DNA from: Dicyema japonicum
Taxonomy: Eukaryota; Animalia; Dicyemida
DNA length: 64,000 bases
Assembly: GCA_011109175.1 (NCBI GenBank)
Contig: RDEW01000003.1
Span: 1,484,429-1,548,428, forward strand
Reading direction: 5' to 3'
Both the position numbers and the translations under genes were made by a program. The notes beneath the pieces are model-generated. The model did not search any database, was not told the DNA's origin, and saw nothing but the letters and a program-made list of their open reading frames with translations. Positions 1 through 64,000 of this stretch are shown here, in pieces (the stretch's first letter is position 1; every line of letters starts with the position of its first letter).

Positions 1-619
1 GTGTAGTCAATGTCATAAACTTTGACATATTTATCCCCTATTTTAGCTTTTGGTAAAAAAATGTTGAGTACCATGCGTGTAAATTTCATTAAAAAGACGT
101 TTCGGTAACACCTGGAAACAATATTGATCCATAATCATTGTAGATTATTAAATTTCTGAACTTTGTCAATGACTCGTACATATCTATTGAAAAGTTAAGC
201 AAATATCACTGTAATAACAAGAGAAATGTAAAATTTTAAAAATTTACAAATTTATTATTAATAATTTAATTTATAATCAAAAATATTTATATCTCATTGC
301 ACAATATTTTCTGTCACAGTCCGTAGGTCAGATTCAATAAGCACTTTCGAGGCTGGCGTGTCATCGATGATTTGTTTTGTGGGGAAATACGAATATAATT
401 TTCTTTAAAGTCAGAATTGTTAATGTTATTTTTTTATATTTAACGAGTTTGGATAGAAAATGATGAATTACTGGAACAGCCTATAAATCAACAGAGGAAA
501 TCCATGTAATGACATGGAATATCAAATCGGGAAACGCGTGACTTGTCAATATTTTTTCTAATTTTAAAACTAAGAATCACCGACAAAATGAAATAAAAGA
601 AAGTTCAAGATAGAAAAAT

Positions 620-1250
620 AAGACAGCTTCTCCACAAGATTCCACGTATAGCACGTTGTTGTCGAAGACGATGAGTTTTCGAGCCCAATACGGTCTTTTT
701 TCTAAGATCGCTTGGGTCAATGATTAAGAAAGTTAGTAATGATCGTCGGGAAACCGAATGGTTGTTCCAAAGGATTTCTCTGACAGTTGTCAATAAAAAC
801 AGCCATTCCATTCTATCAGCTGGATTATTATGACTTCGGCAAATCAAAGTCAATTTTGTTTCGATTCAATAAAGAAAGCAAAAGACATTATGATAGTTTA
901 GATTTATTGTTTTTTATGTACTCTCTGGTAGACAGAAAACACAAAACTTTTACTGGGACAAAAATTAGATGACTGACATTGCAACAAGAGTCTTCAATTT
1001 ATAGATATCTAGGATGATGGACATCAATACAAAGGCAGTACTAATATGTCAACTCTCTGTCATTTACCAACATCGTCGGGAGCGAGGTAAAGGCACTTTC
1101 CGACGCAGAAAAAACAAAGAGCTAAGGAAAAGAAATATGGAGCACTTTTCGATCGATATACTTTTCCCGCGTTTGTTATCGAGACAACTGGAACGATAAG
1201 CAACAAGTCCTTGATCTCGAACGTATTGACCAAGAAACGCATGACTTATC
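620..1250 (+). mobile_element. Two degenerate 3' fragments of a CRE-like (restriction-like endonuclease) non-LTR retroelement
   Basis: Hand translation gives 'RRETEWLFQRISL' (~725-790) and 'KYGALFDRYTFPAFVIETTG' (~1125-1190), resembling the C-terminus of RLE-type CRE elements; frames are broken. Confidence 0.4.
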
Positions 1251-1312
1251 TAGTTGGTCTTCATAGCGTTCATGAGGAAAAGCATATCACTATAGTCGAC
1301 AGAATTAATATA

Positions 1313-2904
1313 CAGAAAGTCTCTCGAATCCGCGAATTATAACTAATAAATTCTTTAATCCGCCATTTTTTGCTAACAAAATTTCTCGATTCCGCCATGA
1401 ATCCGCCATGTCTCTTAATTTTAAATAATTTTATAGATAAATAATTAAATTATTAACACGTTGTCATTGTTTATTGTTGTTTTTATGAAACGTAACTGTA
1501 CACGATTAAAAAACAAACAAAAAATTGCCATTTTAAAGTTTATTGAATCGAATATTGAATTACCTTCTATAAAAATTTCAGAAATTTTTTTTCAAAAAAT
1601 ATAATGCACCTATTTCTCTTAGATCTATTGATGATTGAGAAGTAAAAGAAAATCTGAAAATATGTTGAATAAAATCTGAGGATTTGTTACAAAATATGCA
1701 TGGAGAATCTGCAACTTTAAATTTTGACCCTATTTTGGTGTCAGATTTTATTGAATTAATCAAAAATAAAATCAATCTCTACGGAGCTCAAAATGTTTAT
1801 AATGCCGACGAAACTAGTTTATTTTACAAAATGATGCTGTCCAAAAGTGTTTGTATAAACCTTAAATCAGGTTATAAAGCATTAAAAGACAGAGTTTCAG
1901 TCATGTTATGCACAAATGTGGACGGTACAGATAAACGAACACCTTTACTAATTGGGATGTTTAAAAATCCTAGATGTTTCAAAAATTTTGATTATTATTC
2001 TAATTCAAAAAAAGCATGGATGGATCGCCGAATTTTTAATCAATTTCTTTTGAAATGGGAAATCGAATTGGGGAAGCATAATAGAAAAATTTTGCTTGTA
2101 AATAAATGTCCTGCACATAAAATGAATTTCATAACATTTACATTAGGTTTTGATTGAATTTAACCAAATTGAAATAATATTTCTACCAGCGAATACAACG
2201 TCGTTTTTGCAACCACTGGATCAGGGTATAATCAAATCGTACAAATGCAATTTCAATTCTCTTAAGTTTTCTAATATTATTCAAAAAATTGAAGCTGGGA
2301 TAAATCCCTATATTGCATACAAAAAATTAAACTTAAAAGATGCAATATTATTCACACATTATGCATGGAACAAGATTTATAGCTCCTTAATATTCAAATG
2401 GTTAACACACGCAAAATGGATTCAAAACATTGAAAGTATAAATTATGAAAACCTTGTCATTGAAAATTAATAATATATTTTAGAAAAAATGAACATAAGT
2501 GATCCTTTAGAAAAGAGACTTTATATCGAAATTGACTACAATGAAAATGAAGAACTTGATTTGAATGATTCGGAGAAAATAGAACAAGAAATTGATAGCG
2601 AAGAACCCGTTGAAGAAAGTCAGAAAGTTGTAACTATTATCGAGGCTTTTCTAGCTTTAAATAAATTAAAAGAATTCTATGATCAGGAAGAATTCTTTGA
2701 TGTCGAAAATCTTGAGTCAATTGAAAACCTTGGATCCTCAATGATCCGAACTCTAAAAAGAAACAAATCAAAACTTACTTATTTTTTTGCTTATAAATAA
2801 TTTTTTTGAATTACATTATTAATGGATGAAAAAATCAATAAGTCTCTCGAATCCGCCAGATTTTGCCGATCCCAGAAATTTGAATTTTTGCCGAGACTTT
2901 ACTG
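1313..2904 (+). mobile_element. Tigger/pogo DNA transposon with frameshifted DDE transposase
   Basis: Ends TA|CAGAAAGTCTC ... GAGACTTTACTG|TA (imperfect TIR, TA TSD); subterminal GAATCCGCC-type repeats; ORFs 1684-2157 (YNADETSLFYK, DRVSVMLCTN) and 2150-2470 (FLPANTTSFLQPLDQGII). Confidence 0.88.
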
Positions 2905-2984
2905 TAATTATTTTTTAATTTTTTAAATAACCCACTTTATTTAACCAACAGTAAAAAAATTAATATTTAATAATCAACAAAAAG

Positions 2985-3778
2985 GTTGTATTTATGTTGA
3001 CGATACAACCTTACTGGCTGAAACAGAGGATGGCCTCAGGGAGTTGATTCTAAGATTCAGAGAAAAGAGCGCCGTCTTTGGTTTATTGCTAAAAATCAAG
3101 AAGACCAAAATTATGACTACTGCTAATAATGGAATAATGGAACTAAAAATTGGGAATGAGAAAATAGAGTTGCGATAATGTTGTCTTTCTGGGATGTCTA
3201 ATTAATCGGAATGGTGACGGAGGCTTGGAAATCAAGAGGCGAATTGCCATGAGACGAGACACCTTCCAGAGAATGAATAGAATTTGGAAAAACAAAGATA
3301 TTTCCTTAAGGACCAAATGCAGACTAGTTAATGCAATCGTGTTCCCGGTTGTTCTATACGGCGCAGAATCATGGATATTGAAAAAAGCGGATAGACGAAA
3401 AATTGATGCTTTTGAACTGTGGTGCTGGAGGAGGTTACTAAGAATCCCTTGGACTTCCAAAATAACAAACATCGATGTACTCAAACGGGTAGACTGACAT
3501 TTCGCTAGAAGAAAGAATCGTAAAACACAGATTGGCGTTCTTTGGGCATGTTGTCTGCTCTGATTTACTGGATAGAACCATTATGCTGAGAAATATTACT
3601 GGGAAGAGAAGACCTGGCCGACCAAGGACTCGGTGGCTATCCACGGTGGAAGACGTCACGGGAATGCCTATATCAAGGCTACTCCAAATTGCAACGGATC
3701 GGGGAGAGTGGAGGAAACTCGTTCATGAGATCTCCAAGGGTCGGACACGACTTAATTGGACAACATAACATAACATAA
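2985..3778 (+). mobile_element. RTE-clade LINE, 5'-truncated (RT end and 3' tail)
   Basis: YVDDTTLLAE, EIKRRIAM, FELWCWRRLLRIPW, FFGHV, RRPGRPRTRW; ends TCGGACACGACTTAA followed by an (ACATA)n tail at 3762-3778. Confidence 0.85.
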
Positions 3779-3944
3779 TCAACAACCTTCATCGCCTGCA
3801 TGTTCGGCGTGTCCTCGGCAGGTTCGATTCTAGTCGCTGAAACAACTCCGAGAGCGCCTTGTCCAATTGAACCCTCTGCCCATATGGCATCTCTGGGCTC
3901 TCCCTCCTATAATTCACTGTCAGGCTCTTTAGGTCTGCTTTTTA

Positions 3945-4150
3945 AATAACAAATAGATTATTATTAATAATAGCAATGTCCATGGAACCAGAAAAGCTAA
4001 TTAATTTGAGATTCACTATTGCCATGCATCTCAGAATACGCGCTGTAAGTCGTTTCCATTCTCCCCTGTTTCTCGCAACCGCCCTCAGATCATCTAGATC
4101 CTCTCCAGATTTCAGCTTCCTTTCTATGCACATGAGTTCTTTGTCGACCT
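3945..4150 (-). mobile_element. RTE-like LINE 3' end fragment
   Basis: 'RAVARNRGEWKRL' C-terminus; 3' UTR and (TAA)n tail match the + strand sequence at ~24390-24490. Confidence 0.6.
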
Positions 4151-4179
4151 CGACTTTGTCGACCTCGATACGTTGTTTT

Positions 4180-5915
4180 GTTAAATTAAATTTAATTCCA
4201 AAGACCACTGTTAAACCGAAAAAACTAAACTAAGTGATCCCGATGAATTGGATCAAGGCTCTCATCTTTGCTCGGTGTTGATCCCTTGAGCCTACACAAG
4301 TTCGTTGCGTGACGAGCACTTCCTTTTTGGCATTGGTGTCCATTTTTGTTTTTTTCGATTAGTTTTTCCATAGGCGTCGGTGATTTAATGTTTTCCCCTG
4401 TATACCATCTCTCGGTTGGTTTTTGAAGGCCCTTTTCTGGGTTGCGGAGATTTTCTGGATGTTCGTATAAGAGGCCAGTGGTCCCCATGAAGTACACGCA
4501 TATGAAATGCATGGTTCGATGTACTGTGAGTAGAGCGTTTTAAGTATAGGGTGATGTCCAATTTTCTCTGTTAGGCATTTCAGAAGGTTGATTTTCTTCT
4601 CACATTTGTTCAGCACGTTAGTGACGTGTCTCATAAGGTTCATATGTGTATCGAAAGTCAGACCCAATATTTTTTGCCATTTGCTGAACGACAATGCTCT
4701 TCCCTCCACAGTAACTTCTATTGTCCTTTGACAATCTTTTGTCCGAGGTATAGAGAGGTGTAACATATTTTTCGGTATTGATAGACATCCGATTTTCATT
4801 AAACCACTCGAGTAGTCGATCCATGTGGTGTTGTATTATTTCCGTCGCTGTTTGGGTGTTCTGATCACTGTGAGGCTAAGACGATATCGTCTGCATAAGC
4901 CAGCAGCAGGTCGTCTTCTCCATTCGGCTTCGGAATGTCAGCTAAATAGGTTGAATAGGAATGGTGATAGCGGCGAACCCTGGGGTACTCCATTTGGGAA
5001 TAAACGGGAGACAGAATGAATGTTTCCAATGCACACTCAACCTCTTCGTCCGCTAAGGAAGTTTGTCAGCCAGCGTTTGAGGTTTTCAGGGATATCTGAT
5101 TATTAGATTTTCCATGTTAGATTCTTCCTCGGCACGAAAACTTTGTGGACGTCTAGTGAGCATAACACAGTTTTCTGGTGTCTTGGCTTGTACAGAAATC
5201 CAGAGAGAATAAAGTTAGTCAAAATGTGAGGAAGCTTGTTGTGGACCGATCCTTTTTGAAACCATGCTGGAACGGTTTATCGGGAATCCTTTCAGTGATT
5301 TTTGCGAGGATAAGCTTTTCCAGAATTTTTGACATGGAGCATAAGAGAGTAATAGGCCTGAAGAAGTTGGGCTTCTTTCGGTTTTCCTGGCTTCAATACT
5401 GGGCTAATATTTGCAAGTTTCCATATCGTTGGGATTGAGTTATAATTAATCGACCAGTTGTAGATTTTGGTCAGGGTACCGATTCCCTCATTGCCTAGGT
5501 TTTTCAGGAGGATTATGGGAATTCCGTCTGGACCATGAGAATGTGTTACTTTTGTTTGGCTTAGGGATCCATTACCTCTTTTCCTTGAATTAAGTTAATT
5601 GATTTTTGGTTTTCTTAGCGGCGGTTTGGGTGGGTCAGTCCTCGTGGTTTTTTGAGAGATTTTCGCGTAGTATTTTATTAGGGCGTTTAGGTCCTTTTGG
5701 CTGAATTCGTCATTTCCGGGTGTCCTCTCATCCACCTTCGAGATATTTCGAATAGTCTTCCAGACTTCAAATGTTGACCGGTTACGATTTAATGACGTAG
5801 GACCATCTTCCATTTAGCTCTCTGTACTTTGAATTCATTGGCTTTTGTTTCCTCGTTCAGCACTTTTAGACGGATCCTTGCTTCGGAGGAACGGATCCCT
5901 GCTTTTTTGAGACGG
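4180..5915 (-). mobile_element. Ingi/Vingi-like LINE remnant (RT to 3' end)
   Basis: GVPQGSPLSP-like and ADD-like RT motifs read in broken frames, KILGLTFD, YSQYIEPCISYACTSWG; 3' hairpin GGATCAC...GTGGTCT and AT-rich tail at ~4185-4245. Confidence 0.7.
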
Positions 5916-5989
5916 TTTAATATATAGAAGTATGAACAAATAGATAGTAGTTAAAATTTTATTAAAAATTAGTAAATAAAAATAAGATA

Positions 5990-6968
5990 TTAATTATATG
6001 AATAATCTATAAGTTTTTGACCAAAAGTTCTGGTAGTTTCATATGTGTAAAATAACACTCCCGTGGCTGGAAATGTACGAAGAAGAGTGGGGGTAAGTCC
6101 ATTATAAAACCCCTTAATACCTAAAGTCATAATTGCATGAAACCATTTTCTTTAATAATTAATGAAATTGAATGGGAAATTGACTTGTTGGTGACCTGCA
6201 CTCGGGATTTAATAGTATCAAATGGAAATATGCAGACCCACAAGACAACCCCCGCAATTCCACCGGCCATTATATACTCAAAGGGACCTTTAAAGTCAAG
6301 AGATTCAACCAACCTGGTTCATAATCCTCCCTTCGGTTCTGTGATTCAAAAAATGAAAGAGTAGCCTTGTATGAACCAAAAAATGCAAAATATCCAGGCA
6401 CTTCTCTCAACATGGTAGGCAGAAGACCACTGAAAAGTCCTCGATAGCCTTCCAACTGAATAATACGACGAACCATCGAAAATGGGGTACTATATTTTGT
6501 TTAATTTACTACATATTTTTTAAGGAAGTTTCCGCCAACGTCTGTAGCTTGCACTTAATTAGTTCTGTGGGGCACATGACAAGTGCTCCAAAAAAACCAC
6601 CAAATGCTCCAGAAACGGATTGCTCGAGCATTGACAATTTGGAGGGATTGTCGAAATTATTATATCGGACAAAGAAACGTTCAGCTAATCCATAGGCAAG
6701 AAAGACGACAGCATTTTCGCCGATATTGGCGTACAGTGACGGTACAGTACCTTTGTATAATCCCTTTATGCCCTGAGTTTTGAATGTATGGTAAAAACAG
6801 TGAATAAAATTACGGTAGAGTTTAGGAAAGGTCTGAAGTTTTACTTTCGTAGTATCTAGAGACTGTCCCACTAATACGGACGCTGTGGCTCCTTGAAATA
6901 TTCATGTAAAAAATACCTAATGCAGCCCCTGTCCCATTAAGAAAACCATCAATCAACACGTTGTTCAT
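5990..6968 (-). CDS. SLC25A15: Mitochondrial carrier, ornithine transporter SLC25A15/SLC25A2-like (spliced)
   Basis: Three carrier repeats (GQSLDTTKVKLQTFP, CPTELIKCKLQ, FPFDTIKSRVQ) and GLLPTMLREVPGYFAFF; ATG at 6968; 23-25-nt GT-AG introns restore the frame; TAA at 5990. Subfamily call from motif resemblance. Confidence 0.8.
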
Positions 6969-7217
6969 TTTAAAACTATTCTAATATATTAAAATAAACT
7001 TAATTAAAATAATTTTTTAATTAAAGTAAGGGGCCTCCTGAGTTAGATGGATCCGATTACGGCACTAGAAGTTAAGATTATTATTACCTTCAGGATCACT
7101 GGGTCACATAGAAAGAAATAAAAGTTCTCAACTAACTAAGTGATTCTAGACCGACAAGGGGGAGGACGAGTCTGGCGGGGTCGAGAATCCTCTACAGCTC
7201 TTTTAATTGGACATGAC

Positions 7218-7561
7218 TAGCCGCGTGAAAATTAGCCGCTTGGCGCCATGTGGTGCTGCGTGGTTAATTTGTTGAAGTTTTCTGCTTGCTTGTCTGTTCC
7301 TCCTCTCTCTTCCTAATAGAGTGGCGTCATGTGATCCACCTGTCTAGGTGACGCCCAGTGCCAGACCGGCACGAAAAAGGATCATTTGCTCTTCCCCACT
7401 CCACTGGAGGGGTTTCCACAACTGCATGTGATGGACGTCTTACCTTTTATGCTGATTCCGGATGGACTCTGTTTCTGTAGAAGTGGAAACTTGATACACT
7501 TAATTAGTTGGTTACTTTAACTTCTTTCTCGGTGTATCCAGGGTTAATAATAAATAAATAA
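7218..7561 (+). mobile_element. SINE-A: non-autonomous partner of the Ingi/Vingi-like LINE, full length with 13-bp TSD
   Basis: AATTGGACATGAC at 7205-7217 and 7562-7574; near-identical copies at 22.2, 42.8 and 55.6 kb; AT-rich tail. Confidence 0.9.
7323..7384 (+). ncRNA. Pseudoknot with HDV-ribozyme-like topology (SINE-A copy)
   Basis: P1 GGCGTC/GACGCC, P2 TGATCC/GGATCA, P3 ACC/GGT, P4 TGCC/GGCA, J4/2 CGAAAAA. Catalytic activity not established. Confidence 0.55.
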
Positions 7562-8733
7562 AATTGGACATGACATCGGCTAAAACTTTTACAAGTTTGT
7601 AGATATTTCGATAGTATATGAAGCAGAGGGCAGCTCGGTAGACTGGTCTCCTTTAAGAATTTTCGTTGTAATTCAATTAGAAGATTTTCAATAATTTGTA
7701 TCTTGTGCTCTGGTCCAATCCATTTCACTGCAGTCTCCTGGATTGCGGATAGTTTTAATGATGAGGATCGTGAAATCTGCATTGCCCACGAAGGACTTGC
7801 ATGTGTCATCGTGTGTCTGATAAATTTTTCATAAACTTTGGCAAGGCTCCCAGTTTGGTCTTTAAGTGTTTTTGAGACCATTTTTAAAAATTTTCACTTT
7901 CGTCAGAGCAGAAGTAACTTTGTTCTCAACGTGTCAGATAAAGGAGAGTCCCTGATCAAAGATGACTCTGAGAATCTTGCGTGTTGTGCTAGTAGGAGTA
8001 CCCTCGTTATTCATAAGAATTTTTGATTCATAGAGATGTCTTTTGTAAATGGTAAACAGCGTGACAGAAAACTTTGTTGCTGATATGTCAAGCCTCCGCG
8101 TCGAGATCCATACTTCTAACTTGTCAAGTATTTGTTGAGCGGACTGAGTCACTGATTGAATGCTTCTGTCTTCGAGGATTAAGCAGTTTTCATTATAGGT
8201 TTGTTTGATGACAGGTGACATGTCGTAAATTTTTTGATTTTTGATAAGAAATGACAGGTGATATGTGGATTGACACATGAAATGTAACCAGCACTGGATG
8301 GGTAACCCGGGGGGGACGTGACATATTATCACATAAAGAGATAAACATTTTATAGAGCACATGTTGAATATTTATGAATTTTTTAAAATAATAATAACGA
8401 TTTATTAACAAAAGATTTAAGGAGTTTTCTGGAGGGTGTGAATAACGGCAAAATATATTATGTCACATGGGCCTAGCGATACCTATGGGCAGCCTGTTAC
8501 ATTAACCTTGAACCAAGATTAACTTCAATTAATTTTATAAATGATTTATTAACACAAAAAATTAAATTTAAGTAACTTTTTTTAATCTACTCATTAATAC
8601 AGTCAATATTTCTCCTTTCGAATTTTTTATCTATCAAATTAAACCATTTAAAACTACCTCCACGCGATTATTCGATAAAATATTAATTATTTATGCAACT
8701 GGATAATACTGAGACTCAAACTTATCCAGTGAT

Positions 8734-10014
8734 TCATACTTTATCTCCCATGTTAAAAGTATATTTACTATTATGAACATTCATTTTCCTGTTCATAGCT
8801 TTGTAATAATTCGAATTTTCTTCAATCGATTTAATTTCAAAATTGAATCTCTTCGCATTCGGACACAAATTATCTGACTGGGAATTATCTAGATATAATT
8901 TTTTTAAATCAAACTACGTGAATTTTCAATAGATTCTGGAGTCGAACAATTAACCAAATCGTCAATTTGTTCTGGAATCGCACACTCATCACTTAAATTA
9001 TCTAAGTCATAATGTGATATAAGTATAACCATTAATTATTGAATTTATTCCCTTAATTCCTCGATATCTTTCGAAAGGACTTTCGTTGGAAAATGAATGG
9101 ACCGATATGTTATAACTGTAGACAGCACTTTCTAATTTATCAAGCCACTTTTTTTCACTGTTATCCAGCATTTTTGACAACTTCCTCGTGATCGTCTGAT
9201 TAAATCTTTCGACAATTCCTTGTGCTCGTGGATTGTTAGGCCTTCCGTGAATTTGCTTAATGTTAAAATCTTCGCAAAGTTTTGTTATTTCTTGATTTTT
9301 AAATTCAGAACCATTGTCCGACTGAAGAAATTTACATGGCCCATTCAGGCGGAACAAAGATCTTAAGTTTTCACATACTTCTTTACCAGACTTATTATAG
9401 AGTGGTCGTACAAAAGCGAATCTATAAATTAAAAAAAAACCAGCCTACTATATATGTCAATGACCGTTAAAATCCATTTGAAATTTTTATTTAATGTTGA
9501 AAATTTTTTCAGGTCTATTAGATCTACATGAAAACGTTCATTTGGAGAAGAAGCAAACACATGGTGATTTATATCGACAATCTACAATTATAAAAAATCA
9601 CGAACTTTTAAAGGACGCGAAAATTTGCAGACTTCACAATTTCGAATGACTTTTCTATAATCTCATTCTTTACAGTGAAGTATCTTTGTCGACATTCATA
9701 CTCAATTTTATTGACTCCTCCGTTTGAAAACTCGTGCAACGATTTCGCAACATGCTCCATTATGGTTTCATTATCCAGGGATATGACTAACTTGGGATCA
9801 GTTGATTTAAGATACAGTCTAAAATTATTGAAAATTTACAATACCTGTCATTGATAATAAAAAAATTCTCTATCTTCTTTACAAGCCTATATTTTCGGTG
9901 CCTCGGAAGATTTTCGGGAAATTTATCATGCAAAGCATCTTTTAAAGTTTGATATTCAACGCAATTTTTCACAAAACCCTTGTAAGAAGCCATTGCAACA
10001 AAATAATCTTCCAT
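8734..10014 (-). CDS. Intron-containing retroviral-type integrase/transposase, one apparent frameshift
   Basis: Five 23-29-nt introns join MEDYF..., a zinc-finger-like region (H...CEVC), FHVDLID, LQSDNGSEF, QGIVERFNQTI and FNMGDKV; A-run at 9651-9654 is one base short of the open frame. Confidence 0.75.
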
Positions 10015-10156
10015 GCTATAAATCACGCTAGAAATCTAGGTTTACCGCTATAAAAAATAAAATCTTTATAATCATAACATTTATGAATAAAAAACTAATT
10101 TAACAGAATTAAATCACAACATAAATCGGATATATAAAATTAAATGTCGGATAATC

Positions 10157-10269
10157 CAATAATGAGACTCGACTCGTCCTCACCTTTGTCGGTCTGGGAT
10201 CACTTAGTTAGATGAGAACTTTTATTTCTTTCTCTTTGACCCAGTGATCCTGGGGGTAATAATAATAAT
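10157..10269 (+). mobile_element. 5'-truncated LINE 3' end inserted in the Ginger-like element
   Basis: 14-bp TSD AATGTCGGATAATC (10143-10156, 10270-10283); GGATCAC/GTGATCC hairpin; (TAA)n tail; homologous to 7075-7190. Confidence 0.85.
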
Positions 10270-10429
10270 AATGTCGGATAATCAAAAGACCTTTTCAAGG
10301 TCGAAAAAATGTAACAGGCTGCCCATGCGTTACGCGCCGTCCATGTGACATATTATACATGTCCGACACAAGTAAAAATGATAAAAGCCACATTAAGACA
10401 GGTGACATGTACCAGCATGGGACGCGACA

Positions 10430-11150
10430 TAATAAGTGCAAATGTATCCATCTAACCACTTCATCGTGAATTCTAATGTAGTCGCTGTTAAGCATCCTAT
10501 TGCAGCGTGGAGCCATATGATCCAATAACTTTTTTTGACTTCTTAAAATGAATTTTTATCTTCAAAAAACAGCTTCATGTCTTGAAGAAGAAAATAGAAA
10601 GTCTGGGATCTCTGACTATTGTTTCCACTGACCAACTACGCAGCAGATCTAACAATATCAATATTTTCATCTTCGCAACAATTATAAACTATAGAGTGGA
10701 GTGACTTTTTTCTGGAATTTCTGTTGATAGCCGTTGATGGCACTAAGGCTCATTTGGGGGGTCCATCTTGTACTTAAAAGCAAAGAATCCTGCGATTGAG
10801 GTCATGTGTGTTTTCTTAGCTTTAAGGACCCGCAGGATCTTTCAGAGAAAAATGCTCACTTTCTTTCCAAATCAGCTAGGAGTACATTCACTCTTATGAG
10901 AAATTGAAACAAGTCCTCTTCCAAGTTTAGCACGATTAGTATATAATCTTTCTTTCTTAGCAGGCTTTAAATGTACTTAATACTCTGCTAGAATACTATT
11001 TCAACATTAATAGACTCAAATTCCTCCGGTTTAATGTTAATTATAGAAGGGCAATGCATGCTCGTTGATTGCTCTAAATAAATTTTCAGCATTGAGCCTA
11101 CCAATCTCACGGCCCTCTTCACGTTTTCCGCGAAGAAATAAAGGAAATTT
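10430..11150 (-). mobile_element. R4/Dong-like non-LTR retroelement fragment
   Basis: GRGLVSISHKSE and 'DHMAPRCNRMLNSDYIRIHDEVVRWIH' (degenerate CCHC region of RLE elements). Confidence 0.6.
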
Positions 11151-11191
11151 GACTATATAAGATTAAAAAGACAAACGAATTTTTAAAATAA

Positions 11192-13050
11192 TTAAAATTT
11201 AAAAATTCTTTTCAAGAATGGATCATTAATGGATCTAATTAAAATAATCAGCATTCCTTGGAAAGTATTGAGAATACAAAATAGATAAACGAAGACAAGG
11301 CTGTTCTTAAATAAAGTTAAAAATCCGAAAATCCACGTAAAACCTAAAATACGATAGAATGTTTACCGAATGAGAAAAACAAAGAGAACAATAAAATAGT
11401 TTTCATTTTTGTTTTATTTAATGATTTTCTCTGAAAGCTAAATAAAATTCTGATGAAAACAAATGTGTTAATCAAAATCACAAAAATTATAGGAAAATAA
11501 ACAGAAACATATAATTCAGTGTTTTGTAACCAACACCTAAAAGTAATAGAAAAACAAACATTCCTGATTTTAAATGATAGGGCTTACGGTTAATGCAAAA
11601 AGCAGAAATAATGAAATAAATGGACATACTAAAATTAAAACAAAATCTATACGCCATGCTGAGATTGGAGCGATTCTTTCTAACAAATACATTCTAACTC
11701 CGAGGACTTTGACAATGATTGCATAATGGTAAATGGCTGTGACACCAAACCAACAAAAGGATGAAAGCAGAAAATAGTGAAGGATTATTCCACTTGCTAT
11801 ACAAGTTGTTGAGCTATCGAATTTTGATGATGCAAAAATGAAGGAAAAGTTCAGCATATATAGAGATATACACAACTGCAGGAAATGCATCTGAGTAATC
11901 GATTTTCTAGTTTTACTAAAAATTATGATTAAATAAAAAACCTCCAAAATATAAGTATCAAACCAATTACCAAATATTCAAAAACTGCTGAAACCAAAAG
12001 TCCTATTTTAGATATCATTGATAACGTATATATTTGTTCTTTGTCAATATATTTATTAATATCGGGATTCTTTAAGTAAATATAGGTAATACTAATAAAA
12101 TTGCAAACAATGACATGTGATTGCATTCACAGTGAATAGTTGAACCATCAATCCTTGTTTCACACCCAAATGTCGACCAGTCGTTTTTTTCTGCATCAAA
12201 GTAAACGCATAACAACGTTTGGTTTATTTCCGTTTGAGTGCTAAATGCAAAATAGGCTGATTCTCTCTGATTTTGTGAATTTATTAAGGTTGAATATATT
12301 AAATTTTCATAAATTTTGTTTTTTTTTTTTTGTATTTTTTGTATTTTTTCCCGATATAATTGATAACTTTAAATTTGTATCACCTCTATTAATATTTAAA
12401 TTTAAACCTTTAATATTTTTTATATCGACTGTAATTGTTTTTTTTCCAATGTTAAATTCACGACTGACGCTTTTACTGGTGATTCTGGCAAAATAAGAAT
12501 CAATAGCATTTTCAGAATAACAATTATCATCGTTTTTGCATGATTCCATTTTTTCATTTAAATTGGAAATTGTCAAATATTTCTAAATTCATTAAATCAA
12601 TAAATATGAATTTAAAACAATCTTCTTACTGCAAGCCCGATATTACCGGGCGCCGAACAACTGCAGAAAATGAAATATCGATTAATTTTTTTGACGCAGC
12701 TTTTTAGTGTATTAGATCCATCGTTTAGAAACTTAACGCAGTACCACTTATTGTATTTCGATCTTGTAAATTTTACTTCAACTTTTTTATTTCTATAGTT
12801 TGGATATATAAATATCGGGCTGTAAAAATTATTAAATTCATTCCTCGTCGATGATAAATATCCATGACATTTAACATCATCTTTATTATTAGTACCACTA
12901 CCATCATCTTCCACATTCTTGTTATTTATTGCATATTTATCACATCGATATATTGATCCTCTCCATCCATTATGACATTTTTTTATTTTCTCGGAACATT
13001 GTTGTATTGCACTCCCTAAATCAGATGTTACGCATTGAATCTAATATTTG
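11192..13050 (-). CDS. Adhesion GPCR (GPS motif plus secretin-type 7TM), spliced; 5' end approximate
   Basis: GPS 'WSTFGCETRIDGSTIHCECNHMSLFAIL' at ~12100-12190; TM3 LHYFLLSSFCW; TM7 YLFCILNTFQG; TAA at 11192. Confidence 0.8.
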
Positions 13051-13379
13051 ATGATAAAATTACATGAACAACTGATAGATAATTATTGAAACCTAAATGT
13101 TATCAAACATTACTGAAGATTATCAAAAGAATTTCTAAAAATAAATTTAAAGTTCATTACCAAATGCTCTCATTTTGTAATTCAATTAAGATTCTTACGC
13201 CTTATAAGAGAATTTTTCGCTTAATTTAATATTCGATTAACACTTAAAAATTTCCATTCCTGATTTTGATAATTTTCCGCTAAAATTTTACAAGTTAAGT
13301 GGGTAGAAGTTGGTACTTTGATAACTTAAATTATTTAGTACATTAAAAAATTAATATAGTGCATTAAAAACTTTTTCAC

Positions 13380-13823
13380 GGAGCAGTTAGTCAAGTGATT
13401 AATTGGTCGGAAGGTTGACCTGGTTACGTAGCTCGTACACACTATGGCATAGCTCGGTAAACATATTGTCTTTATCTCCTAACGGTTGATATATCCTCGT
13501 ATAATAATAAAGCCTTTTAATGAGAGCCATAGTATTTATAGCTCCGCATAGGCAGAACACACACTTTATTTAAGTAAAGAACAGTTAATTTTAACTAATC
13601 GTAGAACCAAGGAATGATCTTCACTTCTTTTTTTCTTTTTCTTGTGTGAGTGTCCTTTCTAGACAATCCAGTTCCGCAGTGAGTATCCACTGATGACGGC
13701 GTCACTCATCAAACCCTTTCTGCATCGTAGATGCGTGGAACCTTCCACCAGGTGAACAGAAGCGAGATTCGAACCGTAACCTAAGCCACTTAAGCCCGAC
13801 ACCTGACCACTATGCCACCCGGC
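13380..13823 (-). mobile_element. tRNA-derived SINE (SINE-B)
   Basis: Head GCCGGGTGGCATAGTGG (A box) ... GGTTCGAATC (B box); body shared with copies at 15.6, 18.5, 39.5 and 63.6 kb; 3' boundary approximate. Confidence 0.8.
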
Positions 13824-13859
13824 TCGTATCCACATTTTAATGGATTCTGGAAATGTTGG

Positions 13860-14972
13860 AACCCCGAAACTATGAAATAAAAAACACTAATGTTGATATA
13901 TTGGTTGAACTAGTGACGTGGTTTGTGAATTATTATGTCTATTTCACACATGACGAATGATCACTTTACACTGGCGTCATTCAACGTCCGAGGATTGAAA
14001 GAAAAACATAAAAAGAAAGATTTAATAAGTGAATTAACATCATATAAAGTCACTATATGCAGTATACAGGAGACTAAAGTGAAGAATGCACTTGGGGAGA
14101 ATTACGGAGAGTTTAGACTTATCCTACTAGACTCCGAATTCAACCACTACGGACTTGGCTTTGCTATACATCAATGTCTTGATGGGAGAATCCACAGAGT
14201 GTGGAGGGTGAATGACAGAATAGCAGTACTCCAGATTAAGAGTGGGAGGACTGATAATTCCTTTATATCCATAATTAATGTCTACGCGCCCACAATGGCG
14301 AGGGTTTCTACAAATCCCGATGAACTTGATCTGTTCTATATGTCACTAACAGATACCATCTCTGATCTCAAATACTCGTTTATGACCTTTCTGTGTAAAT
14401 GATTGGAATGCTAAAGTGGGACACTGTCCATGGAGAGAACCATGTATGGGTAGACATGCCAGGGAAGGAGGAATATGTCAGGAGAATCGCTCGTGCAATA
14501 ATTTTGTAACATGTTTGATTACTTCATTTGTAATTCTGCATTCGATCACAATGCGAGGTATAAGACTACGTGAACTGGACTCAGAAAGAATGGAAACGGT
14601 GATTATGTCCGGATATACAACCAGATTGATCATGTTATGTGTAAAAGATCTCTTCGTGCTTTACTAACAGACTCCCGCAACTATGGAGGCACCATCACTT
14701 ATAGTGGTCATAAACGGCTGGTTGCACGTTTCAGAATGAAAAGATATTTCGGAATAGATGGAGCTAGAAAGAAGAGAGCTTATCTGAATCGTTTTATTGT
14801 GGAAAAAATATGCTTATGTGAGAAGACGCGTGAAGATTATTGTATGGCAACTAAGAAGGAGATTGTGAACATAAATATGGAAAATCCCCCAGAGATGATT
14901 TGGAATGCTACTGTTGATGGAATTAAGATCTTAACGGAATTGGAAGAAAACTTAAATCTGCAGAAGACCTAG
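13860..14972 (+). mobile_element. RTE-like LINE 5' part (AP endonuclease), disrupted
   Basis: LASFNVRGL, SIQETK, IINVYAPT, DYVM/SGHKRLVARF motifs across three frames. Confidence 0.75.
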
Positions 14973-15487
14973 AAAATCTAAGGACAGATGCTCAAAGAAG
15001 AGGGCGATGGAGACGCCTAGTGAAGCAGATTTTGAAACGTGTGACACAAACGGGACCTTATTTAACATAACGTTCTTTGGTTCTGTGAAAGTGCTTTTAA
15101 TAATAATAATAATGTTGATGTTCGAAGGACAATCTTGAAGAGTAACAGGGGAATTATAAGGTTTCCCGACCATTAACGTCACTTTCCCGACCGATAGCGT
15201 TATTTTCTAATTATTAACATTGAGATATTGGTAAACATATTTTTGGATAAAAAGACATAAAAAACACAAAGATTTAATCTTAAAAACTATAATGAGGTCG
15301 GATTTTCAGTATCCTAAAGACTAAGAGCTATTTCAGGATCCTCTACCTATATTCCTGTAGGGGCCATCAGAACCAGAAATTGCATCAATTACTAATCTCG
15401 GTCATTGCACGAATTTTTCTAGAATCCTTAAAAAAATCTTTGTTATTAAGAGTGAATGAAGACCCGATATCTTTGATAAATATCTGA

Positions 15488-15545
15488 TAGCCGCGTGGCG
15501 CCATGTGGTGCTTCGTGGCTAATTGATTGAAGTTTCTGTTTTGTT
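15488..15545 (+). repeat. Isolated SINE-A 5' head
   Basis: TAGCCGCGTGGCGCCATGTGGTGCTTCGTGGCTAATTGATTGAAGTTTCTG matches the start of SINE-A. Confidence 0.75.
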
Positions 15546-15604
15546 CACGCTAATGGTCGAGAAACCCTATATCAGTTATAACTCATAAAATAATAATATA
15601 ATAA

Positions 15605-15843
15605 TTAACCACTACCACATAACCAAGGAATGCTCTTCACTTCTTTGTTTTTTTCTTTTTCTTGTGTGTATGTCCTTTTGATTATCCAGTTCCGCAGTGA
15701 ATCTCCACTGATGACGGCGTCACTCGTCAATCCCTTTCCGCATCGTAGATGCGTGGAACCTTCCACCAGGTGAACAGCAGAGAGAATCGAACCCATAACC
15801 TAAGCCACTTTAGCCCGACACTTAACCACTAATCCACCCGGCT
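15605..15843 (-). mobile_element. SINE-B copy
   Basis: High identity to 13600-13823 including the B box (GGTTCGATTC). Confidence 0.8.
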
Positions 15844-16399
15844 TATAACTCGAATGTTAATAATAAATAAAGTCGACAGCCAATAAAGGGAATTTTGTTT
15901 GTTATTGTTTTGTTTACTCGATTTTTGCAGGATTTTTTGATATACATGAATGAAGTTTTATCCAGATTTATAGCTCGATCGAAGTGGATGATCCATGAAT
16001 CCGAATTAGTTTGTATCTTGAAATATCCAGAGAGAGTCTGGTATCTGGTAATTTGAGGTGGGGACGTCCACACAATTTCTGTATAACATCATGATGGATG
16101 AAAGCCTATGTCGTTTTTCTTCTTGAGGAGATGGAATGGTGACGTATGCGGGAAATATCGGAAAACAGAAATTCAGATGAAGAAAATGTCCGATGCACGT
16201 AGAATCCATACCTCCGCACATGTAGTACACATTTTATTCTCGGAAAAGTGAATGAATTTACCTTCTGGGAATTTGGTAGACGTCTTCGGGTTTTAATTAT
16301 TCTTCACGTCCACTAAAAACGTTCACAAATAATTTACTCGTCGACCCCTTGACTTTTTTTTCGATTCCCCTAATATTTAATCGACCCCTTAAAGCTTTT

Positions 16400-17690
16400 T
16401 TATTTAGAACAGACAATTCTAAGTAAAATTTGTTAACTATCTAAAATGAATTCATTGTAATAATCAAATCAAACAAAAAAAAGTATATACTCGATGTTAA
16501 GTTGGTACAAAGATTCATTATCTGGCTCTATTTGTTTTATTTTTAAACGAATATCTCCTCAAATGGAGACATCCAATCTGTTTCGTTCTTTATTTACAAT
16601 TCGATGTAGAATGCTAAATCCGCATTCACACAATATGATGTCGGAAAATAGAGTAGCATTTGTGCTATTTCTGTCCACTTAATTTTTGTTTATGGTTTCA
16701 ATAACTATATTTAACGTTTCATGTAGAATTGGTGAAAGAGCTTTTGAAACCAAATGTTGTATATGTAGGACGCAATGTATATAAATCACATTTGGACATA
16801 TTTTTTTTCAAATATGCCGCAAATCCTTTATATTTTCTAACCATAGACGCTGCACCATCTGTGACACAAGAAACCAAAATTTTCATATGGAATTTTCCTT
16901 CATCCAAAAATAATTTGACTACGGAAAAAATAGAAAATCCAGTCGTATCAGTTTCAAAATATTTGACGAATAATAAATCTTCTGTAAGAAGAGCATGATC
17001 GTCAAATTATCTTAAAGGGTAAGCTTCTAATAATATAAACCTGACAAATCCCATTAGAATTGATTGGTTGTCACACATATGACTTTCGTCAATTTGAAGC
17101 GAAAAAATAGTATTTTTAAGCCTTCACAAATATGTTCAACATAATCTGACATTTCGTTAATCCTGCAGAGAATTGAATCATTGCTAATTGGTACGGATTT
17201 TAAAATTTTGTCGGGTACTACAGCTATTTCAGGTCCACCACATATACATCAGCAGCCCAACCACCCGACCAATTTTTGGACAAATCTTATCAAAGTTATA
17301 TAAAACTAGAATCATCTAACTACATAGTCAATTCTCCCTATTCTTGAAAAAATCATTCCTTTAACTTTTTCAAGAAATATCATTTATTTTATCAAAAATA
17401 GCTTGTCTGTTGTTTTACTGGTAGATGTCATTAGAAAAAATCAAATTACTTCCCGTTTCAAATCTCGTTGCTGTCCATTCCGACTGTTTGTTCTACCTAT
17501 TTACAATGTTTCTTGGTTTTACGAGTGATGTCGCCATTAATGATACCTCATTGGGAACCGGAGTGTCTACAAGGACCCACCAAAGAAAAAATGTTAACAA
17601 CATTCATTTGCCTTTTAAAAACGATTGGCTAACTAACAAAACTGTCCTTTAGTTTAAAATAAAGTGTGTTTCATGCATACATATAATTCA
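16400..17690 (-). mobile_element. hAT (Buster/Charlie-like) transposase remnant
   Basis: FSLQIDES, GFVRF, LLFVKYFETDTTG and SCVTDGAASMV motifs in broken frames. Confidence 0.7.
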
Positions 17691-17722
17691 CCCCTTCCTA
17701 GTAACATCAGCATTCCTTAGAC

Positions 17723-18430
17723 CAGTGGTTCTCAACCTTTTTTTGGTCGCGGACCCCTTGTGATTGAATAAAAAAATTCGCGGACCCCCAAAATTTTTTT
17801 ACAAGTTTTTTGTCAAAATTATTACTTTTCTAATAATACAATTTATTATTAATAAGGAAATAAAATTAATGAGAAGGTTGATGTTATTTGAGGCAATTTT
17901 TCAATTTGAGGCTCGGTTGTCGACAAACATACTCTGATGTCATCCTAAATATTCAATATAGTACGATGATTATTTTTTATATTGAGAAGTGCTGAAAAGC
18001 CATGTTCGCATAAATACGTTGTCGTAAAATAAGCAAAAAATTTAATGCATTTTGCGCTTACTGAGGGATAATAATAACACATTTCGCACCAAAATCTTGA
18101 CAAAGGAAGATTTTTTTAAAACTAAAAATTATATTTTAACGAAACAACGAGTCACAAGTAATTAATTAATTTAGCTAATCTCCTCTTCTTGGGGCCAACG
18201 TCAATTGTCAGTATAGGTGTGTTTTCGTTGTCGCACAACCCACATTCCGAGACTCCCCTAGGTCGACATTCCTTATCAGCTTCCTCCTCATCAGGTATCG
18301 ATACTCCATGTCTATCAAAGGAAGATTATTATGATTTAATTATATATTAATTTGAAATTATTATTATTAAAAAATAAACTTTAAATAAAGGTTCAGAAGT
18401 TTCTCGCGGACCCGAGGTTGAAAACCACTG
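17723..18430. mobile_element. hAT MITE
   Basis: TIR CAGTGGTTCTCAACC / GGTTGAAAACCACTG; 8-bp TSD CCTTAGAC on both sides. Confidence 0.92.
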
Positions 18431-18479
18431 CCTTAGACGGAAATCAGACTTTATTTAATTAGAAAACAATACTGGTAAT

Positions 18480-18640
18480 TAATCCAAGACATCGAGAGTG
18501 TTCTTAACTTCTTGTTCTTTTCTTTTTTTTGCTTGTATGTGAGTTCCTGAGACAATCCAGTTCCCCAGTGATGAATCACAGATGACGGCGATCGTTGCGG
18601 AACGAACGAAATGGATAGCAGCGAGATTCAAGCTCTGTAT
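18480..18640 (-). repeat. SINE-B partial divergent copy
   Basis: GACAATCCAGTTCC...GATGACGGCG body segment shared with SINE-B. Confidence 0.6.
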
Positions 18641-18836
18641 CATCGGGATTTTGTCCGGCACTTATTACACTGCGCCATCTAGTCTTCCTGTGTAGCTATA
18701 ATTTGGCTCCGCGAGGGTTCTACTTTTACTGGTAGTGACAACAGAATCAGGCTTAAGAACTTACAATTTTTTATTAACAAATTGAATTGAACAAATAACC
18801 TTTATGGTATAAACATTGAATACAAAACACTATGAG

Positions 18837-21800
18837 TTAGTCAATGAAGTGGAAAGACCCTCAATCTATGACATTAAAACAATATTTTATACATGAGGAT
18901 GCACAAGTGAGACCGAAATGTGCCTTCTAAGCATGTAGGACTCATCCACATACAGGTGAACAGTCACCTTATCAGATATGCACAATGAAACAGATTCTAT
19001 GCTCAGTTTTAGATTCTTTAATAATCAAAAAGTAAACCTCCTCGTCAAAAGAAAATCTATCAACATGAGAATCTGGAATAATAATCGACGTTTCTATTCT
19101 ATACTGAGGCACGACGACATCAATAGCATTCCTTCTCAGTCCAATGACATATGCAGGAAGAACACGTGGCTTCCCTTTAAACGTCAACTGTAAATGATTA
19201 ACAAGACTATACAATTGAGAACAAATTAAATGACGCCCTCCCAGCATCTCTGGCCATTTTAGTCCTGTAATTCAGATGTCTGCACGTTTCCTAGGAAATA
19301 CAACTAAACAGATACATTTGTTTCCCGTTTGTCCAGCAATTCAGGGTACGATTTTTCAACCCCAATGGAGACAGCGAGAAATCTATGCACCATAATATCC
19401 GCGTATCTCCTTATTGGAGAAGTAAAGTGAGTGTAGACAGGGACTGCCAAACCGTAGTGAAAATAATCCTGAGGCAAAGTACAACCAGCACAGCAGTACT
19501 GAGCCTGCATGAAACATCTGGATGTAATCAGACGTAACAGAGTGTTAAAGTAGGGATTGTCCTCGACAATAGCATTATCCAACGACTGAGATAAACTGAG
19601 TCCAGAACTACAGTCAATAGTAATTCCCTAAAATAATAAATTAGTAAACTTTAAGTGAGGCGATTTTCTTAAGGGGGTCGAAATTACTCATTGGGGGTTC
19701 ACGGTGATTTCTGACGACGGCATACTCCGGAAAATCCTTTACTATTCTCGTGGCAACCGAAATATTAGCGAGAAGCATAAATTCCTCAATCATTGAGTTT
19801 GTCTCACTAGAGAACTCTGAGAGGCAGAATACAGTAATTTTTTAGTGATAACTTCTATTGGGTCGTTGTTGTCTTGATCCATTTCAATGAGACAATCCAT
19901 TGAAGCCAATGCTATAGACCTAAGCACGTGGTTAACTACATGCTACCCGTTACTCATTCGCCTCTTCCTTAGAATTTTAGCCAGTTGGTTCAATTTACGC
20001 AGACTTAGTGAGATTGGATCATTTTTCTGTTCATCATCAATCATAATCTGAGCAGCATTGTAGGTCAACGACATCTTGAATTTGTCAAAGTATGCATACC
20101 TTTGAGGATATTATACTTTTACAGAATGAAGTATCTACCACATTAGCATCACTATCCAAAGTCACAAATACTGAAAAAGCAAGGCTGTCAAATATAATGA
20201 ACTACAAACCGTTCCTGATTTGACTTGAGGGAGCAGAGGTGACTGCTCAAAGAGGCAGGGATCATGTCGATTCTCTATGGCTTACAACAAAAGACAACCT
20301 TATCAACCAAATATACAGTAGTAGCTCTGTCAGATGCGAATTTATCGAGGGCTGAGCCTGGACGGACAAAATAAGTGACATCTGCGATATGGATACCCAC
20401 CTGTCGTAAATTAACCTCAAATACCTCAAATAGATCCCCTGGAAGTGGTCGACAATGAAGAGCATCGTCTATGTCAGTACAACCAGGAGGATCCACACTA
20501 TATATATTATAGCTAGTCAGATCTACTCTTCTCTTTCGTTCCTACAGAATATTGGCAAATCTCACATCATCAGGAATACGCCAATCCTCGGGAGGCAAGC
20601 AGTCCAAAACAACACGGGGAAATTCGTCGTGGGGAATTCCATAATTAATCAGAGTGGCCTCAGTTTCAGTCTCTCTTTCCCCAGAAGGACCAATCACACT
20701 AACCAAATGTCCCTGAAATAGTCAAAACTTCAAACATTGGGATAATAAGAATCACGTCGCCAGCAATCAATGGCAACAACAATCTTCTGGTCTGCCAATC
20801 TTCCAAATTGCCTCGTTTCTATCATAATCTTGGGGTACTTTCTGTTCAGAGGAACCACAAGATGTTTGAGTCTCTATTATGATTAAACTAAAATAAACTT
20901 TATCTGTCTCTTCAACTGGTTGCAAAACACCACAAAAATTGAGGACACGACGTTGAATGATTCCCACTACTTTCCCAGTTCTCAGAACAGCAAAGTCAAC
21001 GTTGGTTACATCACAGTCCACATTCGATTGAATATCTTCTTCCAACCTGTCCTCCTTCAGTGGAGCAGACCATTGACACTCCTCGTTAATCTCAACGGCC
21101 ACTAAATCTCCGTCAATTGCTCTGTTCATGTTCTCTAAGCCACTAATGGAATCTAAAGCTCACCTTAATACGATACCTTAGCAGAGTCCTCCTCCTCATT
21201 CAGCAAAACGAATCCCTCCAAGTAATTTCGCAAGTTTCTGTGGAATGTCCCCTGTATATATTTCAAACTCTTAAATCCCTGTTTCAATTCACTCAAGGAA
21301 AGATGTGGGGGGTAAATGACTTTATTATTCTAAGAGTAAAAATAACAAGATCACTTCACTCATGGTAACTTCGATGCTGATTTTGTCCCTCAGGGGTTCC
21401 AGTCCAGGAGTACTTCGATTAATTCATGAACTTAAGATAACAGCAACGGAAACCAGTCATACAACTCAAATATAAAGATTTTCCAAGTTCCAGAGAATCT
21501 TGTTGGCGAGTGATTAGAGATACGGTGTATATTTTCAAGATGATTGGTGTACCACGTGAGAACATCCCTTACTATGGTCACATTTAGCACATCGGAGTCG
21601 GTGTAGTCTAACTTTGGGTCAAATGTCTCACTTAAATACAATTCCTATAAAAACCTGAAAAACTCGTTCATAAAAATATAGAAATTCCTGTCAGAGTTGG
21701 TGATAATGTTCATTAGACGTCGATACAACGAGAGACTCTGTCTCTTAACCTACAAAATAATTCAACACAAACATGGTTGACGACTGACTGCGGAATTATT

Positions 21801-22093
21801 ATATTGAAAATAGCTTTATCGTCTAAAAAATCAATCTAGAAATAAATCTCGCATCTTGCCTGCTCGAGGACCACATCAGAAGCCACAATGAGGCATCGGT
21901 CTCCATTTTGAAGACGCAGCGGGGTGACTCTCTGATTGATACATTTTAAACATCGGTCGATTCCACAACCGACGTTGTTGCGAGTGTAATGTTCCCGAAC
22001 TGACTTGATTATATTTCCCTGTTTTGTCTTTTTAAAATAGCATTTGTTGTGCTTGACTACATTCAAAATAAATCAACCACCTAGAACATCCAT
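18837..22093 (-). CDS. DIS3: Exosome catalytic subunit DIS3/RRP44 (PIN, CSD, RNB, S1), many tiny introns
   Basis: [18 protein letters not shown]; [12 protein letters not shown]; [13 protein letters not shown]; [21 protein letters not shown]; ATG at 22093, TAA at 18837. Not every internal intron was traced. Confidence 0.93.
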
Positions 22094-22249
22094 GCGCTTT
22101 TTTAAGTTTAAATGTTTGAATTTAAATTTAGCTAAATCATTTTATTGGTTAAATAAATAATTTTTGAATTAACTTGCATTTAGTACAAAACTTTGGTAAT
22201 ATCCTAAGCGGCCCATTTAAATTCAATGAAATTATTCTAAGGACTTTGC

Positions 22250-22560
22250 CGTGTGGTGCTGCGTGGCTAATTGATTTAAGTTTTTATGTCTGTTCGTCTG
22301 TTCCTCCTCTCTCTTTCTATTAGAGTGGCGTCATGTGATCCACCTGTCCAGGTGGCGCCCAGTGCCAGGCCGGCACGAAAAAGGATCATTTGCTCTCCCC
22401 CAATCTACTGGAGGGGTTTCCACAACTGCAAGTATGGACGTCATTTTCCTTTTATGCTGATTCCTGATGGACTCTGTTTCTGTAGAAGTGTAAACTGGAT
22501 ACACTTAATTAGTTGTTTAATTTAACTTTTTTCTCGGTGTATCCGGGGTTAATAATTTAA
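22250..22560 (+). mobile_element. SINE-A copy (slightly 5'-truncated); pseudoknot at 22327-22388
   Basis: High identity to 7218-7561; 3' stem GGATACAC/GTGTATCC. Confidence 0.88.
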
Positions 22561-23075
22561 TTTAAAGACCATGGGTAAAACCAACCATACTAATCCTGAG
22601 ATTTTGAGTCGTTCCAGTAGAGCCCTTATTTATGCACAATGATCCAAGGACATTGTTCGGGATGCTGATATTGATACAGCAACTCGTCGCAAAGGATCGA
22701 AATAGTCTCCAACTCTTCTTTATGTTCTTTCTCCGACCAACGCACTTTCTATACACTCGGGGAACATTTTAATGCTTCGAGGATATCATTTGGACGACCG
22801 TTTCCTTCAAAAGGATCTCGAATGGTGTTGATCACAACAGGGTAGTCAAGAAAAGCTTTAGGGTTTTTATAACTGTCACTTGGAAGTCGTCGATCTTTTT
22901 TAGGTTTGTTTTAGATAGGCCTGTACCCCATGCAGCGCATCCATAGCTGATCTTTGGTTGCATGTACTGGGTGTAGAGTGATTTTATCGATAAGTAGAAA
23001 CAACTTCCATAGTGTCCCAGGAGATATTCTTCCACCTCATCGTTTGTGGATGTCGACGATGTGAACATCTTTATT
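22561..23075 (-). mobile_element. Ingi/Vingi-like LINE 3' fragment
   Basis: YTQYMQPKISYGCAAWGTGLSKTNLKKIDDFQ, homologous to 32600-32710. Confidence 0.75.
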
Positions 23076-23149
23076 GCATCAGAAAACTTGTTCGATGGTT
23101 AATTTCAATGTTATATCAGTAAACTGGAATTTCATCAGCCTTATGAGTT

Positions 23150-23760
23150 ACTGGGGTCGATGACTTACTCTCAAACAACAAAATTAAGAGGCAATATAAT
23201 GTAAAGAAACTATTTATAGTCATAGGTTGTCAATAAGAACACTGGAATTGTTTGGGGAAACTTTCGTGAAACTTGTGAAATTTGGCTCGAGTAGAACCCC
23301 TAGCTATTTGGTGGTCTCGCCCCTTTTGCACTATATTTGTTTCCAAAAAAATATTTATTAAAATTTCCTGATACAACGAGAAAAAAGAGTAGTAAACTAA
23401 ATTGGTAATCCCGGTTCTCATGCTCTGACTCTTGCGGTCCTCTATCGGAGTCGTCGTTTTTTCAGAAAAGTTTTAGTTTGTAGTGGAAAGTTAATTCTTA
23501 TCAAGACTGAGCGACCTTCCGTGATTGTGTTATCAATTGTTCGATGAGATCGTCTGTTCTACGTTTCTCAACATGGTCTCTGTGGATTCCCAGAAGTTTT
23601 ACTCTTATGGTGGTGATATCTGTCATTTATTAAAGTATTTATTAACTGTGGATACACCGAAAATAGATTTATGTTAGCGCTAATCAAGCGTATTCATTAC
23701 CCATGTTCGCAGAAGCAGTGAGACTTTCCATTATCACATTCATATCCATCCTGGAAATGG
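23150..23760 (-). mobile_element. CRE-like retroelement fragment
   Basis: ATGAGAACCGGGATTACCAATT resembles 48996-49020 of the CRE-like element. Confidence 0.35.
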
Positions 23761-23999
23761 AAAAAAGCACCCAGTCATGCAGTTATGGAAACCTTTCAAG
23801 TGGAGTGGAGAAGAAAATATCTTTTTCCTCCCATACCCTATAATGTAATTTTATCTTTAAGGCAGATTTGTGCATGATGCAGATGAAAAAGATAAGCATA
23901 AAACAATTTAAGAGAATTTTAAGCTAAAAATTATATTGCCACAACTACAACTCACATAATCAGTAATCAGGAGGACAAATTTGGATCTCCATCCTCTTT

Positions 24000-24490
24000 G
24001 TTACATGCTCTTTATAGCTAGAGACTGGAATTCCAAAGTGGGGAAAAAGCGGGACGAATTAAATTGCCTGGGCAGCCACGCTTGAGGGATCAGAAATCTG
24101 TCCGGGAAGGCTCATATACACTTGTGCGAGTCATTTGAACTGTTCCTTTGTAACACGGCGTTCCGACATGCAGAGCGACATATTACGATGTGGACAGGGA
24201 AGAGGAGAGACTCTTGTGGAAATCGTGTCCATGTATTTAACCAAATCGACTACATACTATGCAGGCAAACACAGAGGGAGCTACTTACGGACTCCCGTAC
24301 GTATAGTGCCATGATGACTTAGAGTGATCACAGACTACTGGTGACATGTCTCATTCTAAAATATCGAAACTGCTGGAAAATGTCCACTCGAATGTGTCAC
24401 CCGGGCTGCAATGAGATGCATGGCAAAAGTGGAACCTCAAATTAATAAACTTTACTGATTCCGCGGACATTGCTATTAATAATAATTTTA
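24000..24490 (+). mobile_element. Internally deleted RTE-like element (endonuclease end joined to 3' UTR)
   Basis: NQIDYILCRQ...TDSRTY...SDHRLLV followed within ~60 nt by GAGATGCATGGCAA...GGACATTGCTATTAATAATAAT. Confidence 0.6.
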
Positions 24491-25162
24491 TAGCAAACAG
24501 TTGCCCTACTCATTACCGATTAATCTGATTACAATGTGAGAAGTTGAAAAAAACAAGAAAACATATACGTTTGCCGTTGAAGATTTTTAGTTTTATTAAA
24601 AATTAAAAAAATCATAAAATAAATTTTCAGATTAAAACTTAAGGATCCCCAAGAAAATTGACTGAAAATGAGTGTATAGTCTATACATCACAAACTTTGC
24701 ACCTCCTTTATCCCTCAATGGGGATTTAAGTCCCCCCCCCCACACACTCTGTTAAGTTATTTCGAATCACGTGCGACCCCTTCATTCAGTGAAGACGTTA
24801 ATAACACAATTTCCTCGTCCCAACAAATTATTACCATATTTGATTTAATAACCCAGGAAACACAAGAAGGAAGATGAGCAATCTGACCCTGGTATCTATA
24901 ACTATCACGGTCAGTTTTCGAATCCTGGATTAATCTCCACAAATGGGAAGGTTTTTTTTTGTATCCAGGGCAGGCTCCCAGATACAGTCTGACTTGAGGC
25001 CCGAGGGATGCTCATGAGAGTGACCATTTTGAGATTGTCATATTTAAAATCTGATTGACAAAAATAATAATTCAATATAACAAACGTTGCATAGCCAGAA
25101 TGAAAAAATTATAATAAAAACTAAAATAAACAGAACCCAATGAAATTGACAGAAAAAAGCAA

Positions 25163-26984
25163 TTAAAACGTGCATGATTCACTCAGATATCCCTTCAATT
25201 TGTTCACCAATTCATTTCGTCCAACTTTGACCTGACAATTAACCCAAACAAATGCCTCTTTCCTAGATTTTATTTCTTGGATAACAACGGAATCACTCTC
25301 AAGTTCATCCTGACCCACAATCACCGCCAGTTTTGCCTAGTCGCCTTCTGTGCTTTGAAGCCACTATCTATCTTATAGCTGAATCAGTCTAAGGTAAGAA
25401 TAAACCATAAAACATTAACTCCCGCGTCGAACAGTTCTTTGCATATCTTAATTCGTTCGCTGACCATTCTTTGCACGGAATCTTGTTCCTTACTGTAAGG
25501 AATCGTAATGACAAAGACGTCAGTACAATTTGTCTTCAAAGCAGTATTATTTTCCTAAGGTTCTAAAATTAACGACAACTTTATAGGTATTCTCCACAAA
25601 GGAGAACAATCTCTCAACTCCAACAGAAAAGCCAACACATGGAATCTTGACATTTCCTTCCTGGAACATGTTCACCAGGTTATCGTAACGACCCCCACCA
25701 GCAACACTACCGACGGAAGAACCATTGATGGACTCTGTTGTAACATTAAGCAAAGTTAACCCAAAAGACGGACCTCAAAAATAAGTCCAGTATAATAATC
25801 CAGCCCACGTGCCAAACTTAGGTCGAAGCTTAACTGAATATTAAGGACACAAAAAAAACCTTAGATGTAATACCAAATGATTCACAGTAATCATAAAGTA
25901 GATTCATTTCCTTCAACGCCTCGACAGCTGTAGGGTTGGCTGAGAGTGATTCATCCTTCAGTAGTTTGAGACCAAATCTCAGTCCCCTTTTGTAATTACC
26001 GACATAAAAACATTCATTTAGAATAATACTCAAGCCCGCCGACAATTTCCACGTCGATATTCTTTGAATTGATCAATTCGTCAGCTACTGTCTCCCAGGG
26101 AACCTACAATTACCAAATAGTGACCACCTTATCCAGCTTATCAATGGAAGAACAAATAGTGGCAAATTTATCCCTCGGAGACTTCAGATAATCCAGCATT
26201 TCATCCAGCAATTTTCTACTGTTAATCTAAAAATAAACAGAATGGCTATACCTTGATGACAAAATCGCCCAGGTTCAGACACGTGAAGACTTCATAGACA
26301 ATCCTCAGTACCTCTGCGTCTGGGAGCATGGGAGAGTAATCACCGGCGATATCGAAATCCTAGCAGTTTAAAACCAAGGCAAACGCATTGCATGAATTCT
26401 CTGTACCTTCCTCGACTCATGGCTGGATTGTCTCGTCTGTAAACCTTTCCAATGTGGTATCTCTTCATTTTGTTAATCTTCCTCAGAGCCAAATATCTAG
26501 CAAAAGGGACCTAAGAATAAAAAAGGTTTATTTTACAGTTAGATCATATCTGAGTGATAAGAGTTCCCTACCTAGGTCAACCAAATCGTAGATTAGCTAG
26601 GATTCCTCCCCGTATTTACCTGTGAGAATTTCCTTTAGTCAAAATTTGAATCTACCTTTAATTCGAAGACTGGAGTGTCGATACTCTCAGCTCCGTGCCT
26701 CTTAAAGCAACCCACAATTTTTTCCATGATCTGGTCCCTAATTATCATCTGAGAAGGAACAAAATCTTGTGTGCCCTTTGAATTATTAATTTTATCACCT
26801 TGGCAGTTTTTATTTTGATTTTATCATTATTTACTGATTTGGCCCTCAAAGCATAAAGTTTGTTTATTTCCGCTTGGATCTATACATGAAGCCAATTATG
26901 AAACATCGTTGTTGTCTAGATTTTGGAAATCCAGATTTCCGATAATTTTATATTGCTCGTATAACTCGTTTTCTGAAGCGCTCA
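25163..26984 (-). CDS. HARS1: Histidyl-tRNA synthetase (spliced); start codon unresolved
   Basis: KTAK|[47 protein letters not shown]; TAA at 25163. Confidence 0.92.
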
Positions 26985-27229
26985 TTACACTGACTATTAA
27001 TAAACAACGTGATAACAACCTTAAAGCTTATGTATGATGAAATAATTTTATTTAGTGAAATAAATTTTGATTAAATATTATATTAAATTTTTAATATTAT
27101 TATTATTAAAGGAAAAATCTTAATTTGTCGAAGGTCTCTTAAACTTAGGCTGAGGTACTAAGGAAACTTAAATTAGTCGCTACCCAGAACAAATCCATGC
27201 AAACTTTAGATAGCCATATAGAAGTAATT

Positions 27230-27900
27230 TCCATCACTATTAACATCCACTCTTTACAATCTCGTTAATATATATACATTCCCCTCGTCTTGCTGCCAGA
27301 ATTGCTATCATCCCGAGTGGAATTTCTACTCAACTTCAATAACGTTACCTCAATGTTAATTACCTACTGTGATATTCGACTCTGTCCTTAGATAGGGACA
27401 AATCATCTCAGGACTTGACTCGTTCGGATTATACAATCATGTCCAGTGACATCATTGCTCAACTAGAATATCACATATGACCTAGCCTCTGACCACAACA
27501 TAATCATTGACATACTCTATCTTCTCCGCGTACAACAATCAGTGGGGTTTTTGTAGACTTCAGAAATGGGATAATTGTAAGCAGAAATGGAGAACCCTTG
27601 AAAGACATCTCTTCGTGCAACTTTACCTCTTCGGAAAAACCCGTGGCCTTTTTCAATTACATTCCAATGTCAAAATTTACTTAACCTAAGAGTCTATCCA
27701 ATACTAGGTTAGAGGGAGTTCTTCGCTCTTGCACAAGAGATTCATCAGTACGGCTTTGAATTATGCCAACCAAAGATGGGGCACATGGATGTCACAAAAG
27801 CTACAGCAGGTGCAAGATTTAGCATTGAGAGCTATAACAGACTGTTTAAAATCACCTTCTGTTGACCTCTTACATTAGAGTCGAAGATCCTGCCGTTGGG
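27230..27900 (+). mobile_element. Degenerate LINE endonuclease/RT remnants
   Basis: DLASDHNIIID (end of APE) and LNYANQRWG..QKLQQVQDLALRAIT. Confidence 0.5.
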
Positions 27901-28019
27901 TCTTACATTATCTACAACAATTATTGACCCCACCACTCAACCTTCTCTTTACTTGAATTCACTAACCACAGACACAAGATATCTGTTTGGTTTTTCTGTT
28001 CATCCTCTTCTCTTTCGAA

Positions 28020-28170
28020 TAGAGTGGCATCTTGTGATCCACATTTCTCAGGTGGCGCCCACTGCTACGATAGCACAATAAAGGATCATTTGCTGTCCCC
28101 CACTCGATTGGATGGGTTCCACGACTGCAAGGAATGGACATGTTTTACCTTTAATGCTTATTCTGGATGT
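28020..28170 (+). repeat. Divergent SINE-A-related copy; pseudoknot at 28026-28088
   Basis: P2 TGATCC/GGATCA kept; P4 changed to TGCTA/TAGCA; downstream leader homologous to SINE-A. Confidence 0.75.
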
Positions 28171-28779
28171 ACTTTTTAAGGATTCCTGGACAAAATCAAA
28201 AAGCAGCAGGGGGGAAACAATTGATTTACTCAAAACGAAACGTATGAGTTTGGTAACGCTTCCACTGAAATTGTTTATTACCAGCAAAAATTCTTGGAAT
28301 TCAAACGTTGGAAAAATCCAATACGTGTGACATTCGGAAGGCCAGAATGTCTCAAATACTGACAATTTACCCTTTAAGGGGGACGTAAATATTGTGTATG
28401 CCAAATAGATTCAGCAGTAATTTAAACCAGTATGGTTGTACGAGCAGAATAATTTAATGAATGAACACCAAATAGTAAGCTGACATTATAATTTAACCGA
28501 CTAGAACACTATAACTAGAAATTGACTTGTAGTCATTAGTCAGTCGAACATATAACACCGATATTATCTCAACTCCATCCATAATCCCTGTGACAGACCA
28601 TCCTACACACCATCATGTCACAAAAACAAGGATCGTGAAAACACTCTAGATTTAGTAGATCTACTACATGTACCCTTAATATTTCAGAGTAAAGAGTATT
28701 AGGTTAATCTAATGCTGACAACAACAAACATAAAGCAAATAGAACAGTGACGAAATAAAAAATAGCCAGAAAAGTTAAA

Positions 28780-29499
28780 TTACTTCTTATAGGCGCGACT
28801 CTTTCTCCTTCCTCTCGCCCTTTCGAATTTAGTTCCCTTGTGACGGACATAAGGTCTACAATAAGGCACAATCCCAACCTTGTATGACTGTGTGGAGCAC
28901 CAGGAGCCGGTCCATGATGCTTACATACAGTTCTGGCATTCCTGTGTGCCTGGATTAGCATGGTTTTTTCTCCCTTTGGAGCAACCACAGCAAGCTCATC
29001 GAAGGTTAAAATTTTCCCACCAGCTTCCAGAATTCTCGCACGTGCCTTCTGTGTAACGTGGAGAGCACAAACCTAAGAATAAAGTCTCAAATATAATACT
29101 GTCATCTTTGGTACCTTTTCCGGTATCATTCGTAGATCGTCAGTTATAGTCCCCACACAAACAGCAACTACATTCTCAACTGTTGACTTTTGAAGATGTT
29201 TTACCTATGCAATACATCAACCAATCCTAACCAGTCTAGACAGGCACATTGGGGGTCTGTTAGTCCTGCTCATCAAGAGACGGTGCAAAACCACCTTGTT
29301 AAACCCAGAGTCAATCTTCCTGTTGAGATACGTGTAGACCTATCGGTTTATAAGAAAATTGTACCTTGATCAGCTCCCTCATGTATAAATTTGGTGTGTG
29401 AGGGCGAGTTCGTCTGACTTTCCTGTCGTACCTGTGACTTATATCGATTCCCTAAAATATGAATATAGACTTTATCTCAAATGTAAAAAAACAAACCAT
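28780..29499 (-). CDS. RPL18: 60S ribosomal protein L18 (eL18)
   Basis: M|[14 protein letters not shown]...[11 protein letters not shown]...[11 protein letters not shown]|[24 protein letters not shown]; introns of 45, 25, 27, 27 and 23 nt. Confidence 0.97.
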
Positions 29500-29899
29500 A
29501 TGAACAAAGAAACGTGAACAATAAAAACGTGTTATAAATTTAAATATAAAAATTTAATAAATAATTAATAATAATTTTTTTAACAAATCTGTAATTTTTT
29601 GTTGAGTATTTATATCTGAAGTATAAAAAATTAAAAAGTTTAACTGATCTCAACTGTAAGTACTATAAAGACAAATACATTATTAGAGAGGTGTCAACCA
29701 CTCAATTTACACAGTGACACCATACAACCTCATTATGGAAGATTTTTTTAATCAAAATGTAACTGGGGGCTTTCAAGGTCGGTGGATTACTACGGTTCCT
29801 CTCTCTTTAGATCAAGATTATTCCAAAATTGGTGGGAAAATGAGAATAGTTGACGACCTCGATGAACTAAATGATTTGTAATTGGGAGTATTTTTGACT

Positions 29900-30450
29900 T
29901 GGTTTGCACGTAGGTTACCTGCTCATGCAGAAAACTGCTTACGATTGTAACCAACAGACTCACCTACTCTCCCTTGCCAATCAACTATTTATTAGTTTGC
30001 CTCGAGTGCCAAGCTTACATTCTCAGTTCCTTCTATTGATCCTCTGCGGAGACGATGAAAAAACCTTTAACCCACTTCCGCTGTTTATAGGTTGAAAATC
30101 CTCCAACTAAACATTAACGGGATTTCCATAAATGTAATGATCTGAGGTACTTCCTATACATGAATTCAGTGGACACTGCTCTTATCTAAGAGTCAAAGTT
30201 AACTACAAAGTCTAAAAGCCCTAATTTTAAAAGCTATCCCATCATCCGTTCAGACCGCCTTTCTTCTACAACTAGGGGTGGACTTTTTATTCTTGTTAAT
30301 GAGTCTATTCCTTTTTGGCGATTCATCCTCTTCTACTAAATCCCTCCTATTAGACGAAGTTGCTTTATGTGGTGATTTAATACTCATCATCCTACCTGTT
30401 TATCCTCTAGCAAACCTGTTAAATACGAAGATGTATATAAACTATAAACG
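29900..30450 (+). mobile_element. Degenerate Ingi/Vingi-like LINE 5' region
   Basis: LLLILCGDDEK (decayed 2A-like) followed by LKILQLNING and GGGLFILV (APE). Confidence 0.55.
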
Positions 30451-30991
30451 TATAAAAGTGGGATTCTTACAGAAACGAGACTAAATGCGTACTCGGAGAC
30501 TTTTCTTGTGCTTCTTTCCGCTCTTTTGATGCCTTTTCAAGTTCTTCACAAACTCCCTAATTACAGTAAACAAAAAATTCATTCCCGTGATTTCATCGTT
30601 AATCGTGGATTCTAATTGCTTTCCTACCTAACAAAGATTTTTTAAGGTTTCCAGAAAAATCTTCCGAGTTAACATGCCTTTCATTAAAATGGTGGTTAAG
30701 CATACCATATTTAGTTATTGATGACACATCATTTATTTACATAACCCTAGGAAACATCGAGAAAGAGGGTAATGGTAACCAGACTAATTAGGCGATCCCG
30801 ATTCCCTTCATCACTCTAGGCATTTTCATCCTGTGCTCATCGAGAAACTCAAACACTTCCCGGAAGTGTCTGCGCTTGTGTCTATAAAGGAAATCGACGG
30901 GGGACAGATGTCTGAAGGGTCGTCCATTTTCAGATGGCTCCATGGATGAACATAGTCGATTTCCTTGTTTCTACTAGAAATATGTTAGCGT

Positions 30992-31052
30992 GGCGTCATG
31001 TGGTTCACCTTTCATGGTAGCGCTCAGTGTTAAATTTCACCAAAAGGAACCA
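30992..31052 (+). ncRNA. Pseudoknot with HDV-ribozyme-like topology at LINE 5' end
   Basis: P1 GGCGT/GCGCT with G1-U wobble, P2 TGGTTC/GAACCA, P3 ACC/GGT, short weak P4, J4/2 CCAAAAG. Confidence 0.55.
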
Positions 31053-31136
31053 TATTCTCTTCCTATCGAAACTCCTCGTATGCCTGGATGGTATACCTCA
31101 ACTGGAAACTCGAGATGTTGTTTGTTCCCCTGGATT

Positions 31137-31175
31137 CTATTGCTTTCTGGAGATATTGAACAAAACCCTGGACCA
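31137..31175 (+). other. 2A-like ribosomal skipping (StopGo) motif
   Basis: In-frame LLLSGDIEQNPGP fits the D(V/I)ExNPGP consensus, directly upstream of the APE domain. Confidence 0.85.
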
Positions 31176-32949
31176 AAACCCCTTGTTATTATGCAACTCA
31201 ATGCTAACGGAATAAAAACAAAGATTCTGAAGTTACGATGTCTATGATCGAAACACAAGATTGACATTTGCCTTATCCAGGAGTCAAAATATTCTAGAGT
31301 ACAGCCCCACTTTTTCCTGGATACATCTCTATCAGAAAAGACCGTATTGGACGTGGTGGCGGCTTACCATTATTAAAAACGGTTTATCCTTCCACGATGT
31401 GAGCTCGCAAGTTAATGATTTAATCATTATCTACATGGCAGGACCCCGGAATAACTTATTCTAATCAACATTTACATTCCGTCGCCGGGCCGCCGGGATC
31501 CGTTCCCTACGATTTTCATAGTGATCATAATTCGAATATATTAAAACTGAGCCGATTCAATAACTCACGTAGAATTAAAGCAACCTTCAAGATCTACAAG
31601 AAAGCTGACTGGTCAAATTTCAAGCTCTTCATTGACCATAACCAAATATATTTTGATCCCAGCTCATTTTGCTCCATCGACAAAGCTGTGGACCATCTAA
31701 GCCATATAATCCTTCGAGCTGAAAAGTTGTTTGTCTCACGTGCAGTTTAAAAATCCTACAAAACTACTCTGGACTCGGAGACTCGTCACCTCACCAAGCA
31801 AAGAAACTCCCTGAAGATGAATCACCAACAAACCTCTTCTGATTTACAACCTAATGAAATATTACGCATCTATAAGTCACAATGACTTCTCGAAAACTCA
31901 TTCTTGTCACCTTCGGAATTTAATGCCTAAACCAACTTCGTGGATCGATTTATTTACGCATGCCGAGGTCACACAGGCTATAAGATCGATGAAGAGATCT
32001 TATACGTGTGGTCCTGACTATATTCCGGGAATTCTGTTAAAACACCTTGGTAATGTTGCAATCAACCGGAAGAAGAGGACTTGTCTGTATAGGCCACACA
32101 AGATCGAGGTCCCGTCTTCTACCAAATGGCGTCCCTCAAGGATCGCCCTTCTCTCTGGGGCTATTCAATTTATTCCTAAACGATTTACCCTGCCCTGGAA
32201 GATCAGATTCAATGCTTCTTACATATGCTGACGACTTAATTATTACTAGCAGGAGCAAATACGTGGATATGGCAAAATCAGAGCTCAGTCACATATTGAT
32301 GACCTGGGAGCCTGGTTGAATTTCATCGGTCTGTGTGGTCACGAAACAGTCGTTTCTTCCATTCAAGACTAAAAGCCTCAAATACACGTAAATTGGAAAA
32401 AAAACCCACCCCTTTTCAAAATCTAATGAAAGGTGATCGTCGTCGGTGCAGGAAAGCCGTGGGTACTCTGGAGGAACATAAGAAAAACCTCTCGATCTTT
32501 TTGAGCTGTACCGGGATCACTCAATTAGTTGGTTTATTCTTTCTTTCTTGGTGTTCCCTTTTCGGGGTTATTAAATAAAAAATACTCAACATTAAACGAC
32601 CTTTATACGCAATACATACAACCGACAATCAGCTACTGTTGTGCGGCATGGGGTACAAACCTATCCTATACCAACCTAAAGAAAATCAATGCCTTACAAG
32701 AAACTGTCACAGGGGCCTTACAAAGGTTCTCCTCCTCGCCACAATGCCAAATCCGTTCGAGGAACTTGTGAAGAAAACGGGAACCCGTTTGAAATCTCCA
32801 AATTTCCGAAAAGTGGATCATCCATACAAGAAGTGTGTCAGCTCTCGAGAGGAACAACGAGAAAAAATTAGACCGCTGCATAAGGAAACCGGGATTACTT
32901 CGGTTCCCTTTCTCTTTTTATTTTGTCGGTGATTCTTGGTTTTAAATAA

Positions 32950-33010
32950 ATACACTTGGGAAGAAGTTAATAGTTGACGACTAATTAAATGTATCCAGTT
33001 ACCATACAGG
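32950..33010 (-). repeat. SINE-A-like 3' tail fragment
   Basis: Reverse strand AACTGGATACATTTAATTAGTCG...AAGTGTAT resembles the SINE-A 3' end. Confidence 0.55.
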
Positions 33011-35049
33011 CGAGATGATCTCACTAGAGAAGGTTAGAATGAGTTAATTTAGCTCGGACGAGATTTATAGTTTTCCAGTCGCTACATATGTCGGGGATTC
33101 GGAGCGCAGTTTCCATTTCGAAGGGTTTCCCAGTCCAATGTAAGGACTGTGAAATATTTGAACTGCAACTGCACCCTGTATCAGAGGTCCGTGGAAAGAT
33201 TACTACAAAGGAGACGGCGTTTCCTCATTCTGGGATGTATAATTATGTAAGCACCATCGTATAGTACAAAGCTACTGTAGCAGTAGTGGTATCACTTCAA
33301 AGGATTACCTTACTTAAAAATCAGGGATCCAAAATGATGCTCAACACCGTTTCAGTGAATGCATTTCAAGAAGGCACCTACTGGACTACATGGTAAGTTA
33401 AATAACGGTAATCTCAAGTTGGGCTAAGTTCTTAGACGCTGAGAGGAGGTGGAACTGGTTTTAGTAAGGTAACTGGAAAATCTCAGTAGGTTCTAGTTTT
33501 TGCAACCTATAATTCATCTGTTATCTACCGTTGATAAAATCTTTAAAAAAGTGACTTTTTCGGACCTTCAGGTCAGATTCCATGAAAATGGATCCTATAC
33601 TGACTGCGCTTTTCTTGAGTGTGGAAAGAGTTTTTGACTTGGTTTGCCATGATGGGCACCGATGCGCCCTCGTTGAAGGGGGAATATCCCTGGTACTCGG
33701 TAGCTAGATCTCCAGTTTTCTGGAAGATCGGATGAATAATGTGCGGCAAAAAGGTTGCCATTTGTTTGGAATAACCGGGAGTCCCACAGGAGTCAGTATA
33801 AAGCCCAATCCTCATTAATATCTTTCTCGCTTAACANACCCCGCCCTAACCAATGTGAGAACTGAAAGGCTGTCTATGTGAGAATATTCTAGTAACGCTC
33901 GTAGAATCAGGGTGTCAGGAGGTGCAAGGTTTAGTGGATGCGATTACACAATGATGGTACTAAAAATTTCAGATTAGGGTACTCTAACTCCCAGAGTGAC
34001 TGCCTATAAGATATCTGTAGCGGTCACAGGGAGTGAGCTCCGTCTGAAAATAGCCTTAAAAATGATTAAATTATTTTGCAATAAAACAGTGAAAATAAAA
34101 GTAAGTCAATTTGCAAATCTGCGTCACCAAACAAATTTTAAAGAAAATATTATATTTCTAAGGCAAAAATATCATCAAAGTCTTGTTGAGTTACTTTGAA
34201 GATATCGTTGAGGATGGAAATATCCAACAAAGTAACAATTCCGACAATAGAGATAACCTGATTCAAGAAATACACACTGCTGTATCTCCTCATTTGGATA
34301 TGCATAATCAACTCCTCATACATCTGCAAATTGACCTGCTCAATCCTTTTTGGATCTTTAGGATTGGTCCCCACTGTAAATTTAGTTATGAATGTCAACC
34401 ATATTCACACATCATCATTCTGTAAATCTGGTTGTAGTCAGCAGATATGAGGGACATGATGTTGAGGAGATCAAATATTGCTTCAAGGCGAAGCACAAAA
34501 TCGTAAGGGAAGTTTTTCCAGTTTTGAAAAATTTGGGAAAAACAAATTATCGGCTGAATAAAAAAAGATTCAAGAAGCAGTATAGCTGAGAATCTCTTAG
34601 CAATGATTTTTTTTATCCTCCAAGTCCATGTCCATATCCAAAGTTAGTCCATTTTTCAGTCTTTTGTGGAAAGAATATTTTATTTTCCTGATTACATCTT
34701 CATCTAAGATCATTATCTATCACACTGAAACGTAGATAGTAATTTATGGTAAAACCTTAACGTTGGTCAACAATGACGTTATAATGACGTCACAATATTG
34801 CCACAACGATTCATTTCATAATTTTAAAAAGTTCATTTCTCTATTTAAAAAAATATTTACTATATTTTTTTAAATAATGAAAATTAGTAAAACCGCACAT
34901 TTTAATGTTAATCCAATTAATCCAGAAATCCTTAATTTATACTTTTTTTCATTAAATTATGATAATCCATATTCCACCAACTCTTATCACATTAGGGCTA
35001 TCTGAGGATTATACAGTTCTATCATTTAAGGAATAATTTTATGCAAGGA

Positions 35050-36000
35050 CCTAAATCTCCACAATGCCGGAACTGACCGATCTATGGGAGCGACCAACAT
35101 CTGCTGCGTACTACTTAATAGCTGCTGGCCTCCTACAAGTTAGTGAGGCTGGGGTTACTTAACTAACTAACCTGAATACTTGCCACTATTGGATGCTTTC
35201 AAGGGGAAAGTCAAGAGTGGACTAGATGGGTTACATAATGATTACCGAATCGCTCTCCAACCATCAACCAACAAATGTTATTGTGTGAAGACCGGATGAT
35301 AGTCTCGGGAACTTAATTACTATATTTGACATTTTGTTCCTATTTCTTTCTGTGGATAATCGTTCCAACACTTGAATATGCCTGTCCCGCATGGGGGTTT
35401 GCGATATCATCTTTCAAACTCAATAAATTATATTGAATCAGACGGAGAACTACACGTTTGCACCCCACACTATTGCAATCTCCTTTTCCTACTCTTTTAT
35501 CAGAGAACACGAGGAATCATGGAAGTGGTTTCCTGTGTTTCTGCAAGAACCAGGATGGTCACTCAAATCTCCCTTATTCAGGACCTAATCAAAAACACTC
35601 GTAAAAATGTCTCATCCCATTATACAAACAATCAATCAGGACGACGCTTAATTATGCCTTCCCACGTTGGGCACACATATCACTCACTATCCTACGAAAA
35701 CTACAACAGATGCAGAACTCAACATTGAGATATATAAAGGGAGGTCTAAAATCTACTCCTTTGACCACCTACGCTAGGAGACGAACATTATGCAGAAAAG
35801 AGAGGCTAACAATATCTCCACAATCACTTGACCCTAAGAAACCTTATCATTACTCAACCGCACGAATATCAATGTAATCTTTACTGGCCTCCAAATAACA
35901 CTCAGAAAATCTTATCTCCACCAAAAGCCGAACCTAGAATAAATGAGCGAGTTCATGTCCACTCGCTATACAAGCCTATGTAGACAACAGACCTCCTGAT
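35050..36000 (+). mobile_element. Highly degenerate LINE remnants
   Basis: LTDLWERPTSAAYYL-like C-terminus and LEYACPAWG-like segment; fragments out of order. Confidence 0.4.
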
Positions 36001-36349
36001 CAAGTTGAAGAATTTCGTTTTACGCAGACTTCTTGATCTTTGGTCTACAAAAATGTAATGAGTAAAGTTCAAGTGAAGAGTCTTCAGTCTGTTATGTGCA
36101 AGAATGTGTTGGGAGATTGTGAATACTCGACATTCCTCTCATTGGGTCCTAAAAGGGAACAATTATCCAAGACCAGAAGCATCGTTTTGCCTTGTTCAAG
36201 ACAGAAACATGTTCTTCGGAGATCATGATGGGATGCGTAATCATTTTAAAAGTGAAAGAGAACCATGATGTCAAAGGATAAGAAGACATAACAAAGTCGC
36301 CTAATGTCTACTAATGTCTACACTTTAATGTTCTACACTACACTTAGTT

Positions 36350-37817
36350 TTAGAGTTTTGTCGATATATTATTTGTTAATTTTAGCAGGAAATCATAGAA
36401 GTCTCGCAGCATTTTTGGTGCCACATGTGAAATTTTTTCTTCCAAATTGTTTAACAGATCCTTTGTTTCCTCTACGACATTTTCAACATTCTCCGTTTCT
36501 GAATATTCACTATAGATATTATTTTCGGACTCTTCGCACTCTACATCATTTGTTTCGTCTATAACATGATTTAGAAGTTGATCCGTTAGACAGTCTGTCG
36601 CATAAGAATCACGGTTCCTGTCGATTCTCTTCCAACAATTAACAATACATGCCCCATCTATTTTCTCCCACCTTTCGAAATTAGCATCATGACGCAAGTT
36701 TAATTTTGCAATAGAATGTGCAAAATCGTTTTCGAAATCTTGAAAACACACAAATTCCATTAAGAAACTTGAATGTTAATTCTTAAAGGCCTTGATTATT
36801 CCCATATCCAATGGTTGTAAATAGGGCGCTGGATTTTTCGGTAAAAGTGAAAATTCGATATTTGAACATTCAAAAGTTTTATGGCATCCAGCATTGTCAA
36901 GCAATAATAAAAATTTTCTGTTGTTTTTGCGAAACAATTCATTTATTGGTGTAAACCAACTAAGTCTTTCCATAAAAGTCTTTCCAGTCATCCATGCATT
37001 TTTGAAGACGAATACAATAACCCAAAATCTTAGACATCAAAATTTTTTAGGAACCGAGGTTGTTTATACTTTCCAATAATCAATAAGTCAAGTATTTCTC
37101 CAATTAAACTGCAGCATAGAAGAACAGTGAGTCTTTCTTTTCCTTGTTATAGCCACTGTTCGCCTTTTGGGGAGTACTTTTTATAAAAAGCATGGTTTCA
37201 TCGCAATTAAATACATTTTGAGGTCCATATTTTAATACTTTCTCGTCAAATTTTTCAAAATAATCTTTAACGTGAGATAAATCGCATGAGGCCTTTTCTC
37301 CACATATTGACTTGAATTGAAGCTCATGTCGCAATTTAAATCTATCAAGCCACCCATTGGAGGCTTTGCCTGAAATCGGAATTTTATCCACTCGAAGTTG
37401 TTGAAATACTTCAGAGACTTGATCATCAAAATTTTCTTTATCGGCTTTAAATTCCTCATAAAACTCAGAACTAGTATTGCCGCGGTGTAAGAAGGGTACA
37501 ATATTTCGTTTGATTCTTGAAATAGTTCCTTTACTTATACTTTGTGATTAATTGCCTTTCAGATAAATTGTTCCTCATAATTTCTTTAGCAATTCTCAAT
37601 TTAGTTTCGTAATCCATAACCACAACAAAAATGAAAATAAAACAAAAAATAATTAATTTATTATAATTTTATAATCTTAAAAATTGTTAATAAATAATTT
37701 TACGATGTCCCAAAATTTCTATAATTTTTTTATCGATTTTTCATTTTATTATGACAAAATGTTGATTTGAAAAAAGGTGCCCCACCCCTGGGTCTGCCCC
37801 ACTTTGGGGTCGGACTG
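36350..37817 (-). mobile_element. Tigger/pogo transposon remnant (one end visible)
   Basis: ASNGWLDRFKLRH, GEKAS, VFNCDET, LLLLDNAGCH, LQPLDMGIIKAFK; terminus GGGGTCGGACTG|TA at 37817; other TIR not found. Confidence 0.8.
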
Positions 37818-38060
37818 TATTGGGTTCGATTCCAACCCAGCTACCTACAAGGCCAAGGATTCCAATCTGCTGTGTGTTTTCATATATTACTAAAAGCGTC
37901 AGTTAATCCACCTGCCTCAGGAGATGTCTGACCAGCATCTAACTCTTACCTACTCCAACGGAGGGGTTTTCCCAAGGCGGATGTGAACCGATGCTTTGAC
38001 AGGATGTACTTAAAGCAAACCTCAATATTTAAAAATAAAACATTCGTTCAATCAAATAAT

Positions 38061-38613
38061 TTAATTATGAATATCCTGAGAAATACTAAGGCCGACCAAT
38101 CTATCCCCCATTTTGACCAAATAGTTTTTTTTGAGCTCCTAAAATAAATATGCCAATAACCTTACAAAATGAATTGAACTTCAAAAGTGCACTCAAATCC
38201 TCAATAGATTTGATTTCTGCCTGGATCTCTCCACTCAACATGGCTTTCTTTGTGAACGCCTTGGGCTTATACATCACCATATTTATCGTCTTTTCCAAAT
38301 AATCGTCCCAACCTTTCATTTTCTCCTCATTCGCCTTGATTTCCTGCTCAATATGAGACAAATGAAAATTATTAGACAAATTTTGATTCTCAATGCAACA
38401 TTGGGAATAGTTGGCTGATATTTTGTCTATGTATTGCTCCATGTCATTTTCAATTTCAGATATTCCTTCAGAATCGAGGACATTGGCAAGAGAATGCTTG
38501 ATTATAGTTATTAAAATACGTAAAGAGAGTCATAGACAGCACCCTTCAGCATCTTTTTGACATTGGCTAAAGTTTTTGAAATAATTACCTTGAGAAAATT
38601 GATTTGACTTCAT
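38061..38613 (-). CDS. Hypothetical ~160-aa coiled-coil protein (three introns)
   Basis: 22-23-nt GT-AG introns give an open frame from ATG 38613 to TAA 38061. Confidence 0.65.
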
Positions 38614-38869
38614 AAAACTGGAGCAAATTTTTAGTGAACCCACTAAATATTATATTGTTTTTATAACAGGATAGTCGACTTCTATTAGTCATATAAGAAA
38701 GTCTATTTTGGTACATGACTAAAACAATATTACAAGCGCCAATCTATTATTATTTTGAATTTTCGAATTTTTTAAAATTATTATAATTAAAAATACTAAT
38801 TTATTTATTTAGGAAACTCCAAGACCACCAAGAAAAAATGTTAAAAAAATAATTTTAATATTTGAACAT

Positions 38870-39150
38870 TAACATTGGACGAATACTAAGAAAATCGAGG
38901 ACGTACAAAAGAAGGCTTTCAGAGTCACGGAGCGGTGGACTTGTGGGAGACACAGAACCGGACCGACTACTCTGGAGGCCCTCATAAAACTAAACTCTGG
39001 CATGCGGGAAGGTGGCCCTGCAAATACAGTACGAGCTTGTGTGGGCACAAGGGAGGAGCACCAGGAAAGGATGAGGATTTTGGTGGAACGCATCGGGATC
39101 ACGTGATAGCTAGTTTGGTTTTACCGTGGTCTTGGGTGTTAAATAAAACA
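38870..39150 (+). mobile_element. Ingi/Vingi-like LINE 3' end
   Basis: 3' stem GGATCAC...GTGGTCT then AT-rich tail, like 4185-4245. Confidence 0.6.
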
Positions 39151-39429
39151 AATAAAACATTGGATTCTCCCTCTTCGGCTTCACGGAAAAATCAACAGTC
39201 CATCAAAAGAATAAGCCGATTACAGTATTCCATTTAAACGTCAATTGAATAAGAAAAACTTAGTAAACCATAACGTGATATTGCGTTTATATAGGAGACT
39301 AAACTCACTGCAAATAGCCTTCCTTATACATTCCCTTGATACAAATATATACGGACAGAGCGAACGAAACAATGGGGACGTTGGGATCATAGATATATTT
39401 CGGAAGGACCTTTAAAAAACTGCACTTTT

Positions 39430-39735
39430 CTGCAGAGCCATATTAGCTATGGCTCTGTTCAAACATGACACATCCTTTATTTAAGTTAAGAACAGTTATG
39501 CTAAATAATCGTAGAGGAGAACCAAGGAATGCTCTTAACTTCTTTTTTATGTTGGGTGTATTCCCTTCATAGACGATTTGGTTCTGCAGTGAGATGCTCA
39601 TTGATGACGGCATCACTCATCAAGTCAAAGCATCGTAGATGCGTGGAACCTTCAATAGAAATGTACAGCAGAGGGATTCGAACTAAGGGCCATCAGACCT
39701 TTTTCCCGACACTCGTTACATTGCGCCATCTGGCC
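39430..39735 (-). mobile_element. SINE-B copy (second subfamily)
   Basis: Head GATGGCGCAATGTAACG...TAGTTCGAATCC; body shared with 13.6-kb copy. Confidence 0.78.
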
Positions 39736-39929
39736 CGTACTGCTTGGAAATCTTTTCGAACCTCTTGGGGGATGACAATGTTACAAATTATTGCGACCTC
39801 ATTTGTAATTAAAAAAGTAAAAATTTTCTAATTGACATATACGTACCCCCACCCGACTCATGTCCGAATAACTCTGCTCTGTCTACCATGGACAACGTTC
39901 CCATTCGTAAGACCTAGGTCTTCTTAGAC

Positions 39930-40344
39930 CAGTGGTTCTCAACCGCGGCCCGCTGCTACTTAGGTGCGTCCGCTTATAGTTATAAAAATACTAGACAACT
40001 GCGGAGGGCCTGTCGCGAGCTTCGATTGTTTGAAAAACGACGCTGAGTCTCTTCTGGGACCTTCACATCCCGGACTTGTTGGGCATGTGTTCTCAATTCA
40101 GTTAACTGACTGCTCTGCTGTTCTGCTGATTCTTAAGCCCGCATTTGTAGTGCATGTGTTAAAGTGCTCAAGAGACTTGAAATATGTATTTTATTATTGA
40201 ATTTGTAAGAAGAGTATTCAAATAAGCAGCTCACATTAATTTTAGTTAATAAAGTTTAATTTTCTTTTAAAAAAATTTTCTGCCCGCGAACCTATTGTTA
40301 ATTATTAATTTTGGCCCGCAGACCAAAAAGGTTGAGAACCACTG
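39930..40344. mobile_element. hAT MITE
   Basis: Perfect TIR CAGTGGTTCTCAACC / GGTTGAGAACCACTG; TSD TCTTAGAC on both sides. Confidence 0.92.
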
Positions 40345-41335
40345 TCTTAGACTATTGTTTAACGGCGTAGAAACAAATCTTGTTACATGGCCGATTCTAA
40401 AACTGTACAAAGCATGCCCTAAGGGGCTCCTTGTTGGAGTTCTGTAGACGAGGGAATGATGAATTTGCCATGTGACAGGATAGACTTTTTTCCATAGGAA
40501 GAATATACATAGTCGTATATTGAGAGGAAGTGGGTGAAACAATCCTCTGGGCTGGTTGTGGGTGTTCGACAAGTCTGGGGAGAACTGTCCTGCCTGCCAG
40601 TTTGACGGAACCCGACCGAAAAAGAAATCCACCTTAATGGGTTGGACTCTTCCTTTTTTCGAAAACCAGTTGTTTGGTAGAGAACGTGATTGGCGAATTG
40701 TTTCTGGCTAATATTACCCTTTTCAGCATATTACCCATTACGGTGGGTTCTAATGATGATTAAAAATTTGACTTCTTCTAACTCGAGGATCTTCCCTCGT
40801 GGTCTCTAACTCTGCCTTGATATCATAAGGATCATTTTTGTCCACTTGGAAAATTTCCTACGCCAAAAAATGATCGCGGACTCACATATAAACGTTGAAT
40901 CAGGTATCATCCTGACCATGCAGGTTCTGATAGGCCATCCTCTAAACTCTCAATTTTGAACTGGATGTTATTCGAACCATGATCCAAGTGCGTCAGACAC
41001 TTCTTTCCGTTTTTTCAGAAATGACTGCGTCACCTTGTCCATGCTCTTTATCAATAATAAGGCAAAGTAGACATTTCGTGAAATTGAGGAACACCACCAC
41101 TTCGACCTTCCGACCAACTAGCGCCTGCCTAACTGGCATTTCTGATAATTCACAATTTTTTATTCTTATTTTCACTTACTGTAGAGTCAGTCAGGAAGAA
41201 GGTAGGATTAAAGGGCTTAAAACCTAAATTGTCAGATTAACCGCCATAAAAAGAGAATAGCTAAATTTAAAAAATAAATTATTAGTTTTTCAGTTGATAT
41301 CCAAAATTAGGTCGAGGAGGTGGTGTCCCTATCAA

Positions 41336-42588
41336 TCAAATTTCGGTCAAACTAGCAAAAGTGCTTGATATTTTCCGTCCTTCCACCTCTGACACATCAT
41401 TTAGGGCATCTGTGGCATCCTTTCTTGTGTTGAAGTTTACGAATCCATAACTGAGAATATCACTAAATTTTTACCCTCGTGACCTTCCTGTTTCGTGGTC
41501 CAATATTATGGCTGCAGAAACGGCATTCGGGAACGCAGCCTTGAGTCCTTCTCTAGTCGTTAGGGGAGACAGGTATTTGACGAAAATGGAGACCCCCTGT
41601 TTTCTTTCCGGTGTCACTGGTTCATTTGTGGCTATAATTGATAGTCTTCTATTCTTAAAGAGTTTCCCGATCTGTTCTAATGTTGCTGGTAACCCTCCGG
41701 CGGGGACCACGACTTTTGCGTACCTGGGCATATTTAACCATTATAACTTGTTCTTTAGCCGTATTCTTCTCAAAACAATTCCTTTATCCTTGAAAAAATC
41801 ACTTATCTCCTGAATGGTCACATTGGGCTGTAAATTGCCAATTACGACTGTAACCGGGGTATCTTGCTGTAATTATTTTATTTACCGTTTCTTTCGTCAA
41901 CCATAATGTCTTCAATTCTTCTATTTGCTAATTTTGGCCATCACTTCTTTGTGCTTTGTTAGGAGCGTCATTTGACGCGAATCTTTTCGGTTTCTTTTGA
42001 AAGTTCCTTGAAATGACTGTTTTCTGCTTTTTGGAGTGTTTTTTGAAGCGGTTTTATCTGATGAGTCTATTTTGTAAGAAGTTTTATTACCTGAATCACT
42101 GCTTGAGGAGTCTTCCTTGGGCTCTTTTACTTTTTGTGACGTCGGGGGAGTTCTTTTTTTAATGGCGGGTTCATTCGAAAAATCTATCATTCATGAAGGA
42201 TGATTACCGGAATCAGTGCTTGATGAATCCTCCTTCTCCTTTTCGACTTGTGACGGTCTCTGATGAGCTCCGTTTTTAGTGACAGGGTCTTTCTTTGAGT
42301 CTTCAGTAATAATCAGATCATCACCAGGGTTGCTTGAGCTCGATGAAGAATCGGAATCGGGTTGATTCACTTCAATCGATTCGCTCGAAGCTTTATCCGT
42401 CTGTTTTTCTGAATTCTGATCTTTTTGAATTTTCACTATTCCAATATTCGTACACCTAAAAGGTTTCTATCTGAGTTTTTTCTCCTTTTTTTCTTGATAA
42501 TAATTCGAAAGACTGCAATAAGTAATCACTTACGTGTTGACTCGGAAGAATCTGAGTCATCAGTTATAGAAACAGTGTGAGGCTTCAT
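41336..42588 (-). CDS. Nucleolin-like protein: Ser/acidic/Lys-rich N-terminus and two RRMs
   Basis: RRM1 VVIGNLQPNVTIQEISDFF; RRM2 IFVKYLSPLTTREGLKAAF...GRSRG|YGFVNF; 20-24-nt introns; TGA at 41336; start may lie further upstream. Confidence 0.75.
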
Positions 42589-42788
42589 TTTTGCTGAAAT
42601 GGACGTTCAGACAATTTATATCCGCCAAATTTGCGTAGATTACTTCCACGACTAAGGAAGTATTTAAAAGGAAGTATTGATTGACAAGTCAATTTTTTTT
42701 AAATTGCGATTATAATTAATGATATTATTAGAATTTTAATATCACGTTTTTAATTATCAAAATTACATAATAAAAACCTATTCATATG

Positions 42789-43100
42789 GTGGCTAATTGG
42801 CTGAAGTTTTCTGTTTTGTCTGTTCCTTTTATCTCTTCCTATTAGAGTGGCGTCGTGTGTTCCACCTGTATAGGTGGCGCCCAGTGCCAGGCCGGCACGA
42901 AAAAGGATCATTTGCTCTCTTCCTACTCCACTGGAGGCGTTTCCACAACTACATGTATGGACGTCTTTTACCCTTTATGTTGATTCCGGATGGACTCTGT
43001 TTCTGTAGAAGTGGAAACTGGATACACTTAATTAGTTTTAATTAGTTTTTTACTTAACTTTTTTCTCGGTGTATCCGGGGTTAATAAATTAAATAAAATT
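42789..43100 (+). mobile_element. SINE-A copy; pseudoknot at 42849-42910
   Basis: High identity to other SINE-A copies; one mismatch in P2. Confidence 0.88.
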
Positions 43101-43109
43101 AAATATGAC

Positions 43110-44420
43110 CACTTGATGACATTATCGATCAAAACTTTTCCGGGTGCCTATGACTCTAGGAACTTGTGGGTGTGCCTACCACTCTCAGCTGGACATGGCG
43201 GCCAACACATGTTTGTTAGCTAAAAGTAACTGAATTCTTTATTTACGCCAGGTTACAATTTTTGGTAAGCCCAGTACACAGTTACAACTAACTTAAGAAT
43301 CCAGGGAGAACGTCTGCTTGTAGTCGACCAGCTCCATATTAGTTGACCGTGGTTTCATGCGTTTCCGCAAAAAAACAAGGAAATTCATTAGGGGGAGAAG
43401 TTATCCATGCGATGGAATCAGTCCTGAATAAAGACATCCCGATCGAATTCCCATGCTTGAATTCCGGAAGGGGATTGGATCGCTAGTGGCCACTTGACGG
43501 GATTAGAGAGAATCCACAAAATTACGGACATTATGGATTAGCTGTCAAGTTAATTCTAAAGAACCTATCTTTATGGAAAGAAGAGGATGACTTTCTCGGC
43601 TTCGTAAAATACTTGACACCTTCTGCCTTCTTGTTGATGGAAAGAAAACTCCATGTTGATAGACTGATCATCTAGTCATTATAAGAAGTCGCCGTTTGTG
43701 ACTAGATTTCTCGATAAGATAGAGAAGATACACAGTGGCTGGGCTTATAACCCAATAACCATGTAATACATGCCAATCCTTCAAACACGTAGCACATTTC
43801 TGCCAAATTTTTAGAGATGTCTCTATGCTGGTCCCACTATTTGAGAGACTTAATGCAGAATATAATCGAATCAACTGTGACATTCCGGACACAGAAACCT
43901 GAGGAAATAAATACAAGATGAAACAAAGCTCAAAGAAGACAAAACACCGATCCTGGACGATTATGGTTGGATTTTTAACCTGGGGATCTGGAAATAAAAA
44001 CTAGACAGTTGATCCTTCATCACTGCAACCTGAAGAGTCATTATATAAAAAAGTATTAGAAGATCCTAGATTGAGTGTCTTCGTATCGGAGGAATCCACC
44101 CATTGATGGATAAGCTTGGTGTTTTCCTATTTTCTCCAACCTTGATCAAACAAGCAGAGAAACCTGAGGTACTGGAAGATCTAGGAAGTGATCACTTGCC
44201 CCAACTACTACCTGTAGATCTTTAAACCAAGTAATATCTCTCATCTATGGGCTCGAAGGATGGTTTACTGGGCGAAGAAGTCGAGAAGATCTGATGTAAA
44301 GATCACCTTCATAAGAGACTGGATGAAGACTAAAAGATATGTGAGTAGCTCCTAGTAACTCCAATTAACGTAACTAGGAGTTTGTTGCAAAGGAAGCAAA
44401 CCCTGGACTCTTTACCATGT
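43110..44420. mobile_element. Degenerate LINE remnants
   Basis: DLGSDHL (APE end, + strand, ~44180) and RT-like pieces; too decayed for a family call. Confidence 0.35.
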
Positions 44421-45148
44421 GCCAGTATGTTTGAATCGTTCTGTGAAAAGTGTCCGAACTGAGATTGGACCAGCATTACAAATAGTTCTTTTTATCCCCT
44501 TTTTCATTTCCTCTTGAGAATGAGTTCTGTTAATCATGTGCTCGTGTTGTCATGATTCCAGATCCCTCATAGTAAAGTAGACAATTTACTATTTGGTTAA
44601 GTCAAGGTAATTTCCATAGCCTATAAGATTAGTCTTCAGATAATCCTTTAATGGGATAACTCACATCTAAAAGAAGCCGAAATAAATGAACAAATTTTGT
44701 TACTTATGCACGTGGTATGGTCTAACCAATTTTACATAAATACTTTATAATCAATATAAGTCTAATTCTGGTCATGGGAGAGATGACCTTTCTCTCCAAT
44801 ATAGGAAGAAGGACCGCTTCAAAGAGAACCCCGCGAAAGACTTTGGCTAAGACAGAGGCTCGAAATGGCAACAATCAGAAGGATCGTTCACGCAATCCTG
44901 GTCTCTCAGCTAAAATAGATTTTTTATTTGATTATAAATTCTAGCTATTGATCCCTCCGACATAAAAATGCAGTAGTGCCTTTCACGATAGCAACGGAGA
45001 TCAACCACTGATTGTATACGTCTGTCTCTTGATTAAAGGCAGTGATTTGCCGCCAATTATCTCAATGATAATAATGTAGAACATAAATTAAGATTTAAAA
45101 TAAAATATGATAAAAATACAATAATCAAGCAACAGTCATACAAAATCC

Positions 45149-45597
45149 TCACTCAGGTTTGAGCATTTCCAAAAAATCCCTCTTTGTAAGGGATTTACCT
45201 GGATTCTTCCGTTTTGACTTGACTTTCCGTAGTTCACTCTTTGACTCTTTTACGACTTTTTTGCTCAATTCAACCTCATTTAGGAATTTTGAGACAGCTC
45301 TACAAGAATAGAGTAAATCATCACTTTTGGCTTATTTGCATCAGCCTCTTCTCAAGTTCTTCATCCTGAGGGGCAGTAAAGCAGGAATCTTCTAAGATTT
45401 TTTTCTTTTAAATAAAATAATCACAATACATGTAGATTTGAAGGTTTTATGTCCTTTATTTCTGTTTTGGTGCTTTCGTGGCTTATAATTATCCCCTTGT
45501 TTGAGGTAGCCCGCAGAGCTCGACGTATCATAGTCGACATTTTGTTCAATGATTCCTGTAAGTGTTTGTTGTTCGAATTGAATTTGTTCTTAATCAT
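45149..45597 (-). CDS. Hypothetical Lys-rich ~130-aa protein (two 25-nt introns)
   Basis: Splicing two GT-AG introns gives an open frame ending PGKSLTKRDFLEMLKPE*; divergent from the TPR gene. Confidence 0.6.
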
Positions 45598-45758
45598 TAC
45601 TACAACCACAAGAAACAACTCGTGAAAAAAGTTAAGTTAATTTTATTAATATATTAATTTAAAATTAATAATTAAAAATGTCAATATTTTTGAATTAATA
45701 AATAAAAGTAACAGAAAATTAAAAATTACAAATCACGAGTAATTTCCATGGATATATA

Positions 45759-47391
45759 ATGTTTTATGCGTCAGTACAACCCATTCAATCTGAACTCCCA
45801 AAACTCCCCAAAAAGACACAAACCAATGTTCAGAACAGTCCCAAGAAGAGTTACTTCGAAGATACCAAACAAGTGTTCTTCAGCACATCTCTGCCATCTG
45901 AGAATAAATTGATATCGAGAATAAATGACAACTTTTCGTCCACAGTTCGCCAACAGTATCTTACATACTCATTTGTAGTTTGGAGAGATCTCTTTCATTA
46001 ATTAAGGACGCTGAAGAATCAAAATCCATTGAATTGTTCGCTAAGGCTGGAAAACGACTGAGTAAGGCCATTTTCCTGAACCCTAACAACGACCACTTAT
46101 ATTTACTGAAGGGACGGTGCTTGAGGGAGGTCGGGGACTTTAAGGAGTCCTTAAAATACTACAACATTGCTAACAAAATAGACGTGAATAATAAAACTCA
46201 GTTTATCACATCTAAACTGGATTTTGCCAGATCTCTTTTTGATAACAAAATATATGCAGAAGCACGTGTCTTGGCAGAGGATTGTTTAGAAAAGGATCCG
46301 GAGAATTCCAGGGCTCAGCTAATTATGTATTTTGGCTAAGTGATCGTAGTATTGAGATCACAGCCTTCGACGACTCAAAGAATGACTTCGACGATCAAAT
46401 CAAATCTTTTATAGAAAAATTTGGGGAGACAAAGGAACTTCTCCAGGTTTTGCTGAAAAGGACCAAGACTCGGGAGTCCCTGTACCAGTCTGATGTGTTC
46501 CTACGCATGGCCCAGCAGTACCAAGAGACCAAGGACCTCGAAATGAGAGGTGCCGAGAACCACAACCTAGCAAAACGATTCTTATTGTCAAACAAGCTTA
46601 CCTACGCCCTCAATCAGATTACTTCTGCCGTAAAACTCTGTCCGATGAACCCCCAAATGCACGTGACAAAGTTCCACCAAAATGTGACCTCATAGAGGCG
46701 TCATTGACGAAAGAAGGGGAAATCTAGCACAGGCAGGCGCCTCCTATTTGGAAGCTTACCGCTTGTCAATGATGGGGGACAAAGAGGATGAGGCCTTTAC
46801 TTGCCACGTGAACAGACTGCTCAACAGATTAGCCGTCCGTTGCATGAAACAGAGGTTTTTAGAGGAAGCCTTCGACCTTCTCAATGTGGTCATTCAAAGC
46901 TCACAAAATTATCAGTTTTACCTTAACAGAGCCCGTGATTAATATTCTTTAAAGTAGAGTGTCTCCAAATGATGGAGGAGTACGAAATGGCAATTGAGGA
47001 CTACAACGAGGCAATTGACCACGTGGACTTAAAAGCAGAGGCAGCTGATATCAAAGAGAGGCTCTCACACTGCTACTATGAGTTTGGAGTGAAGAAATTT
47101 GAGAGAAAACAGTATGAAAGCGCAGATGAGTTTTTTACCAAGGCGATTGAGCTTAATGGAAAGGAAGACTATTATTTAAGGAGATCGAACTGCAGGATTT
47201 TGCAAAAGGTAAAATGGTGGCCCTACCCATAGAAATTTGAACTGGCAGTGGAGGACGCAGTTTGTGCTGTGAAAATGATGAATTGTCAGGAGGACTGTAT
47301 TGAAGAAATCAAATTTGGATTGCCACATAAGCTTAACAAAAATAATATCAAAATTAATAATATTTGTAACAGATTAATCAATAACAAATAA
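45759..47391 (+). CDS. TTC16: TPR-repeat protein, TTC16-like
   Basis: TPRs: LSKAIFLNP..LYLLKGRC; NRLAVRC..EEAFDLLN..FYLNRA; A.EFFTKAI..YYLRRSNCR; 22-24-nt introns; TAA at 47389-47391. Orthology from recalled resemblance only. Confidence 0.7.
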
Positions 47392-47429
47392 ATACTTTTA
47401 TAATTGAAAAAATATTTTTTGCTGATGTG

Positions 47430-49660
47430 TGGTTTTTTGTAGAGCTGAAAATACTGTGTTGCTTGATCATGTCTATTATAAATCCTGCTTCTATTAAAAA
47501 TCCCTCCTGTTCTCCCCTTACTGTCTGCTCTACCCAAGATAATCATTGTTCCATCATAGATCATCTCTTTTATACCCTCGAATATCCATGTTCTGCTGTG
47601 GACTATCTTTGTTCTACTAGTTATCCATCTAGTTTTACTATAGATTATCCAGTTTCTACTATAAATCCCTCCAGTTGTAGTAGTGCTTCCCTCAAAACAA
47701 CCCGCGAAGCTGTTAATTGTAAGAAATGCCTTTTATCAAACGCCCTGAAACTGGTGGTGTTCTGCACCCAATGCTCATGTTATTTCCATATCGGATGCGT
47801 AAAATTATCCAAGAAAATTGGAAATCTTAAAATTTGGACTTGTCATTCATGCATTTTTCGATCCGTTCGAAAACTTTCACTCTCCAGCTCTCTGCTCTGA
47901 GACCGAATCCCCATCCCTATAGCTGTGAGGATCACTAAGGCAGAAACTCTTTCACGCCTAATTCTGCCATTTCTTCTAGACATCCTGAAGACTGCTAGTA
48001 CCCAGATCAGGAGTAATGTCAATTATGACTGTTGATCTGGATACCTCGCTTGAAGACCGTGGTATCCCCTTACAAGAATGGGAGAATATTATGGTGTCCT
48101 CAATAAAAAATAATCTCCAGAGAAGAATAGAGCGAAAACTCATTGAAGGGGATACCTGCGCCGCCTTCAGAATGGTTTAGTCAAATGACACTATTGCCTT
48201 CTATTCGGCCTCAACCTTGGACACTATCGTTAGGAAACACTCCTTGAGGCCAATAGACCATATTATTGTTGCCCTACCTTGCAGTCTTCCCGTCCTGTTA
48301 TTTCCGAGGAGTCATTTGCTAACGGAATTCGATCCTTCCACAGCTCCAGCAGCGGGGGATTGGTGGCTTACGACCTGGGCACGTAAAAATGTGATCTTCA
48401 AAAGCACTGCCGAGACGGTAAGAAACATAATTATAAATTTAACCAACAGACTACTCTTTTGAGAGGAACCTTATTCAATGCTCTTTTACACACATTCAAC
48501 GTTGTATTCGTCAAATTGCCTTAGGGAATTACTTTAGACGTTTAGCATTAATGATTTCAGAGAAACTTGTATGCAACCGTTTGAGTGGGGGATGTCTCCA
48601 ACCCAGCTTGCATTTGTCTCTCATGGATGTGAGGCCGCCATTCATTCAACACGCTTGTTTGCCTCCTCCTGTAATCTCAGAAAGCGCAAGCTAGATCATC
48701 AATGCATTCAATTTCCACAGGCGTGATCACATGTTAGAGTAATGTGTTCATAGAACACCTGAAAAAGCTAAATTTATCCATCCTTCTTATGGATTCGAGA
48801 GTTCGCTTGTCTTTGAGATCAAATTGTCGTCACTTCGACTGATGTTCAGCAAGGTGATCCTGTTGTACCACTCTTATTCTCCCTTACCAAGTTATTCAGA
48901 AGATTTCGGCTCCGCTTAATATTTGGTACCTATACGATGGAACGATTGGTGGAGACGCTTCGATTATCGACACTCTGGAAATAACTATTCGGAATATGCG
49001 AAAAACAGGGATTACAAATGTTAGCTTTCCACCGAAAGACTTTTCCATTGTCAAAAACCGTCTGGAATATTTGTTGAGGAAGTCGAGACTTCTGTCACGG
49101 TTTTCCTCGGATGCCTTGTCCGAATTGGAAATATTTACGAAGAAGAGTCGATTCGTTCCGTTTCATTACGGAAAAGTTTAGAACTCTTGAAGGACACATC
49201 CCTTTTCTTAATGAAAAATAACGATTTTGTTCCCAAGATGATCTTCTCATTACGAAGTCCCCCTTGTTTCCACAAGTCTGATTCTCTCAAATCTCTGAAG
49301 GATCTTATCAGACAAACGACTAAAGAAATTTTCAATATCCGATTTGATATCACTGGCTGGTTCCAAGAAAAGCTCTCGATAAGGTTTGGGGAGTAGGTTT
49401 GAGATCTGCCGATTTTGGCTATTCCAGGATACCTGTCGTCCCTCGCAAGCTGTTGTGGTTTAACCAACTCAGTCTAAACACGTTTGTGCAGCAGTGGACA
49501 ACAATCGGACTAGGTGTCCTTAAGAACTTCCGCAGCGAGTCCTGCTGAAGATTCGAAATGGAGAAAGTACCTATAGAATACCTAACTTCTTCATCGACAA
49601 ACGAAAGTGCTGCCTTCCAATGCACCTCACTTGGGGCACTATTGGATGACGACGTCACGA
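47430..49660 (+). mobile_element. CRE-like non-LTR retroelement with N-terminal PHD finger, decayed
   Basis: CxxC...CxxC...HxxC...WxCxxC at ~47720-47855; QQGDPVVPLLFSL; WYLYDGTIGG; LSIRFG.VGLRSA..AIPGYLSS. Confidence 0.7.
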
Positions 49661-49714
49661 GAAGTTAGGTTTGCGTCCGACATCACGAGCTGACAACCAT
49701 ATGATGCCATAATA

Positions 49715-50030
49715 TTATTAAAACCAAGAATCACTGACAAATTAAAAGGGGACGTCATGTGATTCCGGCCTCCTTAAGGAGCCGTATCATCCTTTCTCTG
49801 TGTTCGTCCCGAACCGACGCACTTGCTGTATATACGAGATACTTTTAGTTCTCCTCACAAGTTCCTCGAACGGAGTTAGTTATTAGCCGGTGAGAAGAAA
49901 CTTTTAGGGTCCCAGTGACTGCTGCTTGGATTGATTTTCTTCAGGTTCGTATAGGACAGGTTATCCCCCATGCACAGCCATAGCTGATTGTCGCTTGTAT
50001 ATATTGCCATAGTGAGCCTAACACGTAAGA
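49715..50030 (-). mobile_element. Ingi/Vingi-like LINE 3' end
   Basis: Homologous to 32600-32945; perfect 3' stem GAATCAC/GTGATTC. Confidence 0.75.
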
Positions 50031-50149
50031 CTATGTAGTAATTTGTATTTAAATTTATTAACTTTAATAATTCAAAATTATTATTGACTTTAAATTCTGT
50101 TGATAATACTGTTTTTTAAATAGTCGTATTCTTCCGGTTTTAAATAAAT

Positions 50150-52265
50150 CTATTTACTTACAAAAATTACAGATTTATTACTCATTCCTTTCACAGTCGA
50201 AAATATGTCCTTTCTAATTAAATTCGCAACATCATCCTTTATATAATTTTCACGTCTGATGTGTTTCACATATTTGTAAATTAACAAAATCACCAAAAAC
50301 AATAACCCCAAAGACACGACGGCAATCAAAACTCTAGTTTTTAGGGTTTCCGTGAATACTAATTTGTGTGCTTTTTCTTTTTCGATTCTTACATACGTTT
50401 TATCCGTGAAATTCAAATTTCCACAATCAACTGCGACGATGATTAACGTGATTTTAGTGGATGAAAGACTAGAACAGTCGATGCAATAAATCCTCCCATT
50501 ATCCACGTGAATAATAACGATTTCATTTCGGTCCGTAGATACTTGCTCAATGGTATATTCGGTCACATTATTCGGGGAAATATCTCTGTCCACCGCAATG
50601 ACTATTCCCAGAAGTTCTGTAAAGTTATTGACTTTAAAAAAATATTCTTTACTAGGAAATAGTGGGGGATTGTCGTTAACATCGGTTACTATCAATTTGA
50701 TTTTGTATTCGTTTACATAAAACATGTATAAATCCTCTTCCTCTCTATCAAACGATACTTTTGAGTATAATCTCCCCCTTTCTATTTTAATGAACTGATT
50801 AGAAAATGTCTCATTTTCAGTAAATGTCTTCATTTTCCCTATAAAGTGTCCAATTGGAGAGTTCTCGGATACTCTAAATGTATATTCTTGGTTATAATAA
50901 GTTCCCCCAATATTAAATCTTTCAATAAACTCAAGTTTCTGTGATTTTGAATCATCAAGACATGTTATCTTGCATGTGATATCATTGGAATTATTATTTA
51001 TCACATTACTGAGAACGATATACTGTCTCAGTCTGTGAGTATAAAGTAATCTCAGAGATATATCATCAACAGAACAGCTCATGTAGCCCATCGACATGAA
51101 TTTTGGTTGGTATATCACAAAATATGCTAAGGGAATACTGCGTGGAATGGTTATGGGTACTGTTTTTCTTTTAAATTTGAAGAAAATGGTTGGAGTTACT
51201 TGCTTAACAAAGTCTAAATAAATTATTGCCTTTGAAGTGGTCTTATCTGAGGGACCTAGTGCATCCCAGGCAATTAGACTGAGAATATAATAATTAATCA
51301 ATTTTGTCTCGATTTTGTTAAAGCAAATAAGTCCTGTCGTCTAATCTAATAATATATAAATTACCGCGTTTATGTTGAACACATCTCTGTAATACCACGG
51401 AGTTGAATCAGATATACTATATGACACGTGGTTGTCCAAGTCTTCGTCAATTGCATGGACGAACCCAATTGGTACGGAATTATTAAAAAGGCTGAATTTG
51501 GTGTGGTTTAATGTAAAAAAATATTGGGAATAATCGAATTTAGGGGAATTATCATTGACATCCACAATATTCGCGTGAATTATCATTGAGCCAGATTTTG
51601 AAGGAGTTCCCTTGTCGTAAGCAGTCAATAAAATGAAAATGTTCTTTTCCTTCAAACAATTTAAATTTACCACCTTTTCGTAATCAAACATTCTAGTGGG
51701 ACTAATATACATTTGCACATTTCCATGAGAATCATTCACAAATTTCAATATAAATGAATCAGTGTCGTTTATGGTATAATTAGATATCCCATAGTGCTGA
51801 TCGAGGTCAATGGCTGGGGCAAGTCGGAAAAGATCTCCAATTGTATTCTCAACAATCTAACATCAAAATTACTCTTACGTGAATTTTAAATAATTTTGTT
51901 GAAAAGTATGGAAAGTTGTCGTTTTTATCAATTACAACCAAGGATGCTGATATTGTGATATTATATGTGAGATAAATCTGCATCTCTAGAGAGCACTCAA
52001 GTTGGCCTTTCAAATTTGGACAAATATCCTCTCTGTCGAACGTTTTAGTGGACTCGATGTCACCACTATGCGAATCGACAGTAATGAAGCCGGAATATGT
52101 GATTTGTCCAGGACCTATTAGAATTACTGTTGGAAAATTTAGCTTTTTTATATGAGGGAAATCTGAAAAAATATTTCCTATAATAATTTTTGGGGGCTCC
52201 TCTTCGATAATTGAATAAGTAACTGTAAATTGTAGAGTTTTCAGAAATAAGCAGAATTGCAACAT
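50150..52265 (-). CDS. Protocadherin-like single-pass membrane protein
   Basis: YSIIEE..IIGNI, FDREDIC (EC1), three DxNDN linkers, AxDxG motifs, TM VLIAVVSLGLLFLVILLIY, short tail; short introns. 3' end may be spliced. Confidence 0.88.
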
Positions 52266-53069
52266 TTAATTAAGAGTTTCGTGCTGGGTCCGTTATAAAA
52301 TGATCGGACACATAAATCAATATTTTTTATCTTTAGAAGAAATTGTTTGAAAGTGAATATTTTAGTTTCAAAAAGCCACATGACAACAAATGAGACCACG
52401 CGGCAAAATATTTGAAAAGTTAATTTATTATAATTAAATTAATGGATATTTGTTATTAACATTAATTTTAATGTTTCATTAATTAAATTATTTTATTAAC
52501 GTTTATTATGTTTCATTAAATTACATTTTGAGACAAACAAAATTTTATTAACATCATCGACAATAGGTCATGCAATGTGAATTTAATTAGCTTTGTTTGT
52601 GTAAATTATAGTAATTGCTTGTCATGTGCAGCCGTCTTTAATTAATTTTCTTATTTAATGGATTTTTGTAATTTTATTATATTTGGAATATTTAGGACAC
52701 AAATATTTTTTGAAACTAAGACAATTGATGGATTAAGGATTTTTAGAGTCCTTGTTGTGATTGTCTTAGTTGGATCTCTAGGCGATTTGAAATGTCAGTA
52801 ACAGGTTGTCAACATTCATGACAAATCTAATTATCTATTTTTTTAAAGACCACGAATCATCAATAAGATGATCCTGGTTTCTTTCAATACCCTAATCTCT
52901 CAGTGTTTCTCTCGAAATCTCAAGCACTATCTGCATTCTCGTGTCACATGTGGATGTTTTGACAAAGGTAGTTGTCATTTGAGAATTTTACGAGTGATTT
53001 CTTATTTACATATCTCCTTATACTGGGCAAATAAATACAATATCTTATAATTCTAATTAACAAGACCGA

Positions 53070-53500
53070 CTAAAGCAAGTTGAAGTATGACTTGCTAGCA
53101 AATGAACTTTCGCTGCTCTATGAATGCCAAGTGAAGATTATTCCAGTGGTTTTGACATGGGATGGAGTTGTCTCAAAATGCTTCAAGAATCATATGGATA
53201 AATTATCTATTGAAGAATCAACGAGGACTTACATCCAATCGGTTGTGCTGAAGAGAACGCTCGAAAGTATGCTCATTGAACATAAGCATGGGATTAAGGT
53301 ATACGATGAAGAGTACGCCTCTGCTACCTCCCAACTTGTGGAACTGGCATGCCGTGAGGACAGCCCACTGGACTCTAATGGAGATATTTTGACTGAATCT
53401 GATGTCGAGATGCGGAGTAACAGAGAGGTTATGGCACATTCTTCTTCTAAGAGAAGAAGAGGGATTACCAACAATCTGGATTAAAATACGCTTAATTAGT
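53070..53500 (+). mobile_element. R4/Dong-like retroelement C-terminus (restriction-like endonuclease)
   Basis: KYDLLANELSLLYECQVKIIPVVLTWDGVV...YIQSVVLKRTLES. Confidence 0.7.
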
Positions 53501-54542
53501 TGATTTACTCGTTATTGTCTTAAAAAATAATTCAATTCTAATTATATTAAAAAACGAGAAAACATTTATTTACTTCCGATCCCTTCAAGTGAGGAAACCA
53601 GTGACTAATAGGTAATTGACTACAAAGAGGGAACGCTCCATGAGACCCGTCAGGTGCATCTGGTGTGGCACAAAATCGAAGGTGCACCCGTACAAAAGTA
53701 GACAGCATTATGGGATATCTAATATTCTAGTCATCTAGAAGACAGAGAAGGAAAAGTGGTATCAGATTCTGTTCGAATAGGATTGTAAATCCATGTGTTT
53801 ACACAACAGAGGTACGCAAAGTTGACATGAGCTTTCCCTTATGAAGTTCCGCTCCTGTCTTGTGCGAAAGACGAAAGTATTGAATAAAATAATACGTTAA
53901 AATGATTTTAATCAGTAATGAATACAAACAACATCATAAAATTAATATTTAATGTGAAAATGGTTTATCAGTTGATGTACCTAAAAAATTTATTGAAAAT
54001 TACTTTTTGCATCACAAGAGACAATTTTAAGAGTGTCCGCATTTACACAATCTGATGAATCTCTTAGATCCACATTTTCTAGAAAGAATGTCCAAACATT
54101 ATCACAAAAACGATATGTATTAAGTTTACCCTAAATAACTCATAGAAATACCCTTATAGAAACTCGATTACGGACTTTAGAAATCAATGTGTGATTTATA
54201 GACTTGTCGAATTGAAGCAGAATTTTGTCCGCCATAGAAGCTGTTATCTGACCATCCTAAAATATCAATATTATTTAAACATTTATCAAATCTTCCAAAG
54301 TTTCTTGGAGGCATATTCCAACTGTAGTTGTACGATAAAGCTGATAAGACATAACAAGCAAACAAAAAATCGTAACGCTATTTAAATTTAAAATTATTAA
54401 ATAAATTCATTAAATATTTTAATTATTTTAAATTTATTTTACTTTATTAACCTTGGGTCTTATTTTACTTTATTTTACTATATCCTTATTTTACTTTATT
54501 TTACTTCATTATTTGACAATTTTTTTAATTAAAGAAATTTTT

Positions 54543-55620
54543 GCGTGGCGTTATGTGGTTTACCAATTCTGTAAGTATTGGTAACTCCCAAAGGGCATCT
54601 AATGTTCCTCCAAAGAGAACCATTAAATGTTTACCTCTGAGGATATTTTTCCCGGCGGCACGCACTTTCAGCTACACGTTCTACAACTAAGTGTCAATGG
54701 AGTAAGGGGCAAAATATTGGAACTGTGCTCTTTCCTGGTCAAGCTGACGATCGATGTGGCTTTGATTAAAGAGACGAAACTCCCATTAAACATCCCTACC
54801 CCGTTGTTTCCTGGATACAAGTCAATACGACTAACCGGAAGAAGTGGGTGGAGGCCTACTTATTATATCGGAAAGACCTTAAATGTGTGGACATCACTTC
54901 AGTTGTGTAGAATATTTTAAGAGACGACGATGTTACTGAAATTAACGCAATCTCACTTGGAAATTTAAAAATTATCTTAGTAAACATCTACGTGCCTCCA
55001 TTTGGTTTTTATCCGAAGCACTACGCTATGCCCAATTTATCCACTGTGGCTTCCTTGAACGACGCAATCATTGGTAAAGATATCAGAGCCAAACACCCTC
55101 AGGCTCGAAAGTCAACTATTCGATACAAGAGGAAAAGTACTATCATCGCAGACAGGCCCTTTCACGGTCATGACCCGTCAAACATACAGATCAACTAACT
55201 TCCCTAGACATCACGCTTTGTTCTACCGGCTTGGCAGCAATATTGACCTGGTCGGTCACTTACAACTCAAAAAGTGACCACAATCCTATTCTTCTTAAGA
55301 TCAAGAGAGAAACTAACTGAGAGGAGGTCTTCAGAACAATTCAACTACAGACGTGCAGAATAGAGACTTTACCATCACTTACTGACAAACAACCTATTGC
55401 AGTAGCTTTACCTAGATGGCAGTACTTCCATGGAAAAAGAATTCGTTTATGTAAACCGCACTATCTTGGATGCGAGATCACTATCTGTGCCTAAACACTA
55501 CCTTAACTACGCCAGGTGATATGGTAGGTCTGCATTAATCAAGGAAAGAAACCGACTCAAAAAGTCTGCACGATTAACTACTGAGGATAAGCGTAGACTG
55601 AAGGCTTTGAACAATTCTTC
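54543..55620 (+). mobile_element. Divergent Ingi/Vingi-like LINE 5' region; pseudoknot at 54547-54622
   Basis: GCGTGGCGTTATGTGG head; LQLSVNGV, LIKETKL, NIYVPP (APE). Confidence 0.7.
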
Positions 55621-55940
55621 AGCGTGGCCCATGTGGTGCTACGTGGCTAATTGGTTGAAGTTCTCTGATTGTTTTGTTTGTTCCTCCCCTTTCCCTTCCA
55701 ATTATAGTGGCGACATGTGATCCACCTGTCTAGGTGGCTTCCAGTGCCAGGCCGGCACGAAAAAGGATCATTTGCTCTCCCCCACTCCACTGGAGGGGTT
55801 TCCACAACTGCATGTATGGACGTCATTTACCCTTTATGCTGATTCCGGATGGACTCTGTAGAAATGGAAACTGGATACACTTAATTAGTTGTTTACTTTA
55901 ACTTCTTTCTCGGTGTATCCGGGGTTAATAAATTAAATTA
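55621..55940 (+). mobile_element. SINE-A copy; pseudoknot at 55709-55770 with P1 disrupted
   Basis: High identity to other SINE-A copies. Confidence 0.88.
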
Positions 55941-56169
55941 ATTAAAACTGGCTAATTAAAGTCACCTCAGGGCATTCTCCTGTTAGTTACCATTGTATTA
56001 TATTTTATTAAGTTTTAGGGTTTAGATATAATTACTCTGTCATTGTTTATCATTTCCCAAAATTCTACGTTTCCTTCAGTTTTTACGATTATTCAGGTTT
56101 CTACTTTAATTCCTGCTGAGATATAATCTTTCTTTGTTAGCAGGTTTTAAGTGCATTTGTAAGTTAGAG

Positions 56170-58080
56170 AGTATACGCCGGATTTCTAAATCAATAGCTT
56201 CGAATTCACGTGGTTCAATGTCGATGAGCCCAATATAATAATTATATAGCGAGAGTGCGTATTCATTATCTCTTTAAACAAGTTTACAGCGTTTAATTTC
56301 GAATTTGCCAACTTCTCTATCCTTTTCTTCACATTTTCAGCAATTTTTTCCATAATTTTGTCCTTCATAACCTTACTCCCTTTATCTTCTAACACTCCAA
56401 GATAGCGATATCCCTCATAGTCATCCAGATAACTTGATCTTTGGCACATTTCAGATTAGTTGCAGACTTTTCACAGTTTCTTTTAACGCCAACAACACCC
56501 AGATATTCATCAATATCCTCCATCATTTTTAGAATTGTATTTTCACATTCGGCAATTATTTTCAGGTCGTCAATAAAGAAAATGGTTAGTCGTCACAATA
56601 GACGGATCACTCTGATCAATACATATCTTCGGGAATTTTATATTTAATATTCGGCTTAGTGGGTCCATTACCAGAGTAAACAGCTGAAGAGAGAGTGAGT
56701 CTCCTCGTAAGATTCTTCTCCCGAGTTTGACCTTTCCAATTCTTTTTTTGTTAAGGTTCAAAATAACATTCCACTTGCTTATTAGATTCTTGATAAACTT
56801 CACAATCCATTCAGGAACTCCAGAGCTATCAAGAACCCGACACAAAAATTCATGATTGACAGAATCGAATCCTTCTTCACATCGATCTATGTTGTGAATA
56901 AGCTATTTCCATGTTCAGCATTAACACACTGATTTATTAAAGCCTGCTCTTTTGCACCTTGGCACTGCCTTCTTGCTCCAAGCTGATTATCCGAGATAAG
57001 ATTGAACCCTTCAATATAATCCGTAAGTTTTGTATTAACACATTTTGTGACAAGTTTGTACAATATGGGCATGCACGTAATTGGTCGTAAGTCATTCGGA
57101 GACAGCAGTCTTCTTTTTTCGGAATGAGGTACGTAATCCCTGATAGAACCATTCTTTCAGGCAATATTCACCACTCACTATCTTGATAATCTCTTCACTC
57201 TGATAACTATGAAGAGAATCAAATTTCTTGACAAAAAATCCATATACTCCATCACAGCCAGAGCTCTTCCAATTCGGCGTATAGTGAATAATGTTCTTAA
57301 CGAACTCAACTGTCATATCTAACGGTAACTCCTCCGCTCCTGTTATTCGCCTCCCAACAATATTTCTGTGAAAATAATTCTGATCCTTTTCCAATACATC
57401 TTTCCAAAATGACACGCACTCATCTTCTGTAACTTTACAATCACTATTATTGACGTCATCGTTGAGCCTCCGATAAAACCTCTTTTTGATCAGCTCAAAA
57501 CATAAATTATCTCGTCTAAAGGATTTTCTTGATTCATGAATTGAGATTTTTTTCTCCATGATCTTGATTTTATCTTCAATTAGGGTAGAAATCCTTTTCA
57601 GTTCTCCCTTCTTTGATTTCTTGTATCCAAACGAGCACAAAACATCAAGCGTTTTCTCCCTTTCTTCCCTTGACTGCTTCCCAGTAAACCCATAAACTAA
57701 GGCGCAATTTTCTTTGAATTTTGCAATTCTCTTTCCACGTTTTCCCTCCAACAGCTTTTTACTGATCGCTTCTTTGTCAAAAGCATCAATTATGTCAGTT
57801 ATCTCATTCATGTCCGTTGGAGGAGATGATGACACATAATTTAATATCACTCCATTTAATGTAGTAAGAACATCCTTTTTAACCAACTTATATGGAATCT
57901 TTTGTGTGGGTTTCCTTCCATCTCGGGGAACTGATTTAACTCTCAATTTGAACATACATTCTTCTTTGCATCTTCCATACATGGAAATTTCTGTTTTTGG
58001 TAAGTTGTTCTCTGAACCTCCTGATCCGATTAAAGTATCTCGACTTTTCTGGTCCACGGGTGTCTTTTAAATTGGCTTTA
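56170..58080 (-). mobile_element. R4/Dong-like retroelement ORF remnant (RT)
   Basis: NWKSSGCDGVYGFFVK, GITYLIPK, MPILYKLVT, NQLGARRQCQGAKEQALIN, GDSLS.QLF, HFLFIDDLK, YRYLGVLE. Confidence 0.8.
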
Positions 58081-58598
58081 CATTCAATAATTTTTTTACG
58101 CCGAGTACACTTTTTTAAGTGGAGAAACGAGCATTGAATTGCTAGACGATGAGACTACATCCTCCCCGAGGGATTCTCCCGAATCTCCTTTTCGCAGAGT
58201 TGACAACCATTGAGATCCATTTGATACTGTCACCTGATCGAATCTCAGTGATTAATGCTTTGAGGGACAGCAGATGAGCAGGAACATTTCCCACAGGAGA
58301 TCGCATGCTAGTTCCATTGGCCTCATGTAGTCCTGAAGACACACTTCTCACTTCTAATTAATTTCTATCTTCAATATTCTCTGTAAGACGACTCTCAGGA
58401 TTTGTTTGCAAACTGGTGAAAACAGACATGCACAGCACCACTAGAACAAAAATTATATTATTAAAATTTAGAAAACAATTAAATTTTGATATTTTTCGTA
58501 TGTGATGTTTCCTCATCTATCACGTTAATTATGCTTTCAGTAGATTTTAAAGATGGATTTATAATATTTATTACAGTAATTTTTGTCCTCTTTATGAA

Positions 58599-60315
58599 AC
58601 GTGGCGTCATGTGGTTCACCTTTTGTGGTGGCGCTCAGTGTAGTAATACACCAAAAGAACCATTTCCTCTTCCCCATCCAGACTCCTTATGCCTGGATGG
58701 TATACCTCAACTGGAAACTCGAGATATGCAACTCAATGTTAACGGAATAAAAACAAAGATTCTGGAGTTACGATGTTTATTAACGATGCACAAGATTGAC
58801 ATCTGCCTTATCCAGGAGTCAAAACTTTCTACAAAGAGTACAACCACTTTTTCCTGGATACATCTCTATCAGAAAAGACCGCATTGGACGTTGTGGCGGC
58901 TTACTTACAATTATTAAAAACGGTTTATCTTTCCACGATGTGAGCTCGCAAGTGGATGATTTAATTCTACACGACAAGACCGCGGAACAAATTTCTATTG
59001 ATCTTATTAATGGGTCAGAACATCTTATTCTAATCAACATTTACATTCCACCGCCAGGATCCTGTCCTAATAACTATGTTCCGAAACTCGATAAACTACA
59101 AGAAATTCGAAATGTGTTACTATGTGGGGATTTCAACGCCAAACATCCACAATGGCTCAGTACCCAGTCGGCAGACAAGAGGGGGAGTCTAATTATCGAA
59201 TCTCTCGAAAAATGGTGATTCTGAATCACCCGAACATCTTCACAAGGACACCAGTCCGGAGAAATGACTGCCCAACCTCTCCGACATATCCATTGTTTCC
59301 TCTAGGATTGCCCCGAAGATTTCATGGAACGTCTCCTACGATATTCATAGTGATCATAATCCGTTTATATTAAAACTGAGCCAATTCAATAACTCACGTG
59401 GAATTAAAGCAACCTTCAAGGTCTACAAGAAAGCTGACTGGTCGAATTTCAAGCTCTTCATTGACCATAACCTAATACATTTTAATCTCACCTCATTTTG
59501 CTCTATCGACAAAGCAGTGGACCATCTAAACCATGTAATCCTTCAAGCTGGAAAATTGTTTGTACCACGTGCAGTCTACAGATCCTACAAGCCTACTCTG
59601 GACTCGGAGACTCGTTTTCTCGTCAAACAAAGAAACTCCCTGAAGATGAATCATCTGCAAACCTCTTCTGATATGGAAAATATAAAATGCTTAAATCAGA
59701 GAATTACAAAGCTCATCAGAGAAAAGAAAGATAGGGCGTGGAACCTCCTATTATCGTCTATTGGACATATGAAATCACGAGTATTTTATGGAAAACTAAT
59801 CGTCGATTCAAGCTAAACTTATCAGATGGATCAGAATCTTTTTCTGCTCTAAATACTGTGCAAGCTAACAACCTAATGAAATATTACGTATCCATAAGTC
59901 ACAAGACTTTTCGAAATCCCATTCTTGTCACCTTCGGAATTTAATGCCTAAACTAAGTTCGTGGATAAATTTATTTACGCATGCCGAGGTCACACAGGCT
60001 ATAAGATCGATGAAGAGATCTTATACGTGTTGTCCTGACGGCATTCCGGAATTTTGCTAAAACACCTTGGTAATGTTGCAATCAATTCAATTACGTCAAT
60101 TTTTAATTTGTCTTCTAACATGAACGTTATCCATGCAAATGGAAGAACTCACTTATAATACCAATCATAAAACCAGGAAAACCAAAAACCTTACCTTCTT
60201 CCTACCGTCCAATATCATTAACGTGCGCATTATCGCGCCTAATGGAGAAACTCGACTCTGGAAAATTAAACCCCATTTGCCCGACTGCCACTTTTCAACA
60301 TGGTTTCAAATGTGA
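58599..60315 (+). mobile_element. Ingi/Vingi-like LINE 5' half; pseudoknot at 58603-58662; 2A region deleted
   Basis: Collinear with 30988-32050; LIQESKL, NIYIPP, CGDFNAKH (APE); ends in the RT N-terminal region. Confidence 0.85.
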
Positions 60316-60445
60316 ATTAATTTTAATGATTATTTCAGCTTGTCTAGTTTTAAAAAAATATATTAATAATATCATATTTACCTAATTTCCAAATTCCTGG
60401 ATAGGCAATGGTAAAACTGGAGCTAAGAGTGACTATCAAGCTGCC
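60316..60445 (+). repeat. Dispersed direct repeat (second copy ~61530-61650)
   Basis: AATTAATTTTAATG.TATTTCAGCT...TATATTAATAATATCAT...GAGCTAAGAGTGACTATCA in both. Confidence 0.7.
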
Positions 60446-60821
60446 CGATCAGCCTGATAAACTTTGCTGTGCTAAAGGCAAGTTTGTTTAACTTGGAAGC
60501 AGATCACTAACCCTGATGAACTGTATCGGATCGCCTATCGCACTGTGAAGAATCTAATTATACTGCAATATTGAGTGAGCTATTGAAACACTCAAAAATT
60601 ATCGAAAAAGAGAAAATTTTAATATAGAGAAAATATGTGCGGTCAACAAGACACAGCTTTATTAGGAAATTAGACCGTTAGCTAACTATGGGTTATGAGG
60701 AGATTAAGTTTCTTTCCATACCAATTCCTTTTTTGATAACTTCCAATTATTAATGTAAAATTCAAGCAACTTAAATTGTTGACATTCCAAACTTAACACG
60801 CCCAGTTGGTAAGTGAAAAAT

Positions 60822-60890
60822 GACACCGCTGGGATGCGAACCTGCGAGCCCGCAGTCTTGATGAGACCCTGACCGGATACAGTTTAGTGT
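60822..60890 (-). pseudogene. tRNA-like sequence (degenerate tRNA or SINE head)
   Basis: GCAGGTTCGCATCCCAGCGGTGTCA followed by TTTTT; arms do not fold cleanly. Confidence 0.3.
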
Positions 60891-62179
60891 TTTTTTGATA
60901 TTAAAAATTAAGATTAAAATAAAATAAATTTAATATCTTAATTAAAATAATTTTATAAATATAAAATTTATATTCTAATTTATATTATTTCTTATATAAC
61001 ATGGAAATATTGTGGAGTAAATTAATATCGGCTCTGGGCATTTTCCTGATCTTAATAAATGTATTATACTTTTTAAGTTTTAGGTTTTACAGATAATTCT
61101 TATACCTTGTGTTTTTATCCATTACCAGGGATATTACATTATTCCAAGTGTTATAAGTGCTCAGTTTGGGATTTCACTTCCCTTTACGATTATTCAAATC
61201 TTCGTGTTTACTGGAAGTAAGAGAAAAGGAATATTGATAGCAGTTTTAATAATATAAAATCTAGGCTACAATTTTATTTTTGATTTTTTTCACATTTAAT
61301 ATTCTCCTTTCCATCGTGGCAATTACGTCTGATGAAGTATTTGAAGAACTGAACCCTTTAGCAATTATTATTGCAGTAATTTAATTATATTTTTAGGCAT
61401 CAATATCGGGTTTAACTGTTTCATTTTTAATCACGAGTTGTTTGATGATTCGAGAAATAGTCATCATTAATCGAGCAGCCAGAAATAAAGATTCTTAATT
61501 AATTTTAATGGATATTTCAGTTAGATTCTTAATTAATTTTAATGGATATTTCAGCTTTAAAAAATTATATTAATAATATCATGTTGACCAAATTTCCAAG
61601 TTCCTGTATAGTCAATCGTGATAATAGAGCTAAGAGTGACTATCAGGATAGCTAAGAGTTTCTGTCAAACAGATCCCACCAGTAAGGTGATGAGTCCTAT
61701 CTGACATGACACAGTGTTTGAAAGTGATCTTCCTACTTTTATCCCTGTCCAACTCCATTGGTGAAGATTACTGTTATGAAATTCTTCCACCTGTAAATAA
61801 AGTGATGTCCGAGACTGTATGACGTGCGATGAAAATGGAAGAGAGCGACTTACTTCTCCGTCGTTCTTTGGAAGCGGAAGAACCTGTAATTTTTTGCAGT
61901 TTCTTAATTCCTGTCTAATCAAGGAGTGAAGCAAGTCCCTTTCAAATTAGCGAACGAAAATCATAGCCAGCGACGAACGCGCAGAAATTTGACTCCCAAG
62001 TAGATTCAAAGATTCCACTGTCTATGGTCCCATGGCGCCGGAAGTGTGGAATAAACAGTATTCCATCTGGGTAATTGTACAGCAGTTAAACTATTTATAT
62101 CGCAGTGTTACTTATTGGTAATGTTTATATTTATTAATAAATTTTTTAATGAAAACAATTTATTGATGATGTTATAACA

Positions 62180-63451
62180 CAGTGGTTCTTTTACCGCCTT
62201 CCATTTTGAGATATCTCCGCACATACGAAAATTTCGAATATCATTTCATAATTAATTTATTTCGCTCGCTTCTCAATAAATAATCAAGTGAGCTGTATCC
62301 TTTTTCAACAAGATATAAAGTTGGAAAGTACAAGATTATCTGAGAGATCGAATACACAATTTTGGAAACTATTCTTTAATTCTTCCAAAACTGATAAATT
62401 GAGGTATTTTGAAGGTTAATTTCATAACATGTATTATTTTTAAGGTCTATTAATTCCTCCATCAATCAGAGTTTAAAATTTTGGAATTGAACTGATCAAT
62501 CATCCACTGAGGAATATCAAAATTAATCCTGAAAACGAAAAAGAAGTTCAGCTTTGAGTGATTATAAGTGTGATGTACAAATTTCCTGATTCATATTCTC
62601 TGCAACTTTTGTCAAATTCAGTGAAAAATTTTATTTTCTAGGAAATATTAATAATATAGGTCGATTTTATCCATAAAAAATCTATTATTTTAGCATTCAT
62701 TAATACTTGATCTCTTTGTAACATCAAAGATACCTAAAAGTAGTCTTAATCTCTACTAACCTCATTAAGTTATAAATAAAACCCAACTCAATATTTAGTC
62801 AATTCTTCGACGGATGGAATCATTGCTGACTGGAATTTTTCATGATTTCCTGATACCCACAACATTCGATAATATCAATTTCAGTAATGGAACAATCACC
62901 GACTCTCCAATCGTATGGCAACAGTCTGTTTTCGCGACCAATTCAGATATTTTATAGGTTTTCAATCCCTCTAAAGCAGAGGTTTTCAGAAAATAATTCT
63001 CGAGGCACACTAATCGTAAAAAAATCCACGGGACACATGAAAAATAAAAAATTAAATTTTTTCGGACACGTAAAAATGAGGACAAAATTGGTAATTTATT
63101 GGGCAAATTTTTATTAATATAAAACAACAACAATAAATTAGAGAATGCGGCAAGAATTGTTAATTAAATTATGCTTCACTAAAAACAAATATAAATTAGA
63201 AAAAACATCAATAATGTCGGCTTGGTCAACTTTGGATGGTTGGCTGTGTTAATTTAATTATTGATTGTATTTCATAAAAATATATTTCCAGATACAACAA
63301 ACGAGACAGTTCTCCCCTAGTTTTGACAAAGTATTATTGCATATTAGGCAATGAGCTAAAAATCACACCGCCCAAACTTAGAATTCCACCGCCCAAAAGT
63401 AAAAATCCCAACGCTTAATTTGGGCGATATCGCTCAGGTTGAGAACCACAG
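62180..63451 (-). mobile_element. hAT (Buster/Charlie-like) deletion derivative
   Basis: Ends CAGTGGTTCT / AGAACCACAG; flanks TTATAACA / TTATAAAA (7 of 8); internal 'YKISELVAK..CHTIGESVIVP'. Confidence 0.7.
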
Positions 63452-63608
63452 TTATAAAAAGTCTCCATTATGGCCTGCAGGCACTCAGTAATAAATTTCC
63501 ATGAGAACCAATAAACAATTAATAGTATTAATAGCCACGGAAAGAGCTAATTGTTTTTGCTTTGAAAAATAGTCAAATAAATTTAAGTGTCACTCAAAAC
63601 ATTCATAT

Positions 63609-63900
63609 CATGGTGGCCCAGTGTAACGGGTGCCGGGAAAGAGGCCCGAAGGTCCCTATTTCGAATCCCGATGCTGTACATTTCGGTAGAAGGTTCCACG
63701 CATCTCGATCTCTGGCTTGACGAGTGACTCCTTCATCAGTGAACAGATCAGTACGGAACCGAATCGTCTATGTAGGACATACACCCAACAAAAAAAACAA
63801 AGTGAAGAGCATTCCTTGGTTCTCCTTCATCGATTAGTTATAATAACTGTTCTTTACTTAAAATGTGTTCTGCCTGAGCGGAGGTATAGCTAATATGGCA
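63609..63900 (+). mobile_element. SINE-B copy (second subfamily)
   Basis: GGTGGCCCAGTGTAACG...TTTCGAATCC head; body matches the reverse complement of 39430-39735. Confidence 0.8.
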
Positions 63901-64000
63901 TCTTTATAACATTTATATGACAGGTTTGACAAATGATTGACTGGTTAATCTTGCTTGTGATTTTATGAGTGTTGACTTTTCATTTTGTGACATTGTTGTG

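Follow-up and report, generated by a model that had tools for sequence, protein, structure and literature searches.

The window, i.e. the whole stretch of 64,000 nucleotides of Dicyema japonicum DNA analysed here, is rich in transposons and carries eight copies of a short module of 60–76 bases, with starts at 7323, 22327, 28026, 30992, 42849, 54547, 55709 and 58603 (Table 1). At all eight starts the segments follow each other as P1-J1/2-P2-P3-L3-P3'-P1'-J1/4-P4-J4/2-P2', the order given in the original prediction. A covariance model built from the copies, a check proposed together with that prediction, retrieves exactly these eight copies in the window; they are likewise the only window loci found with an nhmmer profile, all on the plus strand and with E-values of 1e-14 to 1e-25. 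A strict HDV-topology descriptor (no more than one mismatch in a P1 of 6–7 bp, P2 fully paired, 3 bp in P3, P4 as a hairpin and C as the first base of J4/2) found five intact plus-strand loci (7323, 22327, 30992, 54547 and 58603), none on the minus strand of the window and none in five shuffles of it; a looser first descriptor was too permissive to discriminate. The three copies missed by the strict descriptor are mutated, with several mismatches at 28026, a P2 mismatch at 42849 and P1 mismatches at 55709. Decay is evident in the focal copy at 30992 as well, with a C6×A mismatch in P1 and an L3 (TTTCAT) that offers no partner for J1/4. Clustering of all eight copies on the plus strand is expected by chance in 1 of 128 cases (about 1 in 64 for either strand), and may reflect an insertion orientation bias within a large transcription unit.

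Table 1. Module copies, segments of the focal copy and the elements that carry them (window positions; for Octopus sinensis the locus is given with the position).
Feature	Position	Strand	Remarks
Focal module copy, family B	30992-31052	+	5' end of a decayed LINE; covariance model match of 84 bits
Conserved leader GTTAGCGT	30984-30991	+	directly upstream of G1; part of the element, not flank
Focal P1, GGCGTC	30992-30997	+
Focal J1/2, ATG	30998-31000	+
Focal P2, TGGTTC	31001-31006	+
Focal P3, ACC	31007-31009	+
Focal L3, TTTCAT	31010-31015	+
Focal P3', GGT	31016-31018	+
Focal P1', AGCGCT	31019-31024	+
Focal J1/4, CA	31025-31026	+
Focal P4 region	31027-31040	+
Focal J4/2, CAAAAG	31041-31046	+
Focal P2', GAACCA	31047-31052	+
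2A-like peptide ORF (MPGWY...LLLSGDIEQNPG/P) leading into an APE domain (MQLNANGIKTK...)	31080-31178	+	family B, copy at 30992
Family B, best-preserved copy in the window	58603-58662	+	module copy; G1-U wobble in P1; P4 GUGUA-GUAA-UACAC
Family C, another LINE 5' end	54547-54622	+	module copy; 15-nt L3, possible P3 extension; APE-type ORF from 54627
Family A, full-length element	7218-7561	+	module 7323-7384 (+); 13-nt TSD AATTGGACATGAC at 7205-7217 and 7562-7574
Family A copy	22248-22565	+	module 22327-22388 (+); intact by the strict descriptor
Family A copy, diverged and truncated	27976-28173	+	module 28026-28088 (+)
Family A copy	42789-43109	+	module 42849-42910 (+); P2 mismatch
Family A copy	55622-55951	+	module 55709-55770 (+); P1 mismatches
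Isolated family-A head (leader, P1-like GGCGCC, ATG, TGGTGC...)	15488-15535	+	joined to an unrelated body
Family D elements, O. sinensis	L122 9987-12859; L123 9987-12850; L124 9988-12319; L120 2987-5858

Self-BLAST and alignment sorted the copies into three retrotransposon families. The original prediction had treated them as one family; only three are situated at LINE 5' ends, and the other five occur in the interior of a SINE-like repeat, about 105 nt from its start. Family A (n = 5; 7323, 22327, 28026, 42849 and 55709) is a SINE-like repeat of about 340 nt with an A/T-rich tail, in which the module is internal. Its head (7218 to about 7265 in the full-length element) is a partial second module comprising the leader, a P1-like GGCGCC, ATG and TGGTGC, i.e. 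the 5' strand of P2. In the diverged copy at 28026, P4 is compensatorily changed to UGCUA/UAGCA, and mismatches occur in P1 and P3. Family B (n = 2; 30992 and 58603) lies at the 5' end of an APE-type LINE that has decayed and whose ORF carries a 2A peptide at its N-terminus, a feature described before for single-ORF APE-type LINEs (PMC3708506). Downstream of the focal copy the 2A core GDIEQNPGP, a canonical ribosome-skipping motif, lies at 31149-31175 (+), within ...LLLSGDIEQNPGP, in the ORF of the decayed LINE and preceded by a hydrophobic LLLS stretch; this core matches that of the L1Tc motif (DIEQNPGP). The copy at 58603 is followed by an APE fragment (58796-59218) matching PF14529, and the UG of its L3, TTTTGT, can pair with the CA of J1/4. 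Family C is represented by the single copy at 54547.

Several other features of the window should be noted. Inside the family-B LINE, 56 nt of the family-A body are found inverted (32950-33005 (+) vs. 55864-55918). Inverted repeats of 96 nt, 90.6% identical, at 7077-7172 and 10171-10266 bracket about 3 kb including the family-A insertion with the module at 7323, and may be the terminal inverted repeats of a DNA transposon. A tRNA-derived SINE-like stretch at about 13700-13830 (-), with the reverse complement of the B box gagattcgaacc, is unrelated to the module. ORF fragments carry the signature of a DDE_1 transposase (1684-2157 (+), E = 6e-13) and, just below cut-off, those of a PHD finger (47427-47900 (+)) and a cadherin (50150-51301 (-)); for the latter, a 383-aa ORF, no homologue was found at E ≤ 1e-10. 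Finally, a 321-aa ORF and several shorter pieces at 56186-58057 (-), between the C and A copies and the family-B copy at 58603, look like another decayed retroelement, with no Pfam match for the long ORF.

In a full HMMER search, the best relative of the family-B APE fragment was XP_029655350.1 of Octopus sinensis (45% identity), a protein with an N-terminal 2A; one protein relative is named Tcoingi-like. Four O. sinensis loci encoding members of the XP_029655350.1 protein cluster were examined, and each places the module exactly at the annotated gene start. These four young copies, here family D, share 93–99% identity along about 2.9 kb and terminate in (AAT)n. As about 2.9 kb is too short for a full LINE with APE and RT, they may be non-autonomous, still-amplifying deletion derivatives. 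The D tail (GGCTTAAATAATAAT) resembles that of SINE family A in the window (GGGGTTAATAAATTAAAT), a hint of a shared mobilising LINE group. The same loci contain three copies of family E, a SINE of about 335 nt whose internal module has an L3 of 27–29 nt and is preceded, at a distance of about 115 nt, by a true tRNA B box (GGTTCGAATCC). Both families supply further covariation to the module. Among more distant 2A-LINE relatives (L121, L125, L126 and L127) no module was detected by profile, covariance model or descriptor, and protein word searches with the module-through-2A ORF, the cadherin-like ORF and residues 1–60 of P0001 returned nothing useful. Matches to GGCGTYATGTGRTYYACC in metagenomes (119 loci) were put down to chance, as only two passed a loose downstream check and neither was convincing.

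The fold was evaluated on an alignment of 12 sequences from six families, a small sample drawn from about 140 kb. Given the pseudoknot, 87.7% of the cells are paired, compared to 31–53% when the partners are slid by 1–3 columns. None of 500 shuffles reached the observed covariation score or paired fraction, although relatedness of the sequences inflates this test. P2 is 98.6% paired, with three columns changed on both sides (UA/GC, GC/AU, CG/UA), and P1 is 90% paired, with alternations CG/UA, GC/GU and UG/UA; P3 (ACC/GGU) hardly varies. The P4 hairpins differ in sequence from family to family (GUGCC/GGCAC, UGCUA/UAGCA, GUGUA/UACAC, AGGGCAU/AUGU-CCU, GAUAC/GUAUC and GGAGGCA/UGCCUUC). Conservation in the alignment is highest in J1/2 and the 5' strands. 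Unguided, RNAalifold recovers P1 and P3, and single-sequence folds alternate between P1 + P4 and P2 + P3 + P4, as expected of a pseudoknot, P1 and P2 crossing each other. Despite the six-family sample, the fold is convincing in view of the slid controls and the independence of the P4 sequences. Thus, the nested double pseudoknot of the HDV type is real and conserved in these elements. The descriptor and the alignment in this way bear out the predicted HDV topology with covariation in P1, P2 and P4, and the individual pair swaps had been read correctly: TGATCC/GGATCA vs. TGGTTC/GAACCA in P2, GGCGTC/GRCGCY vs. GGCGTT/AACTCC in P1 (the latter with one C-T mismatch), and TGCC/GGCA, TGCTA/TAGCA and TGT.../...ACA in P4.

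A pyrimidine-rich block (TTTGCTCTCCCCC-like) is kept directly 3' of the module in families A, B, D and E, 10–15 nt after P2', and falls outside the HDV fold. Pairing of the leader with the CT-rich stretch after P2' is not conserved and was ruled out. A further candidate explanation, that the module is a remnant of a tRNA B box (GGTTCACC resembles GGTTCGANNCC), was rejected, as family E has its genuine B box elsewhere and ARAGORN found no tRNA.

An invariant C opening J4/2 is a hallmark of HDV catalysis. The original prediction had this C as kept, and it is present in all 12 aligned sequences. J4/2 is 6–7 nt long and continues after the C with N and a run of A's, four or five A/G in all (CGAAAAA, CCAAAA(G), CCAAAGA, CUAAAAA); for family A, this candidate catalytic base is predicted to form the closing pair of P4 with a G. 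In the published HDV descriptor, G1 pairs with Y, P1 has 7 bp, P1.1 is CC/GG, L3 contains U..CG and J4/2 reads CRRA (PMC6326823). G1 is paired to C or U in 10 of the 12 sequences and in five of the six families, as a G1-U wobble in the 58603 copy and in the family-E copies E2 and E3 and as G1-C in A. Family D has a C1×C mismatch at the base of P1, leaving 5 bp, and family C one internal C-U mismatch. P1 amounts to 6 bp in A, B, C and E, and a seventh A-U pair is available only by borrowing the U of P3'. This length had been regarded as an anomaly, but it is not unusual: R2 ribozymes have a P1 of 6 or 7 bp, a J1/4 of 0–2 nt and few invariant bases (PMC3774820).

A departure from the HDV descriptor concerns L3. 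In the HDV fold, the U-G reverse wobble of the conserved L3 U...C-G holds the catalytic metal (PMC6326823, PMC3386971). L3 of the module is non-canonical and variable, as predicted: it spans 6–29 nt, has no conserved position and lacks U..CG. It is the least conserved part of the module, with 6 nt in A, B and D (UGUCYA, UGUAUA, UUUUGU, UUUCAU, UUUUCU), 15 nt in C and 27–29 nt in E. J1/4 reads CA in A, B, C, E2 and E3, GG in D and GA in E1. The CA junction of the original prediction is therefore present, but rather than being merely aberrant it can pair with UG of L3 as a possible P1.1, and the O. sinensis relative has GG together with UC in L3. A dinucleotide matching J1/4 occurs in most L3s, at loop position 1 (A), 4 (B) or 6 (C), although a 2-nt match easily arises by chance. 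Within the same 6-nt loop, the change from UG/CA in B to UC/GG in D looks compensatory, as for a possible P1.1; L1TcRz cleaves with only a 1-bp P1.1 (PMC3185411). The suggested comparison with Rfam gave no match at gathering score for the whole window, and none to HDV-family models at E ≤ 10 around two window copies and D, E1 and E3 in L122. This is weak negative evidence, as the models are narrow and cannot encode pseudoknots.

A TTAGCGT-like leader of 8–9 nt precedes G1 in A (distal head), B, C, D, E1, E2 and E3, and the internal modules of family A carry the variants TTAGAGT, ATAGAGT and TTATAGT. In the four young D copies, TTT(T)AGCG is common to all, with unrelated flanks beyond, so that the element starts 8–9 nt upstream of G1. 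The SINE A head begins 9 nt before its P1-like GGCGCC, and in both B copies and in C the element starts at least 3–4 nt upstream of G1. None of the 15 copies starts at G1, and every covariance model match spans upstream model positions. Inheritance of the leader and the lack of copies starting at G1 imply that the reverse-transcribed RNAs began 8–9 nt upstream of the predicted cleavage site. A simple model of cleavage at G1 followed by copying does not predict such a leader. Read in this way, the 5' ends point to an internal transcription start with little or no cleavage in the template population, and suggest that self-cleavage is not what sets the inserted 5' ends of the elements. The idea that the leader itself provides P1, and that cleavage falls at -8, was rejected: pairing of AGCGU with P1' is possible in B and E2/E3, whereas A, C, D and E1 do not allow it.

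The module also contains, or lies close to, a start codon. In all four family-D copies no in-frame AUG other than that of J1/2 precedes 2A, and the ORF runs from MWFTFSGGA... through the module to GDVEQNPGP and on to APE; the NCBI gene model of family D starts at the same AUG. Codons 2–24 coincide with the pseudoknot, which is thus itself translated. A start at the J1/2 AUG and the 2A peptide after it were absent from the original prediction. In SINE family A the J1/2 AUG is followed immediately by UGA, and in family C an AUG lies 5 nt after the module. Use of the J1/2 AUG as the start of family B could not be upheld: its distance to the 2A-frame ATG is 82 and 80 nt (81 would be in frame), and owing to these 1-nt indels the family is uninformative on the start codon; the 58603 copy reads in frame, possibly as an accident of a 74-nt deletion. 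Ruminski et al. reportedly found in 2011 that retrotransposon HDV-like ribozymes assist translation initiation.

A close parallel is L1TcRz/Pr77 of the trypanosomatid elements L1Tc, ingi, NARTc and SIDER, where the initial ~77 nt of a single-ORF LINE of the APE type adopt an HDV-like fold (PMC3185411, PMC3383444, PMC4035085, PMC1874656). The L1Tc ORF also has an N-terminal 2A, DIEQNPGP as compared to GDIEQNPGP here, and the arrangement of module, N-terminal 2A and APE is found in B and D. Sharing with non-autonomous derivatives is a further likeness, seen here in SINE families A and E; SIDER2 carries two signatures, as does family A. P3 ACC/GGT with P1' directly after it is found in the Pr77 oligo, although by eye only this P3 and the segment order are common to the module and the R77 oligo (PMC1874656). 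Dual promoter and RNA roles have been proposed for L1TcRz/Pr77 as well. Conversely, in L1Tc the cleavage site and TSS coincide at +1 (PMC3383444), whereas here 8–9 inherited nucleotides precede G1. Pr77 has no AUG, whereas J1/2 of the module does, opening the ORF in family D; L3 of L1Tc (UCAACGU) keeps U..CG, which is lost here, and the present host is a metazoan.

The ribozymes of R2, R4, Dong, Baggins and RTE share the nested double pseudoknot at LINE 5' ends, and R2-type ribozymes also a P1 of 6–7 bp, variable P4 and J1/4 and the catalytic C in J4/2 (PMC3774820). They differ from the module in that L3, P3 and P1.1 are their most conserved parts, whereas L3 is the least conserved here; J4/2 is about 4 nt there and C-N-A4-5 (6–7 nt) here, and an internal position in SINEs with no copies ending at G1 is particular to the module. 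A different kind of likeness, drawn by description only, exists to the head of mollusc LP-SINEs, i.e. the first ~68–70 bp common to Nimb-17_LMi, I-3_DR and RTE-9_CPB, for which a promoter role was proposed (PMC4758252). In both cases a short LINE-derived 5' domain occurs across unrelated LINE clades and was recruited as a SINE head, followed by a CT-rich stretch in TSD-flanked copies. Still, the LP-SINE head was read as a promoter with no RNA fold proposed (PMC4758252), and here the complete module is internal in SINEs with only a partial copy as head. SINE central domains (CORE, Deu, V, Ceph, Nin-DC, MESC) are likewise conserved across families, measure 45–150 bp and lie between promoter head and LINE-like tail with no established function (PMC4758252); the module differs in having an identifiable LINE 5' origin and a pseudoknot supported by covariation.

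How the fold is used can be discussed on this basis. A possible, if tentative, alternative to the reading preferred below is an active HDV-like self-cleaving variant: host co-transcripts would be cut 5' of G1 to release an uncapped RNA, which the compact 5' pseudoknot would protect while promoting translation from the AUG at +7. Genomic copies with a leader would then stem from a minority of uncleaved, promoter-derived transcripts, and cleavage would perhaps be slow or context-dependent. The covarying HDV topology, the invariant J4/2 C followed by A's, the G1-U wobbles of the 58603 copy, E2 and E3 together with G1-C in A, and the possible P1.1 with its compensatory change between B and D all fit such an activity. 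There is also precedent in the 1-bp P1.1 of L1TcRz (PMC3185411), in the lax R2 ribozymes (PMC3774820) and in L1Tc, with the same architecture of ribozyme, 2A and APE and the same P3 ACC/GGT (PMC1874656). However, 0 of 15 copies start at G1 and the leader is inherited; moreover, two successful SINE families carry the module internally, and cleavage there would sever the promoter-bearing head. The 6–29 nt of L3 lack the metal-binding U..CG (PMC6326823), the youngest family, D, has a 5-bp P1 with C1×C, the candidate catalytic C of family A is predicted to close P4, and no Rfam HDV-family match appears even at E ≤ 10.

Quite improbable is a DNA-level internal promoter and nothing more, comparable to the "LINE promoter" head of mollusc LP-SINEs and with incidental helices. 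It would account for the occurrence of the first ~45 nt by themselves at 15488 and at the outermost 5' end of family A, and for the preferential conservation of J1/2 and the 5' strands, and a promoter was indeed proposed for the LINE-derived mollusc head of ~68–70 bp with its CT-rich stretch (PMC4758252). Yet it predicts neither the compensatory double changes in P2, P1 and P4 nor 88% pairing vs. 31–53%, and family E keeps the fold internally despite a tRNA-type promoter of its own. A chance resemblance, i.e. a repeat that can merely be drawn as an HDV fold, is barely credible. The family-A copies are close relatives and have inherited their common pairing, but across six families, which differ in flanks, body and species, the pairs persist although the sequences that form them have changed, and the descriptor finds nothing in shuffles or on the minus strand. 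Covariation of the module is seen both in LINEs and in the non-coding SINEs, for which neither a pure promoter nor chance accounts; its fold thus appears functional at the RNA level.

Judged from its sequence contexts, the feature is a conserved RNA module of non-LTR retrotransposons, positioned at LINE 5' ends (B, C, D) and captured internally by SINEs (A, E). We assign a probability of about 0.5 to the reading that this HDV-fold module is a LINE 5' cis-element whose main present role is other than 5'-end definition. The original prediction had offered a new ribozyme variant or a non-cleaving descendant; the frame was right, and the evidence leans to the latter for those RNAs that became genomic copies. 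In the cis-element reading, the first ~30–45 bp (leader, P1, J1/2 and the 5' strand of P2) would act at the DNA level, with a probable TSS about 8–9 nt upstream of G1. A separable promoter part is what we infer from positional conservation only, namely from the ~45-nt head found alone at the 5' end of family A and at 15488. The folded RNA would be a cis-element of the retrotransposition RNP, as a putative binding or recognition site for a LINE protein, and SINEs would exploit recognition by the LINE machinery by copying the module. In LINEs the fold would, in addition, form the structural context of the start codon, and in D the 2A would split the leader peptide imposed by the RNA off the APE(-RT) protein. 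By origin, the module is probably a descendant or a sister of the HDV-like ribozymes found at the 5' ends of L1Tc/ingi, R2 and RTE elements. It may retain weak or conditional self-cleavage; the J4/2 C, the G1-U/G1-C pairs and the compensatory P1.1-like change are easier to explain if the RNA cleaves. Rather unlikely, finally, is a non-cleaving 5' identity module that LINE proteins recognise and SINEs copied for mobilisation, with 2A discarding a structure-forced peptide; an obligatory position at the extreme 5' end of the RNA would then explain why the fold overlaps the ORF start.

Ribozymes of the HDV type have been described at the 5' ends of LINEs, and both the 2A peptides of LINEs and SINE heads of LINE origin are likewise known. 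In the searchable literature, no paper was found that links LINE ribozymes, 2A and SINE heads or describes this module family, and the 2A literature covered does not mention ribozymes. Four features were not found together there: a start codon within the fold and, directly after it, a 2A peptide, a catalytic loop L3 free to vary while the remaining fold covaries, an inherited leader, i.e. copied RNAs not cut at G1, and capture of the fold as an internal domain by two SINE families. Should the module cleave, the U..CG of L3 would be dispensable and the sequence space of active HDV-like ribozymes wider. If it is a recognition element, it would link 2A in single-ORF LINEs, SINE central domains and the cross-clade "LINE promoter" head. 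As an identity module, it would give a functional reason why non-LTR elements carry 2A and why one class of SINE "central domain" exists, and could explain the ~70-bp 5' domain of Nimb, I and RTE LINEs and of mollusc LP-SINEs.
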